Source: a virus
Lineage: Duplodnaviria; Heunggongvirae; Uroviricota; Caudoviricetes
Reading direction: 5' to 3' (one strand)
Length of the DNA stretch: 4,379 bases
IMG/VR virus record: IMGVR_UViG_648276671_000010
Location: 1-4,379 of that record
Shown here: positions 1 through 4,379 of the stretch, one piece after another
How the letters are laid out: each line of letters opens with the position of its first letter
Numbering within the stretch: position 1 is the first letter of the stretch
The notes under the pieces: model-generated
The model's database searches: none
What the model was told of the DNA's origin: nothing
What the model saw: only the letters and a program-made list of their open reading frames with translations
Position numbers and translations under genes: made by a program

Positions 1-221
1 CATTTATCGGGTGTCCATAGCGAAGTTCATAGCCAGCCGGTAGCTGGACTTCCCTTGCCTCCAGTTCTGCAATGCGCTTGTCTTTGGCTTCCAGTTCATC
101 AAGAACCGTTTTTTATGGCTGGTGAATGTGTCGCATAACTCGCAGCCGGACCGGCAAGCATTATCCTGAGCTGCGTTTTCGCTTTTTCCGTGTTCATTTG
201 GTTCATTACCTTATTTAGTGG

Positions 222-629
222 CTATATTCCCCAATAGAACGTTAGTATACGCTGCATAACTTCGCTTTCCCGGCACTCGCTACAGATTATGTTCTGACGC
301 CTGTCATAACGACGTATTTCTCCGTCTGGTAATGACCAGATAAGGTCCGGATCAACCACAGATGTTTTTTTCTTCAGCTTTGCCCTTGAGAGTTTTTTGC
401 GGGCATTTTGCCAGTCCTTACGAGCCTGTTCTGACGGGAATAACCCGTAGCCAGAATTGTATACATCGCCACTGGCAACCAGCTCTCTGGCGAGAACACT
501 CATCAGATATCTTGTTGCCCCGGTTTTAGCTTCCAGTTGTCGTAACGTCTCGCGCCCACTCTGGCGTACAAGCTCAACAACCTGCCCTTTAATTTTTTCC
601 CACTCTTCTTGTGTAAAAACTTTTGCCAC
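222..629 (-). CDS. hypothetical prophage protein (135 aa), function unknown; last visible gene of the minus-strand early operon
   Basis: ORF from the six-frame track. GTG start at 629 with GGAGG Shine-Dalgarno (complement of 634-638) 4 nt upstream. Same orientation as, and 40 nt downstream of, the replication-protein gene. No family recognised by eye. Confidence 0.55.
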   Translation of the reverse strand: MAKVFTQEEWEKIKGQVVELVRQSGRETLRQLEAKTGATRYLMSVLARELVASGDVYNSGYGLFPSEQARKDWQNARKKLSRAKLKKKTSVVDPDLIWSLPDGEIRRYDRRQNIICSECRESEVMQRILTFYWGI

Positions 630-669
630 AAGTCCTCCTGAAAATTACCTCATAAGCTGAAATAAACAC

Positions 670-1740
670 TTACCCCCTGAAGCCCGGCGGAATTTCGGTA
701 TCCGGTTCAGAAATATGATTCACACAACGCTGGTTGTTCGTGCCGCTTACCGGGAGCAACCAGGGGTTTTCAAAATTCCGGTCCGGTCCAAAAAACGTCG
801 TAGCTCGCTGAACAAATTCCGTTCCCGTTTTCCCTGTAGCCGCCAGGTATCTTGCGTAACGCCTCACGCCATCCAGCATGGCCTCTGGTGGCACCCCCTC
901 GCGTAATCTGGCCTTCCAGGCACTGAAAGCGGATTTCTTCGGGTTTGCCCCGGCACGCAACGGGTACTCCCGCCAGACCTGTTCGAACACATCCGGATAA
1001 TCCACTCGTCCCACAGACTGCCCGGTGCTTTCCGGGACTACCCGATCGGCTTCCCGCTGAATGGCGGAATCGGCTTCAGGCTGTTGCAGTTGGTGTGATT
1101 GCTCCGGCCTTGCGGTCATCACCTGCTGCACAGCGCCCGAATCGGCTTTCAGCGCATACGCTGAATCGGCTTCCGGTGTCGTGCCTGCTGTCTGACCAGG
1201 ATTGACGGTCTGAACATCCCCTGCCTGGTTCGTGGCGTTTTTTACGCCATGGACCATAGTGTTTTGATCTTCTTGATCTGTATCTGTATCTGTATCTTTA
1301 TCTGTCGTGACTCGTCGTGACATGTGCGTGACATTTCGTGACGCGCCGTGACAATCGCCATTTTGTTCCCGCTTTCTTTCCCTCTCTCGCTGCGCCCTCT
1401 TGCGCTCTGCAGGAGATTTTGCGGTTTGCGAAATATTGCCGTTGTCCTCTTTAAGCACCTGGCGTTTTTCCCATCCAGTGATTAAATCACCATCAAGTAC
1501 CCGCCCCTGCATCGTCTGCAAAATTGAATCAATTACCTCTTCTGTCACGTCGAGCGCACTTGCCAAATCTTCTGTCGTGACATCAATGTGACCTCGCGTG
1601 ACATTTCGTGACGCGCTCACCAGGAGGTGGATATACACTGCCATCACTGTTGCAATTGGCTGCCCTGACACCCTGGCAATTGTTCGCCACTTAGGGTCAT
1701 TTGGGATGTCATGCCATAATCTGAGCCAGGCGTTAGCCAT
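670..1740 (-). CDS. phage replication initiator, functional analog of lambda O (YdaU-like): N-terminal region, acidic low-complexity linker (ERKRAQRERERKREQ, KDTDTDTD), C-terminal domain
   Basis: Track ORF is 670..1746 with a GTG at 1746. The in-frame ATG at 1740 has a GAGG SD (complement of 1746-1749) at 5-nt spacing that overlaps the GTG, so the start is placed at 1740 (protein MANAWLRLWHD...). Sits in the O position after the cro-like and cII-position genes and contains phased iterons in its coding sequence. YdaU-like assignment is from memory. Confidence 0.7.
   Translation of the reverse strand: MANAWLRLWHDIPNDPKWRTIARVSGQPIATVMAVYIHLLVSASRNVTRGHIDVTTEDLASALDVTEEVIDSILQTMQGRVLDGDLITGWEKRQVLKEDNGNISQTAKSPAERKRAQRERERKREQNGDCHGASRNVTHMSRRVTTDKDTDTDTDQEDQNTMVHGVKNATNQAGDVQTVNPGQTAGTTPEADSAYALKADSGAVQQVMTARPEQSHQLQQPEADSAIQREADRVVPESTGQSVGRVDYPDVFEQVWREYPLRAGANPKKSAFSAWKARLREGVPPEAMLDGVRRYARYLAATGKTGTEFVQRATTFFGPDRNFENPWLLPVSGTNNQRCVNHISEPDTEIPPGFRG
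1281..1304. repeat. hexanucleotide tandem repeat (TATCTG/TATCTT) x4 inside the replication gene; encodes the DKDTDTDTD linker on the minus strand
   Basis: Direct reading: tatctg tatctg tatctt tatctg at 1281-1304, AT-rich, next to two GATC sites (1266-1269, 1275-1278) and immediately upstream of iteron cluster 1. Confidence 0.8.
1306..1352. repeat. iteron cluster 1: five direct copies of CGTGAC phased at 10-11 bp (putative ori iterons)
   Basis: CGTGAC at 1306, 1316, 1327, 1337 and 1347 on the plus strand; spacing matches the DNA helical repeat. Lies in the linker-coding part of the O-like gene, as lambda ori does within O. Confidence 0.65.
1575..1612. repeat. iteron cluster 2: four direct copies of (C/T)GTGAC phased at 10-11 bp
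   Basis: CGTGAC at 1576, TGTGAC at 1587, CGTGAC at 1597 and 1607. The 21-bp string gcgtgacatttcgtgacgcgc occurs exactly at 1326-1346 and 1596-1616; tctgtcgtgac occurs at 1301-1311 and 1571-1581. Confidence 0.6.
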
Positions 1741-1811
1741 ACTCACCTCTTCTGATACCGAATCTTTTTACTCACGAGTTGCCGGAAGCGATTCGATATG
1801 GCTATTATCAC

Positions 1812-2237
1812 TCAATGCACTGCCACAGCATTTCCTGCCGGGCCACCACGGTTCATCTGATTGAAACCGGCGATTGCCACTGCGACAAAATCATCAGCGT
1901 CTCTCACCAGTCGTTCCCGCGTCTCCACCAGCTCCCGAAAATAGGCTGAACTGTGGCTGCGCATTCGGGCCACCAGCAGAGGTGGCATTGCTTTTTCGAT
2001 CGCTGGTAACAACGCCTGAATTTTTTTAACCGCATCAGGGGTGTCTTTCTCCACCCAGCGGAAAATTTTCTGAGTATTGCGAGCCAGGGCTTCCGGATGG
2101 CTGTCGTCATACAGTTCCGGGAACGTCATTCCCAGCTCGAAATACGCTTTGGTAATTTTCGCAGCCGGTACTTTTTCGCCGTCCGGATGTGCCCAGGCAT
2201 TCATCGCCATGCGGATGTGCTCATGCTTGATTTTCAT
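1812..2237 (-). CDS. ydaT: YdaT-like protein, occupying the cII position of the switch
   Basis: 141-aa track ORF beginning MKIKHEHI. ATG at 2235-2237 overlaps the upstream cro-like stop in an ATGA arrangement (translational coupling); GGGAG SD 7 nt upstream. Family assignment from memory of Rac YdaT; needs blastp. Confidence 0.75.
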   Translation of the reverse strand: MKIKHEHIRMAMNAWAHPDGEKVPAAKITKAYFELGMTFPELYDDSHPEALARNTQKIFRWVEKDTPDAVKKIQALLPAIEKAMPPLLVARMRSHSSAYFRELVETRERLVRDADDFVAVAIAGFNQMNRGGPAGNAVAVH

Positions 2238-2497
2238 GAATCAACTCCCGCAGCTGGTTGTGTGTTAGCCTGATAGTCAACAGGTATGCCATCGGTTGGG
2301 TTGGGGTAAGTATTGCTATCAATCTCGTGCGGGGTCACTACCCACCCTGTTGCTTCACACCAGCGTAAAATTTTTTCCCCCGTAAGTTTCGCCCGTCCAG
2401 TAATGACATGGCTTACCATCCCTTGGGTTGCCCCAACAATTTCAGCAAACTTTTTCTGGGTTATACGGGAATGATGCAAATATTCTCCAAGCTTCAT
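2234..2497 (-). CDS. Cro-like HTH DNA-binding regulator (YdaS-like)
   Basis: Track ORF 2234..2509 (MRRTMKLGEYL...). The internal ATG at 2497 has a GAGG SD (complement of 2503-2506) at 5-nt spacing, whereas the 2509 ATG has none, so the start is placed at 2497 (87 aa). HTH-like motif ITQKKFAEIVGATQGMVSHVITG. First gene transcribed divergently from the repressor. Confidence 0.75.
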   Translation of the reverse strand: MKLGEYLHHSRITQKKFAEIVGATQGMVSHVITGRAKLTGEKILRWCEATGWVVTPHEIDSNTYPNPTDGIPVDYQANTQPAAGVDS

Positions 2498-2527
2498 TGT
2501 TCGCCTCATGTTATGTGATCACGAACA

Positions 2528-2569
2528 TTAATAGCATTGTTATTTTTGAAAGTAAATAGCATCACTATT
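2528..2569 (-). promoter_or_regulatory. PR-like early promoter with two operator sites: site A 2530-2544, site B 2555-2569; -35 TTTACT (complement of 2551-2556), extended -10 TGcTATTAA (complement of 2528-2536)
   Basis: Read on the minus strand: AATAGTGATGCTATT (site B) and AATAACAATGCTATT (site A), centres 25 bp apart, are 7-1-7 inverted repeats sharing a perfect TGCTATT promoter-proximal half. A 17-bp spacer separates the -35 and -10. Predicted start near 2520, about 24 nt before the cro-like ATG. Confidence 0.6.
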
Positions 2570-2604
2570 TCAAAGAGATTAGTAATCTTATTAGAATTGA
2601 AGGT
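2568..2604 (+). promoter_or_regulatory. PRM-like repressor maintenance promoter: -10 TAGAAT 2592-2597, weak -35 near 2569-2574; transcript predicted to start at or next to the ATG (leaderless)
   Basis: TAGAAT ends 7 nt before the ATG at 2605, and no SD sits at usable spacing (AAGG is 1 nt from the ATG). The weak -35 abuts operator site B, whose centre is about -43 from the predicted start. Geometry parallels lambda PRM/OR2. Confidence 0.4.
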
Positions 2605-3104
2605 ATGAAAAGAAAACCCCTGTCAGAGATCGACCTACAAGCAGCCCAGAGACTGAAAGAAATCTGGACGACAAAAAAACTCAACTTGGGTTAACCCAAG
2701 AGCGTGCGGCAGAAATTCTGGGGTTTTCGACACAAGGGGCAGTAAGTCATTACCTAAATGGTCAGACACCTTTAAATCTAGAGGCTGTTATCAAGTTCGC
2801 TGGGTTGCTGCAAGTTCCGCCCGAGTCAATTAGACCAGATATGGCAGACTTGTTACGAATTGTAAGGATGTACCCCCAAGAACCGCAGCAGGATAATGTT
2901 GTCGCTTTACCCGCAGAGATGGAACAATCGGAAAACGAACTTCCGTTTAATATAGAACCTATAGAGCGAGATTTGATCCAGACGTTCAGGGCTTTCCCAA
3001 AAGAAGACAAAGAGAAAATGCTTAAGGAAATGAAGGAGAAAAAAGAATCAATTGAAGAAACCGTTGCGCGGTGGCTAGAGGCGCAAAAAGGTCGTCGCGC
3101 CTAA
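2605..3104 (+). pseudogene. cI-position prophage repressor (XRE/cI-type HTH, PaaR-like, no S24 peptidase domain), interrupted by a 1-nt frameshift in this sequence
   Basis: ATG at 2605 reads MKRKPLSEIDLQAAQRLKEIWTTKKLNLG then TAA at 2692-2694. The HTH continues in the -1 frame (LTQERAAEILGFSTQGAVSHYLNGQTPLNLEAVIKFAGLLQVPPESI...) to the TAA at 3102-3104. Restoring one base in GGGTTAACC gives a 166-aa protein whose N-terminus parallels lambda cI (KKxxLGLSQE). The first canonical start in the downstream frame is TTG 2805, after the HTH. Confidence 0.6.
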
Positions 3105-3121
3105 TCTGAGGAGGTTAGAAC

Positions 3122-3313
3122 ATGAGTACAGCCCTTTCCCCGATAATTTCAGAATTTGAAACAATCGAACAAGAAAACAGCTATAACGAATGGTTACGCA
3201 CCAAAGTGGCAGCAAGCCTCGCAGACCCCTGTCCTGCAATTCCACATGACGAAGTAATGGCTGAAATGGAAAACCTTATTGCTCAAATAGCTTCGACGAA
3301 CAGGAGTGAGTAA
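3122..3313 (+). CDS. type II antitoxin (63 aa), PaaA-like partner of the ParE toxin
   Basis: GAGGAGG SD at 3108-3114, 7 nt before the ATG at 3122. Its stop overlaps the toxin start (TAATG at 3311-3315). Small acidic protein; the motif SEFETIEQENSYNEWLR matches my memory of PaaA2. Starts 17 nt after the repressor stop, so it is co-operonic with the repressor. Confidence 0.75.
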   Translation: MSTALSPIISEFETIEQENSYNEWLRTKVAASLADPCPAIPHDEVMAEMENLIAQIASTNRSE

Positions 3314-3603
3314 TGCTACCCATTTTATGGCTACCTTCTGCGCGTGATGATTTGCGTGAGATTGTGACCTATATTGCCAAAGAAAGCCCTCCCGCTGCAC
3401 GTAGACTAAAAATGCGCATTGAAACATCAGTTTTGTCACTAACTGAGCACCCTTACCTGTATCCACCAAGCGAAAGAGTTCCAGGCCTTCGTGAGATAGT
3501 GACCCATCCTAACTACATAATACTTTACCGAGTAACAGCATCTAACATCGAGATCGTAAATGTAGTTCACACACGAAGGCAGTATCCAAACAAAAGCTGT
3601 TAA
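3313..3603 (+). CDS. parE: type II toxin, ParE/RelE superfamily (ParE-like, 96 aa)
   Basis: AGGAG SD at 3302-3306. Typical ParE/RelE length and motifs (N-terminal LPILWLPSARDDLREIVTYIA; C-terminal GLREIV...YRV...IEIVNVVHTRR). Translationally coupled to the upstream antitoxin. Confidence 0.85.
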   Translation: MLPILWLPSARDDLREIVTYIAKESPPAARRLKMRIETSVLSLTEHPYLYPPSERVPGLREIVTHPNYIILYRVTASNIEIVNVVHTRRQYPNKSC

Positions 3604-3617
3604 TCATTCCTGCCAAC

Positions 3618-3639
3618 AACCACCTTTGGGTGGTTTTTT
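3618..3639 (+). terminator. intrinsic (rho-independent) terminator ending the repressor-antitoxin-toxin operon
   Basis: Stem AACCACC (3618-3624) pairs with GGTGGTT (3629-3635), loop TTTG, followed by a T-run to 3639. Lies 15 nt after the toxin stop. The reverse complement has no trailing T-run, so it is unidirectional. Confidence 0.6.
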
Positions 3640-3658
3640 CTTGCTCTTCAAAAAAAAC

Positions 3659-3700
3659 AATAGCATTGCTATTTACACAACAAAATATCAATGCTATTGT
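3659..3700 (+). promoter_or_regulatory. PL-like early promoter with two operator sites: site C 3659-3673 (perfect AATAGCA-T-TGCTATT), site D 3684-3698 (AATATCA-A-TGCTATT); -35 TTTACA 3672-3677, extended -10 TGcTATTGT 3692-3700
   Basis: Same 15-bp inverted-repeat motif, same 25-bp centre spacing and same overlap with the -35/-10 as at PR. 17-bp spacer. An A-run (3650-3657) lies upstream. Predicted start near 3707. Confidence 0.6.
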
Positions 3701-3876
3701 TCATTCATCAACCCACCCCGCCCCACAGAATGCAGGGCAATACTTCGAGTTACCAGGTAGTGGTCAGGGGTTAAGTAGCCAGCCCGAGGCGTAAGAACAT
3801 GACGGCAGGGTTCAACTTTAACTATGCAGCAGGTTTTTGTTCCGCTACCCCGGCGTTAAGGGGAAATGAGGTCAGC

Positions 3877-4029
3877 ATGGATACTATCGATCTTGGCAAC
3901 AACGAGTCTCTGGTATACGACGTGTTTCCCAACCAGGACGGCACGTTCACGGCGATGACGTATACCAAAAGCAAAACATTTAAAACCGAAGCTGGCGCGC
4001 GTCGCTGGTTAGCCAGAAACACTGACTGA
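3877..4029 (+). CDS. small early-operon protein (50 aa), YdaF-like; alternative in-frame start at 3799 would give 76 aa
   Basis: Track ORF 3799..4029. The internal ATG at 3877 has a GAGG SD (3867-3870) at 6-nt spacing; the ATG at 3799 has GAGG (3786-3789) at 9-nt spacing. The shorter product matches the roughly 50-aa length I remember for the YdaF family. Start uncertain. Confidence 0.5.
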   Translation: MDTIDLGNNESLVYDVFPNQDGTFTAMTYTKSKTFKTEAGARRWLARNTD

Positions 4030-4040
4030 TGAGGTTGACG

Positions 4041-4379
4041 ATGGAATTTAAAGATTTACCAAAAGAAATCCAGTCCATTGCTGCAACGACACTTAGTGAT
4101 AGCCTGGTGGAAATTAACCCGGCATACATCAAAAAGGAAACCATCGATAATTTGGTTCGTAATGTGCGCGATGCGTTTACCGGATTGTACTCCGTTTCGG
4201 TAACAAACAACCAGAATACTGAAGAAGCTGCAAAGCGGAATGCCTCGGTGACGGGTTTTCATGTCGAGGAAAAGTATTCAAAAAAAGAATTCTGGAAAAC
4301 TGCAAAAAAAATTGCAGAGCGAGAACTGTCATCTCCTGCGGCAATCGGTTCTTTCTATGAGGAAAGTTATTCAGATGAC
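4041..4379 (+). CDS. hypothetical early-operon protein, 3' partial (at least 113 aa; runs off the window end)
   Basis: ATG at 4041 with GAGG SD (4031-4034) at 6-nt spacing; open frame with no stop through 4379 (MEFKDLPKEIQSIAATTLSDSLVEINPAYIKKETIDNLVRNVRDAFTGLYSVSV...). Not in the track because it has no stop inside the window. Function unknown. Confidence 0.6.
   Translation, partial: MEFKDLPKEIQSIAATTLSDSLVEINPAYIKKETIDNLVRNVRDAFTGLYSVSVTNNQNTEEAAKRNASVTGFHVEEKYSKKEFWKTAKKIAERELSSPAAIGSFYEESYSDD

Follow-up and report, generated by a model that had tools for sequence, protein, structure and literature searches.

The question raised by this locus is whether two arrays of a short direct repeat, both lying inside the coding sequence of a phage replication initiator, serve as a replication origin or are a by-product of a repeated peptide, and what each array would do if they are an origin. 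The window (the whole stretch of 4,379 bases analysed here, with positions counted on its + strand) comes from a Rac-like lambdoid prophage, in E. coli or a close relative, and represents the immunity and early-replication region of that prophage; positions 250-4036 are 95% identical to the best E. coli match. The replication initiator gene (670-1746, minus strand; 358 aa from a GTG start), taken from the ORF list and its match to phrog_3729, is placed between a cII/YdaT-like gene, which is its upstream neighbour (1812-2237, minus strand), and a DUF977/Ren-like gene (222-629, minus strand). A YdaS/Cro-like gene lies at 2234-2509 on the minus strand, and the genes for a cI/PaaR2-like repressor, PaaA2, ParE2 and a DUF1391 protein are on the strand opposite to the initiator gene. 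The gene order in related loci is cro-cII-initiator-loader.

Phased repeats within the initiator gene

The initial annotation had reported eight CGTGAC and one TGTGAC in two clusters, and a motif search gave the same result; CGTGAC is expected about 0.97 times per strand from the base composition. Array 1 (the linker array, 1306-1352), which is predicted to hold the core-origin iterons, has five copies of CGTGAC at 1306, 1316, 1327, 1337 and 1347; it reads GTCACG on the gene strand and corresponds to linker residues 131-147. Array 2 (the N-domain array, 1576-1612), which is predicted to be an auxiliary initiator-binding array, has CGTGAC at 1576, 1597 and 1607 and TGTGAC at 1587, and corresponds to residues 45-57 in the N-terminal domain. 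At the protein level, array 2 codes for the loop that connects helix 31-47 to helix 58-65 in the winged-helix domain, and array 1 together with an adjoining AT-rich tract codes for the linker after a basic helix. Outside both arrays, the sole YGTGAC in the 4,379 bases is at 3363. The proposed phasing of 10-11 bp is borne out by the spacings within the arrays, which are 10, 11, 10 and 10 bp in array 1 and 11, 10 and 10 bp in array 2. Nine YGTGAC had a neighbour at 10-11 bp, compared to a maximum of two in 2,000 shuffles of the window. The motif counts and the shuffle test together rule out chance as the source of the repeats in the window. As first described, the two arrays have an exact 21-bp repeat in common (GCGTGACATTTCGTGACGCGC, at 1326 and 1596) and are separated by 270 bp from start to start; on the gene strand, array 2 is placed 229 bp upstream of array 1. 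A single inverted copy (GTCACG on the + strand, 1544-1549), which was missing from the initial list, lies 33 bp from array 2 on the gene strand. Its GTGAC core is invariant in a 7-sequence alignment. Of the E. coli-type viral loci, 79 of 79 have the copy, as do 14 of the first 17 loci of the GTCACG class that were examined.

Array 1 is directly adjoined by an easily melted AT-rich tract (1262-1305), purine-rich on the gene strand and predicted to be a DNA-unwinding element. The tract holds the AT-rich hexamer tandem repeat that had been noticed beside this cluster, (ATCTGT)5 at 1276-1305, as well as both GATC sites (1266 and 1275). The 40 bp from 1262 have the lowest stability in the initiator gene and rank third in the window, behind the operator region. 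Just past the tract lies an imperfect palindrome (1226-1256) with a 13-pair stem (DNA fold -10.9 kcal/mol, z = -4.95), which may belong to the origin. Perfect stems of at least 8 bp were found within 150 nt after the last iteron in 7 of 54 related loci and in 1 of 54 in a control region, a modest enrichment, and these stems often have the form CCCCC...GGGGG. DnaA boxes, IHF sites and oriC-type 13-mers were searched for and none was found beside the arrays, and an Rfam search of the window gave no RNA family. A promoter scan gave one weak match (1328-1355), which is made of the iterons themselves and is not meaningfully above expectation.

The pentapeptide SRNVT is found in both arrays, and this would be expected if the repeats were a by-product of a repeated peptide (ASRNVT-type segments) with no function as DNA. 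However, the hexamer occurs on the gene strand in all three reading frames, as GTC-ACG (Val-Thr), nnG-TCA-CGn (Ser-Arg) and nGT-CAC-Gnn (Cys/Gly-His), so that one hexamer yields the different peptides VT, SR and CH/GH, and the cores use the three frames about equally across 42 loci. In addition, the period of 10-11 bp is not a multiple of three, which rules out a peptide period. We also aligned the window with two E. coli variants, the Aeromonas phage pAEv1818 and the Pseudomonas phage phi1, the homologues of the two phages having an N-domain protein identity of 69%. Every core was invariant in this alignment, while the linker peptides diverge by lineage (CHGASRNVTHMSRRVTT, CHDASRNVTT and VTQCHAESRNVTL). 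At four-fold degenerate sites within the N-domain cores, 5 of 5 were identical in each pairwise comparison, whereas outside the cores only 12 of 35 to 20 of 42 (34-49%) were identical in cross-genus pairs, which is near saturation; the counts are small, with individual Fisher p values of 0.009 to 0.05. The initial annotation had itself set the test of a repeated peptide, and the origin reading comes through it, with cores in three frames and conserved synonymous sites. Taken together, these comparisons show that the repeats are under selection at the DNA level, and we give the peptide by-product a negligible probability.

The initiator and the distribution of its arrays

The initiator has a full-length match to phrog_3729, 'replication initiation protein' (E = 1.4e-254), and its E. 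coli relatives are annotated as 'phage replisome organizer'. The relatives start at an ATG at 1738-1740, whereas the ORF in the window starts with GTG. The coding region of its N-terminal domain (1357-1746, minus strand; aa 1-130), the predicted reader of the iterons, specifies a winged-helix fold of the DnaD N-terminal-domain type. The gene had been called O-like, and this description holds for its role and position; as a homologue of lambda O it was rejected, since the Pfam model Phage_rep_O gave no match even at E ≤ 10. The model Phage_rep_org_N (PF09681) aligned end to end (residues 7-125 to positions 1-119 of 121) with 14.9-15.5 bits against a cut-off of 23.3, and TIGR01714 gave 13 bits against a threshold of 49.8. 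A replisome-organizer N-domain model matched 6 of 36 relatives at E ≤ 0.1, with a best value of 3.3e-4. When the family profile was searched against PDB sequences, the only matches were spurious ones to the basic helix. The predicted recognition helix, TEEVIDSILQTM, is acidic, which makes it less obvious how the domain would read DNA.

As the gene that follows the initiator, E. coli E2863 has a DnaC-like gene, ABU 83972 and FORC_044 have P, and Ralstonia phage Hennie has DnaB; in Pseudomonas phi1 it encodes a primase-helicase of 609 aa, and in the Aeromonas phage it carries the annotation 'replicative helicase'. Since the partner genes vary among relatives, the initiator is the one gene that always accompanies the arrays. 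The initiators of the window and of E. coli E2863 are 98% identical. In E2863 the DnaC-like ATP-binding gene comes next; this gene and the DUF1627 gene of E2863 (compared stretch L011:2718-3464) are absent from the window. Instead, the DUF977 gene comes directly after the initiator (629-670), as it also does in strain 90-3040, and for these reasons the window holds a prophage replication module without its cognate helicase loader. The cI/PaaR2-like repressor gene (2606-3104) is frameshifted by a 1-bp deletion at about 2673 (GACGAC-AAAAAAAC) when compared with its intact counterpart in E. coli 90-3040, and could be a pseudogene or the result of a sequencing error. Because the loader gene is missing and the repressor is frameshifted, an origin in the window may no longer fire, and this copy of the module may be a relic. 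The repressor gene adjoins a PaaA2-ParE2 toxin-antitoxin pair (3122-3603). The paaR2-paaA2-parE2 system is reportedly known from cryptic prophages of O157:H7, and the pair in the window is arranged likewise.

With the N-domain as the query, 73 loci were found in one-genome-per-species contigs from gamma-, beta- and alpha-proteobacteria and some others, together with phage records and 80 near-identical viral contigs. Each locus was anchored on the conserved DPKW codons, and the same 5-mer, phased at 9-12 bp, was sought in the N-domain and linker regions. A shared phased 5-mer was present in both arrays in 50 of 77 homologous loci. As controls, displaced regions gave 1 of 76 and 2 of 74, and codon-shuffled sequences gave a mean of 0.25. 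A linker-type phased array was present in most of the 77 loci, and spacings within arrays at 42 loci were 10 bp in 175 cases, 11 bp in 36, 12 bp in three and 9 bp in one. GTCACG is dominant in one large group of loci and GAACGC (often CGAACGC) in another. Loci of Pantoea, Enterobacter, Marinobacter and Sphingomonas have GTAACG, and the motif of Ralstonia phage Hennie and a cyanophage is GCAACG. All motif classes retain ...ACG, and the motif class changes along with the initiator lineage. These results show, on the evidence of the surveyed loci, that the arrays co-vary and travel with the initiator domain, an association that is partly forced because the iterons lie physically within the initiator gene. 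Gene conversion between the arrays, which have an exact 21-bp match in the window, could contribute to the shared motif. Alignments were also inspected for residues outside the iteron-coded loop that track the iteron class, and gave no clear candidate but one insert, the nine residues GNPxxGAxS, which is found in the GTCACG and GCAACG classes and is missing in the GAACGC class.

Array 1 is conserved in the E. coli, Aeromonas and Pseudomonas phage homologues, and the four copies of array 2 are at identical positions in at least 20 loci of other genera. Some E. coli and E. albertii variants have 21 extra bp in array 2, which add two more cores and seven codons, and some loci have four rather than five copies; the copy number thus changes by whole iterons. 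Homologues below about 50% identity mostly have the linker array only, so array 2 is not universally required. The gap between the arrays ranges from 179 to 340 bp (mode 227-231 bp) without strict phasing, and an apparent excess near whole helical turns is unreliable because the loci are related. The (GATAAA/GATACA/GAAGAA)n tract immediately follows the last linker iteron in the large majority of the 50 two-array loci. It is 60-80% AT and 60-90% purine on the gene strand in these loci, often with a C-run after it, and its number of units varies among E. coli-type loci that are otherwise 98% identical.

Arrays were also found at other places in the protein. In Stenotrophomonas and Lysobacter loci (L155 and L159; +22 to +64 from the DPK codons), the N-domain array is in another loop, the one that joins the second and third helices; L159 has a spacing of 9 bp, which is more suggestive of a peptide repeat (VTSVTSVTNVT). 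A Pseudomonas locus (L122) has a further iteron-coded insertion. Evidently, the initiator accommodates arrays in its surface loops. In some relatives the N-domain is fused to an HNH nuclease (L166:3001-3546; P0043, P0061, P0075 and P0104). The N-domain of these fusions keeps four GTCACG cores and the inverted copy, and the next gene in L166 codes for a different protein; such a fusion might act as a nuclease directed at origins of this class.

A proposed two-part origin and its alternatives

We propose that the locus holds an iteron-type phage origin in two parts, embedded in the gene of its own initiator, and we regard this reading as likely. A cluster of short repeats beyond chance lies inside an initiator gene, an AT-rich tract that would melt readily lies next to it, and the repeats are selected as DNA and matched to the initiator lineage. 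The lambda-like layout first suggested for the window also extends to the relatives, with the same motif in both arrays of a genome and, in the large majority of the two-array loci, an AT tract after the linker array. The best reading of the two parts is that array 1 and the tract at 1262-1305 form the core origin and that array 2 is an auxiliary initiator-binding array. In this model, the N-terminal winged-helix domain would bind the directly repeated GTCACG cores, which are one helical turn apart, so that bound initiators would be aligned on one face of the DNA. The five-copy array at 1306-1352 adjoins the strand-asymmetric tract, which would melt, and the C-terminal half of the initiator would bring in the helicase loader and DnaB. 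Array 2 and the inverted copy would be a second binding array for the same initiator. Most likely, array 2 would raise the local initiator concentration or join a looped or wrapped complex, and it could in addition allow the initiator to restrain transcription of the initiator gene. Initiator binding, melting of the tract, firing of the origin and the role of array 2 are all inferred here, and the literature searched contained no description, experiment or direct binding evidence for the origin of this initiator family. Two circular 50.9-kb P. aeruginosa 'plasmids' (L167, CP137943.1, and CP124671.1) are lambdoid phage genomes; in the 8.3-kb stretch examined, no replication module was recognisable other than the initiator with a primase-helicase, a weak hint that the module may support episomal replication in nature.

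The proposed origin resembles that of lambda, which lies in the middle of the initiator gene O, in the linker-coding region, with initiator-binding repeats followed by an AT-rich tract (PMC7466680). The origin of lambda and the one proposed here are both in the linker-coding region downstream of the pR-cro-cII genes, with repeats and then the AT tract. In Stx phages, two extra iterons add 13 aa to the initiator (PMC7466680); likewise, two extra copies add 7 aa here, so that iteron number alters protein length. However, the lambda iterons are longer inverted repeats (PMC7466680), whereas the window has a 6-bp core directly repeated at 10-11 bp and no inverted-repeat iterons. Lambda has one array, in contrast to the second array found here within the coding region of the DNA-binding domain, and the initiator in the window is not an O homologue. 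In phage SPP1, oriL in gene 38 has AB-box direct repeats bound by G38P and an adjacent AT-rich unwinding element, and a separate helicase loader and helicase are recruited (PMC5737612, PMC6316719). As in SPP1, the repeats and the AT-rich element are embedded in the organizer's own gene, and the alignment of the window protein to the Phage_rep_org_N model runs from end to end, albeit with a score below the threshold. The second binding region of SPP1, oriR, is kilobases away from oriL (PMC6316719), whereas the second array in the window is about 230 bp off in the same gene, and the repeat sequences are unrelated. The two separated arrays of one short direct repeat in the window are also like those of P4, P1 and F. 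In P4 (ori and crr) and in P1 and F (origin iterons and inc arrays), one initiator reads two separated arrays. One array in such replicons is by the unwinding site, and the other is an enhancer (P4 crr) or acts in copy control (P1 incA). The arrays of these replicons are outside the initiator gene or flank it, and the initiators are unrelated, whereas both arrays in the window code for the initiator.

The Rac prophage of E. coli K-12 is alike in gene order (racR / ydaS-ydaT-initiator-loader), and its ydaU gene has internal TGTTCAAACA repeats, after which comes an almost identical GATAAAGATACAGATAAAGAT tract that includes GATC sites. YdaU and the window initiator also have a C-terminal ...PD..IPPGFRG tail in common. 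However, YdaU is a DUF1376 protein with no detectable similarity in the N-terminal domain, its repeat sequence differs, and BLASTP of YdaU against the window initiator aligned only the last 19 or so residues; on these grounds, oriJ/YdaU was rejected as a homologous module. The comparison with oriJ suggested in the initial annotation is therefore not like for like, with YdaU in a different initiator family, and since both the N-domain and the repeats differ, the mapped oriJ is not transferable to the window. The literature found names oriJ without coordinates. Within ydaU, positions 3500-3660 of L012 have direct and inverted TGTTCAAACA repeats, the GATAAAGATACAGATAAAGAT tract and a C-run after it, and this is likely the position of oriJ. 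The presence of nearly the same tract in ydaU suggests that the AT tract may be a module common to different initiators.

Array 1 and the AT tract could instead be the whole origin, with array 2 as a negative control element that acts by autorepression, in which bound initiator would stop transcription through the 5′ part of its gene, or by titration or 'handcuffing', much as the second iteron arrays of plasmids P1 and F do. No AT-rich tract accompanies array 2, the pR-like promoter region and about 130 nt of coding sequence lie upstream of it, the distant homologues dispense with it, and the gap to array 1 varies between 179 and 340 bp without strict phasing; all of this would suit such an element. 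Nevertheless, its position and copy number are strongly conserved in 24 GTCACG-class loci from many genera, and other lineages have arrays inserted in different loops of the domain. These two features fit a positive architectural role equally well, so positive and negative action are not separated by them; we consider a purely negative element possible but rather unlikely. The arrays as initiator sites are a prediction, and centromere-like and operator sites can likewise have short direct repeats with helical spacing. The repeats might thus bind another protein, such as the YdaT/cII-like or DUF977 regulator or a partition or packaging protein, and not be replication iterons. This is highly improbable, given that the same arrays are kept beside widely differing regulators and helicase genes in Pseudomonas phi1, Ralstonia Hennie and the Aeromonas phage, that the motif class shifts with the initiator lineage, and that the adjacent AT tract and the linker position match known origins (PMC7466680, PMC5737612).

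Within the two-part origin that we favour, a further and more speculative reading is that the specificity-determining loop of the initiator and one of its own two binding arrays are written in the same nucleotides. It draws on three observations: no part of the winged-helix domain, which is otherwise conserved, varies as much as the loop encoded by array 2 (aa 45-57); this loop changes with the iteron class; and other lineages have arrays in different surface loops of the domain (L155, L159 and L122). We think that this reading is improbable. If it were true and residues of the loop contacted the variable 5′ half of the core, changes in the site and in its reader would be coupled through the overlapping code.

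Meaning for the initiator family

The initiator domain with its iterons is found in 2,256 of 5,426 complete E. coli genomes, and the domain also occurs in phages and prophages of Aeromonas, Pseudomonas, Bordetella, Ralstonia, sphingomonads and others, so the family is very widespread, and it is uncharacterised. An origin inside the initiator gene is a familiar design; what is new here is the second array in the coding sequence of the DNA-binding domain, which co-varies with the first. A defined origin would allow the replication of these prophages to be predicted and manipulated, and the odd protein segments SRNVT, CH and DKDTD would be explained as DNA signals that are read through. The family would also offer a clean natural case of overlapping codes for a protein and for DNA-binding sites, in several specificity classes. 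Coupled change of site and reader, if it takes place, would give this family a built-in route to new and mutually incompatible origin specificities.

Follow-up and report, generated by a model that had tools for sequence, protein, structure and literature searches.

The draft genome of E. coli TA280 contains an uncharacterised relative of the published paaR-paaA-parE toxin-antitoxin (TA) module, known from lambda-like E. coli prophages as part of their repressor operon. The region is very probably the immunity (lysis-lysogeny) switch of a lambdoid prophage carrying a three-component module of the CP-933P/CP-933M kind. Judged by its sequence, the TA280 copy is a heteroimmune variant, of another immunity type than CP-933P, since the DNA-binding domain of its repressor and its operators are unrelated to those of PaaR2. 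By protein identity, its TA genes fall into the CP-933M (PaaA1/ParE1-like) group.

A ParE-type addiction module in the rexAB slot of a lambdoid repressor operon has already been published and mechanistically dissected, and the TA280 locus adds no principle to this. The original prediction had judged the system to be probably known rather than new, and its architecture has indeed been characterised experimentally in CP-933P (PMC8630535, PMC9986795).

Gene organisation of the immunity region

The window (the whole stretch of DNA analysed, 4,379 nucleotides) contains leftward cro-like and YdaT-like genes, a divergent intergenic region (2498..2604), and a rightward operon of repressor, paaA and parE closed by a hairpin and T-run (Table 1). 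This is the layout that had been predicted, with one exception. The order of the repressor-antitoxin-toxin operon holds, but the repressor is not an intact gene, as the frame opened by ATG 2605 meets a TAA (2692-2694) after 29 codons. This gene order recurs in 70-76 complete E. coli genomes whose 166-aa repressor is intact, and 842 of the 5,426 complete genomes have paaA-parE homologues. Both the repressor and parE seem to have been missed in the original annotation.

Table 1. Features of the TA280 immunity region, in order of position in the window.
Feature	Position	Strand	Evidence and remarks
ydaT, CII-analogue transcription activator (by analogy)	1812..2237	-	Pfam YdaT_toxin 1.1e-9; PDB 3c4r 1.6e-89, 8bt1 5.7e-81
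YdaT box TTGATTttcatgAATCAA (OM-like)	2227..2244		Exact match to published 5'-TTGATTN6AATCAA-3'; spans cro stop and ydaT start
cro/ydaS-like HTH regulator, 87 aa	2234..2497	-	Pfam HTH_3 2.6e-4, just below cutoff
Putative PR-like promoter for cro-ydaT, TTTACT-17-TATTAA	2528..2556	-	TTTACT 2556-2551, TATTAA 2533-2528; by eye
OR1-like operator palindrome AATAGCATTGTTATT	2530..2544		Overlaps PR -10; kept in relatives
OR2-like operator palindrome AATAGCATCACTATT	2555..2569		25 bp from OR1; abuts PRM -35
PRM-like promoter TTCAAA-17-TAGAAT	2569..2597	+	Promoter scan, 9/12 matches
13-bp palindrome AGATTAgTAATCT	2576..2588		PRM spacer, OR3 position, other sequence; single exact occurrence
paaR-like CI-analogue repressor, interrupted	2605..3104	+	Frame 0 2605-2694 (29 aa, then TAA); HTH and tail in -1 frame to stop 3102-3104
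A7 run, one-base deficit breaking repressor frame	2673..2679	+	Comparison with relatives
PaaR/DicA-type C-terminal tail, repressor residues 103-166	2910..3101	+	Identity to PaaR2/CP-933M tails; NCBIfam DicA
paaA antitoxin, 63 aa	3122..3313	+	PDB 3zbe PaaA2 6.4e-22; Pfam PaaA2 PF21217 1.2e-20; NCBIfam NF050103 2.6e-25
parE toxin, 96 aa	3313..3603	+	PDB 5cw7 ParE2 2.4e-37; Pfam ParE_toxin PF05016 2.6e-18; overlaps paaA in TAATG
Predicted intrinsic terminator of the repressor-TA operon	3618..3645	+	7-bp stem (3618-3635), 4-nt loop, T-rich tail
OL-like operator pair, AATAGCATTGCTATT (3659-3673) and AATATCAATGCTATT (3684-3698)	3659..3698		Palindrome pattern search
PL-like promoter TTTACA-17-TATTGT	3672..3700	+	Promoter scan; TG before -10; both OL-like palindromes overlap
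DUF1391 gene, first of PL-like operon	3799..4029	+	Pfam DUF1391 6.5e-27

The Cro-like protein is 91% identical to an 87-aa protein annotated in relatives, and only 28-34% identical to the YdaS proteins of O157. A GAGG Shine-Dalgarno sequence, recognised by eye, lies 6 nt before its ATG (2497); an alternative in-frame ATG upstream (2509) would yield a protein of 91 aa. YdaT is 86% identical to CP-933P YdaT, the protein of PDB entry 8bt1, and 92% identical to the CP-933M type. CP-933P YdaT is non-toxic and acts as a transcription activator (PMC8630535; PMC9986795), and by analogy the TA280 protein is a transcription activator (CII analogue) and not a toxin. The Pfam name YdaT_toxin is historical. 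The YdaT box is at the end of the ydaS-like gene, the position that it has in CP-933P (PMC9986795), and by the same analogy would mark the expected PRE-like promoter region; a match arose in 1 of 200 shuffles. On the other side of the TA genes, the DUF1391 gene has the same position in all relatives.

The repressor and its C-terminal tail

With its reading frame repaired, the repressor is a protein of 166 aa and has 99.4% identity to the uninterrupted protein, also of 166 aa, that relatives encode. Pfam HTH_3 is detected in it (1.5e-9), and residues 2-82 align with the N-terminal domain of lambda CI (PDB 1lmb, 1lli and 3bdn, ~1.6e-9) in an alignment that crosses the frameshift site. Neither Pfam nor NCBIfam reveals a peptidase domain. 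The S24/LexA-like autocleavage domain is thus absent, so that RecA-mediated induction would not be expected.

The C-terminus is formed instead by a short tail, which is 58% identical to the tail of the CP-933M-type repressor (64 aa) and 50% identical to that of PaaR2 (last 44 aa); residues 107-162 also match positions 75-130 of the NCBIfam DicA model (E 6e-7). This is the family-defining segment, and probably the part responsible for oligomerisation. It occurs on at least four different N-terminal domains, and 68 of 70 viral-contig loci that encode it have PaaA and ParE directly downstream; one locus (L042) has the tail without TA genes. Most of what a tail profile matched in a large protein set was short fragments and incomplete ORFs, although stand-alone tail-only ORFs exist. 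A search of genome contigs with the repressor-tail alignment confirmed no locus, and a sequence search of the PDB yielded no structure of PaaR2. The tail was also considered as a docking site for PaaA-ParE, an idea weakened by L042, by the homology to DicA and by the undetected three-protein complex (PMC4803016).

The interrupted reading frame

Comparison with relatives places the interruption at a run of seven adenines that is one base short. Relatives read ACG ACG AAA AAA ACT (G+A7) at this point, and contig L005, otherwise identical over 967 nt, reads ACG ACA AAA AAA ACT (A8). The A7 form is carried by the window, by the TA280 scaffold and by a contig of SRR024214, whose only differences from the window are at two further homopolymers. 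The repressor is in frame in 70/70 complete genomes and in 13/13 viral contigs of the same immunity type. The frameshift allele was absent from an exact-pattern scan of species-representative genomes, and a megablast with a 73-nt query gave no 100% match to it among 5,426 complete E. coli genomes; the allele therefore appears private to TA280 and SRR024214.

The contraction from A8 to A7 is most likely an artefact of the draft assembly (a homopolymer or indel error) and not biology, because nearly all differences between the draft and its near-identical relatives are single-base indels. The relatives in question are >99.8% identical to the TA280 scaffold, and a second 1-nt indel breaks a small ORF at the window's left end. 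Caution is called for with the repressor ‘pseudogene’ of the TA280 draft, which is most likely such an error. The frameshift weakens the three-component assignment for the deposited sequence, but not for the locus type.

The main rival reading, unlikely but deserving consideration, is that the A7 run is real. TA280 would then carry a repressor-null allele of a defective prophage, with the switch locked in the Cro/YdaS-on state and paaA-parE transcribed at a lower level while still holding the region. A8 tracts are natural slippage hot-spots, which is in keeping with a genuine mutation, as is the occurrence of A7 in the Logan contig of SRR024214 as well as in the NCBI draft; if the reads behind these two assemblies are independent, a real mutation is favoured. 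In addition, paaR has the sole frame-breaking coding indel relative to the colinear 2013C-4830, and paaR2 stop mutants of CP-933P are viable, losing only the RAE2-on subpopulation and still expressing the TA genes (PMC8630535). Such a reading must, however, contend with the A8 of the otherwise 100% identical contig L005, with the intact frame throughout the complete genomes and viral contigs of this immunity type, and with an excess of 1-nt indels over substitutions in the draft relative to near-identical relatives, which is a signature of sequencing error. Selection would also act against a null repressor if the prophage could still replicate and cause lysis.

A function for the A tract itself, through -1 frameshifting or transcriptional slippage on A_AAA_AAA or as a reversible A7/A8 contingency switch of immunity, is highly improbable. 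Read in the zero frame, the run (2673-2679) fits the X_XXY_YYZ heptamer perfectly, and a -1 slip there would join the HTH frame and thereby restore the wild-type protein sequence exactly; a 6-bp hairpin begins 5 nt downstream, and a synonymous ACG-to-ACA change has extended the tract in this lineage from G+A7 to A8. Nevertheless, the repressor is encoded in a single frame in all relatives and recoding is not conserved, the hairpin is weak, no better than in shuffles (z = -1.0), and encodes LGLTQ in the intact gene, and there is one observation each of A7 and A8. Since the relatives are single-frame and the hairpin is insignificant, programmed frameshifting was dismissed as the principal reading. 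Little credence can likewise be given to the proposal that the A8 in the first helix of the repressor is a slippage-prone contingency site, where A8/A7 switching with low-level -1 rescue would toggle immunity while PaaA-ParE retains the region; if true, this would add a mutational layer above the known epigenetic bistability of the switch.

The toxin-antitoxin pair and its coupling to the repressor

The assignment of the 96-aa protein as a ParE toxin and of the 63-aa protein as its antitoxin was borne out by database comparison, with identities far beyond chance. ParE2 and PaaA2 are the top solved structures (E 2e-37 and 6e-22), the ParE2 alignment covering residues 1-93 of ParE, and weaker PDB matches of ParE include 6x0a and 5ceg. 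The sole domain matched in PaaA is its dedicated Pfam family, PF21217, which covers a 33-residue toxin-binding family and is without a DNA-binding domain. Both proteins are nearer to the CP-933M paralogue (86% identity each) than to PaaA2 (71%) and ParE2 (66%). The TAATG overlap of the two genes, likewise predicted, consists of TAA 3311-3313 and ATG 3313-3315. In the O157 systems, ParE toxicity, neutralisation by cognate PaaA, a ClpXP/ClpAP-labile antitoxin and post-segregational killing are known (PMC8630535, PMC4803016), and there is no cross-neutralisation between PaaA1 and PaaA2 (PMC4803016). None of the PADLOC defence models matched the toxin, antitoxin or repressor, and a catalogued anti-phage system is thus without support here.

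It is scarcely credible that paaA-parE is uncoupled in function from the phage repressor beside it, as a self-regulated two-gene ParDE module of the ordinary kind would be. The paaA gene does have its own strong Shine-Dalgarno sequence (GAGGAGG, 3107-3113), the repressor tail also occurs without TA genes in L042 and DicA, and PMC4803016, citing Hallez 2010, describes partial repression by the PaaA-ParE complex alone and a three-protein complex that went undetected. However, PaaA has no DNA-binding domain and matches only the PaaA2 toxin-binding family, a promoter scan found no promoter-like site in the 17-nt gap between the repressor stop and paaA, and there is a single terminator past parE. 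The tight arrangement, moreover, is kept in 68/70 loci, and the three genes of CP-933P make up a single operon under the control of PaaR2, YdaS and YdaT (PMC8630535).

Operators and promoters

Within the 95-107 bp of the divergent region are repeated palindromes, two of 15 bp and 25 bp apart. These candidate operators are AATAGCATTGCTATT-type palindromes (AATAGC-N3-GCTATT type). The pattern has four sites on both strands (8 matches), a number reached by 0 of 200 shuffles. The OR and OL pairs form a 40-nt inverted repeat (I1) in mirror image, 78% complementary. Relatives retain the 13-bp AGATTAgTAATCT palindrome, with variation at its central base.

The putative PR-like promoter is put forward by inference because it falls below the scan threshold; it mirrors the PL-like promoter within the inverted repeat. 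The latter is directed away from the TA genes and into the DUF1391 gene. The start predicted for PRM, ~7 nt past the promoter, falls at ATG 2605, and the repressor mRNA would therefore be leaderless, like that of CP-933P paaR2, for which this was shown by 5' RACE (PMC8630535).

Proposed regulatory circuit

The regulatory logic of CP-933P, with its leaderless paaR2, OL/PL, bistability and addiction, has been described (PMC8630535). There, the regulator is a CI analogue, which agrees with the predicted double role as prophage repressor, YdaS and YdaT are analogues of Cro and CII, and a copy of OL/PL is found beyond the TA genes (PMC8630535). The YdaT box has been reported as well, as has the replacement of rexA and rexB by the TA pair (PMC9986795), the slot in which the original prediction had placed it.

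By homology, a leaderless PRM-type transcript from the TA280 locus would yield PaaR (the CI analogue), PaaA and ParE. PaaR would bind the paired 15-bp palindromes at OR (2530-2569) and OL (3659-3698), shutting off PL and the divergent PR (cro/ydaS-like, ydaT) and modulating its own promoter. The Cro-like protein may compete for the same region, giving a bistable switch, and YdaT bound at its box (2227-2244) is expected to activate a PRE-type promoter feeding the repressor-TA operon. PaaA would neutralise ParE by direct binding; as PaaA is presumed to be proteolytically labile, loss of the immunity region should lead to killing or arrest of the cell (addiction).

Relation to known immunity regions

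The resemblance to the paaR-paaA-parE modules of O157:H7, which the original prediction had pointed out, is upheld by the PaaA and ParE matches and by a PaaR C-terminal segment that the repressor shares with both O157 paralogues. The paaR2-paaA2-parE2 and ydaS-ydaT genes of CP-933P (Hallez 2010; Jurenas 2021, PMC8630535; locus L015) have the same order and strands as those of TA280. The two loci have PaaA, ParE and YdaT families in common, and in both the same TTGATTN6AATCAA box lies where ydaS meets ydaT. In each, the divergent operator region is short, the promoters are so placed that the repressor could be leaderless, and a further set of operators and promoter follows parE; the repressors share the tail and have no peptidase domain. 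They differ in the N-terminal domain of the repressor, which in PaaR2 (123 aa, MQKKE...) is unrelated to the lambda-CI-like domain of the 166-aa TA280 protein, and in their operators, which in CP-933P are of the GTTTAGTAA type with intergenic GTTTAGT repeats. The Cro-like proteins are only 28% identical. Three to four operators have been described in CP-933P and lambda, whereas TA280 has only two consensus operators per side.

The closest TA pair is that of the CP-933M-type locus L006 (PaaA1/ParE1 in the naming of Hallez, as cited in PMC4803016), where the downstream DUF1391 and dicB genes are also the same. Its 133-aa repressor (MMSALEV...) differs in the N-terminal domain, as do the Cro-like protein (34% identity) and the operator region. 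We infer that L006 is the CP-933M copy because O157 genomes have exactly two loci, one being the PaaR2 locus and the other, as published, residing in CP-933M.

With lambda (cI-rexA-rexB, OR/OL, cro, cII), TA280 shares a repressor N-terminal domain that is a true homologue of that of CI, divergent PR/PRM promoters with repeated palindromes, a mirror-image OL/PL, and accessory genes co-transcribed downstream of the repressor. Unlike CI, however, the TA280 repressor ends in a short PaaR/DicA-type tail and not in an S24/LexA-type domain; the cargo is a ParE-type TA pair rather than RexAB, and the CII function would be supplied by the unrelated YdaT. DicA, encoded in the Qin prophage of E. coli K-12, occupies the same position as cI (PMC8630535) and has a homologous tail. 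The match to the DicA model amounts to 29 bits against an NCBIfam full-length cutoff of 101, and only the tail is common. No TA genes are known to follow dicA. Classical ParD-ParE systems (RK2, Vibrio, Caulobacter) share the ParE-fold toxin (PF05016), and by analogy addiction-type behaviour may be expected of TA280 too; their ParD antitoxin, in contrast, has a ribbon-helix-helix domain that PaaA lacks, regulation in TA280 falling to a separate repressor.

The PaaR family is thus modular, in that one tail together with paaA-parE has been joined to at least four DNA-binding domains and operator sets, here of the lambda-CI type. Such modularity agrees with the published proposal that the TA genes travel with, and may stabilise, recombining immunity regions.

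Gene organisation and relation to a known system

The feature is real and was correctly identified, and it is of a kind already known and well characterised. The original prediction placed an antitoxin/ParE pair within a prophage switch, in the slot used in lambda by rexAB, and considered it probably a known system of the paaR-paaA-parE kind. This architecture has been described experimentally for CP-933P (mBio 2021, PMC8630535), where PaaR2, the counterpart of CI, is produced from a leaderless mRNA, and YdaS takes the part of Cro and YdaT that of CII, with YdaT activating a PRE-type promoter. A copy of PL/OL lies beyond parE2, and the locus is both bistable and addictive (PMC8630535). A further paper (PMC9986795) describes the TA genes as replacing rexA and rexB and places the YdaT site, TTGATTN6AATCAA, at the end of ydaS; an exact copy is found in the window at 2227-2244, spanning the cro stop and the ydaT start. 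The published architecture and this exact site together support the prediction, including its view that the system was probably not new. Judged by its sequence, the window carries a heteroimmune, uncharacterised member of this kind, in which a lambda-CI-type DNA-binding domain is joined to a PaaR/DicA tail and accompanied by a toxin-antitoxin (TA) pair of the CP-933M group. The repressor ORF of the deposited draft is broken, most probably through an indel error.

The window is contained exactly in scaffold GL884358.1 (13,405 bp), of which it forms the last 4,379 bp, in the draft assembly GCA_000176655.2 of Escherichia coli TA280, the strain name being taken from protein EGI41120.1. The gene calls on this scaffold (L010/L014) include PaaA, while the repressor and an intact 96-aa parE are both absent; several kb-scale stretches are without any gene call.

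Features of the window and predicted control elements
Feature	Position	Strand	Remark
Broken small ORF	4..206	minus	left end of window, downstream of DUF977 gene
DUF977 gene	222..629	minus	
Replisome-organiser/O-like gene	670..1746	minus	
ydaT	1812..2237	minus	close to solved YdaT structures
cro/ydaS-like HTH gene	2234..2497	minus	
Divergent control region			~100 bp, between cro/ydaS-like and repressor genes
PRM-like promoter	2569-2597	plus	predicted; TTCAAA-17-TAGAAT
CI-like repressor gene	2605..3104	plus	frame interrupted in window
63-aa ORF (PaaA)	3122..3313	plus	
96-aa ORF (ParE)	3313..3603	plus	
Terminator	3618-3645		stem-loop and T-run, 3' of parE
Second control region			between terminator and DUF1391 gene
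PL-like promoter	3672-3700	plus	predicted; TTTACA-17-TATTGT; overlapped by OL palindrome pair
DUF1391 gene	3799..4029	plus	
ORF leaving window			right end, incomplete

Toxin, antitoxin and YdaT

The toxin and antitoxin assignments hold and have strong homology support. The 96-aa protein matches the solved O157:H7 ParE2 (5cw7, E 2.4e-37) and Pfam ParE_toxin (2.6e-18), and the 63-aa protein matches the solved PaaA2 (3zbe, 6.4e-22), Pfam PaaA2 (1.2e-20) and NCBIfam NF050103 (2.6e-25). The predicted TAATG overlap of the two genes is found at 3311-3315, paaA is preceded by the Shine-Dalgarno sequence GAGGAGG, and the operon is closed, as proposed, by a terminator. The YdaT-like gene product is near-identical to the solved YdaT structures (3c4r, 1.6e-89; 8bt1, 5.7e-81).

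Codon 37 of PaaA (3230-3232) encodes Cys (ADPCPAIPH); the residue at this position is Arg in all relatives examined, among them the PaaA2 of the crystal structures. The exact window PaaA protein is found in three public contigs only. The cro-like gene has two candidate starts: ATG 2509 opens the ORF (91 aa), whereas relatives are annotated from the equivalent of 2497 (87 aa), and ATG 2497 has a GAGG Shine-Dalgarno sequence 6 nt upstream.

Comparison with the O157:H7 loci, lambda CI and DicA

Both O157:H7 loci were compared with the window. The paaR2 locus proper is L015, where the protein starts MQKKE as published and the 97-bp intergenic region carries GTTTAGT repeats; we infer that L006 is the CP-933M paralogue. 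Identities to L006 and L015, respectively, are 86% and 71% for PaaA, 86% and 66% for ParE, 92% and 86% for YdaT, and 34% and 28% for the Cro-like protein, while the repressor aligns only over its last 64 aa with L006 (58%) and its last 44 aa with L015 (50%). Unlike the repressors of these two loci, that of the window is homologous over residues 2-82 to the N-terminal domain of lambda CI (1lmb, E 1.6e-9). In NCBIfam, its tail matches the DicA model over the C-terminal portion (E 6e-7), short of the model's full-length cutoff. No S24 peptidase domain was found in the window repressor with Pfam or NCBIfam, and RecA-dependent induction is therefore not expected; the same applies to PaaR2, which has no peptidase domain (PMC8630535).

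The repressor reading frame

A repressor gene is present in the operon, as had been proposed, but its ORF is not intact: from ATG 2605 it meets a stop (TAA, 2692-2694) after 29 codons, and the sequence for the HTH and the C-terminus continues in the -1 frame as far as 3102-3104. Aligned with relatives, the window lacks one base in the A-run 2673-2679, which has seven residues (A7). All 70 complete E. coli genomes of the same immunity type read ACG ACG AAA AAA ACT, with the 166-aa protein intact; the ORF is likewise uninterrupted in 13 IMG/VR contigs of this type. The alignment with lambda CI passes unbroken across the frameshift site, confirming that the ancestral state was single-frame.

Only two other public contigs, L005 and L004, encode the exact ParE of the window. 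L005 (run ERR4097512) is identical to it over 967 nt except that its tract is A8 (ACG ACA AAA AAA ACT) and in frame. Relative to sequences more than 99.8% identical to it, the TA280 scaffold differs almost exclusively by single-base indels, with ~3 indels against ~1 substitution in ~4.3 kb. Indels that outnumber substitutions in this way are a hallmark of error in sequencing or assembly, not of divergence, and the frameshift is therefore most likely an artefact. It is rather unlikely to be a genuine repressor-null allele; A7 is shared with L004 (run SRR024214), which over 2,044 nt differs from the window only in the length of two other homopolymers, one in ydaT (T6/T7) and one close to the repressor stop (A6/A5), and none of the 70 complete genomes has the window's allele. 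Programmed recoding is highly improbable: although the run forms, in the window's frame, a perfect A_AAA_AAA slippery heptamer on which a -1 slip would give the exact wild-type protein, and a 6-bp hairpin starts 5 nt downstream, this hairpin is no better than shuffles (z = -1.0) and no relative uses a two-frame repressor.

Another 1-nt indel, at ~108, affects the small ORF on the window's left edge: an additional base (AAAAAACGG; the reading in at least 28 E. coli genomes is AAAAAAGG) divides it between two frames. Either the draft contains a second error here or the gene is decaying; the annotation of APEC O1 lists the relatives' copy as a partial pseudogene. At 2685-2700 the repressor coding sequence includes CTTGGGTTAACCCAAG, which is perfectly palindromic over 16 bp, has an HpaI site and is conserved in relatives; in a scan it came up as a terminator-like hairpin on the minus strand, with a T-run after it.

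Predicted control regions

Four 15-bp palindromes of the AATAGCATTGCTATT type are present, at 2530-2544, 2555-2569, 3659-3673 and 3684-3698, a count reached by none of 200 shuffles, and are arranged as a 40-nt mirror-image repeat. Transcription from the predicted PRM-like promoter would start at about ATG 2605, consistent with a leaderless repressor message. PR is likely to be TTTACT-17-TATTAA (2556-2528, minus strand), which mirrors the PL-like promoter but scores under the scan threshold. The OR3 position is occupied by a further palindrome, of 13 bp (2576-2588), whose sequence is different.

The repressor tail and its distribution

Homologues of paaA-parE occur in 842 of 5,426 complete E. 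coli genomes. Among viral contigs, 73 loci encode the repressor tail, 70 of them with enough downstream sequence, and in 68 of these 70 PaaA and ParE lie directly downstream. The TA genes are partly deleted in one locus (L053), and a more distant metagenomic prophage, L042 (YdaT 54% identical), has no PaaA/ParE downstream of the tail gene and shows this immunity region in a natural 'no-TA' state. The tail is joined to at least four different N-terminal domains.

It was considered whether the tail might be a docking site for a PaaA-ParE complex devoid of DNA binding. Against this stand L042, which carries no TA pair, the homology to DicA, and the reported failure to detect any three-protein complex (PMC4803016). 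A role in oligomerisation is more likely than docking; PaaR2 octamerises (PMC8630535).

The repressor of L042 (2294-2695) is a 134-aa protein with a PaaR-type tail. In L007 (1180-2032) and L054-L059, two paaR-type genes stand in tandem upstream of paaA-parE, one a PaaR2-like gene of 123 aa and the other of 132/153 aa, each with the conserved C-terminal tail. Proteins of 65-72 aa consisting of a PaaR-type tail only (P0011, P0012 and P0014), annotated as 'Cro/CI family transcriptional regulator' and found in up to 110 contigs, may derive from truncation of a repressor or be tail proteins in their own right.

Repeats in the O-like gene

Four iteron-like TCGTGAC(A/G) repeats lie within the O-like gene, at 1275-1345 and 1570-1615, and none of 200 shuffles reaches four. 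This repeat region is probably a replication origin inside the initiator gene, as in lambda. The same gene contains a GATACA-type tandem repeat, encoding DTDTDTD, with a 6-nt length polymorphism relative to one relative, and the second repeat cluster differs by a 21-nt indel from that of JNEC-KY176.

Follow-up and report, generated by a model that had tools for sequence, protein, structure and literature searches.

The closest studied systems to the locus described here are the immunity region of CP-933P, with its regulators PaaR2, YdaS, and YdaT and its paaA2-parE2 genes, and the RacR region of Rac. In CP-933P, a prophage of E. coli O157:H7, footprints of both PaaR2 and YdaS fall in the intergenic region and the two proteins repress PR, PRM, and PL (PMC8630535, Jurenas et al. 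2021), the paaR2 mRNA has been shown experimentally to be leaderless, and octamerisation of PaaR2 is cited (PMC8630535). The same immunity region is also treated in Prolic-Kalinsek et al. 2023 (PMC9986795). In Rac, three 15-bp RacR operators have been described, and the racR transcript is likewise leaderless by experiment (PMC9638921).

The window, by which we mean the whole stretch of 4,379 nucleotides that was analysed, is a lambdoid prophage immunity region. Genes for a YdaS/Cro-like protein, the CII-like YdaT, and replication run leftward on the minus strand, and the plus strand carries, rightward, the repressor, a PaaA2-family antitoxin, a ParE toxin, a terminator, and a PL-like promoter. 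The repressor and cro-like genes are divergent, their ATGs (2605, plus; 2497, minus) being separated by 107 bp, and both products have HTH_3 matches. The features, with scores from the position weight matrix (PWM) described below, are as follows.

1812-2237, minus strand: YdaT (CII analogue)
2227-2244: YdaT site TTGATTTTCATGAATCAA, a perfect match at the junction of the ydaS stop and the ydaT start
2234-2497, minus strand: Cro-like YdaS-family HTH protein, 87 aa
2528-2556, minus strand: PR-like promoter, read from the sequence, with -35 TTTACT (2556 to 2551), a 17-nt spacer, TGc, and -10 TATTAA (2533 to 2528)
2530-2544: OR1, AATAGCATTGTTATT, PWM 21.9, rank 2
2555-2569: OR2, AATAGCATCACTATT, PWM 17.2, rank 4
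2569-2597, plus strand: PRM-like promoter from the promoter scan, TTCAAA-17-TAGAAT
2578-2592: OR3, weak candidate site ATTAGTAATCTTATT, PWM 9.3, rank 5 of 4365
2605-3104, plus strand: repressor gene, 166 aa when intact
3122-3313, plus strand: PaaA2-family antitoxin
3313-3603, plus strand: ParE toxin
3618-3644, plus strand: intrinsic terminator, AACCACCTTTGGGTGGTT and a T-run, ending the repressor-toxin-antitoxin (TA) operon just before OL2
3659-3673: OL2, AATAGCATTGCTATT, a perfect palindrome, PWM 23.6, rank 1
3672-3700, plus strand: PL-like promoter from the promoter scan, TTTACA (3672-3677)-17-TGc-TATTGT (3695-3700)
3684-3698: OL1, AATATCAATGCTATT, PWM 19.2, rank 3

YdaT is near-identical to PDB 3c4r (5 differences in a 141-residue alignment) and strongly similar to the YdaT of CP-933P (8bt1; E 3.6e-81). 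As a CII analogue it would bind its own site at 2227-2244, the counterpart of which in CP-933P is OM (PMC9986795).

The repeats OR1, OR2, OL2, and OL1 are best read, with a probability of roughly 0.85, as operators of a lambdoid prophage immunity switch, at which we infer occupancy by protein. All four of the 15-bp inverted repeats claimed in an earlier note on this DNA are present where it placed them, and they share the dyad consensus AATAGCA-N-TGCTATT. A search of the window with AATAGCANTGCTATT, allowing up to three mismatches, returns only these four 15-mers, with 1, 2, 0, and 1 mismatches at 2530-2544, 2555-2569, 3659-3673, and 3684-3698, respectively; 0.18 matches are expected by chance, and none of 200 dinucleotide-preserving shuffles reaches four. 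A PWM trained solely on non-E. coli sites places the same 15-mers at ranks 1-4 of 4365. The start-to-start distance is 25 bp in each pair, in agreement with the centre spacing given previously, and the two pairs together form a 40-nt inverted repeat (2530-2569 versus 3659-3698) that is 78% complementary.

The relation of these sites to the promoters is also as the earlier note had it. Read in promoter orientation, the proximal half-site TGCTATT is perfect in all four sites, and in the downstream site of each pair it supplies the TGn and the beginning of an extended -10: the PR-proximal half of OR1 forms the TGn and the first four bases of the PR -10 (TGc-TATTAA), and the right half of OL1 forms the TGc and TATT of that of PL (TGc-TATTGT). 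The upstream site of each pair overlaps a TTTAC(T/A) -35 by 2 nt, OR2 that of PR and OL2 that of PL. OR2 also adjoins the PRM -35, its centre lying at about -43 from the predicted PRM start. The PR-like promoter would drive the cro-like/ydaT/replication operon, with a start expected at about 2520-2522, and its architecture is kept in other genera (-35 TTGATT/TTGACG, -10 TAATAT). Its own -10, TATTAA, has an A in place of the usual final T, which is why PR is missing from the promoter scan output. The PL-like promoter serves the DUF1391(ydfA)...dicB-side operon, with a start expected at about 3707. A structured PL leader (3706-3880, about 170 nt) was considered, but its fold is no better than that of shuffles (z +1.45) and none is therefore proposed; Rfam, searched with all of the window at E <= 1, gave no RNA family. 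The PRM-like promoter serves the repressor-TA operon. Its TAGAAT ends 7 nt before the repressor ATG, a -10-like hexamer lies 6-9 nt ahead of the ATG in other genera, and the predicted start is the A of the ATG at 2605 or an adjoining base; judged from these positions, the repressor mRNA is predicted to be leaderless.

Conservation in related loci bears on whether the shared sequence belongs to a regulator or to the promoters. We assembled 88 related loci (80 IMG/VR contigs among them) from Citrobacter, Rouxiella, Yersinia, Providencia, Proteus, and E. coli-type prophages, all found via the repressor protein alone. In these loci the motif occurs nowhere but in the two control regions, where its copies are spaced by 23-27 bp and keep their offsets from the ATG; OR1 lies at -75 from the repressor ATG, and OR2 at -50 in the same comparison. 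The motif pair recurs behind the terminator, a hairpin and T-run precede OL2 in most related lineages, and the arrangement of terminator, OL2/-35, and OL1/-10 is kept in 86 of the 88 loci. Across 20 distinct E. coli-type OR regions, only 2 of 30 outer-site columns vary, versus 17 of 45 non-site columns, and the central 5 bp of OR2 are hypervariable among close relatives. The repeats could instead be duplicated PR and PL promoters whose common sequence consists of sigma-70 elements, a reading that would account for the 78% likeness of the PR and PL regions over 40 nt and for the coincidence of the invariant half TGCTATT with the TGn/-10 and the -35 edges. We consider it very improbable, however: dyad symmetry is no property of promoters, and OR3 is part of neither PR nor PL. 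Moreover, the promoter-distal halves, which lie in the spacer or upstream of the -35, keep AATA.C across lineages and genera even though they have no sigma-70 role, and in three heteroimmune relatives (L014, L015, and L016) altered recognition helices of the repressor are accompanied by different repeats at the same positions.

The related loci suggest that prophages of five or more further enterobacterial genera have the same DNA-binding specificity; among 5426 complete E. coli genomes, 72 carry this immunity type, O104:H4 and O145:H28 strains included. Exact-match scans of IMG/VR and of JGI metagenomes for the lineage or allele of the window gave no match; the lineage was found only via an exact look-up of the ParE protein. 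A full-text literature search for the operator strings returned no paper.

The number of sites differs from that described before. The earlier note proposed a lambda-like switch with a two-site OR and a two-site OL, bound by the repressor and/or the Cro-like protein and unlike lambda in site number. Gene context, promoter overlap, conservation across genera, and the experiments in CP-933P and Rac strongly favour OR and OL sets for these two proteins, and OL does have two sites; the two-site OR, however, does not hold, given the rank and conservation of OR3, which was overlooked. OR3 lies within the PRM-like promoter, between its -35 and its -10, 23 bp past OR2 and 13 bp ahead of the repressor ATG. 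It is weak, with four mismatches to the strict consensus, and 0.13 sites of its score are expected per shuffle. Almost every related lineage nevertheless has a site at -26 to -29, that of Citrobacter, for example, being ATTAGCAATACTATT and that of the Shigella-type group ATTAGCAATCTTATT. The commonest E. coli variant, ATTAATAATCTTATT, is weaker still (PWM 7.6). The comparison thus reveals OR3 as a conserved weaker third site with a predicted function. The layout is therefore three OR and two OL sites, not two and two, and the OR count equals that of lambda, so that the difference in site number is confined to OL. For a third OL site, the one candidate was an isolated TGCTCTT resembling a half-site, 25 bp upstream (3642-3648), with no partner half, and the flanking sequences of the relatives yielded no third OL site either.

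The position of the toxin-antitoxin genes, co-transcribed with the repressor and lying between the two site clusters, would also fit classical type II control, in which the repeats would be autoregulatory operators of the PaaA-ParE complex. We rejected this reading as scarcely credible: the only match of the antitoxin is to the PaaA2 stability-determinant domain (PF21217), and it has no DNA-binding domain (PMC8630535). In addition, the module is missing from the Rouxiella, Yersinia, Providencia, and Proteus loci, in which the same operators flank the repressor and the terminator and OL directly follow it. PaaA-ParE is instead cargo between the repressor gene and OL.

The repressor, taken here to read the operators, consists of a lambda-CI-type N-terminal HTH domain, a disordered linker (residues 93-112 of the predicted structure), and a PaaR-type C-terminal helical hairpin (two helices, 119-165). 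Its N-terminal domain is a true homologue of that of lambda CI. A phmmer alignment with 1lmb (E 1.6e-9) covers lambda CI residues 3-82 and includes the N-terminal arm, identity to lambda cI-NTD is 34-37%, the models superpose at 1.2-1.6 A rmsd, and Foldseek gives TM scores of 0.86-0.93 on the target. The two proteins share the basic N-terminal arm and acidic residues aligned to Glu34 and Asp38, the positive-control positions of lambda CI. Only the last ~64 residues align to a PaaR protein (58% identity to an EDL933 paralogue). A Pfam search gave no Peptidase_S24 match in the repressor, which has no RecA-cleavable domain; a Tad5 match at the C-terminus (E 0.006, 17 bits versus a cutoff of 27) was disregarded. 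In the phage GenBank collection, the repressor has relatives of the N-terminal domain only and none of full length.

The recognition helix of the Cro-like protein, TQGMVSH, resembles that of the repressor, TQGAVSH, and in the Providencia/Proteus clade Q replaces H in both proteins alike, a co-variation that is probably a single evolutionary event. These near-identical helices, which change together, argue against a reading in which one regulator alone uses the sites and the other recognises different intergenic sequences, as does the lack of any other conspicuous repeated motif in the 107 bp between the genes. Such a division finds some precedent in CP-933P, where the footprints of PaaR2 and YdaS overlap and are not identical (78 bp continuous versus 27 + 32 bp) and where the authors could not assign exact sequences (PMC8630535). 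On balance, we judge it improbable.

Our preferred reading, in which repressor and Cro-like protein share the operators, would run as follows. OR would be tripartite, between the divergent repressor and cro-like genes, and OL bipartite, behind the terminator of the repressor-PaaA-ParE operon, with a dimer of the lambda-CI-like repressor reading each 15-bp dyad. In each set, sites 1 and 2 overlie the -10 and -35 of PR or PL; once occupied, they would silence the cro-like/YdaT/replication operon as well as the early leftward one. Since the centre of OR2 lies at about -43 from the predicted leaderless start, repressor bound there would be in a position to activate the promoter of its own gene. 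When repressor is abundant, binding at the weak OR3 inside PRM would make it repress its own synthesis. The Cro-like YdaS, which, because of its near-identical recognition helix, probably competes for the same sites, is likely to enter at OR3. We infer binding, occupancy order, cooperativity, PRM activation, and OL-OR looping here; for cooperativity, looping, and PRM activation the models are lambda and PaaR2.

In this genome, however, the circuit may not operate as described, since the repressor frame is broken. A change from A8 to A7 at 2673-2679, a one-base deficit relative to intact alleles, leads to a stop at 2692-2694, and there is no in-frame start before the HTH. The cognate repressor may thus not be made, unless the A7 run is a homopolymer sequencing error. 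The operators could then be real but the circuit a relic, with the repressor truncated after 29 residues, the locus locked in a 'YdaS-on' state, and YdaS, if anything, the sole user of the sites. The A7 allele is also seen in an independent read-set assembly, L097 (SRR024214), but its only differences from the window fall in two further homopolymer runs, a pattern typical of homopolymer sequencing error. Moreover, contig L098, which is 99.9% identical, has A8 and an intact frame, and the remainder of the repressor gene is without lesions (99% identity to intact proteins over 166 aa). A relic is therefore possible but unlikely. We also noted that the A7 allele has an in-phase slippery heptamer, A_AAA_AAA, followed after 5 nt by a 6-bp hairpin (2685-2700). 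It is conceivable, though very doubtful, that the homopolymer at 2673-2680 is a genuine slippage-prone switch, contraction to A7 turning the repressor off heritably; in the A7 allele, -1 ribosomal frameshifting at the heptamer would restore the exact wild-type repressor at a low level. If so, a phase-variable and leaky repressor allele would set both prophage immunity and TA expression via the operators.

The arrangement is textbook and the site sequence is new. What results is an operator map for this immunity type (five sites, three promoters, and one consensus) that is precise and testable, while leaving the understanding of such switches unchanged.

As in lambda, the repressor and cro genes are divergent, PR is overlain by sites 1 and 2 and PRM by site 3, and the three OR dyads follow one another at intervals of ~2.3 helical turns (25 and 23 bp in this locus, against 24 and 23 in lambda). 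A second cluster stands at PL past the repressor operon, with cargo in between (rexAB in lambda, paaA-parE here), and the repressor mRNA is leaderless, as is predicted for this locus. Unlike those of lambda, the dyads are 15 rather than 17 bp and of different sequence, OL has two sites rather than three, and the C-terminal part of the repressor is a short PaaR-type helical hairpin that lacks an S24 peptidase or RecA-cleavage domain; the parts of Cro and CII are taken by a YdaS-family HTH protein and by YdaT, respectively. The Stx2 phage 933W, a lambdoid phage of E. coli, reportedly has the same count of three OR and two OL sites, but its repressor is said to be S24-type and SOS-inducible and its operator sequence to differ.

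Rac RacR/YdaS of E. coli K-12 resembles this locus in that its repressor and ydaS genes are divergent and separated by three 15-bp inverted repeats, O1 lies over the ydaS promoter, the repressor transcript is leaderless (as predicted here), and the half-sites have a WTAG core (PMC9638921). The RacR sites, WTAGGC-n3-GCCTAW, have their TAG/CTA cores 2 bp further apart, however, and the specificity differs; O3 overlaps the racR ATG, and RacR is described with two HTH domains. Host genes are reported to have operator-grade RacR sites as well.

CP-933P has 18-bp palindromes with the half-site GTTTAGTAA (PMC8630535), unrelated to the 15-bp AATAGCA-N-TGCTATT here, and three OL operators are described there versus two in this type. 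PaaR2 is reported to have no sequence similarity to CI (PMC8630535), whereas the repressor N-terminal domain here is a clear CI homologue; neither PaaR2-type operators (GTTTAGTAA palindromes) nor a PaaR2-type DNA-binding domain is found in the window. This repressor is a natural hybrid of a lambda CI DNA-binding domain and an SOS-insensitive PaaR-type C-terminus, which makes the system a handy comparator for the CP-933P bistable switch and for the wiring of TA cargo into prophage immunity. The two loci nevertheless share their gene order, the PaaA2-family antitoxin and ParE toxin, a perfect TTGATT-N6-AATCAA YdaT site at the same place, operators both in the paaR-ydaS intergenic region and at PL downstream of parE, and a repressor without a RecA-cleavable domain.

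The motif AATAGCANTGCTATT is matched in the window, at up to three mismatches, only at 2530-2544 (OR1), 2555-2569 (OR2), 3659-3673 (OL2) and 3684-3698 (OL1), with one, two, zero and one mismatch, respectively. These are the 15-bp operator-like repeats singled out in the earlier note. Chance would yield 0.18 matches per window, and none of 200 dinucleotide-preserving shuffles reaches four. The claimed 25-bp spacing within both pairs is confirmed, as is the perfect proximal half, TGCTATT, of all four sites in promoter orientation, and the two pairs are inverted repeats of each other over 40 nt (78% complementary). The first pair lies between the divergent repressor and cro-like genes and the second precedes the leftward early operon, in a layout that is that of a lambdoid immunity region:

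Beyond ydaS and ydaT, minus strand: replisome-organizer-like gene, then DUF977 gene
1812-2237, minus strand: YdaT gene, product close to identical to PDB 3c4r (5 differences in a 141-residue alignment)
2234-2497, minus strand: YdaS-family HTH gene (cro-like)
2556 to 2528, minus strand: PR-like promoter, TTTACT-17-TGc-TATTAA, present in the sequence but absent from the scan output
2569-2597, plus strand: PRM-like promoter, TTCAAA-17-TAGAAT (promoter scan)
2605-3104, plus strand: HTH repressor gene
3122-3313, plus strand: PaaA2-family antitoxin gene (ParE toxin gene next downstream)
3618-3635, plus strand: intrinsic terminator after the ParE gene
After the terminator, plus strand: second site pair, then DUF1391/ydfA-type gene
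3672-3700, plus strand: PL-like promoter, TTTACA-17-TATTGT with upstream TG (promoter scan)

The YdaT of CP-933P (8bt1) is strongly similar to that of the window (E 3.6e-81). Direct-repeat clusters on CGTGAC / CATTTCGTGACGCGC at 1314-1352 and 1574-1612 (also 1332-1347 / 1602-1617), inside the replisome-organizer (O-like) gene, look like origin iterons.

Related loci were gathered through the repressor protein only, rather than the DNA motif, and comprised 12 from species-representative genomes and 80 from IMG/VR. The loci of Citrobacter braakii, Rouxiella, Yersinia frederiksenii, Providencia, Proteus and E. coli/Shigella-type contigs share the recognition helix TQGAVS(H/Q)YLN, and within them the motif is confined to two control regions, occurring at fixed offsets upstream of the repressor ATG and, past a terminator, as two copies 23-27 bp apart. 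The OL pair is present in 86 of 88 loci. A position weight matrix (PWM) trained on non-E. coli sites only gives the four sites the top four scores among the 4365 positions of the window. In heteroimmune relatives (a Stx2 phage, Rac-SA53 and an EDL933 PaaR locus), where the recognition helices are altered, these positions hold different repeats. Across 20 distinct E. coli-type OR regions (from loci L017-L060), variable columns number 2 of 30 at the outer positions of the sites, 8 of 15 at their central positions and 17 of 45 outside sites. No other part of the control region varies as much as the five central bases of OR2 (2560-2564; for example CATCG, CACTG, CATCA, CATTA, CGCCA or TGATG), and the OR2 arms AATAG/CTATT never vary. 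Of 5426 complete E. coli genomes, 72 carry this immunity type.

The idea that the sites are toxin-antitoxin operators was rejected because the terminator and OL directly follow the repressor gene in Rouxiella, Yersinia, Providencia and Proteus, making the PaaA-ParE module cargo. Residues 3-47 of the antitoxin match PaaA2 closely; its C-terminal third differs (MAEMENLIAQIASTNRSE) and is common to the EDL933 paralogue, the partner ParE being correspondingly different.

The earlier interpretation, two OR and two OL sites, was right in kind and as to the bipartite OL, but is one OR site short; protein binding at the sites is predicted. Loci aligned on the repressor ATG have three sites at about -75, -50 and -27, the third being 2578-2592 (ATTAGTAATCTTATT) in the window. 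Its PWM score of 9.3 is the window's fifth-best (0.13 such scores expected per shuffled window), and the 15-mer found there in most lineages comes 5th-7th among the several thousand of its own locus. It occupies the PRM-like spacer between TTCAAA and TAGAAT, a position comparable to that of lambda OR3 over PRM. This makes OR tripartite, its sites being spaced by 25 and 23 bp; no third OL site was seen in the OL flanks of relatives.

Promoter overlap, also claimed previously, is borne out by the scan for the plus strand and by the sequence for the minus strand, where the scan missed the promoter because its hexamer ends in A. The right end of site 2 enters the -35 in every genus compared (TTGACA, TTGATT or TTGACG in other genera; TTTACA or TTTACT in the window), and the -10 (TAATAT or TATTGT/TATTAA) comes from the right half of site 1. 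All genera compared have a -10-like hexamer whose end is 6-9 nt upstream of the repressor ATG, an arrangement that predicts a leaderless repressor mRNA; lambda cI mRNA is also leaderless. Leaderless mRNAs have been shown experimentally for paaR2 (PMC8630535) and racR (PMC9638921).

The PL leader of ~170 nt (3700-3876, beginning catcaacccaccccgccccacagaa) is nearly identical downstream of parE in the heteroimmune EDL933 PaaR locus (L016), placing a mosaic (immunity-cassette) boundary directly after the PL -10. It matches no Rfam family, and its folding is no better than that of shuffled sequences. Among near-identical contigs (L024-L032), OL1-OL2 spacing ranges from 24 to 28 bp through the length of a spacer A-run, which would also alter PL -35/-10 spacing; this may be real tuning or homopolymer error.

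In repaired frame, the repressor has 166 aa and shares 99% identity with E. coli proteins and 98% with one from E. albertii. Over residues 2-82 it aligns with lambda CI (residues 3-82; E 1.6e-9), basic N-terminal arm included, and its AlphaFold model (mean pLDDT 77) fits lambda cI-NTD structures at 1.2-1.6 A, with a disordered linker (93-112) and two helices following. Its last ~64 residues share 58% identity with an EDL933 PaaR paralogue, and a domain search found no S24 peptidase domain. The protein is thus a hybrid, with a lambda-CI-type DNA reader and a PaaR-type, SOS-insensitive tail. Relatives of 240-255 aa (P0013-P0023; L002 4001-4723) combine the same CI-like N-terminal domain with the shared C-terminal helices and a second HTH resembling the EDL933 PaaR paralogue's DNA-binding domain, a make-up that points to domain shuffling among these repressors. 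The repressor and Cro-like HTH regions are 38% identical (recognition helices TQGAVSH and TQGMVSH), and across loci the two proteins agree in the residue, H or Q, that they carry at a shared helix position; this agreement is only suggestive because one evolutionary event probably accounts for it.

The repressor frame is broken within 2673-2700 of the window (GACGAC-A7-CTC), the counterpart being GACGACG-A7 in an O-antigen-diverse E. coli relative and A8 in a 99.9% identical contig (L098). A7 recurs in a second assembly (L097, SRR024214), but the only differences between that contig and the window are at two other homopolymers, so an artefact (homopolymer sequencing error) is equally possible. 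A real inactivating slip is possible, as is a leaky allele: the zero frame, ACA AAA AAA C, gives the A7 allele an in-phase A_AAA_AAA slippery heptamer, a small palindromic hairpin (CTTGGGTTAACCCAAG) lies 5 nt after it, and a -1 shift there would restore the intact repressor exactly.

Repressor dimers would occupy OR1/OR2 and OL1/OL2, blocking PR and PL, with OR2 presumably filled through cooperativity with OR1, which fits its tolerance of many central substitutions in close relatives. The OR2 centre lies at about -43 relative to the predicted PRM start, and acidic residues are kept at the positions of lambda Glu34 and Asp38, which have a role in PRM activation, making activation of PRM from OR2 plausible. 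OR3 would serve autorepression and be a target for the Cro-like protein. OL-OR looping over 1129 bp is possible by analogy with CI and the reported PaaR2 octamer (PMC8630535). In addition, YdaT would act at its own perfect site (TTGATTTTCATGAATCAA, 2227-2244) across the ydaS stop and ydaT start, which corresponds to the high-affinity YdaT site (OM) footprinted in CP-933P (PMC9986795) and would imply that YdaT controls a PRE-like antisense route into the repressor operon.

The closest studied system is the CP-933P region of O157:H7, a bistable locus in which the intergenic region is footprinted by PaaR2 and YdaS, both of which repress PR, PRM and PL (PMC8630535). Its operators, however, are 18-bp palindromes (half-site GTTTAGTAA) unrelated to the present motif, and PaaR2 is reported to have no similarity to CI (PMC8630535). 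RacR sites of Rac are three WTAGGC-n3-GCCTAW repeats (PMC9638921), and a literature text search for the operator strings found here returned no paper containing them. Such a feature is nothing unusual in a lambdoid prophage, though it is cleanly documented here, and its operators add to a well-known kind of switch.

Follow-up and report, generated by a model that had tools for sequence, protein, structure and literature searches.

A predicted leaderless repressor message and lambda-like operator spacing in a prophage immunity region of the PaaR-PaaA-ParE family

The DNA analyzed here, a stretch of 4,379 nucleotides that we call the window, contains a lambdoid immunity region of the Rac/CP-933P type. 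Leftward from a 107-bp intergenic region run a Cro/YdaS-like gene, ydaT and an O-like gene; rightward run the repressor gene, a PaaA-like antitoxin gene, a ParE-like toxin gene, a terminator and an OL/PL analogue (Table 1). The divergent YdaS and YdaT genes gave matches to PF06254 and to phrog_163 and phrog_35, and both OL operators overlap PL. The PR analogue was assigned from its near-identity to PL and from the inverted repeat I1 of OR and OL, and it failed the criteria of our consensus scan (positions 2400-2750) at position 6 of its -10, which is A. Among 5,426 complete E. coli genomes, about 70 carry this immunity type; it also occurs in E. albertii and Shigella sonnei, with more distant forms in Salmonella. 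The best complete E. coli genomes are just 95-97% identical to the window. Searching Logan through ParE returned two contigs matching the window, both short, and a search for the O-like protein gave no entry on record. A scan of genome contigs with an alignment of PaaR sequences gave no confirmed relative, and the same alignment did find relatives in viral contigs. An Rfam search of the window returned no known RNA family.

Table 1. Features of the immunity region, in coordinates of the window (position 1 is its first nucleotide).
Feature	Positions	Strand	Basis or remark
Operator for the CII analogue YdaT, TTGATTTTCATGAATCAA, at the ydaS/ydaT junction	2227-2244		TTGATTN6AATCAA, 0 mismatches; marks PRE-type promoter region
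Cro/YdaS-like gene, divergent from the repressor	2234-2497	-	GAGG 6 nt before ATG 2497; 87 aa in RefSeq relatives
Predicted PR analogue: TTTACT (complement 2551-2556), 17 nt, TATTAA (complement 2528-2533)	2528-2556	-	Analogy with PL
Operator A (AATAGCATTGTTATT), OR1 analogue, overlaps PR -10, 25 bp from B	2530-2544		Motif scan and geometry
Operator B (AATAGCATCACTATT), OR2 analogue, overlaps PR -35	2555-2569		Motif scan and geometry
-35 hexamer TTCAAA (4/6), 17-nt spacer	2569-2574	+	Consensus scan; invariant in relatives
Possible weak third operator (ATTAGTAATCTTATT, 4 mismatches), OR3-equivalent position, tentative	2578-2592		P ~0.002
-10 hexamer TAGAAT, repressor maintenance promoter	2592-2597	+	Unchanged across 8 distinct type-1 intergenic sequences
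Start codon of the repressor, where transcription is predicted to begin (A2605, or possibly T2604)	2605-2607	+	Geometry, homology, +1 of a paralogue
Repressor gene, 166 aa if intact, interrupted in the window	2605-3104	+	RefSeq relatives annotated from the same ATG
A7 run shifting the repressor frame	2673-2679	+	A contig that is otherwise identical has A8; the E. coli relatives have GA7
PaaA2-family antitoxin gene, strong SD	3122-3313	+	PF21217 1e-20; PDB 3ZBE 6e-22; SD duplex -12.6 kcal/mol
ParE2-family toxin gene	3313-3603	+	PF05016; PDB 5CW7 chain B 2e-37
Intrinsic terminator closing the repressor-antitoxin-toxin operon	3618-3635	+	Predicted
OL/PL analogue, operators 3659-3673 (perfect palindrome) and 3684-3698	3659-3700	+	PL = TTTACA, 17 nt, TG-TATTGT, 3672-3700

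An earlier note on this DNA had singled out TAGAAT as the only good -10 upstream of the repressor ATG, behind a weak -35 and with no Shine-Dalgarno (SD) sequence at a usable distance. Hexamer and ATG, with 7 nt (TGAAGGT) between them, lie exactly where that note had placed them. Scanning positions 2400-2750 on both strands for promoter consensus gave one promoter-like site, TTCAAA-17-TAGAAT on the + strand (9/12), and TTCAAA is as weak a -35 (4/6) as TAGATA of the lambda PRM promoter. The -35 reaches 1-2 bp into the right edge of operator B, comparable to the lambda PRM -35 lying over OR2. Judging from these scores, an activator may not be required. The A of the ATG is the eighth nucleotide after the -10 and the seventh is T; alternatively, transcription could begin at G2602 or G2603, leaving a leader of 2-3 nt. 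As for ribosome binding, the best duplex with the anti-SD sequence upstream of the repressor ATG has -3.5 kcal/mol at a spacing of 0 nt, while the other genes of the window with correctly placed starts have duplexes of -5.6 to -12.6 kcal/mol spaced 3-8 nt from theirs. GAAGG (2599-2603) was ruled out as a functional SD by its 1-nt spacing, its weak duplex and its lack of conservation. A start codon further upstream was also rejected: inspection of the sequence between the upstream stop TAG 2557 and ATG 2605 found no in-frame ATG, GTG or TTG. We take ATG 2605 as the true start since the alignment of the protein to lambda cI starts at residue 2 and takes in the basic N-terminal arm (KRKPL/KKKPL).

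A single promoter match is no more than chance would give (0.9 expected in shuffles), and it is the comparison between loci that lifts the position of the promoter beyond chance. In six heteroimmune loci of the PaaR type, a -10 hexamer with 5/6 matches is separated by 6-7 nt from the first in-frame ATG downstream. The probability of this placement in shuffles is 0.03-0.04 per locus, and the product over the six loci is 2.7e-9, or about 5e-5 if just three lineages are taken as independent. Four more distant relatives (79%, 51%, 47% and 47% identity, Salmonella among them) have the same placement, so that 10/10 heteroimmune relatives keep a 5/6 hexamer and a gap of 6-7 nt. For two loci, L005 and L089, the database places the repressor start 12-15 nt too far downstream, and an upstream in-frame ATG sits exactly 6 nt past the -10. 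In the S. sonnei relative (L091) the pseudo-SD AAGG beside the ATG is gone (TGGATGT) and the 7-nt length is retained. Among relatives, the promoter hexamers and the operator arms are invariant, and the variable parts are the PR leader and the inner positions of site B. At the level of sequence, the comparison shows the -10 hexamer 6-7 nt before the ATG to be a rule across the repressor family. The proposal of a leaderless message is strongly supported by this gap, kept in every heteroimmune relative examined, by the lack of conservation of AAGG and by the start site of a paralogue, mapped on its ATG; the repressor mRNA probably begins at or beside its AUG.

The repressor itself joins a lambda-cI-like helix-turn-helix (HTH) N-terminal domain to a PaaR-type C-terminal domain. 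Residues 2-82 match the lambda cI structures 1LMB and 1RIO, and 3BDN as well, at E ~2e-9, and the last 44 residues are 50% identical to those of PaaR2, the regulator of prophage CP-933P, with no similarity between the two N-terminal parts. In an alignment of seven PaaR sequences, 20 columns are invariant, mostly C-terminal. A search for an S24 peptidase gave no match to PF00717, and the PaaR domain closes the protein, at residue 166. With its HTH present and S24 peptidase absent, the repressor by its domain content falls outside the autocleavable family of lambda cI and LexA, and RecA-mediated induction is not expected. When five relatives were aligned with lambda cI (26-34% identity), the position of lambda E34 was invariant and that of D38 was always E or D. 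The motif Q-E...A-E/D in helix 2 is common in HTH domains of the Xre type, so that retention of the acidic patch is weak evidence. In lambda, E34 and D38 belong to the patch that contacts region 4 of sigma (PMC1874639).

The earlier note missed one caveat: in the window, the repressor frame ends after 29 codons, at TAA 2692-2694, owing to the A7 run. If this frameshift were real, the switch would be dead in this genome, the repressor reduced to a 29-residue stub and the promoter a relic. A7 occurs in the window and also in an independent assembly of run SRR024214, and defective prophages of the Rac/CP-933P type are common (PMC8630535). The window and its two matching contigs nevertheless differ in homopolymer lengths alone. 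Such differences are the typical error pattern of 454 and Ion Torrent sequencing, and the A7 may be a homopolymer miscall. In L084, another two homopolymer changes would disrupt ydaT and the 3' end of the repressor gene; ERR4097512 has A8 and an intact frame, and 18/18 other type-1 loci are intact. Searches of IMG/VR and of the GTDB species representatives with a 33-nt pattern spanning the A7 allele gave no exact match. Moreover, loss of the repressor would derepress both PR and PL. We consider a dead switch rather unlikely, and it would concern one allele and not the design of the element. A -1 slip at the run would restore the exact TTKKTQ of the relatives, and a hairpin (2685-2700) lies downstream. 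Programmed -1 frameshifting or transcriptional slippage on A AAA AAA was set aside on two grounds: intact relatives have conserved residues encoded in the hairpin, and all differences between alleles are in homopolymer lengths.

The operators could be recognized from their repetition. The motif AATAGCANTGCTATT, with up to three mismatches, occurs four times in the window (at 2530, 2555, 3659 and 3684) against 0.18 expected, and 0/200 shuffles reached four. Site B had been placed about 43 bp upstream of the predicted start, in the position from which lambda cI bound at OR2 activates PRM, and the measurements agree: its center at 2562 is 43 bp from A2605, and the 7 bp that separate it from the -35 (counted from the upstream base) are exactly the distance of OR2 at PRM. 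Relative to the -35, the three operator centers lie at +32/+7/-16 here and at +31/+7/-16 in lambda. The distance from B to the ATG is 42-43 bp in the relatives L091, L088 and L089. The outer arms of B are invariant in relatives and its inner positions vary, one version being a perfect palindrome, AATAGCACTGCTATT. The candidate third operator, whose P value is the chance of four or fewer mismatches at a fixed position, extends over the spacer of PRM into the first base of its -10 and overlaps the palindrome AGATTAGTAATCT (2576-2588). It is poorly conserved, with three mismatches in the S. sonnei relative and five in most E. coli relatives.

The resemblance to lambda extends to several levels. 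The N-terminal domain is homologous from residue 2, basic arm included, with E34 and D38 kept acidic; the PRM promoters are alike, TAGATT standing 6 nt from the ATG in lambda and TAGAAT 7 nt from it in the window, each at the end of a 17-nt spacer behind a 4/6 -35; and downstream of the repressor gene comes a cargo operon, which is rexAB in lambda and paaA-parE in the window, with paired sites in OL. Unlike lambda cI, the repressor carries a PaaR-type oligomerization domain in place of the S24 autocleavage domain; the operators have an unrelated sequence, the third of them being weak or uncertain, and the role of CII is filled by YdaT, which is no homologue of lambda CII. Rac of E. coli K-12 (RacR/YdaS/YdaT) belongs, from published discussion, to the same lambdoid immunity class, with genes of the YdaS and YdaT families and a non-cleavable HTH repressor (PMC8630535, PMC9986795), but it lacks the PaaA/ParE cargo present here.

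The closest experimental reference is CP-933P, a cryptic prophage of E. coli O157:H7 (Sp12). There, 5' RACE placed the +1 of paaR2 on its start codon, and N-terminal sequencing of the product read MQKKE, in agreement with mass spectrometry (Jurenas et al. 2021, PMC8630535). Low PaaR2 lifted its own promoter, PRM933P, about 4-fold, an activation deduced from leaky expression rather than from titration, and a high dose repressed it, by up to 45-fold; PaaR2 represses PR and PL as well (PMC8630535). One locus in our comparison, L007, a genome copy from which the CP-933P promoter was read, reproduces the CP-933P paaR2 locus (MQKKE, a 97-bp intergenic region, GATAAT, 6 nt, ATG). CP-933P has its genes in the same order as the window: YdaT, a YdaS/Cro-like protein, divergent promoters, a regulator, PaaA, ParE, a terminator, OL/PL and DUF1391 (PMC8630535; Prolic-Kalinsek et al. 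2023, PMC9986795). Its PaaA and ParE are homologues of those in the window, the PaaR C-terminal 44 residues are alike to the degree given above, and the YdaT operator motif, which together with its location was defined by footprinting in CP-933P (PMC9986795), is exact. Both loci also have the -10 at 6-7 nt before the ATG and, some 20 bp upstream of the ATG, a palindrome that is strong or weak. In contrast, the N-terminal DNA-binding domain is unrelated by sequence to that of PaaR2, and the protein has 166 aa here against 123 aa. The operators here are 15-mers (AATAGCA-N-TGCTATT) in pairs 25 bp apart, whereas CP-933P has four evenly spaced 18-mers of the GTTTAGTAA type. Smaller differences are found in the intergenic region (107 vs 97 bp), the gap between -10 and ATG (7 vs 6 nt) and the -35 (4/6 vs 3/6). 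Judged by its N-terminal domain and operators, which are not PaaR2-like, the locus is a separate immunity specificity inside the PaaR-PaaA-ParE family. Activation by PaaR2 is not simply transferable to the repressor of the window because the resemblance is limited to the C-terminal 44 residues.

Our main reading, to which we give a probability of about 0.72, is that positions 2555-2607 are the maintenance promoter and the right-operator edge of a lambdoid prophage immunity switch whose leaderless repressor activates its own synthesis. From the sequence anatomy, statistics, conservation and homologies shown here, we infer where transcription starts, that PRM is activated and what the third site does. 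RNA polymerase with sigma-70 would use TTCAAA-17-TAGAAT and start at, or at most 1 nt from, the A of ATG 2605. The repressor-paaA-parE mRNA would have a first cistron with neither 5' leader nor SD, translated in the leaderless manner of lambda cI and CP-933P paaR2. Dimers of the repressor on operators A and B would block the divergent PR of the Cro/YdaS-like and YdaT genes, and the second, matching pair would block PL. The dimer on B, adjoining the PRM -35, would in turn stimulate PRM through the acidic patch in helix 2, with E33 and E37 (equivalent to lambda E34 and D38) touching region 4 of sigma. Positive autoregulation from site B, as the earlier note had suggested, is consistent with the OR2-like spacing, the cI homology, the acidic patch and the stimulation by PaaR2. 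At high concentration the repressor, or else the Cro-like protein, would probably fill the weak third site, which spans the spacer and -10 of PRM, and lower PRM activity.

Less probably, the message is leaderless with the repressor at site B only repressing. PRM would then be constitutive and moderately weak, autoregulation simply negative, and the position of B the product of packing divergent promoters into about 107 bp. Indeed, an operator over the PR -35 falls near -42 of PRM in any back-to-back layout of the same size, and the geometry may reflect this packing and not activation. The promoter (9/12, with a 4/6 -35) is better than the 2-3/6 of other PaaR types, B overlaps the -35 by 1-2 bp, and acidic residues at these positions of helix 2 are common among HTH_3 proteins generally. 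For PaaR2, self-repression reached 45-fold and the 4-fold activation came from leaky expression (PMC8630535). Yet the spacing to the -35 is identical to that of lambda, where activation is proven; the N-terminal domain is a true homologue of lambda cI, with both patch residues acidic in all relatives despite 26-34% identity to lambda; and the paralogue PaaR2 does stimulate at low dose (PMC8630535). On this balance a purely repressing site B appears unlikely, and we keep self-activation as part of our main reading.

During establishment, a second transcript, with a leader, would come from a YdaT-activated promoter of the PRE type near 2227-2244. The exact YdaT operator at these positions predicts such a long-leader transcript, so that an upstream 5' end would be compatible with a leaderless PRM transcript. 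That the repressor is made mainly from such a far-upstream start (of the PRE type or other), with TAGAAT incidental, could draw on this operator, on PRE933P being active with YdaT in CP-933P (PMC8630535, PMC9986795) and on one promoter-like match per 350 bp being the chance expectation, but it is highly improbable given a -10 that about ten heteroimmune lineages keep 6-7 nt upstream of the ATG, a leadered mRNA that would have no usable SD (AAGG is not conserved), the paralogue start mapped on its ATG (PMC8630535) and the coexistence of PRE and PRM in lambda, which makes a PRE transcript additional and not alternative.

The concept of a leaderless maintenance transcript is already established for lambda and for CP-933P PaaR2 (2021, PMC8630535), so the gain is incremental; what is new is an immunity type within a known family. 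Few E. coli genes are expected to have leaderless translation, and an uncharacterized immunity type now joins them; the family-wide rule of 6-7 nt can correct mis-annotated repressor starts such as those of L005 and L089. Tentatively, the repressor can be seen as a natural domain swap, in which a DNA-binding and activation domain of the lambda cI type, with the OR1/OR2/OR3-to-PRM spacing of lambda, is combined with a non-cleavable PaaR oligomerization domain and a toxin-antitoxin cargo. Leaderless initiation, kept in about ten heteroimmune lineages including some with HigBA or other cargo, would also be an obligatory, selected trait and not a peculiarity of lambda. The locus offers a natural test of the activation geometry of lambda PRM with a different, SOS-insensitive C-terminal domain. 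If PRM is activated through the same contact with region 4 of sigma, the activation architecture of lambda would travel with the N-terminal domain, independently of the induction mechanism.

The 4,379-bp window is a lambdoid prophage immunity region of the Rac/Qin/CP-933P type (see table), and its arrangement was found in 70 of 5,426 complete E. coli genomes, with an immunity core 92-97% identical. In these copies RefSeq annotates the repressor as a 166-aa 'helix-turn-helix domain-containing protein' that starts at the same ATG as the window's.

Genes and regulatory regions of the window
Feature	Position	Strand	Remarks
DUF977 gene	222-629	minus	
O-like replication gene	670-1746	minus	CGTGAC iteron-like repeats within
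YdaT/CII-like gene	1812-2237	minus	
Cro/YdaS-like gene	2234-2497	minus	
HTH repressor gene	start ATG 2605	plus	
PaaA2-family antitoxin gene	3122-3313	plus	PDB 3ZBE, 6e-22
ParE2-family toxin gene	3313-3603	plus	PDB 5CW7, 2e-37
Intrinsic terminator	3618-3635	plus	
OL/PL region	3659-3700	plus	
DUF1391 gene		plus	

The earlier note had proposed, from sequence alone, that the repressor message is leaderless and that its promoter (PRM) is activated from an upstream operator, as in lambda; on re-reading the sequence all its coordinates proved correct. TAGAAT (2592-2597) is separated from the ATG by seven bases (TGAAGGT) and belongs to the sole promoter-like site found by a consensus scan of 2400-2750 on either strand: TTCAAA (2569-2574), 17 nt, TAGAAT, identical to the consensus at 9 of 12 positions. 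About 0.9 such matches are expected by chance in this interval, so the hexamers by themselves are no proof. No in-frame ATG, GTG or TTG lies between the stop codon TAG at 2557 and the ATG. A usable Shine-Dalgarno sequence is indeed missing: among duplexes that the 20 nt before the ATG can form with the 16S 3' end, the strongest has -3.5 kcal/mol and directly borders the ATG, while correctly placed starts of neighbouring genes have spacings of 3-8 nt and energies of -5.6 to -12.6 kcal/mol.

The first 82 residues of the repressor resemble the N-terminal domain structures of lambda cI (1LMB, 1RIO, 3BDN; E about 2e-9), and since this homology begins at residue 2, basic arm included (KRKPL vs KKKPL), ATG 2605 is the true start. 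Similarity to PaaR2 is confined to the C-termini, where the repressor's final 44 residues show 50% identity, and an S24 peptidase domain was not found in the repressor. It is therefore, by C-terminal domain and context, a PaaR-family regulator with a lambda-type DNA-binding domain.

The toxin-antitoxin module is paired with several unrelated repressor N-terminal domains. An IMG/VR scan with an alignment of the linked repressor proteins yielded 75 loci that, together with the genome copies, form six immunity types. In all six, a hexamer that shares five of six bases with TATAAT is followed, after 6 or 7 nt, by the first in-frame ATG: TAGAAT at 7 nt in the window type, GATAAT at 6 nt in PaaR2 and its METKE variant, TAAAAT at 6 nt in two further types and TAAAAT at 7 nt in relative locus L043. 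The probability of such a placement is 0.03-0.04 per type in composition-matched shuffles, and the product over types is 2.7e-9 (~5e-5 counting only three lineages as independent). The -35 hexamers are poor in all six (2-4/6). A protein search and genomic context look-ups added further relatives of the window's N-terminal domain, from Shigella sonnei (79% identity in this domain; TAGAAT-7-ATG), Salmonella diarizonae (51%; TAAAAT-6-ATG) and two metagenomic contigs (47%; TAAAAT-6-ATG and TATGAT-6-ATG). The 7-nt stretch reads TGGATGT in S. sonnei: AAGG is gone, yet the length is kept. Eight distinct intergenic sequences of the window's own type differ in the PR leader and within the inner part of site B, but have identical PRM -35 and -10 hexamers and identical operator arms. 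In two relative loci, L005 (1058-1072) and L089 (1489-1500), the database start lies 12-15 nt 3' of an in-frame ATG that is exactly 6 nt past a -10 hexamer and regains the basic N-terminal arm, which suggests that these starts are mis-annotated.

The cargo 3' of the leaderless repressor differs between loci (L086 2112-2839; L006 680-1532; L049-L054): HigB/HigA stand where PaaA/ParE would be in S. diarizonae (L086), and some E. coli loci carry a tandem pair of PaaR-type genes, with no obvious separate promoter for the second.

Experiments are available for a paralogous switch, paaR2-paaA2-parE2 of CP-933P (Jurenas et al., 2021; PMC8630535). There, the PRM933P start was mapped by 5' RACE onto the paaR2 start codon, and His-tagged PaaR2 had the N-terminus MQKKE and the expected mass. 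Leaky PaaR2 raised PRM933P ~4-fold and lowered PR933P 2.5-fold, and induced PaaR2 or YdaS repressed PRM, PR and PL. A genome copy of this system (L007) shows MQKKE and a 97-bp intergenic region with GATAAT, 6 nt and ATG. Conservation of the -10/ATG distance and these experiments on the paralogue strongly support a leaderless start for the window's repressor mRNA.

The operator motif AATAGCANTGCTATT (≤3 mismatches) occurs at 2530, 2555, 3659 and 3684 (0.18 sites expected), as two pairs with 25-bp spacing within each. Using the operators annotated in J02459 and its sequence, we found site B (2555-2569; centre 2562) placed as lambda OR2, its centre at +7 bp from the upstream base of the PRM -35 in both and 43 vs 42 bp from the ATG, a 1-bp difference due to the -10-to-ATG gap (7 nt vs 6 nt). 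Site A (2530-2544) lies at +32 and 68 bp (OR1: +31 and 66 bp), and candidate site C (2578-2592) at -16 and 20 bp (OR3: -16 and 19 bp). In the J02459 feature table the cI span (37227-37940) is labelled 'rexb (exclusion;144)', a labelling slip and not biology, as both the coordinates and the translation belong to cI. Candidate C has 4 mismatches (chance at a fixed position ~0.002) in the window, 3 in S. sonnei and 5 in most E. coli relatives, and so is only tentatively a third operator. Overlapping it within the PRM spacer is a perfect 6-1-6 palindrome, AGATTAgTAATCT (2576-2588), a possible preferred target of the Cro/YdaS-like protein; YdaS of CP-933P binds PRM first, and a strong palindrome lies ~20 bp before the ATG there.

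In lambda, the OR2-bound dimer contacts R588, K593 and R596 of sigma-70 through an acidic patch made up of E34 and D38 (PMC1874639). The E34 position is invariant in five aligned relatives and the D38 position is E or D. This acidic helix pattern is common among Xre-type HTH domains, so we regard its retention simply as supportive. Activation of PRM by the repressor is plausible, given the lambda-identical spacing, the homologous N-terminal domain and the behaviour of the paralogue.

YdaT activates a PRE-type promoter in CP-933P (PMC8630535), and footprinting located its operator, TTGATTN6AATCAA, at the ydaS/ydaT junction (PMC9986795). The window has this operator with 0 mismatches at 2227-2244, where ydaS stops and ydaT starts, so a second, leadered repressor transcript is expected; the site implies a putative establishment promoter of PRE type.

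In the window the repressor frame, shifted by an A7 run (2673-2679), stops after 29 codons (TAA 2692-2694); at this run E. coli relatives read ACG-AAAAAAA and the window AC-AAAAAAA. Two short public contigs differ from the window, and from each other, only in homopolymer lengths: that from SRR024214 (L084) also has A7, and that from ERR4097512 (L085) has A8, which leaves the 166-aa frame intact. The run may reflect a real slippage mutation. A homopolymer miscall is a likely explanation, given this pattern and two extra length changes in L084 that would disrupt ydaT and the repressor 3' end. Slipping by -1 on A AAA AAA, 5 nt before a hairpin (2685-2700), would give back the protein sequence of the relatives exactly. 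Minus-strand positions 1-218 may hold another homopolymer frameshift: two ORFs, 99-206 and 4-102, are short and abut each other, a third frame resembles a genuine coiled-coil protein (VLDELEAKDKRIAELEAREVQLPAGYELRYGHPIN), and a T6 run lies at 107-112; this segment has no counterpart in the closest E. coli relatives. Inside the O-like gene, two clusters of (T)CGTGAC direct repeats (1301-1352 and 1571-1612) and a TCTGTA tandem (1271-1299) probably represent the replication origin of the prophage, like that within lambda O.

The observation made in the earlier note is thus confirmed and its interpretation supported. Leaderless, self-regulated repressor expression is already established for lambda and the PaaR family, so interest is modest: what is new is one further immunity type of the PaaR family, predicted from sequence.

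Follow-up and report, generated by a model that had tools for sequence, protein, structure and literature searches.

Frameshift in the cI-position repressor gene of an Escherichia coli TA280 prophage is probably a homopolymer undercall in the deposited draft

The repressor gene that occupies the cI position in the immunity region of a prophage of Escherichia coli TA280 is split, in the deposited sequence, by a single-base frameshift. Our analysis indicates that this split is probably technical, a run of eight A's having been undercalled as seven, and that the gene is intact in the organism. The window (the whole stretch of DNA analysed, 4,379 nt) is identical (100%) to the final 4379 nt of scaffold GL884358.1 in the E. 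coli TA280 assembly GCA_000176655.2 and makes up a complete contig, which starts directly after 564 N. The gene as deposited consists of two pieces in different frames, and a homopolymer at their junction marks where the base is missing:

2605–2694, + strand: 5′ part of the repressor gene, read in the 0 frame, from the ATG through 29 codons (MKRKPLSEIDLQAAQRLKEIWTTKKLNLG) to the TAA at 2692–2694
2679–3104, + strand: 3′ part of the repressor gene, read in the −1 frame, TQLGLTQERAAEILG… up to the TAA at 3102–3104
2673–2679, + strand: A7 run, where the base is actually missing; the corresponding sequence is G+A7 or G+A8 in relatives and A8 in the closest sibling; the 0-frame register of the run is A_AAA_AAA

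A sequence-only reading of the window had described the short product, 29 aa from the ATG at 2605 to the TAA at 2692–2694, and the continuation of the gene in the −1 frame to 3104, and both are plainly seen in the sequence. The −1 frame is open from 2601 to the TAA at 3102–3104, with a translation that includes …KKTQLGLTQERAAEILGFSTQGAVSHYLNG… and …KKTQLGLTQERAAEILGFSTQGAVSHYLNGQTPLN…, and the first ATG, GTG or TTG that it contains is TTG 2805. Insertion of a single base yields a protein of 166 aa, the same length as in every close homologue, residues 27–74 of which (~2682–2825) match Pfam HTH_3 (E 1.5e-9). Since TTG 2805 lies beyond the HTH_3 region, a product initiated there would be without the DNA-binding helices, and the earlier statement that the −1 frame has no start before TTG 2805, and hence gives no DNA-binding product from a downstream start, is confirmed.

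The lesion stands alone. Between positions 227 and 4036 it is the only frame-breaking coding indel relative to the nearest complete genome, and the remaining genes of the window are intact, as judged from ORFs, Pfam matches and alignment to that genome. In-frame coding indels relative to relatives were found at 369–371 (3 nt) and 1292–1297 (6 nt). General prophage decay was considered as an explanation and rejected, because the other genes are intact and the other coding indels are in-frame.

Where the base is missing could be defined by alignment. The sequence-only reading had placed the repair within GGGTTAACC (2688–2696) and, although it was right that one added base gives a 166-aa protein, the alignments with relatives, with the closest sibling and with lambda cI all put the site at the A-run, 10–20 nt upstream of GGGTTAACC. 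Against two complete E. coli genomes a single gap opens between C2672 and the A-run at 2673–2679: the relatives read GAC GAC G AAAAAAA CT or GGC G AAAAAAAA T, and the window GAC GAC AAAAAAA CT. The closest sibling, a contig from the sequencing run ERR4097512 described below, reads GACGAC-AAAAAAAA. The junction given by alignment is …TTKK-TQLGLTQ…, as against the …KKLNLG-L-TQ… proposed earlier; the 166-aa products of intact relatives contain …WTTKKTQLGLTQERAAEILG…, and KKKNELGLSQE of lambda cI aligns to KKTQLGLTQE of the restored protein. A repair inside GGGTTAACC was accordingly discarded, since it restores a frame but creates a KKLNLG-L-TQ junction that is absent from all homologues. Comparison with orthologous genes, suggested earlier as a check on the frameshift, found the orthologues to be one base longer, with the extra base at the A-run and outside GGGTTAACC.

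We then looked at how the short allele is distributed. The gene occurs at 92–97% identity in 70 complete E. coli genomes and, among the 40 matches listed, every one exceeds the query by a single base and carries the annotation of an intact helix-turn-helix protein. A 76-nt probe over the site had an identical copy in none of 69 complete E. coli genomes. A pattern accepting either allele found the short one in none of 33 IMG/VR contigs and none of 6 metagenome contigs, all of which have the longer form; the same pattern had no match in species-representative genomes, which is uninformative, and the phage GenBank collection held no near match. At the protein level, all clusters of at least 77% identity (with more than 1000 contigs represented) are 166 aa long, and no exact match to the truncated products (29, 87 and 99 aa) or to the restored 166-aa protein was present in a collection of 15 billion proteins. 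Among these ~15 billion proteins, the exact alleles of the PaaA and ParE proteins encoded downstream of the repressor were found only in TA280 and in the read sets SRR024214 and ERR4097512. One further genome, GCA_902845955.1, was considered as a possible resequencing of TA280 and rejected, as it has a different immunity cassette at 2313–3712, and for this reason it carries no information on the A-run.

ERR4097512 is the source of the independent evidence for A8. Its Logan contig ERR4097512_416 (967 nt) corresponds to window positions 2637–3602, from which it differs, over 966 nt, by one extra A alone (GACGACAAAAAAAACTC), and its repressor frame is open to the contig edge (155 aa). The contig covers the repressor-paaA-parE operon alone, from 32 nt past the ATG to the toxin stop. 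The ERR4097512 assembly yielded no full-length copy of the TA280 ydaS, replication or DUF977 genes, an absent contig being weak evidence. TA280 (GCF_000176655.2; phylogroup D, from an eastern quoll) is among the 18 strains used by Rousset et al., who performed Illumina stranded RNA-seq of the strains (E-MTAB-9036; preprint May 2020), and the date of that preprint fits the ERR4097512 run number. A literature search found no mention of ERR4097512, of SRR024214 or of the assembly accession and, because no paper or supplement lists the run, we infer its link to the TA280 RNA-seq: given the uniqueness of the alleles, the shape of the contig and the date, ERR4097512 is probably 2020 Illumina RNA-seq of TA280. 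The contig shape and the unrecovered lytic-side genes fit a transcript assembled from RNA-seq of a lysogen in which the repressor is active. If the contig derives from RNA, its A8 could in principle stem from transcriptional slippage, the slipped transcript then necessarily being the majority species.

Evidence on the quality of the older data came from the TA280 contig and its reads. At its start the contig repeats, over 179 nt, the final 177 nt of the contig before it (2139–2315 of the TA280 stretch examined), with two 1-nt indels and one N as the differences between the copies. Moreover, a G at position 108 is missing both from the other copy and from the 99%-identical prophage in GCA_902845955.1, and it splits a gene of ~93–100 aa into small minus-strand ORFs at 4–102 and 99–206; this extra G at the contig end is probably a second sequencing frameshift. 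Thus, single-base indel errors are present within the TA280 contig itself. The Logan contig SRR024214_1577 (2046 nt), from what are probably the original TA280 reads of ~2009–2010 (on the basis of accession number and alleles), has A7 as well, and over 2044 nt it departs from the window in just two homopolymers: T7 becomes T6 at 2021, which cuts ydaT to 110 aa, and A5 becomes A6 at 3084, near the 3′ end of the repressor gene. Because the window agrees with relatives at both 2021 and 3084, these reads are unreliable for runs of 5–7, and a run of eight would be worse. H120, a draft genome from the same 18-strain panel, has been reported to be full of such frameshifts.

Sequencing or assembly error, which the sequence-only reading had listed as an alternative, is the best supported explanation, given an A8 in a contig identical over 966 nt, other indel errors in the same data and an allele that is in no other genome. 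The error could have arisen as follows. Ahead of Lys-Lys, the TA280 lineage has the Thr codon ACA, where relatives have ACG or GCG, and an ACA codon makes the run an A8 homopolymer (ACA AAA AAA ACT), compared with which the window is one A short. The old draft reads, most likely of pyrosequencing type, would have called this A8 as A7, and the A7 call would in turn create an apparent −1 frameshift with a stop codon 13 nt further on; what the cell makes would be the 166-aa repressor.

A real mutation, that is, replication slippage from A8 to A7 in the sequenced TA280 clone that inactivated the repressor and left a recent pseudogene, seems to us unlikely, if still worth weighing. The deposited assembly and the Logan assembly of SRR024214, both made from the old reads, have A7, so most old reads apparently read seven, and a real mutation would look alike. 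A8 runs are genuine mutational hot spots, and a clone of 2009–2010 could differ from a stock of 2020. On the other hand, the sole independent data set for the sequence (ERR4097512, which we assign to the strain on the grounds given above) has A8 and an open frame, and the same old reads miscall shorter homopolymers nearby in a contig with further indel errors. A real mutation would also have struck a region otherwise without lesion and, as the allele is in no other genome, it would have to be very recent. Recovery of the repressor operon from ERR4097512, without full-length ydaS, replication or DUF977 genes, fits an active repressor too, albeit as weak evidence. Loss of the repressor need not kill the cell, since the switch of prophage CP-933P is bistable and its ydaST-on cells survive (PMC8630535). 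Were the mutation real, the immunity switch would be in the ydaS-on state, with paaA-parE transcribed only from unrepressed or alternative promoters; the cI-like repressor of the prophage switch and of the ParE operon would be missing, and TA280 would carry a natural 'switch-locked' mutant. Such a truly broken repressor, with derepressed PR and PL as had been envisaged from the sequence, is not favoured by our data, which point to the A8 undercall.

Far less probable still is that A7 is real and that a full-length repressor is nonetheless made, either by a −1 ribosomal slip on A_AAA_AAA aided by a hairpin or by an A added by RNA polymerase. The run does form a slippery heptamer in the 0-frame register (A_AAA_AAA at 2673–2679, codons aca/aaa/aaa), and a −1 slip or one added A would restore exactly the wild-type …TTKKTQLGLTQ…. 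It is also followed by a potential stem-loop:

2685–2700, + strand: perfect 16-nt palindrome CTTGGGTTAACCCAAG, which encodes LGLTQ and forms a 6-bp hairpin, 5 nt past the A-run

With its 5-nt spacer, this 6-bp hairpin has a predicted energy of −8.3 kcal/mol (z = −2.5), and in an E. coli IS family the same heptamer, when combined with a stem-loop, has been proven to direct −1 frameshifting; because runs of seven A's are prone to slippage and indels, genes avoid them (PMC4066793). However, the hairpin is simply the LGLTQ coding sequence, which is found in intact alleles too and is imperfect in the commonest (C7-type) allele; it is also short, and shuffled sequences fold as well as the wider region does (z = +0.54). 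A search of the window against Rfam returned no match. The A8 of the RNA-like ERR4097512 contig would be compatible with an added A, but only a minor share of the product would be expected from slippage on seven A's, and A8 is the dominant path in that contig. Furthermore, the two-frame arrangement was seen in 0 of 69 complete genomes and 0 of 39 viral or metagenome contigs, and close protein clusters are all single-frame. As no orthologue has two frames, a conserved programmed signal is excluded, and the suggestion of programmed −1 frameshifting, made earlier as the lesser alternative, finds no support: the A-run is no programmed signal, and could at most be leaky if A7 is real. If recoding did take place, it would be of the 'saviour' kind, setting a low repressor dose and biasing a bistable prophage and toxin-antitoxin switch.

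If, as we prefer, the A8 was undercalled and the repressor gene is intact, the locus is a complete immunity region with the following elements besides the repressor gene:

3122–3313, + strand: paaA-type antitoxin gene, 63 aa (Pfam PF21217, 1.2e-20; PDB 3ZBE PaaA2, 6.4e-22)
3313–3603, + strand: parE-type toxin gene, 96 aa (Pfam PF05016, 2.6e-18; PDB 5CW7_B ParE2, 2.4e-37)
3618–3645, + strand: terminator-like hairpin, then a T-run, past the operon
2234–2509, − strand: divergent ydaS-like HTH gene (HTH_3) in the Cro position
1812–2237, − strand: ydaT-like gene in the cII position (Pfam PF06254; PDB 8BT1 CP-933P YdaT, 3.6e-81)
2569–2597, + strand: promoter-like TTCAAA-17-TAGAAT, a consensus match only, ending 7 nt before the ATG at 2605
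2530–2544 and 2556–2569, unstranded: operator-like palindromes AATAGCAnnnnCTATT in the 95-bp divergent intergenic region
3659–3673 and 3684–3698, unstranded: two more copies of the same palindrome AATAGCAnnnnCTATT, 3′ of the terminator of the toxin-antitoxin operon, in a PL-like arrangement

The assignment of the gene to the cI position of a lambdoid immunity region, made from the sequence, held up, as its N-terminal domain is homologous to the DNA-binding domain of lambda cI: residues 2–82 of the restored protein match the latter by phmmer (PDB 1LMB/1LLI/3BDN, E ~1.6e-9). The same is true of the proposed antitoxin-toxin operon headed by the repressor, for PaaA2 and ParE2 homologues lie downstream, the parE ATG at 3313 overlapping the antitoxin stop (TAA 3311–3313) by one base. 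On the divergent side, a replication gene and a DUF977 gene come after ydaS-ydaT. Neither the repressor nor parE is called at the locus in the TA280 annotation, even though parE (3313–3603) is intact.

The C-terminal domain of the repressor is short and helical. No match to the S24 domain (PF00717) was found on the restored protein, and just one distant homologue has that domain; without an S24/LexA-type autocleavage domain, the repressor would not be expected to allow RecA-dependent induction. The C-terminal 64 aa are common to repressors at the PaaR position, with 58% identity to the repressor of GCA_902845955.1, which has the same position and a different HTH. Some relatives of 240–255 aa combine a cI-type HTH, a second and different HTH and the shared C-terminal domain, and look like tandem fusions with two specificities. 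In GCA_902845955.1, prophage flanks that are 99% identical surround a different repressor, Cro analogue, paaA and parE, a pattern of immunity-module swapping in which the recombination boundaries of the cassette lie inside the ydaS-like gene and just past the OL-like operators.

Signals for expression and control could be recognized around the operon. The ATG at 2605 has no usable Shine-Dalgarno spacing and, together with the location of the promoter-like site, this suggests, by analogy, a leaderless repressor mRNA like those of paaR2 and lambda cI (PMC8630535). The transcript-like ERR4097512 contig begins at 2637. The 14–15-bp palindrome AATAGCAnnnnCTATT is present in four copies (7 strand matches compared to 0.17 expected), of which the two downstream overlap a + strand promoter-like site at 3672–3700, and these copies are probably, judging from the comparable phage systems, the OR- and OL-type operators of the immunity type. 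The repressor would bind these AATAGCA…TGCTATT palindromes flanking the operon and, co-transcribed with paaA-parE, it would silence the divergent ydaS-ydaT-replication operon; we infer these operator and repression roles by analogy with PaaR2 of CP-933P. In the O-like replication gene, (C/T)GTGAC repeats form two clusters 260–270 nt apart, at 1301–1352 (five copies) and 1571–1616 (four), and TCTGTCGTGAC… is repeated exactly in them; these are iteron-like, suggestive of an origin located within the gene, like that in lambda O. Adjacent tandem GTATCT hexamers at 1271–1299 encode (Thr-Asp)n in the replication protein, with a 6-nt in-frame length difference relative to GCA_902845955.1.

The finding is an ordinary one, and its main value lies in correcting the reference annotation of TA280. 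GCF_000176655.2, which is in use for CRISPRi and RNA-seq work, mis-annotates the locus, so that analyses based on it would miss the repressor and parE; and apparent pseudogenes at A/T runs in such assemblies need read support before they are given a biological interpretation. In this regard the case resembles the homopolymer artefacts of early draft genomes, in which a single-base error in a run of 7–8 likewise splits a conserved gene and other run-length disagreements likewise occur in the same read set and contig.

Compared with known repressors, the TA280 protein aligns with lambda cI over the N-terminal 80 residues, including the arm KKKPL and the HTH, and its gene has the same map position, divergent from the Cro-position gene, but it is without the C-terminal S24/LexA-type autocleavage domain and is followed by a toxin-antitoxin pair rather than by rexAB. 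RacR and DicA, of the Rac and Qin prophages of K-12, are similar in arrangement, being short HTH repressors divergent from ydaS-ydaT-type genes, and ydfA-like (DUF1391) genes are also located downstream here, plus dicB in relatives; to our knowledge, no paaA-parE pair follows RacR or DicA. The closest likeness is to prophage CP-933P/Sp12 of E. coli O157:H7, where PaaR2, YdaS and YdaT are the analogues of cI, Cro and cII (Jurenas et al., 2021; PMC8630535). PaaR2, which is leaderless and has no autocleavage motif, binds repeats in a 97-bp intergenic region and at a downstream PL-like promoter (PMC8630535). Its gene has the same position and orientation as the TA280 repressor gene, first in a three-gene operon with a PaaA2-family antitoxin and a ParE2-like toxin and divergent from ydaS-ydaT across a spacer of 97 bp (95 bp here). 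Like the TA280 protein, PaaR2 combines an HTH at the N-terminus with the lack of an S24 peptidase domain, its locus likewise has palindromes both in the intergenic region and downstream, and the promoter-like site of TA280 would be suitably placed for a leaderless mRNA. The two proteins differ in that the one described here has 166 aa and starts with MKRKPLSE, whereas PaaR2 starts with MQKKE and is ~15 kDa with a His tag, the likeness being drawn from locus and neighbours, with the sequence of PaaR2 compared by its N-terminus only; and the TA280 copy, as deposited, is frameshifted. The operator also differs, AATAGCA…TGCTATT here and GTTTAGTAA as the CP-933P consensus, which indicates another immunity specificity. 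The locus is thus a further immunity variant of the characterised PaaR2/YdaS/YdaT switch of CP-933P.

Follow-up and report, generated by a model that had tools for sequence, protein, structure and literature searches.

A probable lambdoid immunity repressor with a PaaR/DicA-type tail in place of the S24 peptidase domain, its gene broken by a frameshift

Introduction

By which route could a lambdoid prophage be induced if its repressor does not carry the peptidase domain on which RecA-stimulated autocleavage depends? This question is raised by a stretch of 4,379 nucleotides from a virus of the Caudoviricetes (IMG/VR record IMGVR_UViG_648276671_000010, positions 1 to 4,379; hereafter the window), in which an earlier note, made from the letters alone, had recognized a repressor gene whose product ends soon after its helix-turn-helix (HTH) and had reasoned that, if this is the immunity repressor, its induction cannot follow the classical SOS route.

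Repressors of such a build have been described from several prophages. The three-gene locus paaR2-paaA2-parE2 lies in the cryptic prophage CP-933P/Sp12 of E. coli O157:H7 (Hallez 2010; Jurenas et al. 2021, PMC8630535), and PaaR2 is a CI analogue that has no peptidase motif and is not reactive to mitomycin C, its locus being bistable (PMC8630535). In the Sakai strain the repressors of Sp4, Sp6, Sp9, and Sp10 are without a peptidase domain, and mitomycin C does not induce Sp6, Sp9, or Sp10 (PMC2669165). DicA, of prophage Qin in E. coli K-12, has no Ala-Gly bond and is relieved by the antirepressor Rem, with spontaneous switching in a subpopulation (PMC10448788), while the Gifsy repressors, placed in the same class as DicA and RacR, are inactivated by LexA-controlled antirepressors (PMC3121763). 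GfoR, GtgR, and RacR stand for a wider class of lambdoid repressors that are short and non-cleavable (Lemire 2011; Ragunathan 2023). Here we find that the gene in the window very probably encodes an immunity repressor of 166 aa from a lambdoid prophage, belonging to the short, non-cleavable PaaR2/DicA class, and that it is broken by a deletion of one nucleotide. The non-cleavability is a published property of this class and is not new; what is specific here is the chimeric build and, for this copy, the frameshift.

The restored repressor and its missing peptidase

The reading frame that opens with the ATG at 2605 ends after 29 codons at the TAA of 2692-2694, and the 3′ five-sixths of the gene follow as a single open frame, which contains the K/E-rich peptide KEDKEKMLKEMKEKKESIEETVARWLEAQKGRRA exactly and stops at 3102-3104 (Table 1). 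Where three intact E. coli homologues read ACGACGAAAAAAACT, the window aligns as ACGAC-AAAAAAACT. Putting the base back gives a protein of 166 aa that differs in one residue from WP_021568728.1, and the restored length given in the earlier note was thus correct. No fewer than 70 complete genomes of E. coli carry intact homologues of the same length, within prophages that seem complete.

Table 1. Features of the immunity region, with positions counted from the first letter of the window.
Feature	Position	Strand	Basis
YdaT (CII analogue, 141 aa)	1812-2237	-	Pfam YdaT_toxin
Cro analogue, YdaS-like HTH protein, 91 aa, divergent from the repressor	2234-2509	-	profile match, annotation of relatives
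OR, two 15-bp pseudo-palindromic predicted operators (2530-2544 and 2555-2569), consensus AATAGCATTGCTATT, 25 bp apart	2530-2569	.	
PRM-like promoter, TTCAAA-17-TAGAAT	2569-2597	+	
Repressor 5′ fragment, ATG to premature TAA, 29 codons (MKRKPLSEIDLQAAQRLKEIWTTKKLNLG*)	2605-2694	+	start same as in intact homologues
Lambda-cI-like N-terminal DNA-binding domain, residues 1-90, spanning the frameshift	2605-2873	+	PDB, Foldseek, Pfam
Frameshift site, where intact homologues have one more base (between 2672 and 2673)	2668-2682	+	
Remaining repressor frame with its stop codon (residues 30-166), shifted by -1 from the frame of the ATG	2691-3104	+	
Acidic linker, predicted disordered, residues 91-116, no K/R, 6 D/E	2874-2951	+	pLDDT, composition
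C-terminal 50-aa helical module, PaaR/DicA type, residues 117-166, putative dimerisation/oligomerisation domain	2952-3101	+	sequence and model
PaaA-type antitoxin gene, 63 aa	3122-3313	+	Pfam PaaA2, 1.2e-20; PDB 3zbe PaaA2, 6e-22
ParE-type toxin gene, 96 aa	3313-3603	+	Pfam ParE_toxin; PDB 5cw7_B ParE2, 2e-37
Terminator-like hairpin with T run, after parE	3618-3645	+	
OL, two further predicted operators (3659-3673 and 3684-3698)	3659-3700	.	

The N-terminal part of the restored protein is a DNA-binding domain of the lambda cI kind. In a PDB sequence search 1lmb matches residues 2-82 (E=1.6e-9), and HTH_3, at residues 27-74, together with HTH_31 are the sole Pfam matches above the gathering thresholds. 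Foldseek against the PDB aligns the domain with that of lambda cI at 35% identity (TM 0.83-0.93 on the target), and it is 54% identical to the N-terminal domain of cI from the Stx-type phage Lyz12581Vzw, an Stx2-phage cI. The AlphaFold2 model, built with 15 homologues and having a mean pLDDT of 76.7, is wholly helical and has no strands: helices run to residue 89, residues 93-112 are disordered (pLDDT<50), and a hairpin is formed by residues 119-129 and 133-165.

No sign of a cleavable repressor was found in what follows the HTH. Peptidase_S24 (PF00717) was not found in the restored 166 aa in a Pfam scan at E<=1, while the cI of Lyz12581Vzw, run as a positive control against the same library, scored 2e-28, and the PHROGs and NCBIfam profiles returned transcription-regulator families only, with no peptidase match. 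No Ala-Gly occurs within residues 75-166, the sole AG of the protein (66-67) lying in the DNA-binding domain. The predicted tail consists of two helices, the beta-rich fold of a catalytic Ser/Lys dyad was not seen with AlphaFold2 or Foldseek, and Foldseek against the PDB gave matches to the N-terminal domain of lambda cI only, with full-length lambda cI (3bdn) aligning over 96 columns. None of the marks of the LexA/lambda-cI S24 class, namely PF00717, an Ala-Gly or Cys-Gly in the linker, and a beta-rich fold, is present. A Pfam match to "Tad5" on residues 106-159 was set aside as a sub-threshold charged-helix match (E=0.0099, 16 bits against a cutoff of 27).

On these points the earlier note, which had denied the protein an S24 domain, a cleavage site after the HTH, and a Ser/Lys dyad domain, is borne out. 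Its description of the remaining part as short, charged, and K/E-rich also stands, half of the last 50 residues being charged (8 K, 10 E), but this part is 92 residues long after the Pfam HTH match and not about 110. Since there is no S24 domain and no cleavage site, and since PaaR2 and DicA have homologous tails, the classical RecA-stimulated autocleavage appears unavailable to this protein, as that note had proposed, and we infer that self-cleavage of this kind does not inactivate the repressor. The same has already been stated in the literature for PaaR2, DicA, the Gifsy repressors, and several of those of O157 Sakai.

A C-terminal module shared with PaaR2 and DicA

The closest tail is that of WP_000986592.1, a PaaR-type regulator of 133 aa encoded in a second prophage locus of O157 EDL933 (58% identity over 64 aa, E=2e-22), and that of PaaR2, whose sequence was recovered through a 61-nt probe assembled from published primers, is 50% identical over 44 aa (E=4e-15). 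Outside the tail, similarity to either protein was sought and none was found. The N-terminal domain of WP_000986592.1 is an XRE/DicA-like HTH and not a lambda-cI-like one, and PaaR2 likewise differs from the window protein in its N-terminal domain.

Reaching DicA required a comparison of profiles, because a single tail sequence does not arrive there: an exhaustive phmmer search with the tail against 1.84 billion representatives gave only 11 matches at E<=1e-3, DicA not among them. A profile of 11 PaaR-type tails aligns with one of seven DicA-type tails at 96.8% and E=2e-10 (hhalign). The NCBIfam model for DicA (NF007257) matches residues 107-162 with E=6e-7, a match to the tail only, since the protein falls short of membership in the full-length subfamily (29.3 bits against a cutoff of 101). 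A bridging protein of 244 aa (P0016) has a tail of the window type and, over 126 aa, shares 38% identity with DicA.

The module has 13 invariant columns across 11 diverse proteins, keeps one length across 70 or more E. coli genomes, and is joined to several unlike DNA-binding domains: the lambda-cI-like HTH, an XRE HTH, the N-terminus of PaaR2, the cI of phage Tritos, and a tandem double HTH in proteins of 244 aa. No solved structure turned up for the tail: by sequence search of the PDB and with Foldseek alike, the matches were to the N-terminal domain of lambda cI only. With tblastn against deposited phages a 55-aa tail query found no match, a search in which the low-complexity filter may mask the K/E-rich stretch, and the full-length query gave matches to the N-terminal domain only. 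From its sequence the protein is best described as a chimera, in which a lambda-like DNA-binding domain with its own operators appears to be joined to a PaaR/DicA tail.

Layout of the immunity region

On the minus strand the genes follow in the order DUF977/LygF, an O-like replication protein with iterons, YdaT, and the Cro-like YdaS, and on the plus strand in the order repressor, paaA, parE, terminator, and DUF1391. This arrangement agrees with that given for CP-933P by Jurenas et al. (PMC8630535). The operator AATAGCATTGCTATT occurs in four copies within the window, two each at OR and OL, giving eight strand-matches against 0.14 expected. Those of OL are likewise 25 bp apart, a PL-like promoter (TTTACA-17-TATTGT) overlaps OL, and the predicted operators overlap promoter-like hexamers for both PRM and PL. 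The -10 hexamer of the PRM-like promoter ends 7 nt 5′ of the ATG, a geometry compatible with a leaderless mRNA as for cI and for PaaR2, which is translated leaderless (PMC8630535). A perfect YdaT box, TTGATTTTCATGAATCAA, lies at 2227-2244 across the ydaS/ydaT junction; the consensus of this box, and such a box at the ydaS/ydaT junction of CP-933P, have been published (PMC9986795). As far as sequence can tell, the repressor gene thus occupies the cI position of a CP-933P-like lambdoid immunity region.

With PaaR2 the window protein shares the place and orientation of its gene (ydaT-ydaS, repressor, paaA-parE, PL), the missing S24 domain, the perfect YdaT box, about 45 homologous C-terminal residues, and PaaA- and ParE-type genes directly 3′ and co-oriented. 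Unlike the 123 aa of PaaR2, it has 166 aa and a longer acidic linker, its gene is frameshifted, and its operators AATAGCATTGCTATT stand against repeats of the GTTTAGTAA type in CP-933P, as expected for a different DNA-binding domain. Because similarity is confined to the tail and the operators differ, we regard the protein as a chimeric relative of PaaR2 and not as its orthologue. Comparison with the paralogous O157 locus of EDL933 locates the exchange: only 2346-2973 of the window, comprising the Cro N-terminus, OR, the repressor N-terminal domain, and the linker, is replaced and without DNA similarity, and DNA homology resumes at 2974, where the tail starts, and runs on at about 79% identity through paaA and parE into the PL region.

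Could the protein then be mainly a dedicated regulator of a three-component paaR-paaA-parE toxin-antitoxin operon? Its gene lies immediately 5′ of paaA-parE and is probably co-transcribed with it, the homology to O157 DNA is unbroken from the repressor tail through the toxin-antitoxin genes, and PaaR2 itself was first described as a toxin-antitoxin regulator (PMC8630535). The operators, however, sit between the repressor and the Cro-like gene at OR and beyond the toxin-antitoxin genes at OL/PL, which is the layout of an immunity repressor, and PaaR2 primarily represses ydaS-ydaT and a PL promoter (Jurenas et al., PMC8630535). Moreover, relatives with the same or a similar tail carry other cargo behind it, HigBA or HipA_2 with DUF3037, so that the tail is not tied to PaaA and ParE. 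Hence we consider a principal role in the toxin-antitoxin operon quite unlikely, and keep to the reading of an immunity repressor.

As such, the protein can be set beside DicA, which is also a short HTH repressor in the cI position, has neither the Ala-Gly bond nor the peptidase, and possesses a homologous tail, although the pairwise identity of the tails is only 25% and the HTH domains differ; DicA adjoins a left operon that runs DUF1391-...-dicB. Of the traits of the DicA and Gifsy repressors, a length of about 135-170 aa with an HTH and no peptidase, and a gene in the cI position of a lambdoid prophage, are found here. With the cI of lambda and of Stx phages it shares a related N-terminal domain, the same genetic position, and the same OR/OL logic, whereas the 50-aa helical module stands in place of the whole S24 domain and its cleavage site. 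The viable phage Tritos shares the flanks of the window at 92-96% DNA identity and has a cI with a DicA-type tail; its virions arise spontaneously, and it is not among the phages reported to be induced by ciprofloxacin (PMC9928086). We place the protein, on its sequence, as an apparently new and uncharacterised member of the PaaR2/DicA/Gifsy class that is an orthologue of neither PaaR2 nor DicA, since their N-terminal domains and operators were looked for here and not found.

How the repressor may work and how it may be relieved

The following draws by analogy on lambda, PaaR2, and DicA, of which the latter two have nothing but the 50-aa tail in common with the window protein. Dimers of an intact repressor would bind the paired operators through the N-terminal lambda-like domain, and the C-terminal hairpin would provide dimerisation and a higher-order association, by analogy with PaaR2, which is cited by Jurenas et al. 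as octamerising in solution (PMC8630535). Such association could allow cooperative binding and possibly looping between OR and OL over about 1.1 kb. PR, which would serve ydaS-ydaT-O, and PL would be repressed in this way, and PRM, with the co-transcribed paaA-parE, would be autoregulated.

The switch out of lysogeny might be stochastic or physiological, passing through a circuit of the Cro-like YdaS and YdaT in the manner of the bistability known from CP-933P and Qin, or it might be thrown by an antirepressor supplied in cis or in trans, as Rem acts on DicA and GfoA/GftA on the Gifsy repressors. By these analogies bistable switching through YdaS/YdaT and an antirepressor supplied in trans appear to be the best-supported options. 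In the related prophage loci, including the seemingly complete prophage of JNEC-KY176 between potB and potC, no annotated antirepressor and no Rem homologue was found; a 92-aa ORF in the rem position of one locus (L001) proved unrelated to Rem. A search for LexA boxes in the window, and in some 78 kb that take in a complete related prophage and its chromosomal flanks, gave no convincing one. The window has one LexA-like site with one mismatch, inside parE, and L001 and a second locus (L008) have one exact LexA core each, one of them intra-coding and the other just beyond the 3′ end of a converging gene; neither count exceeds chance expectation.

A further route would be regulated proteolysis, with ClpXP, ClpAP, or Lon of the host attacking either the disordered linker or the basic tail, which ends in ...QKGRRA. 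The linker is long and disordered in the model, and members of the PaaR lineage keep the basic end with its final Ala, in the forms QKGRRA, QKCRRA, or QKSRRA. We presume that this end resembles the ClpX signals found at the C-termini of MuA and YbaQ. The neighbouring PaaA2, too, is a substrate of ClpAP and ClpXP (PMC8630535). On the other hand, the tail end varies in close relatives (GNKA, HNLL, NNHS, NKPA), and published studies of PaaR2 and of DicA appeal to bistability and antirepressors and not to proteolysis. This makes induction by host proteolysis, in our judgment, decidedly improbable.

The frameshift

At the site of the missing base a run of seven A remains (2673-2679), arranged in the zero frame as A_AAA_AAA, which is a canonical X_XXY_YYZ heptamer. 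It may thus be asked whether the frameshift is bypassed by a -1 ribosomal or transcriptional slip on this run, yielding full-length repressor at a low and tunable level, the more so as a -1 shift gives ...TTKKTQLGLTQ..., the same as in the intact protein, and a 16-nt palindrome, CTTGGGTTAACCCAAG, begins 5 nt downstream. Yet the RNA downstream is no more stably folded than its shuffled versions (z=-0.19), the palindrome is present in intact alleles as well and is therefore not an adaptation, and all relatives examined are in frame. Programmed slippage is accordingly very improbable, and an ordinary mutation or an error of sequencing explains the missing base more simply. Exact-pattern scans for the shifted allele in collections of genome, viral, and metagenome contigs gave no match, so that the reality of the allele is not to be judged from these collections. 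If the frameshift is real, only a peptide of 29 aa would be left of this copy, which would be non-functional, and the repressor gene in this genome may do nothing.

The existing damage to the gene, the close resemblance of its N-terminal domain to that of the S24-bearing Stx-phage cI, and the occurrence of PF00717 in one relative (P0033) could also be taken to mean that a repressor of the lambda-cI/LexA type has decayed here, having lost its S24 domain by deletion and kept a meaningless C-terminal remnant, which is extremely improbable for a tail that is conserved in its invariant columns, related by homology to the ends of PaaR2 and DicA, modelled at good confidence as a hairpin of helices, maintained in length among E. 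coli genomes, and attached to several different DNA-binding domains.

Implications

Taken as a member of the short, non-cleavable class, the repressor illustrates by its modular swap how heteroimmune variants may originate, the DNA-recognition parts being exchanged within about 2346-2973 while the tail and its toxin-antitoxin cargo are kept. One may go further and speculate that the PaaR/DicA tail is a portable cassette for repressor assembly and signal reception, moved by recombination between unrelated DNA-binding domains and, in the PaaR lineage, physically fused to paaA-parE with its junction in the linker at about 2974, an idea that we hold to be rather unlikely. Were the tail to dock an antirepressor or the PaaA-ParE complex, the state of the toxin-antitoxin system and prophage immunity would be mechanistically coupled.

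For the PaaR2/DicA class one would predict no direct response, by way of repressor cleavage, to antibiotics that induce the SOS response, a point that bears on how prophages are induced, and genes transferred, in pathogenic E. coli. What triggers induction in members of the class without an evident antirepressor is a question already recognised in the literature, and the present locus opens nothing new in this respect. The result matters mainly for annotation, as such proteins would be the immunity repressors of common Rac-, Qin-, and CP-933-like prophages of E. coli. In RefSeq they are labelled only "helix-turn-helix domain-containing protein."

Exchange of the immunity cassette

The immunity region of the window is bounded by sharp mosaic borders, which lie at 2250-3710 against phage Tritos (L013) and at 2346-2973 against the O157 paralogue of EDL933 (L002). 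Phage Tritos retains 92-96% identity to the window over 234-2249 and 3711-4020, whereas its cro-cI cassette is unlike that of the window. The O157 paralogue differs from the window in the DNA-recognition core only, and homology is regained where the C-terminal module of the repressor begins.

The same C-terminal module is also found at the end of metagenomic relatives of 240-255 aa (P0013-P0023), in which it follows two tandem HTH domains, one lambda-cI-like and the other DicA/PaaR-like. Those from loci L006 and L007 occupy the cI position next to ydaS/ydaT, and are followed by HipA_2 and DUF3037 genes, not by paaA-parE. In Salmonella diarizonae and a Logan contig (L004 and L005), a 154-aa repressor combines the window type of N-terminal domain with a DicA-like tail, and a HigB-HigA pair comes after it. 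The antitoxin and toxin of the window (see the table) are clear homologues of E. coli O157 PaaA2 and ParE2 (PDB 3zbe, 5cw7); the C-terminus of the antitoxin is more similar to the paralogous EDL933 copy than to PaaA2. Toxin-antitoxin or defence-like cargo recurs repeatedly in the slot 3′ of repressors of this class.

Frameshift in the repressor gene

A 1-nt deletion adjoining an A7 run (window 2668-2700) frameshifts the repressor gene. In the zero frame this run forms a canonical slippery heptamer, A_AAA_AAA, at which a -1 shift would exactly regain the intact protein. The run is followed after 5 nt by a perfect 16-nt palindrome, CTTGGGTTAACCCAAG, but in-frame alleles have this palindrome as well, and the RNA fold was not significant.

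Replication and regulatory elements

Features located in the window
Feature	Window position	Context
Iteron-like and tandem repeats, first stretch	1271-1352	within O-like replication gene
Iteron-like and tandem repeats, second stretch	1574-1612	within O-like replication gene
YdaT operator match, TTGATTTTCATGAATCAA	2227-2244	perfect against published consensus TTGATTN6AATCAA
PaaA-type antitoxin and ParE-type toxin	3122-3603	rexA/rexB position

The iteron-like repeats contain GTGAC and form two clusters spaced 260 bp apart, and the O-like gene also carries three tandem 12-bp units (TCTGTATCTGTA) coding for the acidic stretch DTDTDTD; this repeat region is probably the replication origin. The predicted YdaT site falls exactly on the overlap of the ydaS stop and ydaT start, the same placement as in CP-933P.

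Induction and operon variants

Cronobacter phage phiES15 (match H137) is on record as UV-induced, and it encodes a full-length DicA-like repressor (52% identity across 94% of DicA), hinting that some members of this class remain coupled to DNA damage, presumably via an antirepressor. E. coli O170:H18 (L011) has an immunity cassette closely related to that of the window; in this one case the PL operon encodes a phage regulatory protein of the Rha family (L011 5697-6542) in the place of dicB.
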